From Thermoproteota archaeon (GTDB lineage: Archaea; Korarchaeota; Korarchaeia; Korarchaeales; Korarchaeaceae): a DNA stretch of 38,603 nucleotides. Each line of letters opens with the position of its first letter. The stretch's first letter is position 1. Made by a program: the position numbers and the translations under genes. The notes beneath the pieces were generated by a model. The model saw only the letters and a list, made by a program, of their open reading frames with translations. It made no database searches and had not been told where the DNA came from. This document shows positions 1 through 38,603 of this stretch, piece after piece. The DNA is taken from NCBI GenBank assembly GCA_037917625.1, contig JAVCBY010000033.1, positions 1 to 38,603 of the forward strand. The letters are read 5' to 3'.

Positions 1-612
1 GAGAAGGTTCCAGTGGGAGGGGTAATAGTGACCAAGCTCGATGGAGCTGCGAAGGGGGGTGGCGCTCTTTCAGCAGTAGCAGCATCAGGGGCGCCGATAC
101 TCTTCATAGGTACTGGAGAGAGGATAAACGATCTCGAGAGGTTCGATCCTGGGAGGTTCGTTTCAAGGCTTTTAGGTGGTGGGGACATAATTGAGCTCGC
201 TATGAGGATAGAGGAAGCATTTAAGGAGAGCAAATTGATGGAGAGGATGTCAAAGGGGAAGTTCGACTTAGAGGATTTCAGAGAGTATATTCAGCAGCTT
301 GGGAAGGCTGGCCCCCTGGAGAAACTCTTGGAGATGGTCCCGGGGATCGGTGGTAGGGTACAGCTCGATATAGACTCTGGGGAGATGAGGAGGTGGATAG
401 CGATAATAAACTCGATGACTCCTGAGGAGAGGAGGGACCCATCCCTGATAAGGGGATCTAGGATAGAGAGAATAGCTAGAGGATCCGGGGTCACCGCTAA
501 GGAAGTCAGGAAATTGTTGAAATCCTATCATCAGGCGAAGAAGCTCATAGAATCTATTTCATCGGAATCTAAGGCTAGGAGGCTCTTCAGGAGGATGGGT
601 ATAAGTGGATGA
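1..612 (+). CDS. srp54: Signal recognition particle protein SRP54, C-terminal part (5'-truncated by window edge)
   Basis: TKLDG-AKGGGALS and FIGTGE-I-DLE-FDP GTPase motifs, then M domain (INSMT-EER, SR--RIARGSG). Frame is open from base 1. Confidence 0.96.
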   Translation, partial: EKVPVGGVIVTKLDGAAKGGGALSAVAASGAPILFIGTGERINDLERFDPGRFVSRLLGGGDIIELAMRIEEAFKESKLMERMSKGKFDLEDFREYIQQLGKAGPLEKLLEMVPGIGGRVQLDIDSGEMRRWIAIINSMTPEERRDPSLIRGSRIERIARGSGVTAKEVRKLLKSYHQAKKLIESISSESKARRLFRRMGISG

Positions 613-1771
613 GCTCAAGGGAATTGTCCTCTGTGAGTTCTGCGGAGCAAGTATAATGGGCAAACCGGTAGATAATCTAAGTTTAATTAGTCTGTTGAAT
701 TCTGAAAGTCCCTCGGGAGGGAGTTGTGACCTCTGCGGTGGACTCTTGAGTAGGGAGCTTGGGAGTATGCTCAGGAAGGCCTTGATCAAGCTAGAGGAAG
801 TGGAGCTATCATCAGTGAAATTGGGCGTCTCCTTACCAGCTATCTTGATGGAGAGGGAGGACAGGATAAGGGCTAATCACAATCCCCCGGCGATGAGGTC
901 CCTTAAGGTCACTCTGACGAGACTGCTGGATAGGGCGATGAACTCTCTCACTGGCATTAAGATAAGTCAGGAGCCAGATGCCATTCTGGTATTCGATTTC
1001 GAGGCAGGGGATGTCAAGTTAGAATTAGCACCAATATTCATCTTTGGAAGGTATAGGAAGCTCCAGAGGGGGATCTCACAGTCCAGGAGGAAGTGTCCCG
1101 AGTGCGGAGGTAGGGGGTGTGAGGCATGCGATTGGAAGGGTAAGATCCCTCAGGGAAGTGTTGAGGGCATAATCGGGGAGGTGATGAGGGAGTTCTTCTC
1201 AGCCGAGGATTATATCCTCCATGGAGCTGGGAGGGAAGATGTAGATGCTAGGATGCTCGGCGAAGGGAGGCCGTTCGTGATGGAGTTAGTGAGCCCTAAG
1301 AGGAGGAGCGTTGACCTGAGGGAGCTGGAGTCAGAGATAAATAGGAGAGCAGCTGGCCTAATTGAGGTTAAAAATTTAGAATTTTCTACCAGAGAAAAAA
1401 TAAGAATATTAAAAGAAAGATCTCCGAATTTCAAAAAATTATATAGAGCTTTAGTAGAGGTAGAAGGGGGAGTTGATGAGCAAGAGCTGGAGCTCTTGAA
1501 GAGGCTCGAGGGAGCTGTGATAAGACAGAGGACACCTAAGAGGGTGCTCTGGAGGAGGGCCGATATAACGAGATTGAAGAGGGTATATGAGGTAAATTTC
1601 AGGAAGATAAATGAAAAAAATTTTGAGTTATTTGTTCTATGCGATGGTGGACTTTACGTTAAGGAGCTCATCAGTGGGGATGATGGGAGGACCAGTCCGA
1701 GTGTGACTGAGATCCTGGGGAAAAAATCTTTTTGTAGTGAACTGGATGTACTCGAGATAATGATTGGGTAA
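605..1771 (+). CDS. pus10: tRNA pseudouridine(54/55) synthase Pus10
   Basis: GRY-K--RGISQ, HGAGREDVDARMLG-GRPF, QRTP-RV--RR and GGLYVKELISGD-GRT-PS motifs; conserved position upstream of rpl21e. Confidence 0.95.
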   Translation: MDELKGIVLCEFCGASIMGKPVDNLSLISLLNSESPSGGSCDLCGGLLSRELGSMLRKALIKLEEVELSSVKLGVSLPAILMEREDRIRANHNPPAMRSLKVTLTRLLDRAMNSLTGIKISQEPDAILVFDFEAGDVKLELAPIFIFGRYRKLQRGISQSRRKCPECGGRGCEACDWKGKIPQGSVEGIIGEVMREFFSAEDYILHGAGREDVDARMLGEGRPFVMELVSPKRRSVDLRELESEINRRAAGLIEVKNLEFSTREKIRILKERSPNFKKLYRALVEVEGGVDEQELELLKRLEGAVIRQRTPKRVLWRRADITRLKRVYEVNFRKINEKNFELFVLCDGGLYVKELISGDDGRTSPSVTEILGKKSFCSELDVLEIMIG

Positions 1772-1785
1772 AGTGGTGATGATGC

Positions 1786-2082
1786 ATGGGTAGGAGGTCA
1801 TTCGGGTTCCTCTACAGATCGAGGGATTTCCTCTCAAAGACCCCGCGAGAGAGGGGTAGGCCATCCCCCGCGAAGTTCCTCAGGGAATTCGAAGTTGGTG
1901 ATAAGGTCGTAATAGATGTGGAGCCCTCCGTAAGGAGGGGGATGCCCCACAGGAGATATCAGGGGAAGGTAGGCGTCGTGGTGGGCAAGAGAGGGGAAGC
2001 TTATCTGGTGGACATCAAGATGGGAGGTAAGACTAAGCACTTAATCGTACTTCCCGTCCACCTCAAGAAGCACTCGGGATGA
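1786..2082 (+). CDS. rpl21e: 50S ribosomal protein L21e
   Basis: F-VGDKV-I, GMPHRRYQGKVG-V, K-LIV-PVHLK motifs; 98 aa. Confidence 0.96.
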   Translation: MGRRSFGFLYRSRDFLSKTPRERGRPSPAKFLREFEVGDKVVIDVEPSVRRGMPHRRYQGKVGVVVGKRGEAYLVDIKMGGKTKHLIVLPVHLKKHSG

Positions 2083-2441
2083 GGATGATGGATTTGGCTG
2101 AGAGAGGCCCTCAGAATAGGAGAGCTCTCACATTGGCTGAAGTTAAGGCTTTGGTATTCGATAGATGGTCCTCAGTAGTGGAATCCTTGACTCTGGATCA
2201 GAGGAGGCTCCTCATATACTTATCGAAGTTCACGAAGGTATCCGATCCTGAGAGGGCTAGGGAGACTGTGGAGGAGCTCATGAATAGGTTTAAGTTGAAG
2301 GAGGAGCATGCCGTTATGATAGTTAACATACTACCTGAGGACGAGGAGGAGTTGAGAGCTTACCTCTTCAAGGATTATCCATTGTTAAGCCAACAGGACT
2401 ATAAGGAAATGCTTAACTTATTGAAGTCCCTCAGGGAATAA
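2079..2441 (+). CDS. rpo4: DNA-directed RNA polymerase subunit Rpo4 (RpoF)
   Basis: LTLAEVK...YL-KF-K...A-MIVNILP---EELR pattern; conserved rpl21e-rpoF-DUF655 order. Confidence 0.85.
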   Translation: MRMMDLAERGPQNRRALTLAEVKALVFDRWSSVVESLTLDQRRLLIYLSKFTKVSDPERARETVEELMNRFKLKEEHAVMIVNILPEDEEELRAYLFKDYPLLSQQDYKEMLNLLKSLRE

Positions 2442-2460
2442 AGAGTAAATGGTGTCCTAA

Positions 2461-3036
2461 ATGTGGAGGCTTGCGCAGGGCAGGAGGAGACCTCATGATA
2501 GCTGGGCTTACGTTCTATATGTAGATGAGGCTAAGAGGAGAGTCCAGCTTGTTGGAGATAGATATTTCATACTTATGGAGTTCGCTCTGAGGCCAAACGT
2601 TAATGTTAACGTGATGGATAAGATATACGTCGGTAAGGGAGCTAGGAAGGAGGTCAGTAGGTTCATAAGATATCTAACGTACGAAGAGCTCCCTCCAACA
2701 GCTAAAATGCTCCTGGAATCCGTGATCTCGAGGATAGTGAGAGAGGGAGAACAATTCTTCATCAATTTGTTCAATGAAAGTGTCCCCGTGACTACAAGGC
2801 TTCATCAACTCGAACTACTGCCTGGAATAGGGAAGAAAACTCTCCTAAAAATACTCGAGGAGAGAGCTAAGAGACCCTTCTCCAGCTTCTCTGAGCTCGC
2901 TGAGAGAGCGGGCGTAAAGGAACCCGCGGAGCTCATAGTGAGGAGGGTGATGGATGAGATGCTAGGGAAGGACAAATATCATATACTTGTAGCGCCCAGG
3001 GAGTTATTAGAGATCGAAGAGGAGGAAATTAGGTAA
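2461..3036 (+). CDS. DUF655 family putative nucleic-acid-binding protein (HhH)
   Basis: Q-VG--YF-LME, K-Y-GKG-R, FFN----T-RLHQLELLPGIGKK, PF-SF-EL motifs; usual neighbour of rpoF. Confidence 0.88.
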   Translation: MWRLAQGRRRPHDSWAYVLYVDEAKRRVQLVGDRYFILMEFALRPNVNVNVMDKIYVGKGARKEVSRFIRYLTYEELPPTAKMLLESVISRIVREGEQFFINLFNESVPVTTRLHQLELLPGIGKKTLLKILEERAKRPFSSFSELAERAGVKEPAELIVRRVMDEMLGKDKYHILVAPRELLEIEEEEIR

Positions 3037-3763
3037 CTCTTGTCCCTATTTCTCCATTAATTGCCCTAATTAGATCTCCGGGATTCTTGTAACCGGAGAT
3101 CCTCACTTCAATCCCCCTCTCAGCTAACCTAATAGCTGATTCGATTTTCCCCCTTATGGATCCAGTTGCATCGAGGGAGGGGAGGCTCATGCCCTCAAGG
3201 GTGCTCCTGTCGATAACTGGAATTACGTTTCCAGCCTCATCGAGGACTCCAGGTTCATCCATGAGGTATATCACTTTTTCGAACCCTAAGTCCAAGTGAA
3301 GAGGTATCTCATCTGCCGAGAGTATGTAAACTCCCCTCTCATCGTCCGGTATCAGATCACCGTGAGTTAAGGGTATGAATTCCGCTTTAATGAGCTCCTT
3401 CAACGAGGAGGTCTCACACAGGATCCTTCCGTGGTCCCTCCTCATCATGGATCTAGGTGGGAAGGGTGCTACAGGTATGCCCTCCTCCATCATGACCTTC
3501 GCTACCCTCAAGTTGAGTTCGCTCACCCCTATCATCGTCTCAGAGGCTCCCATCCTGTTCCAATCCCCCATCCCTAAGTGAAGGCCGCTCCTCAAGACGG
3601 GCTCATGCCCATACTGCCCAGCCCCATGAGCTAAGAATATTTTGAAATCATTCATTATGCTCTTAATCTCAATAGAAATTCTCCTTAGGACATCCAATCT
3701 TATTTCCCTTCTTCCCTCCTTCTTGAGAGTTATCAGGGAACCCCCGAGCTTTATGTAGAGCAT
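3029..3763 (-). CDS. ipk: Isopentenyl phosphate kinase (amino-acid kinase superfamily)
   Basis: IKLGGSLIT-K, HGAG-YGH (IPK-type His), P--HGD, ILSAD, DATG----KI motifs. Confidence 0.85.
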   Translation of the reverse strand: MLYIKLGGSLITLKKEGRREIRLDVLRRISIEIKSIMNDFKIFLAHGAGQYGHEPVLRSGLHLGMGDWNRMGASETMIGVSELNLRVAKVMMEEGIPVAPFPPRSMMRRDHGRILCETSSLKELIKAEFIPLTHGDLIPDDERGVYILSADEIPLHLDLGFEKVIYLMDEPGVLDEAGNVIPVIDRSTLEGMSLPSLDATGSIRGKIESAIRLAERGIEVRISGYKNPGDLIRAINGEIGTRVT

Positions 3764-3812
3764 ACCTAGATCTGAAGTTATCTTTTATAACGGTTGATCG
3801 GAATTCATTAAG

Positions 3813-5402
3813 ATGAGTGATTCAACATACGTGCTGAGTTCGGACGTGCTGATGAGATCTCTGGTGAGATATGAGCCAGGATACTCTCTGATAAAGGGAT
3901 CTAGGCTCATAATACCGGAGGAAGTACTCTCGAAAATAGAGGAGGATGCTCTAAGTGGTGATAGATTCAGTGTAGGAGCTTTAGGGGAGATAATATGGCT
4001 CCAGGATCTCGGGAGGGAGGGTTACATAGAGGAGGTGAGAGTTGAGGAGCACAGGGGAAAGGGGATAGATGCTCTACAGGAATTAGCCAAAAAGTTCTCC
4101 GCAAAGGTCCTCACGGGAGATAGGATAACTACATTATCCCTTCTGGCTAGAGGGGTGGATGTCCAGTACATAGGTCCGAGGATGGACGGGCTCAGGATCT
4201 ACGATTACTTCGATGAGGAGACTATGAGCGTCCACCTGAAAGAAGGAGCCCCGCCTATGGCGAAGAAGGGGCGCCCAGGGAACTTCAAGTTAGTTAAGCT
4301 CTCTGATAAGAAAATGGAGGAATTTGAAGTGAGGACTATAGCTTATGAAATACTGGAGAGGGCGAAGACGGGGATAGATGCTTTCATAGAGGTGATGTAT
4401 GATGATGCTTACATAATACAACTCGGGGACCTTAGGGTATTAGCTGCCTTCCCTCCCTTCTCAGATGGCATCGAGATAACCGCTGTAAGACCCCTGGTGA
4501 AGGTCACCTTAGACGATTATAACTTGAGCGATAAGCTGAAGAGGAGACTGAGCGAGAGAGCGGAAGGTATATTGATAGCTGGACCTCCAGGCGCTGGGAA
4601 GACGACTTTCGCGAGCGCATTAGCGGAGTTCTATAAGGAAAGGGGGAGGATAGTGAAGACTCTCGAGTCACCCAGGGACCTACAAGTGGGGCCAGAGATA
4701 ACTCAATATGGGAGGCTCGCTGGCTCCTTCGAGAATACAGCGGACCTCCTTCTCTTAGTCAGGCCGGATTACGTGATATTCGATGAGATGAGGAAGACTC
4801 AGGACTTCAAGATATTCGTAGATATGAGGTTAGCTGGCGTCGGGATGGTGGGCGTCATTCACTGCGGCTTCCCGATAGAAGCCATACAGAGGTTCATAGA
4901 TAGGGTTGACTTAGGCGTCCTTCCCCACGTAGTCGATACCGTCATATTCATAAAGGACGGGAAGGTTGAGAAAGTATACTCCCTGAAGATAACAGTTAAG
5001 ATGCCTACTGGAATGAGGGATGTGGCTTTAGCGAGGCCAGTAGTCTTAGTTAAGGACTTCGAGACTGAGACAGTGGAGTACGAAATTTACACATTCGGGG
5101 AGGAGGTCATAGTGATGCCGGTCTCAGCTAAGGAACCTGTAGTTGAGGGAGCCCCTAAGTTCAGGTTGAAGAGGAGGAAGCACACGATAATACTGGATCT
5201 AGGTCCCGCGATGTCCGATACTGAAGTGACTATCTACTCAGGTGAGAGGGAAATGGCTACGCTGATCACTGATTCTAGAGGGAGGATAACTCTAGCTAAG
5301 AGCAGCCCTCTAGGTAGGAGAGTCCTTGAAGCGATAAAGAATGAGAATCTGAGGATAGTCCCAGGGGAGAGGAGCGAGGAGTACGAATTCCCATCAGAGT
5401 GA
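3813..5402 (+). CDS. PINA-type ATPase (PIN-like domain + VirB11/PilT-like P-loop ATPase)
   Basis: TMSVHLKEG--P-AKKG-PG, PPFSDG-EITAVRP, GILIAGPPGAGKTTFA, KT-ESPRDLQV, LL-RPDY--FDEMR, DMRLAGVGMVGV-H motifs. Confidence 0.9.
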   Translation: MSDSTYVLSSDVLMRSLVRYEPGYSLIKGSRLIIPEEVLSKIEEDALSGDRFSVGALGEIIWLQDLGREGYIEEVRVEEHRGKGIDALQELAKKFSAKVLTGDRITTLSLLARGVDVQYIGPRMDGLRIYDYFDEETMSVHLKEGAPPMAKKGRPGNFKLVKLSDKKMEEFEVRTIAYEILERAKTGIDAFIEVMYDDAYIIQLGDLRVLAAFPPFSDGIEITAVRPLVKVTLDDYNLSDKLKRRLSERAEGILIAGPPGAGKTTFASALAEFYKERGRIVKTLESPRDLQVGPEITQYGRLAGSFENTADLLLLVRPDYVIFDEMRKTQDFKIFVDMRLAGVGMVGVIHCGFPIEAIQRFIDRVDLGVLPHVVDTVIFIKDGKVEKVYSLKITVKMPTGMRDVALARPVVLVKDFETETVEYEIYTFGEEVIVMPVSAKEPVVEGAPKFRLKRRKHTIILDLGPAMSDTEVTIYSGEREMATLITDSRGRITLAKSSPLGRRVLEAIKNENLRIVPGERSEEYEFPSE

Positions 5403-5924
5403 ATTATTCTCCGCTGACCTCCTCACCCTACCCTCAAAATCCACTTCAATGAGGAAATCTAGAGAAGATCCCGGAACTAGGGACTTCCAGGAACTATCTC
5501 CCTTCAATATGAGCTCCCTTATCTTAGTGGCCTCGTATATCTCCCTCTTGAAGAAGGGGACGTTCTCCACATGAATCCCTACTTCCTCAAGGCACCTCAC
5601 CGTCTCAGGATCATTTGAAAAAGCGATATCTATCCTCGGAACCCTATCCAAGACTATAAGCCCCCAATTCTCCTCAGGCGATTGAGTATCTGGGATGCAA
5701 GATATGAAGATCCTCTCGAGGGGAAAGCCCTCCCTCCTCAATGTCCTCACTATGAGCTCCATCCTCTCCCCAGCTGAGAGGGGGTTCCTCGGGTGGCAGC
5801 AGAACTGGGAGCTCCCTATCCCTATCACAAGCTCCTCAGCCCTAGATAGGGCGTACCTGAATAAGTAGAGATGGCCATGATGGAGGGGCTGAAACCTGCC
5901 TACGACCAGAGCTCTCCTAACCAT
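5394..5924 (-). CDS. nadM: Nicotinamide-nucleotide adenylyltransferase
   Basis: GRFQPLH-GH, IGIGSSQ, NP-SAGER, AT-IRE-I motifs. Start taken as ATG 5924; GTG 5933 is an alternative. Confidence 0.92.
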   Translation of the reverse strand: MVRRALVVGRFQPLHHGHLYLFRYALSRAEELVIGIGSSQFCCHPRNPLSAGERMELIVRTLRREGFPLERIFISCIPDTQSPEENWGLIVLDRVPRIDIAFSNDPETVRCLEEVGIHVENVPFFKREIYEATKIRELILKGDSSWKSLVPGSSLDFLIEVDFEGRVRRSAENNSL

Positions 5925-5935
5925 CTCCCACACCC

Positions 5936-5995
5936 GGGGTCAGCAGCACTTCAGGGATCATCTAATATCTATGGAGTAACTCCTCTTCATCCCCC
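5936..5995 (-). ncRNA. Probable box C/D guide sRNA
   Basis: Minus strand reads GGGGG-ATGAAGA(C)-ggagttactcca-TAGA(D')-tat-TAGATGA(C'-like)-tccctgaagtgctg-CTGA(D)-CCCC. About 60 nt, terminal G/C stem, 12-14 nt guides, TATTAAA about 28 nt upstream. Confidence 0.65.
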
Positions 5996-6018
5996 GTCGG
6001 AATTTTAGGTACAGCTTT

Positions 6019-6711
6019 TTAATATTCACTTCCCTCAACATCGATGCCTAGGATCCCAGTTATCAAATCCTCGACTTCTTCATCGCTCATCTCAACCTCA
6101 AGGAGTTGATACTTCGAATAACCCTCCTTCCTCCTCTCCAACTCCCTCCCCTCTAAGACTATCGCCCTCCTGAATGGGTGCATCTCCACCTCTATGAAAG
6201 CCCTGACTAAGTTCTCAACAGTCGCTTCATGAAGCACTATGAGTCCATTAACGAGCTCCATAACGATCCTCTTGTGGGCGTGCCCCTTAGGGACCCCTAT
6301 GATTATCCTCCTCAAGTCCCTGTTCCTGATGAAGAGGGCGAACTTGGAGGTCAAGATATTAACTGCTTCTCTAGCTGGTCCTGATAGAGATAGTTCAGCG
6401 GCCTTGCTGAGCTCAACCCATCTCACTTCCTTATTCCCTCTCCCAGGTCTCAGTTTCCCGGAGATCGGCTTGCAGAGATAAGTTATGCGGACCTTATCTC
6501 CATCGGCTTCTCTCACATCGATAGCCCTAATGATATCGATATGCAAACCAGTGGAGTCAGCTATTATCTCACTCAGCGAATCTCTGAGACTCCTCCCAGG
6601 CTCAACTAAGTCACCGGGGATCGACCAATCCTTCCTACCTCTCTCCCTCACTAGGAGCAGGCGATCTCCCTTGATAACGGCGCCTCTCAACTCCAATTTG
6701 TAACTGACCAT
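6019..6711 (-). CDS. Nudix-fold protein with degenerate Nudix box, fused to an uncharacterised C-terminal domain
   Basis: LLLVR...W-IPG--VEPG N-terminal Nudix pattern, but the REUXEE part reads SEIIADS. Second domain P-GH-H-R...EAT--NLVRA------HP...RKEGY---QLLE. Confidence 0.75.
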   Translation of the reverse strand: MVSYKLELRGAVIKGDRLLLVRERGRKDWSIPGDLVEPGRSLRDSLSEIIADSTGLHIDIIRAIDVREADGDKVRITYLCKPISGKLRPGRGNKEVRWVELSKAAELSLSGPAREAVNILTSKFALFIRNRDLRRIIIGVPKGHAHKRIVMELVNGLIVLHEATVENLVRAFIEVEMHPFRRAIVLEGRELERRKEGYSKYQLLEVEMSDEEVEDLITGILGIDVEGSEY

Positions 6712-7568
6712 TAGCCCCTCACTAGGGATGTGAGGGAGGAGAATAGCTTAAGAGATGCACCTAAGGCCGTAGCGTACTGAGGATCTTCAGGGACAATCAG
6801 GTTACCACCGAAAAGTTTTATGGGTCTTTTTATTGCTTCAACTATCTGCTCATAGCTGGCTAATCCTCCAACGAGGACGATCTTATCTTCCAATCCCACT
6901 GATTTAGCTGCGAAGAGGGAAACAACTCCGATGACCTGCCCCACCATATTCACGAGGGCCGCAGCGATGTCCTCTAGTTTAGCGTCATCCACTAGCTTCC
7001 CGAAGTTTGAGGCAGTGGCATTGACATCTAACTTCCCCACGGGCCCTCCGACTATATCACCGACTTTGAGATCCAGGTTCTCGGAGCTCCCCCTTGATGC
7101 TAGTTCAAGGAGTGATTCTATGGATGATCTACCAAGTAAGAGCTTTCCTAAGCCTAAAAGGGTCCCACCTCCGACACCCGTTCCTCCCAAATGCCTGACA
7201 TCGTAGCCAGAATTCCTCTCCCTCACCTCAACTATCGCGGTTCCCGTGCCAGCGCTAGTGACCACGCACTCCCTTAACTTAGCTAAGAAGGCTCCTCCCC
7301 TTCCTATAGCCTCTATCTCATCCACCTCGAAGAGAGGGAGGCCGAGGATACGTTTGGGGAGGGATCTCACTTTCCCCCCGCTCACAGCAATAGCTTCTAC
7401 TTCATTAATATTGAGCCCCATATCAGTCAATATCTTACCTATTGTGCCAGCTGCAGCTGCTAAAGGGTCTGAGGAGACGACTAAAGTCTTCAATATAACC
7501 CCCCTCTCTGATAGCAAGACTCCCTTCGTAGTAGTGCCTCCCATATCCAGCCCTATGACGAACATCAT
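6711..7568 (-). CDS. coaW: Type II pantothenate kinase-like protein (ASKHA fold)
   Basis: GLDMGGTTTK, V-EIEA---G, GTGT, GGTGVGGGTLLGL--LL, G----LDLKVGDI, TASNFGK, DIAA----MV motifs typical of Staphylococcus/eukaryote-type PanK-II. ATG 7568 overlaps the upstream stop (ATGA). Confidence 0.8.
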   Translation of the reverse strand: MMFVIGLDMGGTTTKGVLLSERGVILKTLVVSSDPLAAAAGTIGKILTDMGLNINEVEAIAVSGGKVRSLPKRILGLPLFEVDEIEAIGRGGAFLAKLRECVVTSAGTGTAIVEVRERNSGYDVRHLGGTGVGGGTLLGLGKLLLGRSSIESLLELASRGSSENLDLKVGDIVGGPVGKLDVNATASNFGKLVDDAKLEDIAAALVNMVGQVIGVVSLFAAKSVGLEDKIVLVGGLASYEQIVEAIKRPIKLFGGNLIVPEDPQYATALGASLKLFSSLTSLVRG

Positions 7569-8098
7569 CTCCCCGCCCTCTTTACGGCATGCACTATAGG
7601 AGGGACGAGTATGAGAGCGAATGGGAGCTCCCAAGCTAATGTGACGAAGGATATTGTGAGTGCGGCCGCTATAGATAGCGGGGTTAAGCCCTCTTGGAAT
7701 GGGAGGGGGAAGTATTGGCTCCAGAGGAGGAGGCCTATCCCTATTATCAAGTGCCCCACGGTGAGCCCTAAGGTAGAAGCTATTAAGTACCTCTTCACGC
7801 TATACTTATCCCCTCCAGCGAGCTTTCCTATTATGTAGAAGCATGTGAAGTTAGATGTGACGCCAACTGTCAAGCTTAGGATCGCATTCCCATGAGTAGC
7901 GATGTCCGATATGAATATCCCTATCGCAGCGGATAGCCCGCCTACGCTCGCCCCATAGAGGCATGATATCGTCGCGGGTATCACTACAGAGGGCCAGAAC
8001 CTGACCCCGTAGAAAGTGAGTCCTAACCAGCTCACGTAGCCGATGAGAGCGTACAAGGCTCCCCCTACTGCTGATATAGCGATGTCCCTCAAGTTCAT
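7565..8098 (-). CDS. ECF transporter substrate-binding (S) component
   Basis: 177 aa, about 6 hydrophobic segments; IA--A---ALYA, RF-P----PA------YG---GG--AAIG-FISD pattern. Confidence 0.75.
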   Translation of the reverse strand: MNLRDIAISAVGGALYALIGYVSWLGLTFYGVRFWPSVVIPATISCLYGASVGGLSAAIGIFISDIATHGNAILSLTVGVTSNFTCFYIIGKLAGGDKYSVKRYLIASTLGLTVGHLIIGIGLLLWSQYFPLPFQEGLTPLSIAAALTISFVTLAWELPFALILVPPIVHAVKRAGR

Positions 8099-8132
8099 CC
8101 CTTATGAATGATCCATCAGAATTAAAATTTGA

Positions 8133-8768
8133 CTAGAGGTTGAGGAGCTTGGGCCTCACCTCCTCACCCTCTAAATCGATTATGGCATAATTCCCTCGCG
8201 AGAGAGGCCCTGGGTTTATCGCTAAAGTAGTCCCTATCCTCTCCATACCCCTTGACTCATGTATGTGGCCGCAGATGCAGAGCAAGGGAGCTTCCCTCTC
8301 TATATAATTCCTCAAGGATTTGGATCCTACGCTAAGACCTGAGCTAACTCTATCCAGCCCGCTATCGAAAGGAGGGGTATGGCTAAGCAGGAGATCGACC
8401 TTCCCGAGCTCCTCCAGCATTAGTGAGAGCTCTTCCTCAGTGAACTCGATCCTAGTCATGAAAGGAGAAATCAGGCCTCCTCCCACACCACCGATTGAGT
8501 AGCCCATGATGTAAGCTTTATTACGGTGTAAGTTGAGGCAACCCTCGAGCTCTCGAATCTCGAGAAGGGGAGCAGGATCCATGTTCCCAGGGACGAAGAA
8601 TACATTCTCATTGAAACCCCTAATATATCTAAGAATTTTCCTAACGTCTCCCATATCACCGTTAGAGATATCTCCAGCTACGAATACAGCATCAAAGCTT
8701 TCCCTCTCCAATAGAGGTATTAGCTTCGAATATGATGAGTGCACATCTGAGATCGCGAGCAGTTTCAT
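8133..8768 (-). CDS. Metallophosphoesterase (Icc/calcineurin-like)
   Basis: SDVH, AGDI, PGNMD, SHTPP, CGHIHE, NPG motifs. Start taken at MKLLAISD. Confidence 0.9.
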   Translation of the reverse strand: MKLLAISDVHSSYSKLIPLLERESFDAVFVAGDISNGDMGDVRKILRYIRGFNENVFFVPGNMDPAPLLEIRELEGCLNLHRNKAYIMGYSIGGVGGGLISPFMTRIEFTEEELSLMLEELGKVDLLLSHTPPFDSGLDRVSSGLSVGSKSLRNYIEREAPLLCICGHIHESRGMERIGTTLAINPGPLSRGNYAIIDLEGEEVRPKLLNL

Positions 8769-8810
8769 ACCCCTATCTTCCCCTCTCAATTTAAAATTTA
8801 GGTTGGAATA

Positions 8811-9815
8811 ATGAGGGGAATCGTCAGGATAGGGGAAGGTATCCCCTTGATGGGATCCGTGGCTTTCGGCCTAATAGATAGGGGAACGAATCTGATACAA
8901 GTGAGGCCAATCTCATCCTGCCCCTTATCATGCATATTCTGCTCCACTGATGCCGGGCCCAAGTCTAGGACGAGGAGGACGGAGTTCTTAGTGGATCTAA
9001 ACTACCTCATCTCTTGGTTTGAGAGATTAGTTGAGAGTAAAGGGATTCACGATATTGAGGCTCATATAGATACTGTTGGGGATCCCTTCCTCTACCCTAA
9101 AATAGTGGACCTCGTCAGGAGGCTTAGGGATATCCCTGAGGTGAAAGTGATATCCGCGCAGACTCACGGCCCTCTGCTAACTCAGAAGCTCATAGGGGAG
9201 CTAGAGAGAGGGATTGACAGGATAAACCTGAGCATAGACTCGCTAGAGGAGGGGAAGGCCAAGTACTTAGCTGGATCGGATTGGTTCAGGATAGATAAGG
9301 TGATTGAGGCAGCTAAGAGGATATCCCAGAGCTCCATAGACCTCCTCATAGCGCCCATCTGGGTCCCGGGGCTTAATGATGAGGATATCCCGAGAATAAT
9401 AGAGTTCGCCCTGAGGATAGGGGCAGGGAAGAGATGGCCTGCGCTCGGTATCCAGAAGTATGAGGCTTATAAGGGTGGGAGAAAGCCCAAGGGAGTTAAG
9501 CCAATGAGCTGGGGCGAATTCTACCGGAGACTCGCTGATCTTGAGGGGGAGTTCGGTGTGAAGCTAATACTAAGCCCAGATGATTTCGGGATAAGGAAAG
9601 TCAGGGCAGTAGAGCCTCGCCTTAGAAAAGGTGAGATAGTGAACGTCAAGGTCTTAGGGGAGGGATGGAAGATTGGCGAGGTCCTAGCTGTCGCGAGGAA
9701 TAGAGTTGTGACGGTCTTAGACGCACCTCCCCTTCCGCCAGGTTCATTGATGAAAGTGAGAGTGATCAGGGATAGGGATAATATATATTACGCGAGGTTC
9801 GTCGGAGGTGTGTGA
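8811..9815 (+). CDS. Radical SAM protein with C-terminal TRAM-like domain (COG2100-like)
   Basis: FG-IDRGTN-IQVRP---CPLSCIFC (CxxxCxxC), EAHID--G-P; C-terminal beta-rich RNA-binding-like domain. Confidence 0.85.
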   Translation: MRGIVRIGEGIPLMGSVAFGLIDRGTNLIQVRPISSCPLSCIFCSTDAGPKSRTRRTEFLVDLNYLISWFERLVESKGIHDIEAHIDTVGDPFLYPKIVDLVRRLRDIPEVKVISAQTHGPLLTQKLIGELERGIDRINLSIDSLEEGKAKYLAGSDWFRIDKVIEAAKRISQSSIDLLIAPIWVPGLNDEDIPRIIEFALRIGAGKRWPALGIQKYEAYKGGRKPKGVKPMSWGEFYRRLADLEGEFGVKLILSPDDFGIRKVRAVEPRLRKGEIVNVKVLGEGWKIGEVLAVARNRVVTVLDAPPLPPGSLMKVRVIRDRDNIYYARFVGGV

Positions 9816-9871
9816 AGAGCGCTGACCAGTCACGCTTATGTTTTAACTTAGGTTAGCGAGGGGGTGGAGGC

Positions 9872-11356
9872 ATGGAAATAGCGTTATCGAGGGGAGAAAT
9901 GGAGATCCTCGAGCTCCTCAGATCCAAAGGGGGGAGGGCGAGGATAGATGATATAGGAGATAAGAGCAGGGTCGCAGCCCTATCAATACTTCTCAAGGAA
10001 AAAGGGCTTCTAGAAGTTATAGAGAGGAAAAGGAAAGTTCTAAGGCTTACAGAGAGGGGAATGAAGCACGCTAAGGAAGGATTACCTGAAGAGAAAATAT
10101 TGAGGATCTTGAGGGAGAGAGGTAAGGCTAGTCTCTCTGAGATATCGGAGTTGATGGAAGAGGATGAGCTCAACGTAGCATTAGGTGAGGGGAGGAAGAA
10201 GGGTCTCCTGAGGATAGAGAGCAGGAATGGGGAAGTACTGATAATTCCACTATCTTGGGAGGTGCCGGAGAGGGAGGTAATAGATAGGATCATGATGGGA
10301 GAGCTGGAGGAGTGGGATGTCGATCAAGGAATTCTGAAGAGCTTGAGGAGGAGAGGGCTTGTTGAGGTTGAGGAGGTCACTGAGGCTGAGATAATGCTCA
10401 CTCCCTTTGGCTTAGATGCCGCTGAAGGGAGGATCCCCGTTATAGAGGAAGTGGGTAAGCTAAGCAGGGATCTGATAATTAGTGGAGAATGGAAAAAGAA
10501 AAAACTCAAGGCTTATGATGTTAAAGCGAGTCCCCCTGTAGTATATCCGGGAAAACCCCACCCATACGTCTATTTCTTGGAGGAGGTGAGGGAGATATTG
10601 ATCGGGATGGGGTTCACTGAGGTGAAGAGCCCGATAGTTGAGAGCGAATTCTGGAACTTCGATGTCCTATTTCAAGCTCAAGATCATCCAGCTAGGGAGG
10701 TCCATGATTCATACAAACTAGCTTATCCAGAGGCAGCTGATCTCTCAAGGTATAGCGAGCTCGTCGAAAAGATAGCTAGGACGCATGAGGATGGTTGGGT
10801 AACTGGATCGAGGGGATGGGGATATAAATGGAACTTTGAGATAGCTAGGAGGCTCATATTGAGATCACAGACGACTGCAGCATCAGCTAGATCCTTAGCT
10901 AATGGATTGGAAGTCCCTAGTAAGATATTCGCTATAGATAAAGTTTTCAGACCGGAATCTCCGGATAAAACGCATGCATTCGAGTTCCATCAGTGTGAGG
11001 GAGTCGTTTTGGCTGAAGGGATGAATGTGAGGAATTTAATGGGATTCTTAGCGGAGTTCTCCAGGAACTTAGGCTTCAGAGAAGTGAGGTTCAAGCCAGC
11101 TTATTTCCCATTCACGGAGCCAAGTGTTGAGGCCTATGTCAAGCATGAGAAATTGGGATGGATAGAGATAGCTGGTTCAGGGCTCTTCAGACCGGAGATG
11201 CTGATACCCCTAGGTTACGATTACCCCAGGGTCCAAGCATTAGCCTGGGGGATAGGGATCGGGAGGTTGGCCATGATAAAACTAGGATTGGATGATATAA
11301 GGGAGCTTCACTCCCAGAACCTTGAATATCTGAGGAACGCTCCTCTGGTGTGGTGA
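9872..11356 (+). CDS. pheS: Phenylalanine-tRNA ligase alpha subunit
   Basis: FWNFD-LFQ-QDHPARE-HD, LRSQTT, FR-E--D-TH--EFHQ-EG, FKPAYFPFTEPS, AWG-G--RL motifs. Confidence 0.97.
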   Translation: MEIALSRGEMEILELLRSKGGRARIDDIGDKSRVAALSILLKEKGLLEVIERKRKVLRLTERGMKHAKEGLPEEKILRILRERGKASLSEISELMEEDELNVALGEGRKKGLLRIESRNGEVLIIPLSWEVPEREVIDRIMMGELEEWDVDQGILKSLRRRGLVEVEEVTEAEIMLTPFGLDAAEGRIPVIEEVGKLSRDLIISGEWKKKKLKAYDVKASPPVVYPGKPHPYVYFLEEVREILIGMGFTEVKSPIVESEFWNFDVLFQAQDHPAREVHDSYKLAYPEAADLSRYSELVEKIARTHEDGWVTGSRGWGYKWNFEIARRLILRSQTTAASARSLANGLEVPSKIFAIDKVFRPESPDKTHAFEFHQCEGVVLAEGMNVRNLMGFLAEFSRNLGFREVRFKPAYFPFTEPSVEAYVKHEKLGWIEIAGSGLFRPEMLIPLGYDYPRVQALAWGIGIGRLAMIKLGLDDIRELHSQNLEYLRNAPLVW

Positions 11357-11360
11357 GAGC

Positions 11361-13010
11361 TTGCCGGTCGTTAGTTTCAGCAGGAGGGAGATGGAGAGGC
11401 TTTGGAGAAGTTTCAGTGAGGAGGAACTCATTGATCTCTTAGATTTCACGAAGATAAATTTAGAATCCTTCAGTGAGGATGTGGAATTTGAGGTGACCTC
11501 CGATAGGATGGATCTCATAACTTTAGAGGGGATAGTGAGGTGTCTCAAAGGCGTCTCGAATGAGGAACTGGGCCTACCTAAGTATGGGGTGAGGAGGAAG
11601 GCCTTCGAAGTCAGGGTGGGTGAGGGAGTAGCTAAAGTCAGGCCTTATGTAGTCGCTGCTCTCGTTAGAGATGTCGATCTGAGGACTGAGGAGTCGTTAG
11701 TAGCCCTCATAGAAGCTCAAGAGAAAATACATGACACTCTAGGGAGGAAGAGGAGGAGGGTCGCAATCGGACTCCATGACTTCTCTAAAGTGAAGCCCCC
11801 TATAATTTACGATGCTAAGGTGGCGGAGGAAGTCCACTTCATACCTCTGGGTGAATATGCGGAGATGAGTGCTAAGGAGATATTGGAGCAGACAGAAAAA
11901 GGGAAAATATATTCTCACATAATCAAAAATCCAGAAAATTTGGTCCCATTAATAATGGACTCTAGGGAGGAGGTCCTCAGCATGCCCCCCATAATAAACT
12001 CCGAGCTCACGAGACTCACCCCGGGTGTGAGGGATATCTTCATAGATGTGACTGGGACTGATCTCAAGGCGATATGGTATGCCCTCGAGATAATATCCTC
12101 AGCTTTAGCTGAGAGAGGAGGGGAGATAAGCACTCTAGATATCTTATACCCTGACGGCAGGAGGATAGAGACCCCGAGATATGAACCTGAAGTGATGGAA
12201 GTGGAGCTTGATTTCATAAGGAGTATCGTGGGCTTGAACTTATCTGGGGAAGATGTGGTAATGCAGCTCATGAGGGCTAGACTGGACGCAGAGTGCTCAG
12301 ATGGTAAAGTCAGAGTGCTAATTCCAGGATATAGATCAGATTTCTTGCACGCGATTGATGTAGCTGAGGAAGTTTCAATAACTTTAGGACTGAATAGAAT
12401 CGGGTATGAGCTTCCAAGGAATGTAATGACTGTCGGTAAGCCTCATCCTGTGGAGAAGATATCGAGGAAAGTTAGGACAGTGATGATAGGACTCGGCTAT
12501 CAGGAGGTCTTAAACTACGTAATGACGAGCAGGGCCTCCCTCTTCCATATGGTCGGTAGGGAAGAGAGGGAGGTAGTTGAGGTATCGAATCCAGTCTCTG
12601 AGAGTTACAGCATCTTGAGGGATGCTTTATTCCCAGGATTACTCTTATTTCTAGCTAATAATACGCATGTCAAGTACCCCCAGAAGGTCTTCGAGATAGG
12701 AGACGTAGTGCTAATAGATGAGAGGCTCGAGAATAAGACTAGAGATGAGAGGAGGGTAGCTGCTGCATACGCAGACGATTCCGTGGGTTTCGAGGACATA
12801 TACTCTCATCTGAAGGTCCTATTTGAGAACCTCTCATATAGAGTAGAGCTGGAACCGAGGAGGGAGAGGCCCTTCATAGAAGGGAGGTGCGCGAGCGTGC
12901 TTAAGGAGGGGGAGGAGGTAGGAGTGATAGGTGAGATCGACCCTGAGGTCCTCATCAAGCTCGGGATAGCAGTGCCCGTCGCTATATTCGAGGTCTCCCT
13001 GAGTGTGTAG
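11361..13010 (+). CDS. pheT: Phenylalanine-tRNA ligase beta subunit
   Basis: DR-DL---EG--R, RPYV, QEK-H---GR-R---AIG-HD, SMPPIINS, R-D-LH--D--EE, NP-S--Y--LR motifs. TTG start after GGTGA. Confidence 0.96.
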   Translation: MPVVSFSRREMERLWRSFSEEELIDLLDFTKINLESFSEDVEFEVTSDRMDLITLEGIVRCLKGVSNEELGLPKYGVRRKAFEVRVGEGVAKVRPYVVAALVRDVDLRTEESLVALIEAQEKIHDTLGRKRRRVAIGLHDFSKVKPPIIYDAKVAEEVHFIPLGEYAEMSAKEILEQTEKGKIYSHIIKNPENLVPLIMDSREEVLSMPPIINSELTRLTPGVRDIFIDVTGTDLKAIWYALEIISSALAERGGEISTLDILYPDGRRIETPRYEPEVMEVELDFIRSIVGLNLSGEDVVMQLMRARLDAECSDGKVRVLIPGYRSDFLHAIDVAEEVSITLGLNRIGYELPRNVMTVGKPHPVEKISRKVRTVMIGLGYQEVLNYVMTSRASLFHMVGREEREVVEVSNPVSESYSILRDALFPGLLLFLANNTHVKYPQKVFEIGDVVLIDERLENKTRDERRVAAAYADDSVGFEDIYSHLKVLFENLSYRVELEPRRERPFIEGRCASVLKEGEEVGVIGEIDPEVLIKLGIAVPVAIFEVSLSV

Positions 13011-13096
13011 GGCTGAAGTAACTCACCTATCATCCCTCATTTGATATTATGGAGGCTCTCACGGGATTAGAGAGAGGAGGATGAAACTCGAGTTGC

Positions 13097-14140
13097 TCAC
13101 AATAACTCTAGAGTCTTCTGTAGGAGGACCCCTCCCCAAGCTACATCCTTGAGGCTGATGACCTCACAAGGGCTATGCATATACCTTAAGGGTATAGAGA
13201 TGAGGGCTGTCTTCACTCCTCCTCTAGCAACTTGTATCACCCATGTATCGGTTCCAGCGCCCTTAAGATCAGCTTCGTATTGATGGGGGATCTCATTCTC
13301 CTCTGCAGCTCTCTCTATTAACTCCACTATCTCAGGATGATATATGGGGCCCTTGCTTATGACGGGCCCCTTTCCTAAGGAGATCTTAGGGGCCTCGGGC
13401 AGCATAGGTTGCTCAGCGAATGTAACATCTATAGCTATAGCAACTTCAGGTCTCAACTTATATGCCATCATTTCAGCACCCCTAAGCCCTATTTCCTCTT
13501 GTATTGTCGCTGTGAAGTGTACTTCTGCATCTATCCCTCCTCCCTCCCGGCTCAGCATAGCTCCATATATCATCGCTGCGACGCCCGCAGCATTATCGAG
13601 ACCTGGGGAGGAGAATAGCTCTGATCCAAGTGGAATTGGATCATAATCGGGGACTCCGTAGACTCCCGGCTTTACTCCCATACTCTCAGCTTCCTCCTTA
13701 CTGTTAACTCCAATATCTATCACTAGATCCTTTATCTCTATTTTCTTCTCCTCAAGCTCTTTGTAAACCCTCAGGAGATGCGCTGGTACTACCCCTATGA
13801 CCCCCCTAACTATCCCCTTTCCGGTTATCAACTTGACGCGGGATCCATAGAGGACTCTGGGGTCCCATCCAACTCCATCGAACTTTACGTACCCTTCATT
13901 CGTCACTTCCTTAACTATTATCCCGATCTGATCGACGTGAGCTGCTATCATTATGGAGGGCTTCCCTCCAGGGTTCAGGATACCTTCCACATTTCCCCAG
14001 GGATCTATCCTCATCACATCGCAGTATGGCTCAAGGATCTCAGCTATAGATGGAGCAAAGAGCCTCTCGCTCCCCGTAACCCTTGGGATGGATGTCAGCT
14101 TATTCAATATCTCTCTTATATTCTCGAGCGATGAGCTCAA
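13097..14140 (-). CDS. M42 family metallopeptidase (TET-type aminopeptidase)
   Basis: AAHVDQIG, LDN--G, QEEIGLRGA, AIDVT, GTD, P-RYMHSP-E motifs. Confidence 0.92.
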   Translation of the reverse strand: MSSSLENIREILNKLTSIPRVTGSERLFAPSIAEILEPYCDVMRIDPWGNVEGILNPGGKPSIMIAAHVDQIGIIVKEVTNEGYVKFDGVGWDPRVLYGSRVKLITGKGIVRGVIGVVPAHLLRVYKELEEKKIEIKDLVIDIGVNSKEEAESMGVKPGVYGVPDYDPIPLGSELFSSPGLDNAAGVAAMIYGAMLSREGGGIDAEVHFTATIQEEIGLRGAEMMAYKLRPEVAIAIDVTFAEQPMLPEAPKISLGKGPVISKGPIYHPEIVELIERAAEENEIPHQYEADLKGAGTDTWVIQVARGGVKTALISIPLRYMHSPCEVISLKDVAWGGVLLQKTLELL

Positions 14141-14194
14141 ACGATCACCTGGAATGCATCAAAGGATAAATAATAAAGGTTGGACCTACTAGGG

Positions 14195-15460
14195 ATGTCC
14201 TTCAGGATAGAGGATGTGAGAGCTAGGGAGGTATTGGACTCTAGAGGGAATCCTACAATTGAAGTGAGAGTTAAATTGGAGGGAGGGGGCTTAGGGAAGT
14301 TCTCGGTCCCATCTGGTGCCTCGAAGGGGAAGAGGGAAGCCTTAGAGCTCAGAGACGGTGGGAAATGGTTGAGGGGAATGGGAGTAATTAAAGCAGTGAG
14401 GAACGTCAATGAGATAATAAGGCCCTCCTTAATCGGGGTAGACGCATCCATTCAACCTTTAGTGGATGATATATTGATCCAGTTAGATGGAACGCCGAAT
14501 AAATCGAGATTGGGAGCTAACTCAATTCTTGGCGCTTCAATAGCTTCAGCGAAGGCATCAGCTGATCAAATGAATGTCCCGCTCTATAGGTACTTAGGAG
14601 GGGCTTTCTCGAGAGTTCTACCCGTACCTTTAATGAATATAATAAACGGTGGAAAGCATGCAGGCAACGAATTAGCTATTCAAGAATTCATGATAGTACC
14701 AGTGAAATTTAAGACGTTTAAGGACGCTCTCTTTGCTGGAGTTAGCGTATATATGGAGTTGAGATCGCTTCTTGAGGAGAGATACGGTAGGCAAGCTGTT
14801 AACTTAGGGGATGAAGGGGGCTTTGCCCCTCCGATGAAGAGAACTGAGGAAGCCTTAGAAGCTTTGGTCAGCTCGATAGAGAGGGCTGGATTCGAGGGAG
14901 AAGTTAAGCTAGCTATGGACTGTGCTGCGAGCAACTTCTATGCAGATGGAAGGTATAAAATAGATGGAGAATACCTGACAAGAGAGGAGTTGATATCATT
15001 TTATGAGGGCATAGTGGATAGGTATCCGATAGTAGCGATAGAGGATCCCTTCCATGAGGAGGACTTAGATTCCTTCTCTGAGCTCACTAAAAAACTCGGC
15101 CATATAATTTTACTCGTCGGGGATGATTACTTCGTCTCAAATGAGAAATACCTCAGGAAAGGGATCGAAGCTAAGGCTGGAAATGCTGTCCTACTCAAGG
15201 TGAATCAGATAGGGACACTAACTGAAGCTGTGAGGACAGCATCACTCGCCTTCAGATATGGGTATGAAGTGATCGTTAGCCACAGATCAGGGGAGACTGA
15301 AGATCCTTTCATAAGCGACTTCTCAGTCGCTTTGAACTGTGGGTACATAAAGGCGGGGGCTCCAGCGAGGGGGGAGAGGGTGATGAAGTACAACAGGCTG
15401 CTGGAGATAGAGGAGGAGCTAGGATCGATAGCATCATTCAGCCAACGAGATACCTTATGA
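14195..15460 (+). CDS. eno: Enolase
   Basis: RE-LDSRGNPT, PSGAS, NGGKHA, QEFM, GDEGGFAP, IEDPF, LLKVNQIGT, SHRSGETED, ER--KYNRL motifs. Confidence 0.97.
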   Translation: MSFRIEDVRAREVLDSRGNPTIEVRVKLEGGGLGKFSVPSGASKGKREALELRDGGKWLRGMGVIKAVRNVNEIIRPSLIGVDASIQPLVDDILIQLDGTPNKSRLGANSILGASIASAKASADQMNVPLYRYLGGAFSRVLPVPLMNIINGGKHAGNELAIQEFMIVPVKFKTFKDALFAGVSVYMELRSLLEERYGRQAVNLGDEGGFAPPMKRTEEALEALVSSIERAGFEGEVKLAMDCAASNFYADGRYKIDGEYLTREELISFYEGIVDRYPIVAIEDPFHEEDLDSFSELTKKLGHIILLVGDDYFVSNEKYLRKGIEAKAGNAVLLKVNQIGTLTEAVRTASLAFRYGYEVIVSHRSGETEDPFISDFSVALNCGYIKAGAPARGERVMKYNRLLEIEEELGSIASFSQRDTL

Positions 15461-16829
15461 AGAACTCCTCCTTCCTCATCTCCTTATATATCCATCCCAG
15501 AACATCCCTATCCAAGATGAGGAGCTCTCTATCAGTTAATATCTTGAATTTCGCTCCCCTAAGTATCGTGGGTGCCTTCAAACTTATCAACTCATTTATG
15601 AGGTGAGCGGCATCGCTATGCCTCCTCTTCCTATAAACATACCACCTATCCCCCTCGATGAAGGGTCCCCCGAATCCGGAGTTAAGATAACTCCTGAGGA
15701 AATTAATCTCCTCCTTCGATCCGACAGGAGGCCCCTGCCTCCTCTCTACAATTGGGAGGGATAATGAGGGAAGCTCCATAGCAACGAATATCTTGCTCCT
15801 CTCATCAGTCCAACCTGAGACCCAGAGCGGGTCGAAACCATTCGATTCCAGCTCTTCCTCAAGGAGCCTAGCCATCCTCTTCGCCTGAGACCATAGTAGC
15901 TCTCTAGAGAGATCAAGATCACTTATCTCTATGATGAGAATTCTCGTCTTCCTCTCCGAGAGCTGCTCCTCTATTCGTTTAGCTGATACTCTCTCCTTCA
16001 CTCTCTCCAATCCTCTAGTGAAGAACTCCATGTCCGGGTTATTGAGGAAAGCCCTAGCTGCTACCTTGAATCTATTGAATTGTGTCTCAGTGAGAGCTGC
16101 AGCAGCGTTCCTCCTAGGATCAGTAGGATCTATCAATATCAACGGCCCACTGAAAGCTGAGAATGCGTACTCCTCCGCTAAGTGACGCTCTATATCTATG
16201 TAGACCCTCGACCCCCACTTAGATGCTTCCTCTATCGTCTTGAGGAAGCTCCCATAGTTTATTATCAGGAGCTCGCATACATAACCGCTGAATCCCCCTA
16301 CCTTCTCCTCAGCACCATAGGCATCGATCGATTTGAGGAAGGCCTTAAGTAACCTCACATCATTAGGCCTCTTGAGCTTCTCCCTAACGTAAGAATTGTG
16401 GAGGGGCGTCCTGTCCACAGCGCTTATTATCCTCTCCCCGGGCATTATCTTGAAGGCAGGGACGAGATCTATCTCAAAATCAGAATACCTGACTCTAACG
16501 TAAGGGTGCTCAGCGTAATTCTGCTCATACTCTCCGAAGGCATCCTCAGCTACATCGACTATGAGGCTTCCCAGCACTTCCTTATCTCCCACTCCCTTGG
16601 GGAAGAGGACGAAGATATCGAGTTCGTTGTTATTCGGAAGCCAGGTATCTCTAACAGAGGATCCGACAGCAACTACCTCAGCGTTAAAATTCAGCCTCTT
16701 AACGCTCTCCTCTACTCTTCTCAGAGCCTCCTCAAGTACTCTCTCCAGCTTCCTCCTCTCTTCCTCGGATGGTGAGACTATCCTCTCCGCTTCCCTCAGT
16801 ATCAACTCAATATCACTCGATGTTCGCAT
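15438..16829 (-). CDS. cca: CCA-adding enzyme (archaeal class I)
   Basis: VGS---DTWL---E-DIF, YAEHPY, DLVP, SAVDRTP-H, LLK-FLK----YGAE----GFSGY--ELL, DP-DP-RN-AA motifs. Exact start uncertain. Confidence 0.94.
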   Translation of the reverse strand: MRTSSDIELILREAERIVSPSEEERRKLERVLEEALRRVEESVKRLNFNAEVVAVGSSVRDTWLPNNNELDIFVLFPKGVGDKEVLGSLIVDVAEDAFGEYEQNYAEHPYVRVRYSDFEIDLVPAFKIMPGERIISAVDRTPLHNSYVREKLKRPNDVRLLKAFLKSIDAYGAEEKVGGFSGYVCELLIINYGSFLKTIEEASKWGSRVYIDIERHLAEEYAFSAFSGPLILIDPTDPRRNAAAALTETQFNRFKVAARAFLNNPDMEFFTRGLERVKERVSAKRIEEQLSERKTRILIIEISDLDLSRELLWSQAKRMARLLEEELESNGFDPLWVSGWTDERSKIFVAMELPSLSLPIVERRQGPPVGSKEEINFLRSYLNSGFGGPFIEGDRWYVYRKRRHSDAAHLINELISLKAPTILRGAKFKILTDRELLILDRDVLGWIYKEMRKEEFFIRYLVG

Positions 16830-17427
16830 GCCTCTTGGCAAGATCCTCCTCACTCTTCCCCATCAGCTCTACTATCTCAGATATCAAAGCATCCAGATAT
16901 ATCATAGCGCTCAGCTCGAATAACGTTCCTAGAGGTGTTAGGGGCTCATGTATACCCAATATCTGCCTCGTGAAGTAATCTCTACTCTCATCCTCTGGAA
17001 GAACTCTTCCGCCTATTCTAACAACGAAATCAGCTATCTTCCCTAATGTAGAATTTGGATAGCTCGTGATAGCTATTACATGAGCCCCGACGCTCTTAGC
17101 TACTTGAGCCGCTGTAACAGGGAATTTAGTCTCTCCAGATCCGCTGACAGCTATCAGTAGGTCGCCGCTCCTCATAGATGGGGTGACCGTCTCACCTACT
17201 ACGTATACTTGAAAGCCGACGTGAAGGAGTCTCATCGCGAAGGCCTTGGCTATGAGCCCGGATCTACCGGCCCCGACCACGAATATCTTGCCCTCGCCCA
17301 TAGTCCTGAAGAGAGCTTTTATGAACATATTCGCGGATTCCTTATCGACTGTAGATAGATTTTCCTTAACGACCTCTATTAGCTTACCGATCTTCTCAAC
17401 CACGGGCGTGCCTACCACCCAGCTCAA
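16813..17427 (-). CDS. hxlB: 6-phospho-3-hexuloisomerase (SIS domain)
   Basis: GAGRSGL--KAFAMRL-H-G, VVGET-TP, SGSGET, PLGTLFE motifs and C-terminal HANIE. Confidence 0.93.
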   Translation of the reverse strand: MSWVVGTPVVEKIGKLIEVVKENLSTVDKESANMFIKALFRTMGEGKIFVVGAGRSGLIAKAFAMRLLHVGFQVYVVGETVTPSMRSGDLLIAVSGSGETKFPVTAAQVAKSVGAHVIAITSYPNSTLGKIADFVVRIGGRVLPEDESRDYFTRQILGIHEPLTPLGTLFELSAMIYLDALISEIVELMGKSEEDLAKRHANIE

Positions 17428-17472
17428 CGTCCCCAGATAACAAAATAACCTTTACTTACCCGTCCTATCAGG

Positions 17473-18114
17473 ATGCATGTGGTAACTAAGGCGACCCTAA
17501 GGAAGGCAATTGAAGGTATTAAGGATATCTTAGCTGGATTGAGGGATCGTCTGGAGAGCTCAATAGATCTAGGGGATTTTTGGGAGATAGCGAGGAGGTA
17601 CGCTGTCACTAATAGTTTCGATAGCATCCTGATGCTACTCGGGATCATATTAGGAGGGTACTTCGGGGGAATAGGGGATCCCTCAGTGGTCCTCAAATTG
17701 ATATGGGCCGGAACTCTGTCCATATTCTTCTCGGGATCTCTGGGGACATACATATCGGAGAGAGCTGAGAGGGAGCTGAAGGTCAGGGAACTGGAGAAGG
17801 CAGTCTTAATGACGCTAGATGAGACAGTTATCAGCGAGGTGGAGAGAAGAAAAGCTATATTAATAGCTTTAGCAAGCGGAGGGGTCCCATCGATCCTCGT
17901 GATGACGCTCTCAATACCCTTCAAGATATGCGAGTTCGGCTTAATGGAGATTGAGCTCTCTTATATCTTATCGATCTTGCAGGCCCTACTTCTCCTCTTC
18001 ATCATGGGCTTCTACTTAGGGTCCCTCTCTGGAAGGAGAAGATTTAGCTATGCTCTTTTCACGCTTAGCGCTGGACTCCTCCTAATGGTGATGATGCTTT
18101 GGCTCGGGATGTAG
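17473..18114 (+). CDS. VIT1/CCC1-like membrane protein
   Basis: RRY---N-FD--L--LG, G-YISERAE---K--ELE--L pattern; about 5 hydrophobic segments. Start uncertain. Confidence 0.7.
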   Translation: MHVVTKATLRKAIEGIKDILAGLRDRLESSIDLGDFWEIARRYAVTNSFDSILMLLGIILGGYFGGIGDPSVVLKLIWAGTLSIFFSGSLGTYISERAERELKVRELEKAVLMTLDETVISEVERRKAILIALASGGVPSILVMTLSIPFKICEFGLMEIELSYILSILQALLLLFIMGFYLGSLSGRRRFSYALFTLSAGLLLMVMMLWLGM

Positions 18115-18797
18115 TCTCCTTGAGGATAGCCTATCTGGGATGGAACTATCACGGAGTAGTCGAGCAACCGAACCTCCCCACTGTGGGCTCAGCTCTGAGG
18201 GAGGCGATGGAATCTCAAGGCATAAGGGCGAAACTCAAGTTCACATCGAGAACGGATAGAGGAGTATCAGCATTGGACAACATAGCTTTCTACAGAGGTC
18301 CAGCCCCTAATATATCTCTCTTGAACTCAGAGCTCCCGAAGGATATAGCGGTATGGGCTGTGGCTACTGGAGGCATACCTAAGCCTAGGGCTAGAGCGTA
18401 CTGCTACGCGATCCCATTCAGGCTGAGCAGTGCTGAATGCGTGAGGGAAGCGTTAGATGAACTAACGCAGGAGGGTTTAGGGAAAAATATTGAGAATTTT
18501 GACGTGAAAATTGGAGAAAATTTTACATATATTGAGATTTATGGGAAATCATTTAAAAAGAATGAGATAAGGAGGATCGTGGGTAGAGCGTTAGAGCTTC
18601 ATCTCGGGAGGAGTATAGGGCTGGCCCCTCCAGAAGGGCTAGTCCTCACTAGAACTGTGGCCGATGTACGCTGGGAAGAGTTCCATAGGAGGAAGCTCCA
18701 CATAATTGGAAAAATTATTGAAAGAGAGTTGTGGAGGCTCGAGTCCTCCAGAGTGATCCTCGGACTCATAAATTCTATCTCTTCGTCGCTATTATAG
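18099..18797 (+). CDS. truA: tRNA pseudouridine(38-40) synthase TruA
   Basis: IAY-G--Y-G---QP---TV, SRTD-GVSA (catalytic Asp), LN--LP-DI-V, SF----IRRIVG, APPEGL-L motifs. Confidence 0.88.
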   Translation: MARDVVSLRIAYLGWNYHGVVEQPNLPTVGSALREAMESQGIRAKLKFTSRTDRGVSALDNIAFYRGPAPNISLLNSELPKDIAVWAVATGGIPKPRARAYCYAIPFRLSSAECVREALDELTQEGLGKNIENFDVKIGENFTYIEIYGKSFKKNEIRRIVGRALELHLGRSIGLAPPEGLVLTRTVADVRWEEFHRRKLHIIGKIIERELWRLESSRVILGLINSISSSLL

Positions 18798-19053
18798 TCC
18801 TAGTCTCCGGGACGTACCACCTCACTTTATCCCTGAACCACTTCCAGAATCTAGTGAAGGAGTCCATGCTCTCAGACTCTAGAACCATTATCCCGTTGTA
18901 CTCAGTTCCCCATGCGTGGTCATATACTCCAATGAGTCTAACTTCAGGAGGCCATCCCTCCGTTATCTTCTCCCACTCGTTCCTAGCTCTCTCCTCCTCC
19001 TCAGGAGTGAGCTCCTTCAATTTGTATAACACGAAGTATATGTAGGTCGGCAT
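18775..19053 (-). CDS. Small hypothetical protein, probable ferredoxin-like/dimeric alpha-beta barrel fold
   Basis: 92 aa, GGTG RBS-like site, TTATATA about 30 nt upstream, beta-alpha-beta-beta-alpha-beta pattern; no family recognised with certainty. Confidence 0.7.
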   Translation of the reverse strand: MPTYIYFVLYKLKELTPEEEERARNEWEKITEGWPPEVRLIGVYDHAWGTEYNGIMVLESESMDSFTRFWKWFRDKVRWYVPETRTIIATKR

Positions 19054-19140
19054 GCTAGCACCCAGGAGTATCGCTCTAGAAAGTATATAATGTTAAGATC
19101 TTCATTGGGAGGGGGTGCAATTCCCTCCATTGTGAGGGCT

Positions 19141-19245
19141 CATCGGGTATACGCTACCGCTCTGGTCTAGTGTTAACTTTCATCCCTTCCCCCCTCCCGT
19201 CATGGGAGGGCTTTCGGGGTGAACGGATGAGGACCCCACGTTCAT
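19141..19245 (-). ncRNA. Putative omegaRNA/right-end RNA scaffold (plus candidate guide) of the tnpB remnant
   Basis: GTGGGGTCCTCATCCGTTCACCCCGAAAGCCCTCCCATGACGGGAGGG. Pairings: GGGGT/ACCCC stem, CCCTCCC/GGGAGGG hairpin, TCATCC/GGATGA, and CCGTTC/GAGCGG with the likely element end near 19157. Confidence 0.6.
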
Positions 19246-19390
19246 TCGCATCTGGGGAGCAGGTTCACAGCTATTATGTCCCTGCTCCAGAGCATCTACA
19301 CTTCACCCGCCTATACCCATTCGTGCTTAACTTTCCCCCACATATCGGGCACAGGCTTGAAGCCCCCCTAGTTTCTCTGGTATCAACAAT
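19242..19390 (-). pseudogene. tnpB: Remnant of an IS200/IS605-family tnpB 3' end (zinc ribbon + RuvC-III)
   Basis: Minus-strand translation IVDTRETRGASSLCPICGGKLSTNGYRRVKCRC, then a frameshift to SRDIIAVNLL*. This matches the TnpB pattern tS--CP-CG...C--C...RD--Aa-Nl. No start codon or N-terminal portion. Confidence 0.8.
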
Positions 19391-19412
19391 CTGAGGTTAC
19401 TACAGCTAATGC

Positions 19413-19424
19413 TAATAAACTTAA
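19413..19424 (-). promoter_or_regulatory. TATA-like element upstream of the tnpB remnant
   Basis: TTAAGTTTATTA on the minus strand, similar to AAAGTTTATA upstream of tRNA-Thr(CGT); about 25-30 nt upstream of 19390. Confidence 0.45.
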
Positions 19425-19426
19425 CA

Positions 19427-20941
19427 CTAAACGGAAGCAGCTTTCAGCCCCACGGGGCACTCAATCATGCACTTAGAGCAAAATTCATCACAAGATAGTA
19501 GAGGCCACCCATTCTTCGCTCTCTCATACTCCCTCCTGATGAAATCCTTAGATATATTATCGACGTAATCCCACCAAGGTGCCTCCCTCTCCCCGTAGAC
19601 TATCCGATCGGGATCTATGCCTAAGTCCATCGCTATCGATCTATAGATCCACCTGTTGAACGGTCTCTTGTATCCCCTCTTCAAGATCTCACTGACCTCA
19701 AAGCCCCCTAGGGAGAGAAGAGCTTGTACATAAGCCCTACCATAATGAGAAATGTTTAGCTTCCCTCTATATCCCTTCCAGAGGATGGAGAGCCTCCTCC
19801 TGAAATCAATCTCTCTGATCAGGGGAGAAAGCTCGAAGGGCGTCCCAGCTTTTGGGACGAATACGCTGAGGGTGACCTTCGCCCTCAATATGGAATTGAT
19901 CTTTCTAGCGAGCTCAGCGGATTCGATTACATCGGATTCTTGCTCAAAGGGGAGCCCTATCATGAAATAGAGTTTTATATGCCCCATCCCTACATCCCTA
20001 GCTTCTTCAGCAGCTCTAATGATCTCATCATTGTCTATCCTCTTGTTAATTATTCCCTTCAACCTATCGCTTCCCGTTTCAGGGGCTATAGTTATCATCC
20101 TTCCCCCTGTCCTCCTTATTAGATCGAGGAGCTCGCTATCCACTTGATCAGCTCTTATGGATGGGATACTTGCCCTCATCCCTCTTTCAGCTATCTCCCA
20201 AAGCGTATCCTTTATCGCTTTTGAAGAAGCTGCATCAGATCCTATTATAAAAATTTCCCTAAAGCCCAGATCCGAAGCATATTCTATAGCTTCCCTCACC
20301 TCGTTCATCGGGGCATCTAAACGCGGTCTCCAATGCCATCCTATACCGCAGAACCTGCACCCCCACCCGCATCCTCTGGATATCTCCAAGAGGAATTTAT
20401 TGAGCGTGACTCCACCCTCCAAGACCCTTATTTGGTCACGCAAGGGGCTCAAACGTGGAGTTCTATTGAACTTAGCCTTATTCTTGAGCTCATATACGAA
20501 GAACTTCGGGGGGAGGGATGCGATCCCTTCATCCTTGACCTTGAGGATCTCCTCTATGAGCACCTCAAAATCTCCTAGACCCACTGCAGAGACAAGAGGG
20601 CTTATAGGAAGTGGGTTAAAGCTAACAGCGGGTCCTCCAACTAATACAGGTTTTTTCAAACCTTCAATCATCCTCAGTAATTCTGGATACTGCCCCTCAA
20701 AATGCAAAGTTGCTAAGACTATATCGAATTCATCTAGAGGCCTACCGCTTTCCACAGAGCCATTGAGGTCGCTCACGAACCTCTCGGCCATAACGCTATC
20801 GATGGAGTTCATCAGGAAGTAGAGGATCTGATGCCCCAAGGAGCTCACAGCTACTCTGTATGGACCCGGGTAGATGATGGCGACCCTGAGCTCGAAGTCC
20901 CTAGGGTCTCTATCGTAAAATCCCCCCTCCTCAATGGGCAT
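19427..20941 (-). CDS. Radical SAM protein, B12-binding-like N-terminus (COG1032-like)
   Basis: YP--Y----SSLG, VGGP----NP-P, EISRGCGWGCRFC, SIRAD, TIAPETGS-RL---INK, KLYFMIGLP-E, FVPK--TPF motifs; C-terminal Cys cluster. Confidence 0.88.
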   Translation of the reverse strand: MPIEEGGFYDRDPRDFELRVAIIYPGPYRVAVSSLGHQILYFLMNSIDSVMAERFVSDLNGSVESGRPLDEFDIVLATLHFEGQYPELLRMIEGLKKPVLVGGPAVSFNPLPISPLVSAVGLGDFEVLIEEILKVKDEGIASLPPKFFVYELKNKAKFNRTPRLSPLRDQIRVLEGGVTLNKFLLEISRGCGWGCRFCGIGWHWRPRLDAPMNEVREAIEYASDLGFREIFIIGSDAASSKAIKDTLWEIAERGMRASIPSIRADQVDSELLDLIRRTGGRMITIAPETGSDRLKGIINKRIDNDEIIRAAEEARDVGMGHIKLYFMIGLPFEQESDVIESAELARKINSILRAKVTLSVFVPKAGTPFELSPLIREIDFRRRLSILWKGYRGKLNISHYGRAYVQALLSLGGFEVSEILKRGYKRPFNRWIYRSIAMDLGIDPDRIVYGEREAPWWDYVDNISKDFIRREYERAKNGWPLLSCDEFCSKCMIECPVGLKAASV

Positions 20942-20955
20942 GTTCCCCTCCCAAA

Positions 20956-21028
20956 TGGGCCGGGGGGGACTCGAACCCCCGACCTCCGCCTCGTAAGGGC
21001 GGCGTCATAGCCACTAGACCACCGGCCC
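20956..21028 (-). tRNA. tRNA-Val(TAC)
   Basis: GGGCCGG acceptor, CCGCC-CT-TAC-GA-GGCGG anticodon arm, GGGGG-TTCGAGT-CCCCC T arm; CCA not encoded. Confidence 0.96.
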
Positions 21029-21116
21029 TGGCGCCGGGGGAGGGATTTGAACCCTCGCGGCCCAGTGGGCCACTGGCTTAGCAGGCCAGCCCCCTACCGA
21101 GCTAGGGCACCCCGGC
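21029..21116 (-). tRNA. tRNA-Ser(GCT)
   Basis: GCCGGGG acceptor, CTGGC-CT-GCT-AA-GCCAG, long variable arm GGCCCACTGGGCC, TTCAAAT T loop, G discriminator followed by encoded CCA. Confidence 0.96.
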
Positions 21117-21125
21117 AATCCCCTA

Positions 21126-21911
21126 CTATTGAGTGGAGTGATTTAAAAAGTTGACCTCCGTTAGCTTACTGAACTTATCTTTGGAGATCGTCGAGAACTT
21201 AGCGCCAGGAAGATAAGGCCCAAGCCTCGGTATTAACCCCTTCGCTTGAGTTTTACGCTTGCATATGAGCATATGGGAGAGAAATGATTTCCTAATTAGG
21301 GAAACATCTCTAGAATGTCCTGCCCTATTCAATGCTCTCTTCACCTGCTTCGGAGTGGCTCTGACTATCATCAGTATCTCCCTCCCCATGTTCACCATAT
21401 CCCTTATCATGCGGACTTGCTTAGGGGATAATGAGATATAGATCCCCTTCTCGTCTATCTTCGTTACATTTATCTCCATCGACATATCGTTCATGAATCC
21501 GTAGATATTCGCTATAGCCCTAGTTGAGAGCTTCATATTATCGACGAGTTGTCTCCTCATCTCGTAGAGTGGATAGAGGCAATCTTTCCCTATAAAAGCC
21601 TTGAAATAAATACCGTAGCCTACTTCGCCCAGGTCCGTTATGAAACCTTTGAGGCTCTCACCCACTCTCGCCTCTTCAGCTCTCTTGAGCTTCCCATATG
21701 TCCTAGAGATCAGGTTCTCAGCAGCTCCCTCATCAGCTCCACTAACTCTCACCTTGACCCAGCTGTCCTCAATATCGAGATCTAGCGTTTCTATCTCGAT
21801 GCCCCTCATCAGATGCATAATCTCCCAGCCTAGTTCCTCAAGTATAGCATCGACATTCAGGTCTTCGGGTATCATCTCCTGTATTAAGAACTCCCTAGTC
21901 AAGTTAATCAT
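21126..21911 (-). CDS. DUF2110 family protein
   Basis: W--V---G-DE--A-N-----YG, G-----G-VGYG-Y, L--AGH-RD, G-I--LG-YL pattern; usual tfe neighbour. Confidence 0.72.
   Translation of the reverse strand: MINLTREFLIQEMIPEDLNVDAILEELGWEIMHLMRGIEIETLDLDIEDSWVKVRVSGADEGAAENLISRTYGKLKRAEEARVGESLKGFITDLGEVGYGIYFKAFIGKDCLYPLYEMRRQLVDNMKLSTRAIANIYGFMNDMSMEINVTKIDEKGIYISLSPKQVRMIRDMVNMGREILMIVRATPKQVKRALNRAGHSRDVSLIRKSFLSHMLICKRKTQAKGLIPRLGPYLPGAKFSTISKDKFSKLTEVNFLNHSTQ
21141..21150 (-). promoter_or_regulatory. TATA box for the tRNA-Ser/tRNA-Val unit, inside the 3' end of the upstream CDS
   Basis: CTTTTTAAAT about 25-34 nt upstream of tRNA-Ser G1. Confidence 0.55.
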
Positions 21912-22447
21912 CCTTCCAGTGTCTCAATCGCCCTATCTATGAGCTCTATCATAGAATCTATGAGCTTCACGACCTCCTCCTTATTCACGGGTTCCATCAT
22001 CGCTCCGCACACGGGACACGTGGGAGAGCCCTCTCCCATACTCCTTATTATCTCATCGAAGCTCAGCCTCGCATGAGATGGATCTGCAGCGCATACATAA
22101 TACTCCCCAGATAGATCCTCCTCCTTTCTCCTCATCAACTCACTCCTCGTATATTTCAGCCTCCTCAGGAGGAATGATTTCGCTGCATCCCTATTTATCC
22201 TCCAGTAGGATAGGTAACCTCCATTCCCGTCCTCCTTGGCTCCCAGTTGAATAACTAAGTTGAAGTCCTGCATCTGATAGAGCATGACCCTAAGGTTTGT
22301 GACGGATAGCCTGAGAGTCTCCTGTAGCTCACCCTCCTCTATTACGTCATTATTTGCGAGTTCAACGATTCTCCTGACTAGTCCGAGATCCCTACCGATC
22401 ACAGCAAGGGCAAGTATTATCAGGTCCTCGTCCCTCATACCCATCAT
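21908..22447 (-). CDS. tfe: Transcription factor E (TFE alpha)
   Basis: N-terminal winged-helix pattern (EL---L------LR--LY, Y-W), then YYVC-----H-R-SFDE...CPVCG--M zinc ribbon. Confidence 0.85.
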   Translation of the reverse strand: MMGMRDEDLIILALAVIGRDLGLVRRIVELANNDVIEEGELQETLRLSVTNLRVMLYQMQDFNLVIQLGAKEDGNGGYLSYWRINRDAAKSFLLRRLKYTRSELMRRKEEDLSGEYYVCAADPSHARLSFDEIIRSMGEGSPTCPVCGAMMEPVNKEEVVKLIDSMIELIDRAIETLEG

Positions 22448-22452
22448 CCAGT

Positions 22453-22462
22453 AAAGTTTATA
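22453..22462 (+). promoter_or_regulatory. BRE/TATA for tRNA-Thr(CGT)
   Basis: AAAGTTTATA ending 24 nt before the tRNA. Confidence 0.6.
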
Positions 22463-22485
22463 GGTGAATATTACTCTCTACTGAA

Positions 22486-22560
22486 GCCCCGGTAGCTCAG
22501 CTCGGTCAGAGCGGCCGCCTCGTAAGCGGCAGGTCGCGGGTTCGAATCCCGCCCGGGGCT
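22486..22560 (+). tRNA. tRNA-Thr(CGT)
   Basis: GCCCCGG acceptor, GCCGC-CT-CGT-AA-GCGGC, GCGGG-TTCGAAT-CCCGC; no encoded CCA. Confidence 0.96.
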
Positions 22561-22749
22561 TCACGATATATCACGCGTAAACTCAAATAAGCTTTTCTAT
22601 TGTGGGTTATGTCATGAATGCTCAAAGCATCTCAAATGGGTGCCCAAAATATAACTAAATAGAGTTAAGGGTAAATAGATTTCTTTATGATACCGTTAAA
22701 TAATAAATTCCTATATTGAAGCTATCGGAAAACTCACTAGTAGCTAGGA

Positions 22750-22823
22750 TGGGGCCGCCGGGATTTGAACCCGGGACCTCCGGCTCCCAAGGCCGGCATC
22801 CTACCTAGCTAGACCACGGCCCC
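22750..22823 (-). tRNA. tRNA-Pro(TGG)
   Basis: GGGGCCG acceptor, CCGGC-CT-TGG-GA-GCCGG, CCGGG-TTCAAAT-CCCGG; TTTATTA about 25 nt upstream; no encoded CCA. Confidence 0.96.
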
Positions 22824-22992
22824 CTGGTCTAGTCATGACCAATAATAAAGATTACTCAGGCTGGGGTCCTGTCACCGAAGATATTCATTTAAACCTCAAA
22901 TTTAATGTGAACATTCCCAATTAAATTATGAAGAATTAGAGACATAGAATCCCGCTCATGATATGAGGCACGGAGTTCTCCGAAAAAATTGA

Positions 22993-23508
22993 TTAAGGAT
23001 TGGATTTAGCTATCAGATTATCGAGGACTTTCTTGAGCTCATCATATGTGTTAGATAGGGCTTCGCTTATCACCTTCGTGTTCCCCAGTATTGGCATGAA
23101 GTTAGCATCCCCGATCCACCTGGGCACTATATGTATGTGTATGTGACCCTCGAAACCAGCGCCTGCAGCCCTACCCACGTTCATCCCTATGTTGAACCCA
23201 TCAGGTCTCATGGCCTCTTTCAAAACCCTTATGGAGATCCTCACGAGATTCATTATATCAATGAGTTCATCATCGCTTAGCTCATCGAGGTTGGCCACAT
23301 GTCTGTAGGGCGCGACCATCAGATGGCCTGGATTGTACGGATATTTGTTCATGATTATGAAGGAGCTGCTCGATCTGTGTAGTATTAGGTTCTCCCTATC
23401 GCTATTCTCCTTGGGCAATTTACAAAAAATGCACTCCTTTTCCCCCTCGCTAGCCAATAGTTTTATGTAAGGCATCCTCCAGATGGCCCAAAGCCTCCTC
23501 AAACTCAA
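22993..23508 (-). CDS. HIT family nucleotide hydrolase/phosphorylase
   Basis: LWA-WR--YI, CIFC, N-YPYNPGH-MV-P-RH, GFNIG-N-G--AGAG---HIHIHIVPRW-GD-NFM motifs. Confidence 0.93.
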   Translation of the reverse strand: MSLRRLWAIWRMPYIKLLASEGEKECIFCKLPKENSDRENLILHRSSSSFIIMNKYPYNPGHLMVAPYRHVANLDELSDDELIDIMNLVRISIRVLKEAMRPDGFNIGMNVGRAAGAGFEGHIHIHIVPRWIGDANFMPILGNTKVISEALSNTYDELKKVLDNLIAKSNP

Positions 23509-23855
23509 ACAGAACCCTCCTTCAGCCTGATTATCGCCTCAGCAAGATCTCCACGTGTCTCTATGAGGGCCTTCCTAGCTTTATCCGGATCTACACCCGC
23601 TTGAGTTGCTACTAACAACACATCCTCCTCGGATGGTGAGTAAATTTCCCTCTCCTCACTCAATCTCTCGGATCTCCCGATTATCTGGTAAATTTCCTCA
23701 CCACCTACTCTCATTAGGGAGACTTGAGGATCCCTCACGACTATAGATTCTCCACTACTCAGCTTTATCACTACCTCAGTTGCATCTATGCCTTGAACTT
23801 GAATTCCCATGCTCTTCATCATCCTATCCAGGTCCTTGGGTTTTATCCTCTTCAT
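23505..23855 (-). CDS. nac: Nascent polypeptide-associated complex protein (archaeal NAC)
   Basis: RMMK-MGI, A-EV-I, P-V, YQI-G, EEDV-LVA-QAGV----ARKAL----GDLAEAI--L motifs. Confidence 0.93.
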   Translation of the reverse strand: MKRIKPKDLDRMMKSMGIQVQGIDATEVVIKLSSGESIVVRDPQVSLMRVGGEEIYQIIGRSERLSEEREIYSPSEEDVLLVATQAGVDPDKARKALIETRGDLAEAIIRLKEGSV

Positions 23856-23914
23856 CGAGTATACACCCAAAGGTTAATCTAAAGCTTTTGCATCATAATT
23901 GGGAGCTGGTGGAT

Positions 23915-24451
23915 TTGTCGGGAGAGGTTTACGTCTGTGAGTTATGCGGGGGGACCTTCTACGGGAAACCCGTCATAGTCGATCTTGATGGCTATAAGGC
24001 ATCTCTATGCGGTAATTGTGCGAGAAAAGTCAAGGGAGTTAAGAAGAAGGATGAAAAGACGACTTTACCTCAGAAGTTAGAGGTACCTCTGGAGAGGCCT
24101 CCTCCCAGCAAACCTAAGGAAGTTAGGACCTCTAAGAGGGAGAAGATAGAGGTAGAGTTAGTTGAGGATTATGGGAGGAAGATCAGAGAAGCTAGGGAGG
24201 CTCTCGGCCTATCGATAGAGCAAGTCGCTGCAGCATTAAATATAAAGGCATCTCTTCTCAGGAATATAGAGTCTGAGAGAGTTGTTCCGAGCTTTGAAGT
24301 CGCTAGGAATATAGAGAAGCTCCTAGAGATCTCCATAGTACAGAGAAATCCTGAAAGAGCTCAAGTCACTAGCTCAACCTCTCAGCAAGTTTATAGCTCT
24401 ATCACGCTTGGGGAAGCTGTAGAGGTGAAGAGGAAGAGGAGGAAGAGGTGA
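23915..24451 (+). CDS. mbf1: Multiprotein bridging factor aMBF1 (zinc ribbon + HTH)
   Basis: CELCG...LC--C, then ELVEDYG--IR-ARE--GLS----A, IE, A--IEK-L-I, TLG motifs. Start TTG 23915 or GTG 23909. Confidence 0.88.
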   Translation: MSGEVYVCELCGGTFYGKPVIVDLDGYKASLCGNCARKVKGVKKKDEKTTLPQKLEVPLERPPPSKPKEVRTSKREKIEVELVEDYGRKIREAREALGLSIEQVAAALNIKASLLRNIESERVVPSFEVARNIEKLLEISIVQRNPERAQVTSSTSQQVYSSITLGEAVEVKRKRRKR

Positions 24452-24452
24452 T

Positions 24453-25619
24453 ATGCCGACCAACCTCCCACCCGAGGCCCAGGCTAAGTGGGAGGAATAT
24501 TCTAAAGCGAAAACCCCTGAGGAGAAGCTCCAGAAACTTAAGGAGTTCTACTCATTGATACCGAAGCACAAGGGAACGGAAAAGATGGAGAAATTCGTCA
24601 AGAGGAGGATATCTGAGCTTAAAGAGGAAATAGAGAGAAAGAAGACAGCAAAGAAGAGTAAAGGACCATCCTTAATGGTTGAGAAGAGAGGAGCAGCTCA
24701 ATTGGTCCTCATAGGGTTCACAAATTCAGGGAGGAGTACTCTACTAGCGACACTGACGAATGCAAAGCCCTCCATATCCCCGAACCCCTTCACGACTATG
24801 AGGCCTGTTGAGGGAATGATGGAGATCCATGGGACCCAGATCCAAGTAGTTGAGGCACCTCCACTCATACTAGAGGCTCAAGGTGGTCCAACAAATCTGG
24901 CAGTTGCTCTAGCGAGGAACTCAGATGTCCTAGGGATAACGGTGAGCTCTATCGAGGACCCTCTGGACTCCCTCTCCAATATATTCTCGTTCTTAGAGTC
25001 TAGGGAGATATCTTTCGAGAGACCGGCCGGTAGGGTAAGGATAAAGAGGAGCAGAGCTGCTCCTACTCTCATAATAATGAATAAGGGGAAGCTCGTTGAT
25101 TGTTCTGAGGGAGATGTGAGGGAGCTACTGCTTCAATTCGGGATAGATAGGGCTTGGGTTGAGATAGAAGGATATGTGAGGCTCGAGGATGTTGAGGACG
25201 CGATATTCGGGGAGAAGAGTTACAAACCAGCGATAATCTTCCTGACGAAATGCGATATCCTTGAGGATGAGGGTTTGATAGAGGAAGTCAAGAAGCTCTA
25301 TGGGGATAAGGTCATGGGGGTGATACCCTCCCCCACTGGACTCCCATCCAAGGATGAGCTCGGGGAGATGATACTCAAGGAACTTGGGCTCATAAGAGTA
25401 TTCACGAAATCGAAGAATGAGAGATCCCCATCGGATAAGGCAGTCATACTTCCGAGGAACTCGAGCGTAATTGATCTAGCGGAGTTCATCCACGAGTCCT
25501 TCAAGGAGAGGTTCAAGTACGCTAAGGTATGGGCGAAGAGACTCCCTTACTCCCCTATGAGAGTGGGCCCGGATTTCCTCCTCGAGGATGGGGATATAGT
25601 CGAGATAGTGGTGAGCTGA
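24453..25619 (+). CDS. DRG/OBG-family GTP-binding protein with TGS domain
   Basis: MPTNLP-EA, PKHKGTEK, GAAQ, PFTT, LIRVFTK, IH-----FKYA-VW, VG-DF-LEDGDIVEI motifs; G motifs divergent. Confidence 0.88.
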   Translation: MPTNLPPEAQAKWEEYSKAKTPEEKLQKLKEFYSLIPKHKGTEKMEKFVKRRISELKEEIERKKTAKKSKGPSLMVEKRGAAQLVLIGFTNSGRSTLLATLTNAKPSISPNPFTTMRPVEGMMEIHGTQIQVVEAPPLILEAQGGPTNLAVALARNSDVLGITVSSIEDPLDSLSNIFSFLESREISFERPAGRVRIKRSRAAPTLIIMNKGKLVDCSEGDVRELLLQFGIDRAWVEIEGYVRLEDVEDAIFGEKSYKPAIIFLTKCDILEDEGLIEEVKKLYGDKVMGVIPSPTGLPSKDELGEMILKELGLIRVFTKSKNERSPSDKAVILPRNSSVIDLAEFIHESFKERFKYAKVWAKRLPYSPMRVGPDFLLEDGDIVEIVVS

Positions 25620-26297
25620 ATGATAGAATTCGAGAAGAGAGTGGTTGCTAGGGAAGCGCTCAAATTGATAGGGGATGCGAAATTAGTGGGCCTCGGCTCC
25701 GGGTCCACAGTCGCTATTTTCGTGGAGGAGTTGGCCAAATCGGATAGAGCGAATAAAATATCCGTCATCCCATCATCTAAGCAGATAGAGGAGGTAGCTA
25801 GGGATCTGGGACTTAAGGTGATGTATCCTGATGATGAGAGGCCTGAGATAACAGTAGATGGTGCGGATGAGATAGATAGTGATTTGAACTTGCTCAAGGG
25901 AGGAGGAGGCGCTTTATTGAGGGAGAAAGTGCTAGCGTATAATAGCTCAACTTACATCATTATAGCTGACCATACGAAATTAGTGGAGAAACTTTGCTCA
26001 AAGAGAGCTCTTCCTGTCGAAGTGTTACCTTATGGAGTCTCTTGGACCCTCGATAATCTCAGGAAGAGGCTTAATTGTGATGCGGGGATCAGAATGAGGG
26101 AGCTTGCACCATTCGTGACGGATAATGGTAACTTAATAGTGGATGTATCCTGCCCCCCGATAGAGGATCCCGCTTCAATGGAGAGGGAGATAAAGGAGGT
26201 GCCAGGAGTCGTTGAAGTAGGTATATTCATCGGCCTGGCGGACTTGGTCTTAATAGCGAGGGGGAGCGAGGTCAAGGTCTTGCGGCAGGGTTTTTAA
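25620..26297 (+). CDS. rpiA: Ribose-5-phosphate isomerase A
   Basis: GLGSGST, DGADE, KGGGGALLREK, PVEV, TDNGN, PGVVE-G-F motifs. Confidence 0.97.
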   Translation: MIEFEKRVVAREALKLIGDAKLVGLGSGSTVAIFVEELAKSDRANKISVIPSSKQIEEVARDLGLKVMYPDDERPEITVDGADEIDSDLNLLKGGGGALLREKVLAYNSSTYIIIADHTKLVEKLCSKRALPVEVLPYGVSWTLDNLRKRLNCDAGIRMRELAPFVTDNGNLIVDVSCPPIEDPASMEREIKEVPGVVEVGIFIGLADLVLIARGSEVKVLRQGF

Positions 26298-26316
26298 GGG
26301 AGCGATGCCTGATCTA

Positions 26317-26637
26317 GGGGGCGGTGGGGTAGGACCGGGGGGGTAGCCGTCCCCTCAACCGGAAGGCTAATGCCGGGGTCAGCAACTCCCGGGGGCGAGT
26401 TGATGGTAGGGGATCTCCATCTCCTCCTAACTGATGAACCCCGGTCCCGGTGGACCGGCGGTGGTGATAACCCATCCGGAGGGATGGGGAATCACCTTCG
26501 CCACCGAACCGGGTCAGGCCCGGAAGGGAGCAGCCCTAAGGTGGACGTTCGGTGCTGCCGGGTAACTGGGGGAAGGGGATGGGGAGAATGGGGAAACCTG
26601 ATCCATTAACTCCACCTCGGGGGAGCCCACCGCCCCC
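26317..26637 (+). ncRNA. ffs: Archaeal SRP (7S) RNA
   Basis: Helix 8 GGGTCAGGCCCGGAAGGGAGCAGCCC; helix 6 CCCATCC-GGAG-GGATGGG; ends GGGGGCGGTGGG/CCCACCGCCCCC pair (helix 1); about 320 nt; TTTTTAA overlapping the rpiA stop upstream. Confidence 0.95.
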
Positions 26638-26657
26638 ATAAAAAAGAAGAAGGGTGT

Positions 26658-26885
26658 TTAGATAAGCTGCTTCTTGGAGCCGTCCGGTTGAACCTCGTAT
26701 ATGTGTATTATATTGACGGGGCAGGCTTGAGCAGCTTCCATGTTGCAACCGAGATCGTCCAACTCCTTCTTAACGGGGGAAGCTAGCCCATCATCCTCTA
26801 TAATCCAGTTGTCTGGGCAGAGGGATGCGCAGACACCATCAGCTATGCAGCTCTCCCTATCTTGCTCTATCAAGTACTTGGGCAT
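26658..26885 (-). CDS. fdx: Single-cluster ferredoxin (CxxDxxC type)
   Basis: CIADGVC---CP...AA-ACPV--I, resembling Pyrococcus-type ferredoxins; GGAGGTG RBS. Confidence 0.9.
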   Translation of the reverse strand: MPKYLIEQDRESCIADGVCASLCPDNWIIEDDGLASPVKKELDDLGCNMEAAQACPVNIIHIYEVQPDGSKKQLI

Positions 26886-26973
26886 AGTAGCACCTCCTCG
26901 GCTAGCTGAACTGTGAGTAGGTTTAATTTAATTTTTTACAGTGAGGGCGTGCGTATAATCCTCATAAGTGCAT

Positions 26974-27426
26974 CTATATATTGACAATCTGTCTCTCATT
27001 TATAAATTTTTTGAACTTCTCGTCTATGTTGTATATATTTTCCCTCAGAAAATCGATGAATAATTTCAGTCTCTCAGCGCTCTCCCAACTCACTCCGTGC
27101 TCTATCCAGCAGGCCTCCTCCCTAGCTCTCTCATCCTCGATCCCCAGGATCTCCCTGAAGAATTCATAGAAAATTTCCTCTTTATTTATAATGAGAATTG
27201 CAGATTTTTTCCCATTCTCCGTCAGAGTGACCTTACTGTATCTATTATAGTTAACTAAACCGGCTTTAGATAGTCTCTTTAAGGCGTCTATTACACTCGG
27301 TAATGTGACATTGAGCTCATCGGCGAGCTCCTTAACCCTAACATTCCTCCCCTTTCTCTGCAATCTATATATAGCGGTGAGATACTCCTGCAGTCCGGGA
27401 GTTATTTCAACTTGTAGCTCAGCCAT
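26974..27426 (-). CDS. DtxR/MntR family metal-dependent transcriptional regulator
   Basis: EYL-AIY-L, RVKELA--LNV--PSV---LKRL---GLV-Y--Y--V-LT--G, A-EEAC-IEH-VS motifs. Confidence 0.9.
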   Translation of the reverse strand: MAELQVEITPGLQEYLTAIYRLQRKGRNVRVKELADELNVTLPSVIDALKRLSKAGLVNYNRYSKVTLTENGKKSAILIINKEEIFYEFFREILGIEDERAREEACWIEHGVSWESAERLKLFIDFLRENIYNIDEKFKKFINERQIVNI

Positions 27427-27479
27427 CCCAAGAGTGAGGTTGACGTATAATTTTAAAGTTACCCCCGTGATCACGATCT

Positions 27480-27989
27480 ATGGGAGTCCCAGAGGAGCAC
27501 AAGAGGGGAGCTCCCTCTAAGCTCAGCTACTCAATATTCGTAGTCAGTACATCGAGATTCAGTGATAAGAGTAAGGAGGATCTGACTGGGAAGATCGCTA
27601 CGGAAATAATAGAGGCTTCAGGCAATTTAGTTGTGAGGAAGGAGATAATACCAGATGATGAAGGTCTCATAAGGGCATCTCTGATAAGGGCAGCGGAGGA
27701 TTCTGATGTGATAATATTCTGCGGAGGAACAGGTGTTAGCCCATCAGATGTAACGCCGGAAGCAATAGGGCCGCTCCTTAAGAAGGAGCTTCCTGGATTT
27801 GGAGAGATATTCAGGTGGCTAAGTTACTCCCAAATAGGTAGTTCAGCTATTGCTAGTAGAGCCTCAGCTGGATTTTACCTGAAATCCCTCGTTTTCATGC
27901 TTCCAGGATCGCCTGATGCTGTTAAGTTAGCTCTCGAGAGGTTGATAGTACCTGAAGCCCCCCACTTGATCAAGCTCGCTAGGGGCTGA
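27480..27989 (+). CDS. moaB: Molybdopterin adenylyltransferase MoaB
   Basis: D-TG, I-PDD, GGTG----DVTPEA, ELPGFGE-FR-LS, SRA-AG, LPGSP-AV motifs. Confidence 0.93.
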   Translation: MGVPEEHKRGAPSKLSYSIFVVSTSRFSDKSKEDLTGKIATEIIEASGNLVVRKEIIPDDEGLIRASLIRAAEDSDVIIFCGGTGVSPSDVTPEAIGPLLKKELPGFGEIFRWLSYSQIGSSAIASRASAGFYLKSLVFMLPGSPDAVKLALERLIVPEAPHLIKLARG

Positions 27990-29931
27990 TGGGGAGGCCT
28001 ATATCATCACCCGCTTCAATACCATCTAACTCATTTAACTTACTCCTGAATTCTCTCAAGATCTCTACGAATTCCTCGATCGCTCTCTTTCCCATCGAGG
28101 ATCTCCTGATCAAGAAATCATAATTTTCCTCAGCTATTGGAATGAAATCTAAATCATAAATTCCAGCTACGGTCTTTATCCCAATTCCCACATCAGCAAT
28201 ACCATTTTTAATTGCTATAGCGACTGCATTATGAGATTTAGCCTCATTCCAATATCCTCTGATGCCCTTAATGGCCTCGGAGATATCGATACCCATTCTC
28301 TCAGCCTCTACTTTGAGCAGATAATCGAGCAGTATCCTAGTGCCCGAGCCCTTATTCCTGTTCATCATCACTATATCCCTCCTCTCTAAGATATCCCTAA
28401 TTCCCTTTATCCCCTTTGGATTTCCTCTAGCCACTATAAGGCCTTGGATCCTCTTGTAGCCCCTTATTAAGATAGCCTTATCCTCTATTGAGAACTTCCG
28501 CATGAAAGGCACGTTGTACTCCATAGTCTCCGGGTCAAATGCGTGCACACCAGCTAGATCGGCTTCCCCTCTAGCTATTGCCTTGAACCCCCCGGAGGAC
28601 CCAACGAATACTGACTTAACGTGGAACCCCCTCCTCCTCATCTCAGCCATTATTAGCTCCAATCCGATGCAATGGCTACCTACTACGGATATATCAGCGA
28701 TCCTATCCGTGAAGAGCTTGACTCTGACGGGCTCCCCCTCCTCTATGAGTTCCCTGAGCTCCTCCATCTCCACGTAACCATCAGCCCTTGAGAGCGTTGA
28801 AATAGCCTCAGATCCTGTAGGAACAGGGAAAACTAGGAATCCCTCGTCCTTCACGATATGGACGGGAAGTAGGTCCTTCCTCCCCCTCTCCCCAATTATC
28901 CTCTCCGCAGCCCTTCCAATTATCTCCTTTCCAGTCTCCAGAGGCTTTCCGCTCCACTTTCTTATGAGAGGAGAGACTATCTCTCTATAAACCGTGAGGC
29001 AGCTCGTAGGATAGCCCGGGAGACCTATCACAAGCTTCCCTTTGGCCTCAGCTATTACAGTCGGCTTCCCCGGATGCATAGCTATGCCGTGGACGATAAC
29101 GCCTGGGGGACCCAGTTCCTCAAGCACTCTATACATGACATCGCCAGCTCCGACGCTAGTGCTCCCTGAAATCAAAATGATATCGAATTTCTCAATCTCC
29201 CTCTTCAGGGAATCCCTTATAGCTTCATAATCATCGGGGAGTATGCCTAGGAACGTGGGCTCCCCGCCGTCCTCTAAAACGGAAGCTATGAGGGATGATG
29301 AGTTCACATCGTATATCTTCCCGTACCCTAAGGCCTCCCCTGGCTGAGCTAACTCATCCCCCGTCGAGAATATCCCTACCTTAGGTTTCGAGAGCACTTC
29401 CACCTCCCTTATGCCAGTTGCAGCTAGGATCCCTATCTCCCTCGCTGTGAGCCTCATCCCTCTATAAGCTACTGTCTCACCCACTCTCACATCAGATCCA
29501 GCGCCTTGCACGTTCTCCCCGGGGGCTACGGATCTCATCACAAGGATACTATCGCCTTTTCTCACAGTGAACTCTTCCTTAACGACGGAATTGGCCCCTC
29601 TAGGCATGGGAGCGCCAGTAGCTACCTCAACAGCCTCCCTCTCACCCACCTCCCCTAGAAAGGGATGCCCAGCTGAGGCAACTCCTATTATCTTGAGCTC
29701 CACGGGATTGTCCTCATCGGCCCAGAAGGTGTCTTCCGCTCTCACAGCGTAACCGTCGAGCATCACCCTATCGAATCCCGGTACATCGACCCTCGATACG
29801 ATATCCTCAGCTAAAATCCTACCGAACGCATCCCAAATAGGTATTCTTTCCCTCCTTTCCGGCCTCTCATATCTCATAATTAAATCCTTAACTTCCTCTA
29901 AGCTCTTAAGATGTCTGAAGACTTTCCTCAA
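27979..29931 (-). CDS. moeA: Molybdopterin metal insertase MoeA fused to a C-terminal periplasmic-binding-protein-like (PBP) domain
   Basis: P-FDR---DGYAV, TGAPMP-GA, STGDEL, SG-TSVG-GD, PGKPT, GLPG-P; then GSHC, GS-GG, AG-H, GY-R-QG, NRN-GSGTR, E-YDF motifs. Confidence 0.93.
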   Translation of the reverse strand: MRKVFRHLKSLEEVKDLIMRYERPERRERIPIWDAFGRILAEDIVSRVDVPGFDRVMLDGYAVRAEDTFWADEDNPVELKIIGVASAGHPFLGEVGEREAVEVATGAPMPRGANSVVKEEFTVRKGDSILVMRSVAPGENVQGAGSDVRVGETVAYRGMRLTAREIGILAATGIREVEVLSKPKVGIFSTGDELAQPGEALGYGKIYDVNSSSLIASVLEDGGEPTFLGILPDDYEAIRDSLKREIEKFDIILISGSTSVGAGDVMYRVLEELGPPGVIVHGIAMHPGKPTVIAEAKGKLVIGLPGYPTSCLTVYREIVSPLIRKWSGKPLETGKEIIGRAAERIIGERGRKDLLPVHIVKDEGFLVFPVPTGSEAISTLSRADGYVEMEELRELIEEGEPVRVKLFTDRIADISVVGSHCIGLELIMAEMRRRGFHVKSVFVGSSGGFKAIARGEADLAGVHAFDPETMEYNVPFMRKFSIEDKAILIRGYKRIQGLIVARGNPKGIKGIRDILERRDIVMMNRNKGSGTRILLDYLLKVEAERMGIDISEAIKGIRGYWNEAKSHNAVAIAIKNGIADVGIGIKTVAGIYDLDFIPIAEENYDFLIRRSSMGKRAIEEFVEILREFRSKLNELDGIEAGDDIGLPISP

Positions 29932-31168
29932 GATCCAACCACCTCTTGTAAATTATTACATCGACTTCATCACCTTCCTCATATCCCTCGACTTCCTCAG
30001 GGACTATGAGGAAGCCATCCGATCTTATTAGGGAGCTTATTATACCAGCGCCGCCTATCCTCACGGGGGTAGCGATGTAGGAATCACCACTCTTAGTAAG
30101 CTTCACCCTAACGTAATGCCTCACTCCCGGGGAAGAGGGAATCCTCTGGGAGAGCTTAGCTTTCACTCTAGCCTTAACTTCCACTCCCCTGATCCCTAAG
30201 AGCTTCTCTATTATCGGCAATAATATCTCGCTAGTAGCTACCATAGCGGATACAGGGTAACCGGGTATACCTACTAGAAGTCTCTCCCTTAATGTAGCGA
30301 GTATAGTCGGTTTCCCTGGCATTATGCTGAGGCCGCGTACTAAGATCTCACCGCCCATCGACTTTATCACATCGTATAGGTAATCCTTACTCCCGACACT
30401 GCTCCCAGCTATAGTTACGATGATATCGCAATCATCACAAGCTTCTATGAGGCTCTTAATAGAATCGGGCTCATCTCTAGCTATACCTAAATATCTGGTC
30501 TCAGCTAGCTCCCCTATGATCGCTCTAATCCCGAATAAATTGGAGTTCACGATCTTACCCCTCTTTAGCTCGGATCCAAGTTCGACTAGCTCATTCCCGC
30601 TCGCTATTATGCATACTCTCGGCTTCCTAACGACAGGGACTTGCGTTATATTCAAGGAAGCTATTGCGAGTATTTCGAATGGGCCTAAAAAAGTTCCCTT
30701 CTTGAGGAGAACTTCTCCCCTCCTTATATCGCTTCCTACCCTATCTACGTTAGCTCCCGGAGCTATTTGCTTCAATATCTCAACGTACTCACCTATTCTC
30801 CTTGAATATTCAAGCGGGACGACTGAATCGGCTCCTCTAGGCATGGGAGCGCCAGTAGCTACCTCAACAGCTTCCATACCCCTTATCTCAAGTTCACATT
30901 CCTCCCCAGGAGAGGAGGATCCTATCACCCTCAGGACTATGGGATTATCCGGGGAGGCCCCGAAGGTGCTCTCAGATCTCACAGCGTATCCATCGAAAGC
31001 GACCCTATCGTAAGGGGGGAAATCGTTAGGGGAGACTATATCCTCAGCTAATACTCTTCCCAGGGCTCTTTCAGTGCTCACGATCTCGCTGGGAAGATTA
31101 CTTATACGATCTGATATCTTCGAGAGGGCCTCATCAACCCTACTGAGCTTATCGAACAGCTTGCCCAT
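29906..31168 (-). CDS. moeA: Molybdopterin metal insertase MoeA
   Basis: GRVLAEDI, PPYDR---DGYAV, TGAPMP-GAD, SGNEL, GSSVG--D, PGKPT, G-PGYPVS, G---SSL---DG motifs. Start taken at MGKLF (31168). Confidence 0.93.
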   Translation of the reverse strand: MGKLFDKLSRVDEALSKISDRISNLPSEIVSTERALGRVLAEDIVSPNDFPPYDRVAFDGYAVRSESTFGASPDNPIVLRVIGSSSPGEECELEIRGMEAVEVATGAPMPRGADSVVPLEYSRRIGEYVEILKQIAPGANVDRVGSDIRRGEVLLKKGTFLGPFEILAIASLNITQVPVVRKPRVCIIASGNELVELGSELKRGKIVNSNLFGIRAIIGELAETRYLGIARDEPDSIKSLIEACDDCDIIVTIAGSSVGSKDYLYDVIKSMGGEILVRGLSIMPGKPTILATLRERLLVGIPGYPVSAMVATSEILLPIIEKLLGIRGVEVKARVKAKLSQRIPSSPGVRHYVRVKLTKSGDSYIATPVRIGGAGIISSLIRSDGFLIVPEEVEGYEEGDEVDVIIYKRWLDLEESLQTS

Positions 31169-31250
31169 CTGGGTTAGCTGGGCGCCCCGGTTAAAATAGT
31201 TGTGTCCGCAGTAAATTCTTTTAAATGCATGACATATCAACTCTCCCAAC

Positions 31251-32267
31251 ATGCGCATGATACTGATGGGACTCGGTGTGGTCGGTAGGTCCTTCTTACG
31301 TACACTCATTGAGAGGGCCCCGGAACTGAGGTTGAAGTATGGCCTGAACCCGACTTTAGTAGCTGTAGCGGATTCCTCCTCAGCTGTCCAAGATGAGAGG
31401 GGGCTTGATCCTAGAGAGATATTGGATCTGAAGGTAAGGAAGGGCTCCCTATCTGGGCATGCCCGTGAGGTAGGGATGAGAGGAGTGGAGCTGATAAGGG
31501 GTGTGGACGCTGAAGTGCTCATCGACGTTACTCCATCGAATTTCAAAACAGGTGAGCCCTCCCTCTCATACATAAAGGCAGCTTTAAACACTGGAAAACA
31601 TGTGATAACAGCTAGCAAGGGCCCGTTTGCTTTAGAAATGCCTGCCTTAATTGAGATGTTTCAAGAGGGCGGTCTTCACCTCCTATTCAGTGGCACAGTT
31701 GGAGGGGGTGTGCCCTTCGTCAGGTTCGTCAGGAAATGCCTGATAGGGGAGAGGGTGCTAGCGATAAAGGGAGTCCTCAATGGGACCACTAACTACATAT
31801 TGACGAGGATGGAATCAGGATTATCCTTCGAGAGCGCCTTGAGAGAGGCCCAGGAACTGGGTTACGCTGAAGCAGATCCATCAAATGATATAGATGGTCT
31901 TGACTCAGCCGCTAAGCTCGTTATACTATCCAATCTCGCGATGGAGACGGATTTGACCATAAGGGATGTGGAGATAGAGGGGATAAGGGGGGTAGAAATA
32001 GATAGAAAGATATTAGAGGAAGGAAAGTCCGTGAGATTGATAGCAAGCTCAGATGAATTTGGAGCAAGAGTGAGGCCCGAGATCATAGATAGGACCGATC
32101 CTCTAGCGGTATCAGGGGCTTTAAACGCGGTCTCATTCTTCGCAGAGTCCTCCGGGAGGCACACTCTTATAGGGAAGGGAGCGGGAGGCGATGAGACGGC
32201 AATGGCTCTCATTAGGGACTTAGTAGAGCTCAGGATGAGCTTGAGCGAGGTGGGAGCTTGCTTGTGA
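31251..32267 (+). CDS. hom: Homoserine dehydrogenase
   Basis: G-G-VG, GKHV-TA-KGP, TVGGG-P, GVLNGTTNYIL--M, AQELGYAEADP--D-DG-D-AAK, G-GAG--ETA motifs. Confidence 0.95.
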   Translation: MRMILMGLGVVGRSFLRTLIERAPELRLKYGLNPTLVAVADSSSAVQDERGLDPREILDLKVRKGSLSGHAREVGMRGVELIRGVDAEVLIDVTPSNFKTGEPSLSYIKAALNTGKHVITASKGPFALEMPALIEMFQEGGLHLLFSGTVGGGVPFVRFVRKCLIGERVLAIKGVLNGTTNYILTRMESGLSFESALREAQELGYAEADPSNDIDGLDSAAKLVILSNLAMETDLTIRDVEIEGIRGVEIDRKILEEGKSVRLIASSDEFGARVRPEIIDRTDPLAVSGALNAVSFFAESSGRHTLIGKGAGGDETAMALIRDLVELRMSLSEVGACL

Positions 32268-33625
32268 TGAAATTCGGGGGATCAATACTAGAGGGATCGA
32301 GGGACTTCATGGAGATATCAGATTACATCATGGAGCAAAGTGAGAGGAAAATAATAGTTATCTCAGCGATTAAGGGGGTCACCGATTCCTTACTCAAGCT
32401 CCACAATTTAGCTGTGTCAGGCGATGAAATTAACGCGAGCAAAGTCCTATCCGACCTAGAGGAGATGCATCTGAGGGTTTGTGAGGAATTGGGGATAAGG
32501 TGCGAGGATGTGAGGAAGGACCTGGATAAGTTGGAGAGGATAGTTAGGGGTATGCTCTACTTAGGGGAATCGACTCCCAGGATAAGGGATCTGATCGCGT
32601 CATTCGGCGAGAACCTCAGTGGTAAGATCCTAACTGGTCTCTTGAGGGATAGGGGGATTAATTCGAGGTTCCTAACTGGTGGGGAAGCTGGTATAATCAC
32701 TGATGAATGTTATGGTAATGCAAACCCCTTGCTAAAAGCCACCAGGATATACCTGAGGACTAGGCTCCTGCCTCTCCTCGAAGACACCGTTCCCATAGTT
32801 GCTGGTTTCTCAGGCGTCACTATGCTCGGCAAGATCACGACGCTAGGCAGAGGGGGGAGCGATCTGACAGCTGTACTGATAGGTTCCTCACTCTCCGCTC
32901 GTGAGGTCTGCCTCTGGACGGATGTAGATGGTCTAATGACGGCTGATCCTAAAGTGGTCAGGGATGCCAGAGTCCTGAAAAATGTCTCATATCCTGAAGC
33001 CATAGAGATGTCTCATTTTGGAGCAAAAAGAATGAACCCAAGGTTTTTTGAGCCAGCGATACCTACTAAGACTCCAATAAGGATAAGGAACTTCAGGAAT
33101 AGGGAGTGTGAGGGGACCCTCGTATCGGAGAGGGGAAGCTCATCTAGGAATGTCGTTAGAGCCATAGGGATGAAGAGAGGGGTATCTATATTGACCGTCA
33201 GGGGAGCTCGCATGGTTGGGAGGCCTGGGATAGCTCATATGCTCTTCAAAGTCCTAGGGGAGAGCTATATAAACGTGGGGATGATATCGCAATCGGTCTC
33301 AGAGTCCGATATATCTGTATTACTCGATGGCAGGGCAGCTGAGAAGGCTAGAGGCCTCGTGGAAGCAAGGCTCGGGACCCTCTTCAGGGAGGTATTGATA
33401 GAGAGGGATTGCGCAGCTGTAGCGGCGATAGGCTCCGGTATGAGGGGGACTCCGGGAGTGGCCGCTAGAGTCTTCAGAGCTGTAGCTGAGAGGGGCATAA
33501 ACGTTAAGATGATAGCTCAGGGCTCATCCGAGCTGAGCATATCTTTCGTGGTGAATGGGAGCGATGGAGAGGAAGCTGTAAGGGCTTTACATGAGGAGTT
33601 CGAGCTCAGTAAGATCGAGGATTAA
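32258..33625 (+). CDS. lysC: Aspartate kinase with two ACT domains
   Basis: VMKFGGS, SA--GVTD, TTLGRGGSD-TA, WTDVDG-MTADP, EA-E---FGAK, G-GM-G-PG-A, MI-QG-SE--IS motifs. Confidence 0.95.
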   Translation: MLVMKFGGSILEGSRDFMEISDYIMEQSERKIIVISAIKGVTDSLLKLHNLAVSGDEINASKVLSDLEEMHLRVCEELGIRCEDVRKDLDKLERIVRGMLYLGESTPRIRDLIASFGENLSGKILTGLLRDRGINSRFLTGGEAGIITDECYGNANPLLKATRIYLRTRLLPLLEDTVPIVAGFSGVTMLGKITTLGRGGSDLTAVLIGSSLSAREVCLWTDVDGLMTADPKVVRDARVLKNVSYPEAIEMSHFGAKRMNPRFFEPAIPTKTPIRIRNFRNRECEGTLVSERGSSSRNVVRAIGMKRGVSILTVRGARMVGRPGIAHMLFKVLGESYINVGMISQSVSESDISVLLDGRAAEKARGLVEARLGTLFREVLIERDCAAVAAIGSGMRGTPGVAARVFRAVAERGINVKMIAQGSSELSISFVVNGSDGEEAVRALHEEFELSKIED

Positions 33626-33654
33626 GCTTAAATTTTCCATGTTGATATTGACGC

Positions 33655-33727
33655 GCCCCGGTAGCTCAGTCGGCAGAGCGGCCGCCTTGTAAGCGGCAGG
33701 TCGGGGGTTCGAGGCCCCCCCGGGGCT
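33655..33727 (+). tRNA. tRNA-Thr(TGT)
   Basis: GCCCCGG acceptor, GCCGC-CT-TGT-AA-GCGGC, GGGGG-TTCGAGG-CCCCC; no encoded CCA. Confidence 0.95.
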
Positions 33728-33785
33728 CTCCCCTACAAACTCGAGTTGATGATTTCAAAAGCTTTTAAATTTAAGTTCAAAAATT

Positions 33786-34541
33786 TTAAAGCTTAAGATA
33801 ACTCTTGGGCGCTAAAATTGAGGACAGCTCCTCAACACCGGCTACAAGACCGAATTCTCTATTCAGTCCATTTACTTCAATCTTATTTATGAAAACAGAT
33901 CCTCCTGCTTCCTTAACCAGTAAAAGGCCTGCTGCTATATCGACTATCCTGAGATCCTCCTTTAAATCGATTAGTAGATCCAGCTTCCCCTCAGATATGA
34001 GGGCGAGCCCTAGGGCAATCGATCCATAGTCTCTCCTAGCTATATGCTTGAATTTAAGATCAGCTAATGGATCTGGATCCTGGCAAGGGGCATATATCAC
34101 TGGAGTTCCCCTGAAGCTTCTCACCTTTATCCTACATCCATTCTTATATGCTCCCTTCCCTCTCTCGGCATAGTAGAGATCGCCCGAGAATATATTGAGT
34201 ATCACAGACGCGGATATGTCTTTGATGGAGTTGGAGAGGGAGTATGCTATTGAGATGCATGAGAAAGGTATACCTCTATCCGCATTGGAGCTACCATCGA
34301 CAGGATCTATTAGTATGAGCCCATCACCCTCCCCCTCTATGAAACCGTTCTCCTCGCTCAGGATACTCGGCCTCCTCGATACCGATGCCCACCTCTCTAT
34401 CTCGAGCTTTGCCGCTTCATCCACAGCTCTTACACGATCCCCACCTTCACTCACATATTCCAGCTCCTCATCAGAGCCCAAGTATTCCGTCACGCGGTCC
34501 TTTATCCTCAGCGAAAGGTCTATAAGGTCTTCAAGGATCAT
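33786..34541 (-). CDS. Inositol monophosphatase / FBPase (FIG superfamily) protein
   Basis: ILSEE, IDPVDGS-N, Y-AE-GKGA--NG, GS-AL, R-VDIAAG-----EAGG motifs. Confidence 0.9.
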   Translation of the reverse strand: MILEDLIDLSLRIKDRVTEYLGSDEELEYVSEGGDRVRAVDEAAKLEIERWASVSRRPSILSEENGFIEGEGDGLILIDPVDGSSNADRGIPFSCISIAYSLSNSIKDISASVILNIFSGDLYYAERGKGAYKNGCRIKVRSFRGTPVIYAPCQDPDPLADLKFKHIARRDYGSIALGLALISEGKLDLLIDLKEDLRIVDIAAGLLLVKEAGGSVFINKIEVNGLNREFGLVAGVEELSSILAPKSYLKL

Positions 34542-34551
34542 CTGGAGATTC

Positions 34552-34809
34552 TCACCCCAATCCCTTGGCTTTTGAATCGAACCTCAACCAATTCTCATAT
34601 GAGCGTCTCTCGACCTCTTTTAACTTACTCAGGACGAATTCCCTTATCTCAGAGCTCTCCACATACTCTCTGCCTCTAAATAAGCTCTCACATTCTTCAG
34701 CTATTTTATCAGCTAACTCAACAGAAGATCCAGCCTTTATCAATGCAGAAACTATCTTCATCTTGGAGAAATCCTCCTCCTTCCCGTTCCTCTTTCTCAC
34801 CTTGATCAA
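34552..34809 (-). CDS. Stand-alone ATP-cone domain protein
   Basis: V-KR-G--E-F---KI------AG...A--IA...SSEIR--V---L pattern; 85 aa; GGTGG RBS with TTG start. Confidence 0.82.
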   Translation of the reverse strand: MIKVRKRNGKEEDFSKMKIVSALIKAGSSVELADKIAEECESLFRGREYVESSEIREFVLSKLKEVERRSYENWLRFDSKAKGLG

Positions 34810-34875
34810 GCTACCACCCAGCTCCTATGCTGGAAGATGCGAAAAACTTTTCTACTCCTCATGCACACTGCCCAG

Positions 34876-35277
34876 ATGGAAATAGCTGTGAGAGTCATGA
34901 GGGTGCTGGGCGAGAGGTTCGTGGAACCCGAGGATCCATTGCCCGATAACCTTCAGATAGCGGTTAATATGAATATAGGGAGGGTTGAGAGGCAGGGTAA
35001 CTCTGCTAAGTGTAAATTCGTTATGGATGTAAGCTACATGCCCTCTATAGCTAGGATAACTGTCGAAGGTAGGGTCATCGCGAGGGGCTCCTCAGATGAG
35101 ATGGAGAGGCTCATTTCAGATGTGATGGGTGGGAAATTACCATCCCCTATAGTTCAGAGCATCTATACAGTTGGGACTAGTGAGATAATAATAGTATGCA
35201 GGTCCATAGGAGTACCTCCGCCCCTTCCACCCATACCCCAGCCTAAGTCGGAGGAGGGTATAGGTTACTCCCTCTGA
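34876..35277 (+). CDS. Conserved archaeal hypothetical protein, possible SecB-like fold
   Basis: Four beta-like segments (F---V-Y-P-IA-I-VEG), C-terminal helix and G-PPPLP motif. Fold assignment is inference. Confidence 0.6.
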   Translation: MEIAVRVMRVLGERFVEPEDPLPDNLQIAVNMNIGRVERQGNSAKCKFVMDVSYMPSIARITVEGRVIARGSSDEMERLISDVMGGKLPSPIVQSIYTVGTSEIIIVCRSIGVPPPLPPIPQPKSEEGIGYSL

Positions 35278-35278
35278 A

Positions 35279-35557
35279 CTAAACAGATAACGAAAATGGT
35301 GGGGAGGAGCCCCCGCTTATCTCGGGCATCACAATTAGCTCATCATCTTGGGATACGGGAGCATCTAGCCCACCTTTAGACTCAGCGGAGACTCCATTGA
35401 TGAGCACTATCATCTTCAGCTTCTCTCCATCGGTTATCAGTTTCCTCACATCCTCGGGCAGTCTCTCCAGTACCTCCCTGAGCGTGGTCCTCCCTAAATC
35501 TAGCTCGACGACCCCTCCCATGATCTCCTTAGGCTTCCCCAGGAACCTTATCCTCAT
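35279..35557 (-). CDS. MoaD/ThiS/SAMP ubiquitin-like sulfur carrier with C-terminal extension
   Basis: MRIRF-G, TL-E-L--L, VLING-------GLD-----DE----P--SGG followed by SSPPFSLSV*; directly downstream of the oxidoreductase. Confidence 0.85.
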   Translation of the reverse strand: MRIRFLGKPKEIMGGVVELDLGRTTLREVLERLPEDVRKLITDGEKLKMIVLINGVSAESKGGLDAPVSQDDELIVMPEISGGSSPPFSLSV

Positions 35558-35565
35558 GCTCCCCC

Positions 35566-37428
35566 CTACTCGCTGAGGGAGACCGCACTCTCCAGCCCCG
35601 GTATGACCCAATCGAGGCCTAGCTTCCTCAAGGTGCTCCTCCTCGGGATACCGTTCTGGTCCCATCCCCTGTTCTCATAGTACCAGCTGAGCATCCTCTC
35701 GTAATCATCCCTATCGAGTTTGCTACCGGCTAGGGGACCTTTAGTCTGAGGCTCCTCGAACCACTTGGCGGGAGGAGTATCTAAGGACCTGCTCCATCCT
35801 CCCTTCTCCCTGACCCAGAAAGCCCTCATCAAAGTGTAGATCCTGTTAGCCACTATGTGTAGATCATCCCAGCTGTAATCAAGCCCTGCGGCTGCCTTCA
35901 GGAACTTAGGGTACCACTCGAGATCATAACCGACCTCGACCCAAGGTAATCTGCACGCAGCAGCACTCTCGAAGAAACCTCCCCTCACGTTCTGCATCCA
36001 TATGAGCTTCTTAACCCTCTCCTCACTGACTACGCCCCTGCCTTCTCTTATCTCGTATGAGATGAACCAAGCGTCCTTATGATGAGCGCCTATGGGACTC
36101 GTCCCATAAGCTAGGGCCATCCCTATGTATGCGTGGCAATCGTATGCGCTTATTTCTAGCCCCTTCACGTGCATCGCAAACTTCTCCGATCCCTTACCTA
36201 TCTTCTGCGAGGCATAAGCTACTCCCTCTGCTAGAATAGATCCAAATCCTTCCTTATTCACGATCTTCCTGGCCAGTTCCACGAAAGTTTGCCCATCACC
36301 CCAATCTAGCTTGAGGCCGACATCTCCCTCGCTTATTAATCCCCTCTTCATCGCCTCAGTAGCGAACGCTAACACGCTCCCCAGACTTATCGTATCCACT
36401 CCAGATTCATCAGCGACCAGGTTGAGAGTCAAGGCCCAATTCATATTATCTATCCCCAGGTTGGGCCCTAGCATCGCTATGTTCTCGTAATCCACTTCAG
36501 TATCCCTTCCCTCGTAGGGACCCTCCTTTATCTCATTTATGTTCCCGCAGGGCATGTTGCAATTCGGGCATCCCTTCTGCCCTATCTTGTATATCTTCTC
36601 CATGGCATTACCGCCTACCTTATCGTAACCATCGAACACGCCTTCACTCATGTTGTAAGTCGGTAGAGCAGCATTAGCGTTCGCCCACTCGACGGTCGCC
36701 ATCGTCCCCTGCCTCACCCAGAAATCGTAATTATCCTTGGACTTTATGTCTTTGTAAGACTCAGCGCCCAGCTTCGCTACCTCCTTAGGATCTGCTAGCG
36801 GGATCTCCTTGCTTCCCTTTATCACTATCGCTTTCAGGTTCTTCGAACCCATCACAGCCCCTATCCCTGGTCTCCCGCCTGATCTTCCCTTCTCAGAAGT
36901 TATCACTGCGAATTTCACGAGATTCTCGCCACCCGGTCCTATGACCAATATCCCTGAGCTCTTCCCGTACTGTTTCTCAAGCTCTTCCTGAGCTTTATAA
37001 GTATCGAGGCCCCATAAATCCTTCCCATCCTTTATCTCAACTTTATCATCCTCTATACTCAGAATGGATGGCTTCTCAGCCTTACCCGATATTATGACAG
37101 CATCATATCCCGCTTTCTTAAGTTGGACTGATGCTCTCGTCCCTATGTTCCCATCCCCATAACCCCCGGTCAGGGGAGACTTCGCAGCGACGACTAACTT
37201 CCCACTGCTCGGCATACTTATCCCCGTGAGGGGGCCTGTGGAGAGTATCAAGAGGTTCTCAGGGGATAAGGGGTTAGTTCCCCGGGGGAGCTCATCCCAC
37301 AAAACTTTTACCGCAAATCCCCTCCCTCCTAGGAAGTCGACGGCGACTTTAGGATCTAGATCTTGAACCACAGACTTACCCTTGCTAAGATCGACCCTCA
37401 GTAACTTACCGGTCCATCCACCCCTCAT
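35566..37428 (-). CDS. for: Tungsten-dependent aldehyde:ferredoxin oxidoreductase family, FOR-like
   Basis: GGRG, GKLVVAAKSPLTGGYGDGN-G, GRPG-GAVMGSK-LKA, GCP-CNMPCG, DYEN, D--G-DTIS, GAHHKDAW, CRLPWVE motifs, recalling formaldehyde:ferredoxin oxidoreductase. Confidence 0.9.
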   Translation of the reverse strand: MRGGWTGKLLRVDLSKGKSVVQDLDPKVAVDFLGGRGFAVKVLWDELPRGTNPLSPENLLILSTGPLTGISMPSSGKLVVAAKSPLTGGYGDGNIGTRASVQLKKAGYDAVIISGKAEKPSILSIEDDKVEIKDGKDLWGLDTYKAQEELEKQYGKSSGILVIGPGGENLVKFAVITSEKGRSGGRPGIGAVMGSKNLKAIVIKGSKEIPLADPKEVAKLGAESYKDIKSKDNYDFWVRQGTMATVEWANANAALPTYNMSEGVFDGYDKVGGNAMEKIYKIGQKGCPNCNMPCGNINEIKEGPYEGRDTEVDYENIAMLGPNLGIDNMNWALTLNLVADESGVDTISLGSVLAFATEAMKRGLISEGDVGLKLDWGDGQTFVELARKIVNKEGFGSILAEGVAYASQKIGKGSEKFAMHVKGLEISAYDCHAYIGMALAYGTSPIGAHHKDAWFISYEIREGRGVVSEERVKKLIWMQNVRGGFFESAAACRLPWVEVGYDLEWYPKFLKAAAGLDYSWDDLHIVANRIYTLMRAFWVREKGGWSRSLDTPPAKWFEEPQTKGPLAGSKLDRDDYERMLSWYYENRGWDQNGIPRRSTLRKLGLDWVIPGLESAVSLSE

Positions 37429-37488
37429 GAGAGCACCCGGGGTAGCGGTACTGAAAAGTTAAAAACTTACTTTACGCGAGGGATTAAG

Positions 37489-38406
37489 ATGCTCCATGAT
37501 CAGGGGGACGGCATCAGAATAAGGGCCTCCATTGGAACTCTGGCGAGGATTGGAATATCGCCAATAAAATTGGAAGCTTATCCTAGGACGGCATATCTCC
37601 TTCTCCCTGGAGGTTGTCTTGGAAGTTGTCTCTTCTGTCCTCAGTGGATCGAGGACTCTCGAGTCTCTAGGGTGAGCTGGCCGGAGGTCGATTTAGTGGA
37701 TATTTTGAATGCGCAGGGGCTATTCGAGAGAGTGTGCATACAATCCGTCCTGAGGAGGTTTTTCTGGAAGGACTTAGTGAAAATCTCATCACTATTCGAG
37801 ATCCCAGTATCTATCTCGACTAACCCAGTAGGGGAGAGGGAGCTCTTGGAACTTAGGAGGAACTCCCAAATGATAGGGATAGGATTGGATGCGGCATCAA
37901 ACCCATTATTCAAAGCAGTCAGGAGACCCGGATCCTTCGAATCATATCTAAAATTCTTCGAGAAATCCTTGAGGGTATATGGCAAGGGGAACGTTTACGT
38001 CCACTTGATAACTGGATTGGGTGAGGATCTGAGGGAGATTGTGAGGATCATGTCGTACATATACGAGAGAGGGGGAGCCGTAGCTCTCTTTGCATTCACC
38101 CCAGTCCCCGGGACCCCGCTCCAGGATAGGGATCCTCCCCCTCTAGCTTATTACAGGTTCATCCAGATAGTCAACTACTTCTTGAGGGAGGGGATTCCGC
38201 TCGACAGGATGAGATCTCTGGATCCTGATGACTATAAGGAGGCTTTCCTGACATCAGGATGTCCAGGGTGCAACAGACCCTTCTACAATGAGAGACCTCA
38301 CGGCAAACTCTACAATTTCCCATCTAGGGAGCTCCTAGAGTTGAGATGGGAGGAAGTGAGGGGAGAGGTGAGGGCTTCTCTTGACTACCTTAGGTTTCTT
38401 CCCTAA
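37489..38406 (+). CDS. lipS2: Radical SAM protein, archaeal lipoyl synthase subunit LipS2-like
   Basis: R-S-GT, P-TAYL, CLGSCLFC-Q, SRV-WP, LFAFTP--GT and C-terminal TSGCPGCNRP (the TxGCPxC(N/D)RP motif of Thermococcus LipS2). Confidence 0.82.
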   Translation: MLHDQGDGIRIRASIGTLARIGISPIKLEAYPRTAYLLLPGGCLGSCLFCPQWIEDSRVSRVSWPEVDLVDILNAQGLFERVCIQSVLRRFFWKDLVKISSLFEIPVSISTNPVGERELLELRRNSQMIGIGLDAASNPLFKAVRRPGSFESYLKFFEKSLRVYGKGNVYVHLITGLGEDLREIVRIMSYIYERGGAVALFAFTPVPGTPLQDRDPPPLAYYRFIQIVNYFLREGIPLDRMRSLDPDDYKEAFLTSGCPGCNRPFYNERPHGKLYNFPSRELLELRWEEVRGEVRASLDYLRFLP

Positions 38407-38603
38407 GGGGAAGTTCATAGAGGTCAGCATAACTGGGAGAGCTTGTCAGCTGAATTGTCCGATTTGTGGGGGGAGATGGCTCGGGGGGATATTGAGTGTA
38501 AACAGACCGGAGGATCTAGTTAAGCTGGGTGTGTCTGAATGGAAGAGGGGGGCCAAGGGGATCCTGATTAGTGGGGGCTGCTCTGAAGACTCTAGCGGCC
38601 ACT
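38381..38603 (+). CDS. lipS1: Radical SAM protein, LipS1-like (3'-truncated by window edge; absent from ORF track)
   Basis: TTG after GAGGTGA; reads MTTLGFFPKGKFIEVSITGRACQLNCPICGGRWL...GILISGGC, open to the window end. SITG--CxxxCxxC and LISGG are typical of this family. Confidence 0.75.
   Translation, partial: MTTLGFFPKGKFIEVSITGRACQLNCPICGGRWLGGILSVNRPEDLVKLGVSEWKRGAKGILISGGCSEDSSGH

Follow-up and report, generated by a model that had tools for sequence, protein, structure and literature searches.

Three overlapping genes on the minus strand of a 38,603-nucleotide contig from the genome of a hot-spring korarchaeon (JAVCBY010000033.1; the whole stretch analysed is referred to below as the window) appear to belong to two different systems. 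The first two, which encode an ECF transporter S component and a homologue of type II pantothenate kinases (PanK), probably form a coenzyme A (CoA) salvage module that operates through the pantetheine shunt, and the third, which encodes a two-domain Nudix-like protein, would form with the downstream nadM a second, NAD-related pair located in the same string of genes as the S component-kinase module. In the proposed pathway, the solitary S component would dock on one of the ECF energising modules of the genome to import a B5 vitamer, which the co-translated kinase homologue would phosphorylate. With pantetheine as the imported compound, the route would proceed through 4'-phosphopantetheine and dephospho-CoA to CoA.

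The layout of the locus, as described in a previous inspection of the DNA letters without database searches (the sequence-only reading), was confirmed by direct reading of the overlaps, of the TTTTAA box and of the position of nadM. The S component (gene 1, 177 residues) is encoded at 7565..8098, the kinase homologue (gene 2, 285 residues) at 6711..7568, the Nudix-like protein (gene 3, 230 residues) at 6019..6711 and NadM, the archaeal nicotinamide-mononucleotide adenylyltransferase, at 5394..5933, all on the minus strand. The TGA of the S component is overlapped by the ATG of the kinase in the ATGA found at 7568-7565, and the ATG of the Nudix-like gene by the TAA of the kinase in the TAATG at 6713-6709; co-transcription of the genes is predicted. 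The kinase reading frame was taken to extend from ATG 7568 to the TAA at 6713-6711; the TTG at 7634 proposed by the open reading frame lister was rejected, as homologues of 283-286 residues cover 99-100% of the query when it starts from the ATG. The NadM assignment rests on model NF002243 (148.4 bits for a cut-off of 127), the score with TIGR01527 (125 bits) being under the cut-off of that model. With its start at 5933, nadM is separated from the end of the Nudix-like gene by 85 nt; ATG 5924 is an equally possible start, with a distance of 94 nt.

Ahead of the S component gene a TATA-like box, AAATTTTAAT (8121..8130, minus strand), contains TTTTAA at 8127-8122, 23 nt from the ATG at 8098. This spacing points to a transcript with a very short leader or none, and the box is a predicted promoter. 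The A/T-rich box TTTT(A/T)ATT, with invariant columns A61, T65-67 and A69-T71, is the sole conserved block when the upstream sequence of the window is aligned with those of 10 further loci of the genus (11 sequences in total). The order MPE, S component, kinase, Nudix-like gene and nadM is maintained in 11/11 loci of congeneric species. Together, the constant gene order and the single conserved upstream box indicate that the pattern of the locus reflects more than chance.

The sequence-only reading had supposed gene 2 to be a type II PanK, and profile matches confirm it as a type II PanK homologue and not a BadF/BcrAD protein. The protein matches the curated type II PanK model NF009842 with 263.4 bits (cut-off 234) over positions 1-273 of 277, and PF03630 with 84 bits. 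Identification as a BadF/BcrAD activase was considered and discarded, the matches to PF01869 (50 bits) and TIGR00241 (64.6 bits for a cut-off of 125) being weaker than those to the PanK profiles. Many relatives of the kinase fall slightly under the NF009842 cut-off (199-231 bits). The profile of the kinase family detects S. aureus PanK-II with an E-value of 1.6e-27 and human PanK1-3 with values of approximately 1e-25 to 1e-22, as compared with 1.4e-12 for a dehydratase activase, and the S. aureus and human PanKs are the closest relatives of solved structure. Residues D8, G10, E84, G107-T110 and G128-T136, which cover the ASKHA phosphate motifs and the catalytic base, are invariant in the alignment. 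The catalytic Glu (E84 in the window), which corresponds to the catalytic base E138 of HsPanK3 (preprint 10.64898/2026.01.22.701186), is conserved in 92/92 sequences.

The residues that anchor the carboxylate of pantothenate in HsPanK3 have been reported to be R207 and S195 (preprint 10.64898/2026.01.22.701186), and their S. aureus equivalents, identified from the alignment, are R113 and S102. Where the characterised type II PanKs carry these Arg and Ser residues the kinase of the window has His126 and Ala111. Among the 92 sequences of the fetched clade no Arg is found at the first position, which is occupied by His in 68 and by Tyr in 24, and Ala is found at the second in 83. With both anchors replaced, the protein was placed in a distinct subclade and is named here a homologue rather than being filed as a plain pantothenate kinase; a pantetheine kinase activity is predicted, possibly along with activity on pantothenate.

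Homologues of the kinase number 1388 proteins at E <= 0.001. The 470 confirmed loci are distributed among archaea, Clostridia, Bacteroidota, Spirochaetota, Binatia and Myxococcota, so that the notion, adopted in the sequence-only reading, that type II PanKs are mainly known from eukaryotes and some Firmicutes is out of date. The kinase tree was a quick IQ-TREE run and is unrooted, and neither a donor nor a direction of transfer is claimed from it.

Gene 1 had been recognised as an ECF S component at the outset, and on its profile match and modelled fold this is what it is. It matches PF12822 over the entire model (positions 1-169 of 169, 58.1 bits for a cut-off of 30.7), PF07155 is also matched, weakly, and there is no match to a biotin family. 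The AF2 model (pLDDT 91.8) contains six helices, and the top 10 Foldseek matches in the PDB are all S components (probability 1.00, TMq 0.55-0.72), with E-values of 4e-3 and above that miss the 0.001 line. PanT ranks 16th (TMq 0.55), the fold being no nearer to it than to ThiT, RibU or HmpT; at the sequence level, neither the protein nor its profile gave any PDB match at E <= 10. The family, whose members were found only in archaea, has peculiar invariant motifs, namely VRFWP and GIFISD..HG..LSLTVGV.SNF. In S components an AxxxA motif in helix 1 makes contact with EcfT, and the segment SAVGGALYA of the protein contains an A-x3-A arrangement. As for the energising module that a solitary S component requires, three CbiQ/EcfT genes are present in the genome, one following a gene for a 491-residue double ABC ATPase, one following an ABC ATPase gene, and one following a RibU-like S gene. 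Gene 1 is taken as a candidate pantetheine/pantothenate-binding subunit.

The sequence-only reading had called for an inspection of the genome for the enzymes of CoA synthesis. The genome to which the window belongs is 84% complete. The evidence for absences comes from its relatives, which share ancestry and do not count as independent cases; 24 other genomes of the family, including one closed as a single contig, were surveyed beside it. In the window's own genome phosphopantothenate synthetase (PPS), CoaB and CoaC were not found, and the three GHMP kinases, through which pantoate kinase (PoK) was sought, are homoserine, shikimate and mevalonate kinases. A tblastn search of this genome with the CoaBC and PPS of a relative returned only matches with E > 0.5, as compared with 6e-27 for the PPAT control. 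PPAT and DPCK are present along with the ECF modules. Among the 25 genomes of the family the kinase is found in 24, and CoaB and PPS in none. CoaC was not detected in any of 6 genomes of the genus, including five at 99% completeness, all of which contain both PPAT and DPCK. Outside the family, 19 other archaeal genomes with the kinase (two of which probably duplicate assemblies included among the relatives above) all encode DPCK, and neither CoaB over the cut-off nor PPS was found in any of them. Absence of PoK and PPS from Korarchaeota and Bathyarchaeota had already been reported (PMC6650551), and Korarchaeum has been described as an auxotroph with respect to some cofactors (PMC12787533).

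This gene content corresponds to that which defines the shunt: the kinase, PPAT and DPCK are encoded, CoaB and CoaC are lacking, and no de novo route was found in searches for PPS and, through the GHMP kinases, for PoK. Of the two compounds, pantothenate and pantetheine, whose import had been envisaged in the sequence-only reading, only the latter is thus retained for the window: with PoK, PPS and CoaBC missing, and PPAT and DPCK conserved, pantetheine is the only substrate that would lead to CoA, and pantothenate would have no path to it. Substrate selectivity need not be strict, though. In the relatives G028, G029 and G031 CoaBC is present, and neither PPS nor CoaX was found, from which it follows that the same His/Ala-type kinase is there probably also a pantothenate kinase, and that kinase and S component need not be specific for pantetheine. 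Among bacteria, CoaB was found in none of 22 Bacillota with the same kinase clade, and where the clade coexists with an intact CoaB, CoaX is also present in 15/16 cases, indicating that in those bacteria the kinase is an additional one.

Linkage between the S component and the kinase, on which the sequence-only reading depended, proved to be conserved across several archaeal classes, the two genes being adjacent in 11/11 loci of the genus and in 17/20 other archaeal kinase loci, as well as in the relatives G028, G031 and G022. The profile of the S family identifies it at 29 archaeal kinase loci, i.e. the window's own and 28 others, and at 0/60 bacterial ones. Three loci of Clostridia have another type of S component ahead of a kinase of the same clade, and the one S component tested of the three (L096) is a PanT homologue (match to 4rfs_S, 9.6e-8), to which the S component of the window gave an hhalign probability of 0.1%. 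Other neighbours also point to CoA metabolism. Five Bathyarchaeia loci exhibit the order DUF763, PPAT, S component and kinase, with the PPAT scoring 186 bits with NF001985 (cut-off 104), and in G030 CoaBC (TIGR00521, 380 bits) adjoins the kinase. NAD genes accompany the S component-kinase pair only in Korarchaeia and at one other locus, of Nitrososphaeria, where a nicotinate phosphoribosyltransferase flanks it.

Gene 3 consists of a Nudix fold (residues 1-124) with a degenerate Nudix box and of a C-terminal domain (approx. 125-222). The consensus of the Nudix box is GX5EX7REUXEEXGU, in which Glu and Arg residues are catalytic. The corresponding segment of gene 3 is GDLVEPGRSLRDSLSEIIADSTGL, with R, EI and DS at the E, RE and EE positions, respectively. 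The box is degenerate throughout the genus and intact in the relatives P0251, P0253 and L026, the best NCBIfam matches of which are to the Nudix half of NadM-Nudix models; the Nudix half of gene 3 is likewise closest to that of the NadM-Nudix enzymes. The Nudix domain of gene 3 is catalytically degenerate and probably a module that binds nucleotides or ADP-ribose. For the C-terminal domain, predicted to comprise three strands, a helix, two strands and a helix, no match was obtained in Pfam, NCBIfam or the PDB by sequence or profile searches; the Atlas returned only 'hypothetical protein' clusters below 0.9, both structure searches with gene 3 were filled by Nudix matches, and the domain was found in 0/133 genomes of one other archaeal phylum, a count made uninformative by the blind choice of that phylum. 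As a free-standing protein, it is encoded after a CN-hydrolase gene in 46/79 metagenome loci, with a NAD synthase gene two genes upstream in 37/79, and its downstream neighbour in genus g7 is a CinA-like gene. The full gene 3 adjoins the kinase in genera g1, g2 and g4 and in family f2, and is unlinked from it in g3, where it follows a CN-hydrolase gene, and in g5. The recurrent association of the C-terminal domain with NAD genes (for NAD synthase, CN-hydrolase, CinA and NadM) argues for a role of gene 3 in NAD, and not CoA, metabolism, and the protein is assigned, on this genomic context, a putative function in NAD/ADP-ribose metabolism.

The assignment of gene 3 bears on the possibility that all three overlapping genes form a single system, in which the Nudix-like protein would act on CoA-related nucleotides, for instance by sensing or cleaving CoA or dephospho-CoA. 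Such a system, implied by the sequence-only reading when it included the pseudo-Nudix gene in CoA salvage, would account for the TAATG shared by the end of the kinase gene and the beginning of gene 3, and for the adjacency of the two genes in g1, g2, g4 and f2. It is nevertheless decidedly improbable given the degenerate Nudix box in the genus, the separation of the two genes in g3 and g5, the company of CN-hydrolase, NAD synthase and CinA-like genes kept by the C-terminal domain, and the preference of intact-box relatives for NadM-Nudix models, and the inclusion of gene 3 in the CoA system was abandoned. The neighbouring NAD genes, on the other hand, could be taken as an indication that even the first two genes have no relation to vitamin B5, the kinase being an ASKHA kinase or activase with some other substrate, and the S component importing an unrelated vitamin or a NAD precursor used by the adjacent NAD genes. 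The replacement of the carboxylate-anchoring Arg and Ser by His and Ala, the presence of nicotinate phosphoribosyltransferase at the Nitrososphaeria locus, and an S component lacking a detectable sequence relation to PanT would fit this interpretation. It is very improbable when set against the full-length equivalog match over the cut-off, with invariant catalytic Glu and ASKHA motifs, the PPAT and CoaBC genes found next to the pair or the kinase in Bathyarchaeia and G030, and the PanT homologue that precedes a kinase of this clade in Clostridia. Furthermore, PPAT and DPCK are maintained in these genomes, in which the CoA pathway has no further known point of entry, and the NAD genes are limited to Korarchaeia and one other locus.

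If a function in B5 salvage is accepted, a more conventional course of the reaction has to be weighed, in which the S component imports pantothenate, the kinase yields 4'-phosphopantothenate, and an unrecognised pair of non-homologous enzymes replaces CoaBC. The kinase passes the curated type II PanK model, the relatives G028 and G031 have the orthologous S component-kinase pair together with CoaBC, in G030 the kinase adjoins CoaBC, and enzymes of archaeal CoA synthesis have repeatedly been shown to be analogues that share no homology with their bacterial counterparts (PMC6650551). We regard this course as unlikely for the window. CoaB is lacking in all 25 genomes of the family and in the 19 other archaeal genomes with the kinase, the latter all conserving DPCK; the 22/22 Bacillota with the kinase clade exhibit the same pattern, which is the published signature of the shunt (PMC6593275); and no candidate for an analogue of CoaBC was seen in linkage with the locus in the lineages examined. 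The pantetheine shunt for genes 1 and 2, with gene 3 and nadM as a separate pair, is thus the interpretation favoured here.

Under the pantetheine shunt, the locus offers a testable answer to the question of how Korarchaeota and Bathyarchaeota obtain CoA, i.e. by uptake of pantetheine followed by the last three steps of the pathway. The S component becomes a candidate for pantetheine uptake, a function for which the transporters of bacterial pantetheine auxotrophs are, according to the bacterial survey, mostly unknown (PMC6593275). Pantethine or pantetheine may be suggested as a medium supplement for lineages that resist cultivation, and the kinase clade provides a specific residue change, Arg to His/Tyr and Ser to Ala at the carboxylate anchors, that can be tested. 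The C-terminal domain of gene 3, in turn, represents a domain family that as yet has no name and is associated with NAD metabolism. More tentatively, the archaeal S family may be the first dedicated importer of pantetheine and the His/Tyr-type clade in effect a pantetheine kinase, marking CoaBC-independent CoA synthesis in Korarchaeia, Bathyarchaeia, Nitrososphaeria-like archaea and many gut Clostridia, with the gene 3 C-terminal domain as a new unnamed family working with NAD synthetase and ADP-ribose enzymes; were this set of proposals correct, these lineages would rely on degradation products of CoA that neighbouring organisms set free. The sequence-only reading was in part overstated, in that assemblies of Korarchaeota and Bathyarchaeota already carry the kinase under the database name 'type II pantothenate kinase' and the absence of PoK and PPS is in print. 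A description of an archaeal pantetheine shunt or of the present system was not found in the literature searched, a point on which a supplement on Korarchaeota cofactor metabolism (PMC12787533) may have a bearing.

The comparison with known systems shows what is shared and what is peculiar to the locus. NadM-Nudix enzymes and gene 3 have in common a Nudix domain next to NadM, which in the window is a separate gene and not part of a fusion. With NrtR the copies of gene 3 in the genus share the loss of the catalytic Nudix box, and the NrtR structure 3gz5 aligns with the gene 3 model at residues 4-124 only, that is, the Nudix part; on its predicted secondary structure the C-terminal domain seems unlike the winged helix of NrtR, and identification of gene 3 as an NrtR-like regulator, though conceivable, was not adopted. 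The kinase maintains the fold family and the GTGT and GGTGxGGGT motifs of S. aureus CoaW (2ews, 4m7x) and of human PanK1-3 (5kpr), from which it differs at the anchoring positions discussed above. The S component shares with that of group II ECF-PanT (PDB 4rfs, 6zg3) the six-helix fold and the solitary gene with the ECF module encoded elsewhere, but it belongs to an archaeal family with invariant motifs of its own. That pantothenate specificity arose more than once among S components is indicated by PanU (YhfU), a BioY-like S component for pantothenate from Bacillus subtilis that resembles the biotin S proteins (PMC11487621), from the description of which the protein of the window, with its PF12822 and weak PF07155 matches, is set apart.

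With the archaeal PoK/PPS route the proposed pathway shares the end product, CoA, and the downstream PPAT and DPCK, and differs from it in the absence of PoK and PPS, for which the accessible part of PMC6650551 states no replacement. In bacteria, the pantetheine shunt has been described as variant Apn, consisting of PanK, CoaD and CoaE without CoaBC (PMC6593275), and pantetheine salvage that depends on CoaA has been reported for E. coli and B. subtilis, with CoaA-type kinases, but not CoaX, phosphorylating pantetheine (PMC11487621). The bacterial shunt and the system of the window thus have in common a kinase, an adenylyltransferase and a DPCK, without CoaBC or a de novo pantothenate route. 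The window differs in the archaeal host, in the archaeal PPAT, the GTP-type DPCK (DUF359) and the type II kinase, and in the presence of a dedicated S component within the predicted operon.

The three ORFs lie on the minus strand and are joined end to start, as the sequence-only reading had described and as can be read directly from the sequence: the kinase ATG overlaps the TGA of the S-component gene (7565-8098, 177 aa) in an ATGA at 7568-7565, and the kinase TAA (6713-6711) overlaps the ATG of the Nudix-like gene (6019-6711, 230 aa) in a TAATG at 6713-6709. For the kinase, an alternative TTG start at 7634 appears in the ORF listing, but the ATG at 7568, giving 285 aa, is preferred because it is matched over 99-100% of its length by homologues of 283-286 aa and the M-x-I-x-G-x-D-x-G-G motif is the N-terminus of every aligned family member. 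A TTTTAA at 8127-8122 (minus) is separated by 23 nt from the S-component ATG. Across 11 sequences (the window and ten genus loci) TTTT(A/T)ATT is the sole conserved block upstream of the S gene, and its spacing is that expected for an archaeal TATA box, so that it may act as the promoter.

The closest kinase homologues bear the source names Candidatus Korarchaeum or Korarchaeota, and the order metallophosphoesterase, S component, kinase, Nudix-like gene, nadM, with a divergent radical-SAM gene, is found at 11/11 loci from other species of the genus. In the window the metallophosphoesterase lies at 8133-8789 (minus) and the MoaA-like radical SAM protein at 8811-9815 (plus), and both flank the operon in most genus loci. 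On the far side, a PINA-type Holliday-junction branch-migration ATPase homologue (3813-5402, plus; NF010335, 654 bits) is convergent with nadM, the two ORF ends overlapping at 5394-5402, and an isopentenyl phosphate kinase is encoded at 3029-3763 (minus; NF040647, 126 bits).

Whether the second gene encodes a type II PanK or a BadF/BcrAD-like protein is decided in favour of the former. It matches the NCBIfam equivalog NF009842 (type II pantothenate kinase) over its full length with 263.4 bits (cut-off 234), as compared with just 50 bits for the BadF/BcrAD Pfam model and 64.6 bits for the activase model TIGR00241, under its cut-off of 125. Likewise, of the solved structures matched by a profile of 15 family members, S. 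aureus PanK-II scores 1.6e-27 and human PanK1-3 about 1e-25 to 1e-22, as against 1.4e-12 for a dehydratase activase. The view that PanK-II occurs mainly in eukaryotes and some Firmicutes proved too narrow, the family being large and wider (1388 proteins; in genome contigs, 470 loci confirmed). A quick unrooted maximum-likelihood tree built from 92 sequences separates all 32 archaeal ones from the rest by a single branch (SH-aLRT 96), with a Binatia/Myxococcota group as their neighbour. At eight loci of this bacterial group (L035, L036, L050, L074, L075, L083, L091, L097) a protein of approximately 409 aa with a C-terminal GNAT acetyltransferase domain is encoded directly upstream of the kinase; at L058 it is one gene further upstream.

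In HsPanK3, R207 is described as holding the pantothenate carboxylate, with S195 assisting (preprint 10.64898/2026.01.22.701186). In the HMMER alignment these residues correspond to R113 and S102 of the S. aureus enzyme and to His126 and Ala111 of the window's kinase, as counted on printed alignments. Among the 92 clade sequences the R207-equivalent position holds no Arg (His 68, Tyr 24) and the S195-equivalent one Ala in 83, Ser in 8 and Val in 1; the catalytic Glu is retained in 92/92. An enzyme that has lost both carboxylate anchors would be suited to a substrate without this group. However, three relatives (G028, G029 and G031) have CoaBC alongside a kinase with the same His/Ala pair, and searches for PPS and a type III kinase found none in them; in these organisms the enzyme probably phosphorylates pantothenate too. 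Dual specificity for pantothenate and pantetheine is therefore likely, with the residue change a hypothetical determinant of the substrate.

What the kinase product could lead to depends on the rest of the pathway. PPS, CoaB and CoaC were not found in the window's genome (1.22 Mb in 116 contigs, the window being contig C52; 84% complete), its only GHMP kinases are a homoserine, a shikimate and a mevalonate kinase, and CoaBC and PPS of a relative, used as tblastn queries, found matches at E > 0.5 only (PPAT control, 6e-27); PPAT and DPCK are present. The full DPCK gene is on contig C37; short partial DUF359 (DPCK) matches on two small contigs (C110:1165-1293 and C6:1116-1235) are possibly assembly fragments or strain variants. 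Because this assembly is incomplete, the relatives weigh most for the absences: CoaB and PPS are each found in 0/25 family genomes and the kinase in 24/25, and five 99%-complete genomes of the genus, of which one is a single contig, have CoaC in 0/5, PPAT in 5/5 and DPCK in 5/5. The genomes of 19 other archaeal kinase loci add CoaB 0/19 above cut-off (one at 20 bits below), PPS 0/19 and DPCK 19/19, counts that are not independent since these genomes were chosen by likeness to the window's kinase and two are probably the same assemblies as relatives already counted. PoK/PPS have been reported missing from Korarchaeota and Bathyarchaeota (PMC6650551), and the introduction of PMC12787533 describes Korarchaeum as auxotrophic for some cofactors.

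On this gene content pantetheine would be the sole substrate leading to CoA in the window's organism, because phosphorylated pantothenate would have no next enzyme there. The presence of the kinase without CoaB is the mark by which the pantetheine shunt has been described: pantetheine salvage was proposed for 91 gut strains with the kinase, CoaD and CoaE and without CoaBC, only 12% of which have known B5 transporters (PMC6593275), and pantetheine is reported to be phosphorylated by CoaA-type kinases and not by CoaX (PMC11487621). Among 50 of the 60 bacterial genomes with the kinase clade, intact CoaB is found in 0/22 Bacillota, 4/10 Bacteroidota and 12/13 members of the Binatia/Myxococcota group, and full-length CoaB in 0/5 Spirochaetota (partial matches in two). 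Where CoaB is intact the type II-like kinase is an additional one, since a type III kinase is also present in 15/16. A fifth Bacteroidota copy, in a Bacteroidales genome (G251:C3:39727-40239), has five in-frame stops and looks like a CoaBC in course of decay.

The first gene product matches Pfam PF12822 end to end (58.1 bits; cut-off 30.7). Its AlphaFold model, from a 20-sequence alignment, has six helices (mean pLDDT 91.8), and the best PDB folds are all ECF S components (HmpT, ThiT, RibU, BioY and FolT; TMq 0.55-0.72, probability 1.00), with E-values from 4e-3 upward, short of the usual line; PanT ranks only 16th. By sequence, neither the protein nor its family profile matched any solved chain at E <= 10. 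Among the 120 homologues listed, most of them nameless, every source-named member is archaeal (Korarchaeota, Nitrososphaeria, Bathyarchaeia, Aigarchaeota) and none bears a substrate name. The family has strongly conserved motifs and comes in a short form (approx. 177 aa) and a long one (approx. 245 aa) with an inserted segment. As for the ECF A/T genes it would depend on, the window's genome has three EcfT genes: one comes after a 491-aa double ABC ATPase, another after an ABC ATPase located at the edge of a contig, and the third after a RibU-like S gene; energising modules are therefore available.

The S gene adjoins the kinase at 11/11 genus loci and, among the best 80 kinase loci of other species, at 17/20 archaeal and 0/60 bacterial ones, the linkage being kept in several archaeal classes; a family-profile search gave the same outcome as the window's proteins. 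The three archaeal exceptions are two Aenigmarchaeota and one archaeon grouping with them. The pair, also present in the relatives G028, G031 and G022, is co-directional (often overlapping) or divergent. At five Bathyarchaeia loci it follows DUF763 and PPAT genes (PPAT versus NF001985, 186 bits; cut-off 104); in another tally the DUF763 protein (approx. 380 aa) heads the string in four (L030, L057, L068, L076) and is absent from L066. At L023 and L027, S paralogues stand on both sides of the kinase and could serve two substrates, such as pantothenate and pantetheine. At L028 (Nitrososphaeria) a nicotinate phosphoribosyltransferase gene (4208-5416; NF006415, 476 bits) directly precedes the pair, a second instance of NAD salvage genes beside a CoA salvage pair. 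At three Clostridia loci the same kinase clade has a different S component directly upstream; of these, L096 was tested and proved homologous to PanT (4rfs_S, 9.6e-8), and it showed no relation to the archaeal S family by profile comparison (probability 0.1%). Two unrelated S families share the position beside one kinase clade, which makes a good case for the archaeal one being a carrier of a B5-type vitamer.

The third gene has other affinities. The label 'pseudo-Nudix' is right for the genus: in the window and ten other aligned genus sequences the Nudix box lacks the catalytic E, RE and EE. The box is canonical in more distant two-domain relatives (P0251, P0253, L026); the best matches of these intact relatives, far under cut-offs, are to the Nudix halves of bifunctional NadM-Nudix models. 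The C-terminal half (6019-6393, minus; residues approx. 125-222) belongs to an unnamed family of approximately 100-aa domains with invariant P141, H146, R148, R170, P179, Q202 and E205, for which no match was found in Pfam, NCBIfam or solved-structure sequences. The pattern GHxHxR...EAT...HP...RK.GY..YQL.E recurs in the window and at L109, L110, L128, L131 and L132-L211. Free-standing versions of approximately 105-115 aa, named 'hypothetical', occur in Thermoproteota-type archaea. The domain is present in 34/35 family genomes, beside the kinase in genera g1, g2, g4 and g6 and away from it in g3 and g5. Its next gene in the window is nadM; in g3 a CN-hydrolase gene precedes the two-domain gene; in g7 (two Korarchaeota genomes) the free-standing version and the start of a CinA-type 'NMN deamidase-related' gene (NF002291, 326 bits; cut-off 293) overlap. 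Among 79 archaeal metagenome loci, many sharing wider synteny and probably of one lineage, 46 have a CN-hydrolase as the next gene upstream on the same strand, and 37 have an NAD synthase two genes upstream. Four different NAD-related neighbours thus point to a role in NAD or ADP-ribose metabolism.

Of the CoA salvage operon initially put forward, the S-kinase pair, its linkage and the pathway gaps stand; the Nudix-like gene, unlinked from the kinase in g3 and g5 and with NAD-related neighbours elsewhere, does not belong to it. The locus is thus probably a pantetheine operon, in which the S component would take up pantetheine and the kinase phosphorylate it, sharing its gene string with a NAD-related pair formed by gene 3 and nadM; this reading makes CoA acquisition by these archaea testable. 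The type II PanK naming of the kinase is already known from databases. In the literature searched, a CoaBC absence tied to this kinase in archaea, the archaeal S family as its partner, the carboxylate-anchor change and the NAD-linked domain of gene 3 were not found, although a Korarchaeota cofactor supplement may cover some of these points. As compared with known systems, that of the window would correspond in its working to a pantetheine shunt of the bacterial kind, coupled to an ECF importer of vitamins; its kinase is homologous to type II PanK but belongs to a subclade without the carboxylate anchors, and its archaeal S component, of ECF fold, appears to be related to neither PanT nor PanU.

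What the first reader, a model, noticed from the sequence alone, without database searches (positions are those of the whole stretch)
19141..19424. Decayed tnpB with apparently intact omegaRNA scaffold and its own TATA box: possible orphan guide RNA
Seen: only about 50 frameshifted codons of the TnpB C-terminus remain. The downstream RNA still keeps all visible pairings (GGGGT/ACCCC, CCCTCCC/GGGAGGG, TCATCC/GGATGA, and CCGTTC/GAGCGG with a G-U pair). A tRNA-like TATA lies just upstream, while the next gene has a separate TATA. Established: TnpB uses an RNA overlapping the tnpB 3' end and right end, with flanking sequence as guide. Inference: a stand-alone guide RNA (candidate guide from about 19156, TAGCGTATACCCGATG...) loaded in trans by a TnpB or a domesticated derivative, or a non-autonomous element. 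I saw no match to the guide in this window.
Basis: partly seen in the sequence, partly recalled or inferred. Interest (0 to 1): 0.7.

Follow-up and report, generated by a model that had tools for sequence, protein, structure and literature searches.

The report
Miniature IS607 transposon carrying guide RNA
This is a 292-base stripped-down copy of an archaeal jumping gene that has lost its enzymes but kept its promoter, both ends and an intact-looking guide-RNA gene; this kind of element is already known, and here no partner nuclease was found in the assembled genome.

Summary
Two same-genus genomes carry the empty site, which fixes both ends. The insertion sits at a GG between the last codon and the stop codon of a radical-SAM gene.

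The element has a left end with a conserved TATA-like box, joined to the last ~215 nt of tnpB. In this family those 215 nt also encode the omegaRNA scaffold and form the right end. Full-length relatives carry a serine recombinase, and the junctions have GG cores, so the family is IS607, not IS200/IS605.

The window copy keeps 24 of 24 tested pairs.

The MAG (84% complete) shows no TnpB, serine TnpA or Y1 TnpA. The guide matches only its own flank. The 5' half evolves about four times faster than the flanks.

Verdict: a non-autonomous IS607 mini-element carrying a stand-alone omegaRNA. This kind is known (stand-alone omegaRNAs, PATEs). Present-day activity is unproven and probably absent.

The parts
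19157..19448 (-). Whole mini-element, 292 bp including one copy of the GG core
   Evidence: Empty sites in L020 (G016) and L036 (G012): the flanks align at 87-92% identity, and 5 bp replace the 296-bp gap.
19449..19452 (-). TGGG on the left flank: the integration target / TAM-like motif, whose last GG is the left core dinucleotide
   Evidence: Read. GG(G) precedes the left end in the 9 copies where I could place it by alignment. The TGGG target and TAM of an IS607 element are described in 10.1101/2023.11.20.567912.
19393..19448 (-). Left end proper. It also supplies the last seven codons and the stop codon (19427-19448) of the radical-SAM gene.
   Evidence: Homologous to the left ends of full-length elements L019, L045, L047, L049 and L051, and to the motif upstream of tnpA_S in L068, L075 and L076.
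19412..19419 (-). TATA-like box (TTTATTAG) with an A-rich stretch upstream. This is the element's own promoter-like box.
   Evidence: Conserved in position in relatives' left ends and in other minis. Promoter activity is inferred, not shown.
19417..19432 (-). Left arm of a 16-nt subterminal inverted repeat (candidate recombinase-binding site)
   Evidence: Pair I1, 14 of 16 complementary with 19165-19180. A motif in the same position scores 12-14 of 16 in 4 of the 7 elements checked.
19361..19392 (-). Junction zone between the left end and the tnpB 3' fragment. The breakpoint cannot be placed to the base.
   Evidence: Alternative alignments. Five of the 8 differences from the orthologous strain L085 lie here.
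19157..19360 (-). tnpB 3' remnant, which is also the omegaRNA scaffold gene and the right end
   Evidence: Protein and DNA matches; 32-copy alignment A1. The RNA fold has MFE -83.3 kcal/mol, z -4.33, and 0 of 200 shuffles fold as well.
19310..19355 (-). Helix H1: 19347-19355 pairs with 19310-19318.
   Evidence: A1 columns 27-35 with 65-76. One pair shows AU:10, GC:7, CG:6, GU:3. All pairs are kept in the window.
19216..19237 (-). Helix H2: GGGG 19234-19237 pairs with CCCC 19216-19219
   Evidence: All 4 pairs have changes on both sides; cells are 96.9% paired.
19190..19209 (-). Helix H3: 19205-19209 pairs with 19190-19194.
   Evidence: All 5 pairs have changes on both sides.
19221..19226 (-). 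Pseudoknot 5' arm CCGTTC, inside the H2 loop
   Evidence: Pairs with 19157-19162. Cells are 95.8% paired with no double changes in A1. The second family has GGGTTC with GAACCC.
19157..19162 (-). Right-end terminus GAGCGG: the pseudoknot 3' arm, ending in the GG core
   Evidence: GAACGG is near-invariant across the 32 copies. The window's A-to-G change at column 303 is its only departure in the 3' part, and it keeps a G-U pair.
19165..19180 (-). Right arm of the subterminal inverted repeat
19137..19156 (-). Flank immediately 3' of the right end. This is the would-be 16-20 nt guide, identical to the ancestral target site.
   Evidence: It is the only match in the MAG at up to 4 mismatches in 20 nt. 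The exact 16-mer has 0 matches in viral contigs.
19427..20941 (-). Host radical-SAM gene whose 3' end receives the insertion
   Evidence: Pfam Radical_SAM 1.2e-20 and Radical_SAM_N2 7.5e-13. In sister genomes the protein ends ...CPIG or ...CPMR; here it ends ...CPVGLKAASV.
18775..19053 (-). Downstream host gene (92 aa, weak NIPSNAP-like match) with its own TATA-like box at 19084-19091

Best explanation
Window 19157-19448 (minus strand) is a 292-bp non-autonomous derivative of an IS607-family insertion sequence (serine recombinase tnpA_S plus tnpB).

Anatomy. The element keeps the left end: a subterminal repeat, a TATA-like promoter box, and a few tens of bases beyond. An internal deletion removed tnpA_S and the first ~310 codons of tnpB. 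The last ~215 nt of tnpB remain. In this family those bases do three jobs at once: they code the zinc finger, RuvC-III and the C-terminal tail; they encode the omegaRNA scaffold (helices H1-H3 and a pseudoknot that ends in the terminal GG); and they form the right end.

Insertion. The element was integrated by serine-recombinase crossover at the GG of a TGGG, immediately before the stop codon of a radical-SAM gene.

Expected function (inferred). If transcribed from the left-end box, the element would yield an omegaRNA whose 3' guide is the adjacent flank, starting at 19156. With a cognate TnpB supplied in trans, that RNA would direct cleavage of the empty allele (TGGG plus flank), so that repair restores the element. 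That is selfish retention.

What is shown and what is inferred. Shown: the boundaries, the homology of both ends, the RNA structure conserved with covariation, and the intactness of that structure here. Inferred: transcription, loading by TnpB, and cleavage.

Present state. No TnpB or transposase is in the assembled genome, so the copy is most likely a stranded, currently inert mini-element. Its guide-RNA module still looks intact. I lean about 65:35 that it transposed as a mini rather than being deleted in place.
For: Boundaries. Two same-genus genomes have the flanks joined directly...GGG|TAG.... Each of the last six right-end columns shows one base in 31 or 32 of 32 copies, and sequence diverges right after them. 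Metagenome contigs with varied flanks break at 19156 (table 7).

IS607 type. L076 has a 205-aa Resolvase + HTH_17 gene overlapping the tnpB start. The left-end motif lies upstream of that gene in L068, L075 and L076. GG occurs at both junctions with no duplication, and the left flank reads TGGG. This matches the IS607 rules in 10.1101/2023.11.20.567912.

Left end. It is homologous to the left ends of L019, L045, L047, L049 and L051, including the TATA-like box.

RNA structure. 24 pairs were tested on 32 copies: 96.0% of cells paired, 12 pairs with compensatory changes, and 0 of 500 shuffles as good. Slid controls gave 31-59% paired. The window keeps 24 of 24 pairs. It departs from conserved columns at 1 of 37 in the 3' part against 9 of 56 in the 5' part (Fisher p 0.047).

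Mini architecture elsewhere. Three loci in G017 (L023, L030, L037), one metagenome locus (L087) and the window's ortholog (L085) are collinear with the window copy. A second mini family has 5 copies in this MAG.

Inertness. No TnpB over cut-off, no TnpB protein match outside the remnant, and no TnpA_S or Y1 TnpA. Against strain L085, 19270-19448 shows 8 mismatches in 179 nt; the flanks show 52 differences in 4775 nt (p about 0.001).
Against: Completeness. The MAG is 84% complete in 116 contigs, and repeats assemble poorly, so a missing TnpB or TnpA_S does not show absence. The same metagenomes hold many related copies, including some that continue as full-length tnpB.

No sister copy. No copy of this exact lineage was found at another locus: 0 in the MAG, and 0 metagenome hits for a junction 20-mer. 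Transposition as a mini is therefore not shown for this copy.

Junction. The junction cannot be placed to the base.

Weak contrast. The 5'-versus-3' conservation contrast is only marginally significant, and it falls to p 0.14 if two junction columns are dropped.

Missing comparison. No orthologous comparison exists for the 3' scaffold (19157-19269), because the L085 contig ends at 19270.

Promoter. Promoter activity is inferred. The TATA-like box overlaps the subterminal repeat, so its conservation may reflect recombinase binding instead.

Right end. The right-end terminus carries an A-to-G change at a position that is A in the other 31 copies. This might impair recombination.
Confidence: 0.85

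Rival explanations
1. Active stand-alone guide RNA. The element is transcribed, and its omegaRNA is loaded in trans by a TnpB, or a nuclease-dead derivative, encoded elsewhere in the same cell. It then does something now: retention of the element, or regulation.
For: All 24 tested scaffold pairs are intact, and only 1 of 37 conserved 3' columns is changed. A conserved TATA-like box lies upstream. Stand-alone omegaRNAs are reported to work in trans (passage in PMC10691335; PATE remark in 10.1101/2023.03.14.532601). Related full-length tnpB copies exist in the same metagenomes.
Against: No TnpB-like gene passes the cut-off in the MAG. The guide matches nothing but its own flank in the MAG, and the exact 16-mer matches nothing in viral contigs, so no trans target suggests regulation. 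The 5' half, including the stretch between the TATA-like box and H1, evolves about four times faster than the flanks.
Confidence: 0.15
2. In-place decay. A full-length tnpB-only or tnpA_S-tnpB element inserted here and later lost its interior by deletion. The 292 bp never moved as a mini-element.
For: No second copy with this junction was found in the MAG or in the metagenome scan. The only pattern hit of this lineage is the same locus in another strain (L085). Further small deletions of 10, 3 and 1 nt show ongoing decay.
Against: The architecture is collinear with minis at four other loci: three in G017 plus L087. The distance from the TATA-like box to the zinc-finger codons differs by about 2 nt in the alignment. 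An in-place deletion would have to reproduce this by chance or by the same microhomology. The MAG also holds 5 copies of another mini family, so minis do spread in this lineage.
Confidence: 0.35
3. Host exaptation without TnpB. The left-end promoter-like box and the structured RNA now serve the host. They might act as a read-through promoter or leader for the downstream 92-aa gene, as a 3' UTR or terminator, or as a new C-terminus for the radical-SAM gene.
For: The element is co-oriented with both neighbours. It supplies the radical-SAM gene's last codons and stop. It sits about 100 nt upstream of the next gene. The insertion is shared by strains about 1.2% apart and is bridged at both junctions by contigs of two metagenome runs.
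Against: The downstream gene keeps its own TATA-like box, and the same promoter region exists in the empty-site genomes. The sister species do without the insertion. The 5' half evolves fast. No expression data are available.
Confidence: 0.07
4. The element belongs to IS200/IS605 (Y1 TnpA, single-strand peel-and-paste), not to IS607.
For: The full-length relative in the genus (L019) and several others carry tnpB alone, which looks like IS1341. A weak OrfB_IS605 match exists.
Against: Relatives with an intact transposase carry a serine recombinase, and their left-end motif lies upstream of it. The tnpB-only forms keep scraps of its N- and C-termini. GG cores occur at both junctions next to TGGG. 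No Y1 TnpA is in the MAG. TnpA_S is found in 4 of 5 same-genus genomes searched.
Confidence: 0.04

Closest known systems
Stand-alone omegaRNAs and PATE-like minimal IS elements. Sources: Altae-Tran 2021 as cited in PMC10691335 (the passage read; the 2021 paper itself was not read) and Meers et al. preprint 10.1101/2023.03.14.532601 (passages).
   Same: A mobile-element derivative with both ends and no protein gene that still encodes the guide-RNA scaffold. It depends on a nuclease and a transposase supplied in trans.
   Different: The described cases are bacterial, mostly IS200/IS605 or IscB, and sit in genomes that also hold the effector. Here the host is archaeal, the family is IS607, and no effector is in the (incomplete) assembly.
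IS607-family elements with TnpA_S, such as CboIStron (10.1101/2023.11.20.567912, passages)
   Same: Serine recombinase in full-length relatives. GG core dinucleotide at both junctions. TGGG-like target equal to the TAM. No target duplication. The guide is the flank beyond the right end.
   Different: There is no group I intron. Here a 16-nt subterminal inverted repeat is present. The window copy has lost both genes.
RAGATH-18-type reRNA of bacterial IS607 TnpB (ISFba1; PMC11061315, passages)
   Same: An IS607-associated guide RNA with stem-loops and pseudoknots, with the guide at the 3' end.
   Different: That paper says its reRNA is independent of the coding sequence. Here the whole scaffold lies inside the tnpB 3' coding region (L019's ORF ends 10 nt, and L044's 23 nt, before the right end). 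Rfam gives no match for the window or for L044.
sotRNAs of archaeal IS1341-type tnpB genes (PMC4615843; only the search listing and the start of the abstract were seen)
   Same: A non-coding RNA overlapping the 3' end of an archaeal tnpB in sense.
   Different: Those are described in full-length haloarchaeal genes. Here the gene body is gone.
TldR-type domesticated TnpB with guide RNA (10.1101/2023.11.30.569447; search listing and start of abstract only)
   Same: This would be the model for a regulatory rather than a selfish use of an omegaRNA.
   Different: It needs a nuclease-dead TnpB gene next to the guide and a target in a host promoter. Neither is present here.

Membership tests
IS607-family element (derivative) | Serine recombinase TnpA_S encoded upstream of or overlapping tnpB in autonomous members | tested here: met
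   Met in relatives. L076 carries a 205-aa Resolvase (8.6e-25) + HTH_17 gene overlapping the tnpB start. C-terminal scraps lie before tnpB in L031, L043, L044, L046, L048 and L050. The gene is deleted in the window copy.
IS607-family element (derivative) | Identical core dinucleotide (GG) at both junctions, no target-site duplication, TGGG-like target | tested here: met
   The empty sites read ...GGG|TAG. The occupied site reads ...GTGGG|G...GAGCGG|TAG.... The rule comes from passages of 10.1101/2023.11.20.567912.
IS607-family element (derivative) | Ends recognised and recombined by TnpA_S | not testable with these tools
   Only candidate sites were found: a 16-nt subterminal inverted repeat, 14 of 16 complementary.
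TnpB omegaRNA (OMEGA guide RNA) | Encoded at the tnpB 3' end and right end, with a scaffold structure conserved across copies | tested here: met
   A1 has 32 copies. 96.0% of cells are paired, 12 of 24 pairs are compensatory, and 0 of 500 shuffles are as good. The window keeps 24 of 24 pairs.
TnpB omegaRNA (OMEGA guide RNA) | The guide is the sequence just beyond the right end; the target is a TAM plus that sequence | tested here: inconclusive
   The boundary and the TAM-like TGGG are established. Use of the flank as a guide cannot be tested here.
TnpB omegaRNA (OMEGA guide RNA) | The RNA is expressed | not testable with these tools
   No RNA run was available for this stretch.
TnpB omegaRNA (OMEGA guide RNA) | A cognate TnpB is present in the same genome | tested here: not met
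   PF07282 gives 0 of 15 weak matches over the cut-off. TnpB proteins hit only the remnant. The MAG is 84% complete, so this is 'not found', not 'absent'.
MITE / PATE-like non-autonomous element | Both transposon ends, no protein-coding capacity | tested here: met
   Left end and right end are homologous to those of full-length elements. The remnant is broken over three frames.
MITE / PATE-like non-autonomous element | Several copies of the same deleted form at different loci | tested here: inconclusive
   There are 0 sister copies of this lineage. The same architecture occurs at 3 loci in G017 and in L087. Whether they share one ancestral deletion is unresolved.
Rfam families (including RAGATH-18 and other IS-associated RNAs) | Covariance-model match | tested here: not met
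   No match at gathering score in the window. The only hit at E up to 10 in 18900-19600 is a chance snoRNA hit on the other strand. L044 has none at E up to 1.
IS200/IS605 (Y1 TnpA) element | Y1 transposase in autonomous relatives; insertion 3' of a TAM with subterminal hairpins | tested here: not met
   The relatives whose upstream gene I examined carry a serine recombinase or its scraps. No Y1 TnpA is in the MAG. Relatives were not searched for Y1 TnpA.

The most novel reading that the evidence does not exclude
Guide-RNA-only minis may persist, and even multiply, in archaeal genomes that lack a cognate TnpB. Two observations fit: this MAG has at least 6 minis of two families and no TnpB, and the 99%-complete genome G017 has 3 minis with no full-length match to the cognate TnpB. 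Such persistence could arise if the left-end promoter plus the structured RNA has a use independent of TnpB. It might act as a mobile promoter or leader module reading into the downstream gene. Alternatively, the minis might parasitise distantly related TnpBs. Two unrelated mini families keep a fragment that starts about 30-35 nt upstream of the first zinc-finger cysteine codon. That shared position would then mark the true 5' edge of a self-sufficient RNA module.
Probability: 0.1. Interest if true: 0.6.

Novelty: new member of a known kind. Interest (0 to 1): 0.3.

Why it matters
The result gives a cleanly bounded natural example, with empty sites, of an archaeal IS607-derived mini-element whose only content is a promoter-like box and an omegaRNA gene.

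It also defines an omegaRNA family that has no Rfam model and lies wholly inside the tnpB reading frame. One helix is written over the zinc-finger codons, and the pseudoknot ends in the recombination core dinucleotide.

That is useful for three things: annotating such remnants, delimiting a minimal ~215-nt scaffold for this TnpB clade, and studying how guide modules outlive their nucleases.

It does not change the current picture. Stand-alone omegaRNAs and PATEs are already described.

Tried and rejected
- Rfam: nothing at gathering score. The only hit at E up to 10 is a chance snoRNA hit on the other strand. Nothing for L044.
- RNA evidence: no RNA holder was listed for this stretch, so expression could not be examined.
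- Junction-specific 20-mer in metagenome contigs: 0 hits.
- Guide 16-mer in viral contigs: 0 exact hits. Only exact matches were searched. Plasmid and phage collections were not searched.
- A weak tblastn hit in contig C48 proved to be a family-B DNA polymerase, not TnpB.
- Similarity between the guide flank and the H1 arm (D1 and I5): my rough hand estimate expects about 2 such matches by chance in a region this size, so I dropped it.
- Co-variation between left-end and right-end repeats within elements: the window scores 14 of 16 with its own end against 11-12 with others, but L047 scores 14 with L019's right end too. This is too weak to use.
- My early note that the window and G017 deletions were independent is withdrawn. 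Later alignments are collinear across the junction.
- No structure prediction or complex prediction was run. None would bear on the question.
- Supplements of the cited papers were closed. Lists of stand-alone omegaRNAs or archaeal IS607 RNA models may exist there.
Full report
CONTEXT

The window is contig C52 of an archaeal MAG: 1.22 Mb, 116 contigs, 84% complete. The finding lies in the 373-bp spacer between two minus-strand genes. One is a radical-SAM gene at 19427-20941 (Pfam Radical_SAM 1.2e-20). The other is a 92-aa gene at 18775-19053.

THE OBSERVATION

The minus strand carries TnpB C-terminal sequence spread over three reading frames: the CPICG...C.C zinc finger, RDIIAVNLL, and a C-terminal tail.
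- Searching the MAG with an intact 389-aa TnpB from a same-genus genome (L019) hits only this place (E 6.7e-9; tblastn E 3.7e-12).
- The closest intact relative, L044, gives E 1.8e-14.
- Against L044 the window copy lacks 10, 3 and 1 nt, which explains the frame changes.

So the remnant is real, and it amounts to about 70 codon-equivalents.

BOUNDARIES

Two same-genus genomes, G016 (L020) and G012 (L036), have the two flanks joined directly.
- The flanks align at 87-92% identity on both sides, and 5 bp stand where the window has 296 bp.
- Read at the joints, the empty sites are ...CCTATAGGG|TAGC... and ...CCTATGAGG|TAGC....
- The window reads ...CCCGTGGG|G CTGAAAG...CCAGAGCGG|TAGCGTATACCC....

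The inserted DNA is therefore 19448..19157, 292 bp counting one of the two GG copies.

It sits between the last sense codon and the TAG stop of the radical-SAM gene. That gene now ends inside the element (...CPVGLKAASV instead of ...CPIG or ...CPMR).

Two further results fix the right end independently:
- Each of the last six right-end columns (GAACGG; GAGCGG in the window) shows one base in 31 or 32 of 32 aligned copies, and sequence diverges right after them.
- Metagenome contigs with differing flanks all break at 19156 (table 7).

WHAT FAMILY

DNA matches occur in 10 of 40 other genomes searched at E up to 0.01, 8 of them among 20 of the same genus. A scan of species-representative genomes with the L019 TnpB gave 39 loci in MAGs. 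Their record titles span several archaeal phyla, with up to 88% protein identity.

Evidence that the family is IS607:
- In L076, a 205-aa gene with Resolvase (8.6e-25) and HTH_17 domains overlaps the tnpB start.
- In L031, L043, L044, L046, L048 and L050, the C-terminal scrap of such a gene precedes tnpB.
- The left-end motif of the tnpB-only elements is found about 630 nt upstream of tnpB, before the recombinase gene, in L068, L075 and L076.
- The junctions show GG at both ends and no duplication, and the left flank reads TGGG.

This is the IS607 pattern described experimentally for CboIStron: GG core, TGGG target equal to the TAM, a dsDNA circle, and 40-bp left and 60-bp right ends sufficing (passages of 10.1101/2023.11.20.567912).

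GG(G) precedes the left end in the 9 copies where I could place it by alignment. Only the window's left end is verified by an empty site.

ANATOMY OF THE WINDOW COPY

Left end (19448 to about 19393). It is homologous to the left ends of L019, L045, L047, L049 and L051.
- It includes a TATA-like box at 19412-19419 that is conserved in position. In full elements this box would drive tnpA_S-tnpB.
- It overlaps the left arm of a 16-nt subterminal inverted repeat, 19417-19432 with 19165-19180, 14 of 16 complementary.
- A motif in the same position is seen in 4 of the 7 elements checked.
- Its conservation could therefore reflect recombinase binding as well.

Junction zone (19361-19392). Alternative alignments disagree by up to about 20 nt, so I do not place the breakpoint to the base.

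Retained 3' fragment (down to 19157). It is about 215 nt long. In intact relatives the tnpB frame runs to 10 nt (L019) or 23 nt (L044) from the right end. The scaffold is therefore inside the coding region, not downstream of it.

RNA STRUCTURE

Which sequences went into the alignment:
- 43 loci plus the window had a C-terminal match, 44 sequences in all.
- I dropped six: L049, L066 and L074 (cut short by contig ends), L037 (truncated by a tRNA gene), L034 (near-duplicate of L033), and L063 (only the first 24 residues of the fragment matched).
- I dropped six more whose right end the alignment did not identify: L024, L025, L026, L033, L041 and L071.
- That left 32 sequences (A1).

RNAalifold finds three helices. 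On those helices plus the pseudoknot, 24 pairs in all:
- 96.0% of 757 cells are standard pairs.
- 12 pairs carry changes on both sides.
- 0 of 500 shuffles reach any of the five measures.
- Sliding the partners by 1-3 columns drops pairing to 31-59%.

Helix by helix:
One of its pairs shows AU:10, GC:7, CG:6, GU:3.
- H2 (GGGG/CCCC) has double changes in 4 of 4 pairs.
- H3 (CCCTCC/GGAGGG) has double changes in 5 of 5 pairs.
- The pseudoknot (CCGTTC in the H2 loop with the terminal GAACGG) is 95.8% paired but has no double change within A1. The second mini family (see below) has GGGTTC with GAACCC at the equivalent places. That is a compensatory switch tied to a different core dinucleotide. I read this by eye and did not test it formally.
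It is not supported.

The window copy keeps 24 of 24 pairs. It folds with MFE -83.3 kcal/mol and z -4.33. No Rfam family matches the window or L044. It is therefore not the RAGATH-18 type of IS607 RNA, which its describers say lies outside the coding sequence (PMC11061315 passages).

IS THE SCAFFOLD BETTER KEPT THAN THE CODING REMNANT?

Against columns conserved in at least 90% of the other copies, the window departs at 9 of 56 in the 5' part and at 1 of 37 in the 3' part.
- Intact copies show 0-5 departures in the 5' part and 0-7 in the 3' part.
- Fisher p is 0.047, and 0.14 if two junction columns are dropped. This is suggestive only.

An orthologous copy exists. Metagenome contig L085 is the same locus in a strain 98.8% identical over 4957 nt.
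- Within 19270-19448 there are 8 mismatches in 179 nt.
- In the flanks there are 49 mismatches plus 3 gaps in 4775 nt (p about 0.001).
- Five of the 8 mismatches lie in the junction zone. None lies in H1 or in the terminal 50 nt of the left end.
- The contig stops at 19270, so the 3' scaffold has no orthologous comparison.

The fair reading is that the interior 5' part drifts about neutrally. The ends and helices may be constrained, but the numbers are small.

MINI-ELEMENT OR IN-PLACE WRECK?

Evidence for a mobilised mini:
- G017 has three copies at different loci (L023, L030, L037) with one common form: left end, then the tnpB start codon fused to the Y-V-E-A codons just before the zinc finger.
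- A gapped pattern scan of metagenome contigs returned 6 loci. Four are the G017-type loci in related assemblies, one is the window's ortholog L085, and one (L087) is a further locus of the same architecture.
- All are collinear with the window copy. The distance from the TATA-like box to the zinc-finger codons differs by about 2 nt in the alignment.

Evidence against:
- No second copy of the window's own lineage was found. The MAG has none, and a junction 20-mer gave 0 metagenome hits.

I lean 65:35 that the element moved as a mini.

PARTNERS

- In the MAG, PF07282 gives 15 weak matches and none over the cut-off.
- No TnpA_S was found and no Y1 TnpA.
- Same-genus genomes do have these genes: TnpA_S in 4 of 5 searched, and PF07282 over the cut-off in 4 of 5.
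- G017, at 99% completeness, has 3 minis and two full-length TnpA_S genes. Its only TnpB over the cut-off is a 445-aa protein. None of its four loci fetched with the window's DNA shows a full-length match to the L019 TnpB. I did not compare the 445-aa protein with L019.
- In two hot-spring metagenome runs, contigs of this organism bridge both junctions at depth about 15-27. The element's conserved parts pile up to summed depths in the thousands, and some contigs continue past 19367 as full-length tnpB. Related active-looking elements are therefore in the community, but they cannot be assigned to this genome.

THE GUIDE

The 20 nt beyond the right end match only themselves in the MAG at up to 4 mismatches. 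The 16-mer has no exact match in viral contigs. This is expected. In these elements the guide is the ancestral target flank, and its natural target is the empty allele (TGGG plus flank) that excision regenerates.

MECHANISM

Shown:
- A bounded IS607-type mini with left end, omegaRNA module and right end.
- An RNA structure conserved with covariation, and intact in this copy.

Inferred:
- Transcription from the left-end box.
- Loading by a cognate TnpB in trans.
- Cleavage of the vacated site, so that repair restores the element. This follows the model in 10.1101/2023.03.14.532601 and 10.1101/2023.11.20.567912.

Without TnpB and TnpA_S, the copy can neither move nor defend its place.

COMPARISON WITH WHAT IS KNOWN

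- Stand-alone, mobilised omegaRNAs that work in trans are stated in PMC10691335 (passage, citing Altae-Tran 2021, which I did not read).
- PATEs that 'often encode omegaRNAs' acted on in trans are stated in the Meers preprint.
- Three literature searches turned up no description of archaeal IS607-derived minis or of this RNA family. That is weak evidence of absence, and supplements were closed.

I file the finding as a new member of a known kind. Interest is 0.3.

Noticed in passing
G000 contigs outside the window: C22:13187-13533 (+), C64:1134-1501 (+), C39:14834-15125 (-), C31:3117-3405 (+), C66:3908-4227 (-); loci L092, L096, L098, L100, L102: This is a second mini-element family with 5 copies in this MAG, about 78-93% identical across aligned segments. 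Three copies share a further ~60-nt internal deletion. Each has a left end with TATA-like boxes fused to a TnpB C-terminal remnant (C.RCG...CKKCG...DRQLNAAIN) of a different TnpB clade. The right end reads ...CTCAGAACCC and the left end starts GCCGTAG, which suggests a CC core. A full-length relative exists in G015 (the open frame at the match in L093 is 289 aa), and G015 has 17 DNA matches. The two best sub-threshold PF07282 hits are these minis.
   Followed up: partly
window 19427-19448: The radical-SAM gene's last seven codons and its stop codon are supplied by the element's left end. The protein ends ...CPVGLKAASV here, against ...CPIG and ...CPMR in the two empty-site genomes.
   Followed up: yes
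window 19310-19355; C22:13265-13305: Dual coding: helix H1 of the omegaRNA is written over the first zinc-finger cysteine codons of tnpB. The unrelated second family has an equivalent hairpin (TGCTCC...GGAGCA) at the same codons. Both mini families keep a fragment that starts about 30-35 nt upstream of the first cysteine codon.
   Followed up: partly
window 19240-19307; L023, L030 (G017): One X2 metagenome contig skips 68 nt (19240-19307). The G017 minis lack the same stretch, the second CxxC and the RuvC-III codons between H1 and H2. This part of the RNA gene therefore seems dispensable for persistence of the minis.
   Followed up: no
L043-L081 (genome contigs): This TnpB clade occurs in hot-spring and hydrothermal MAGs. 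Their record titles span Nitrososphaeria/Thaumarchaeota, Bathyarchaeia, Korarchaeia, Jordarchaeia, Baldrarchaeia, Archaeoglobi, Thermococcaceae and others. Protein identity to the same-genus copy reaches 88%, which looks like horizontal spread.
   Followed up: no
L045, L047, L051 (upstream of tnpB): The 'tnpB-only' elements of this family keep the recombinase's first codons (M.EKLY...) and last codons (...KVV..V) between the left end and tnpB. They are therefore internal-deletion derivatives of the two-gene IS607 form, not a separate IS1341-type lineage.
   Followed up: partly
window 26322-26632; 20956-21116; 22485-22562; 22750-22823; 33655-33728: Ordinary RNA genes: archaeal SRP RNA (178.7 bits) and five tRNAs (Val-TAC and Ser-GCT adjacent, Thr-CGT, Pro-TGG, Thr-TGT).
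   Followed up: no
L037 / L083 (G017 locus): One G017 mini is cut off after helix H2 and abuts the 3' end of a tRNA gene on the opposite strand. The cause may be truncation by a later event at a tRNA-adjacent site.
   Followed up: no
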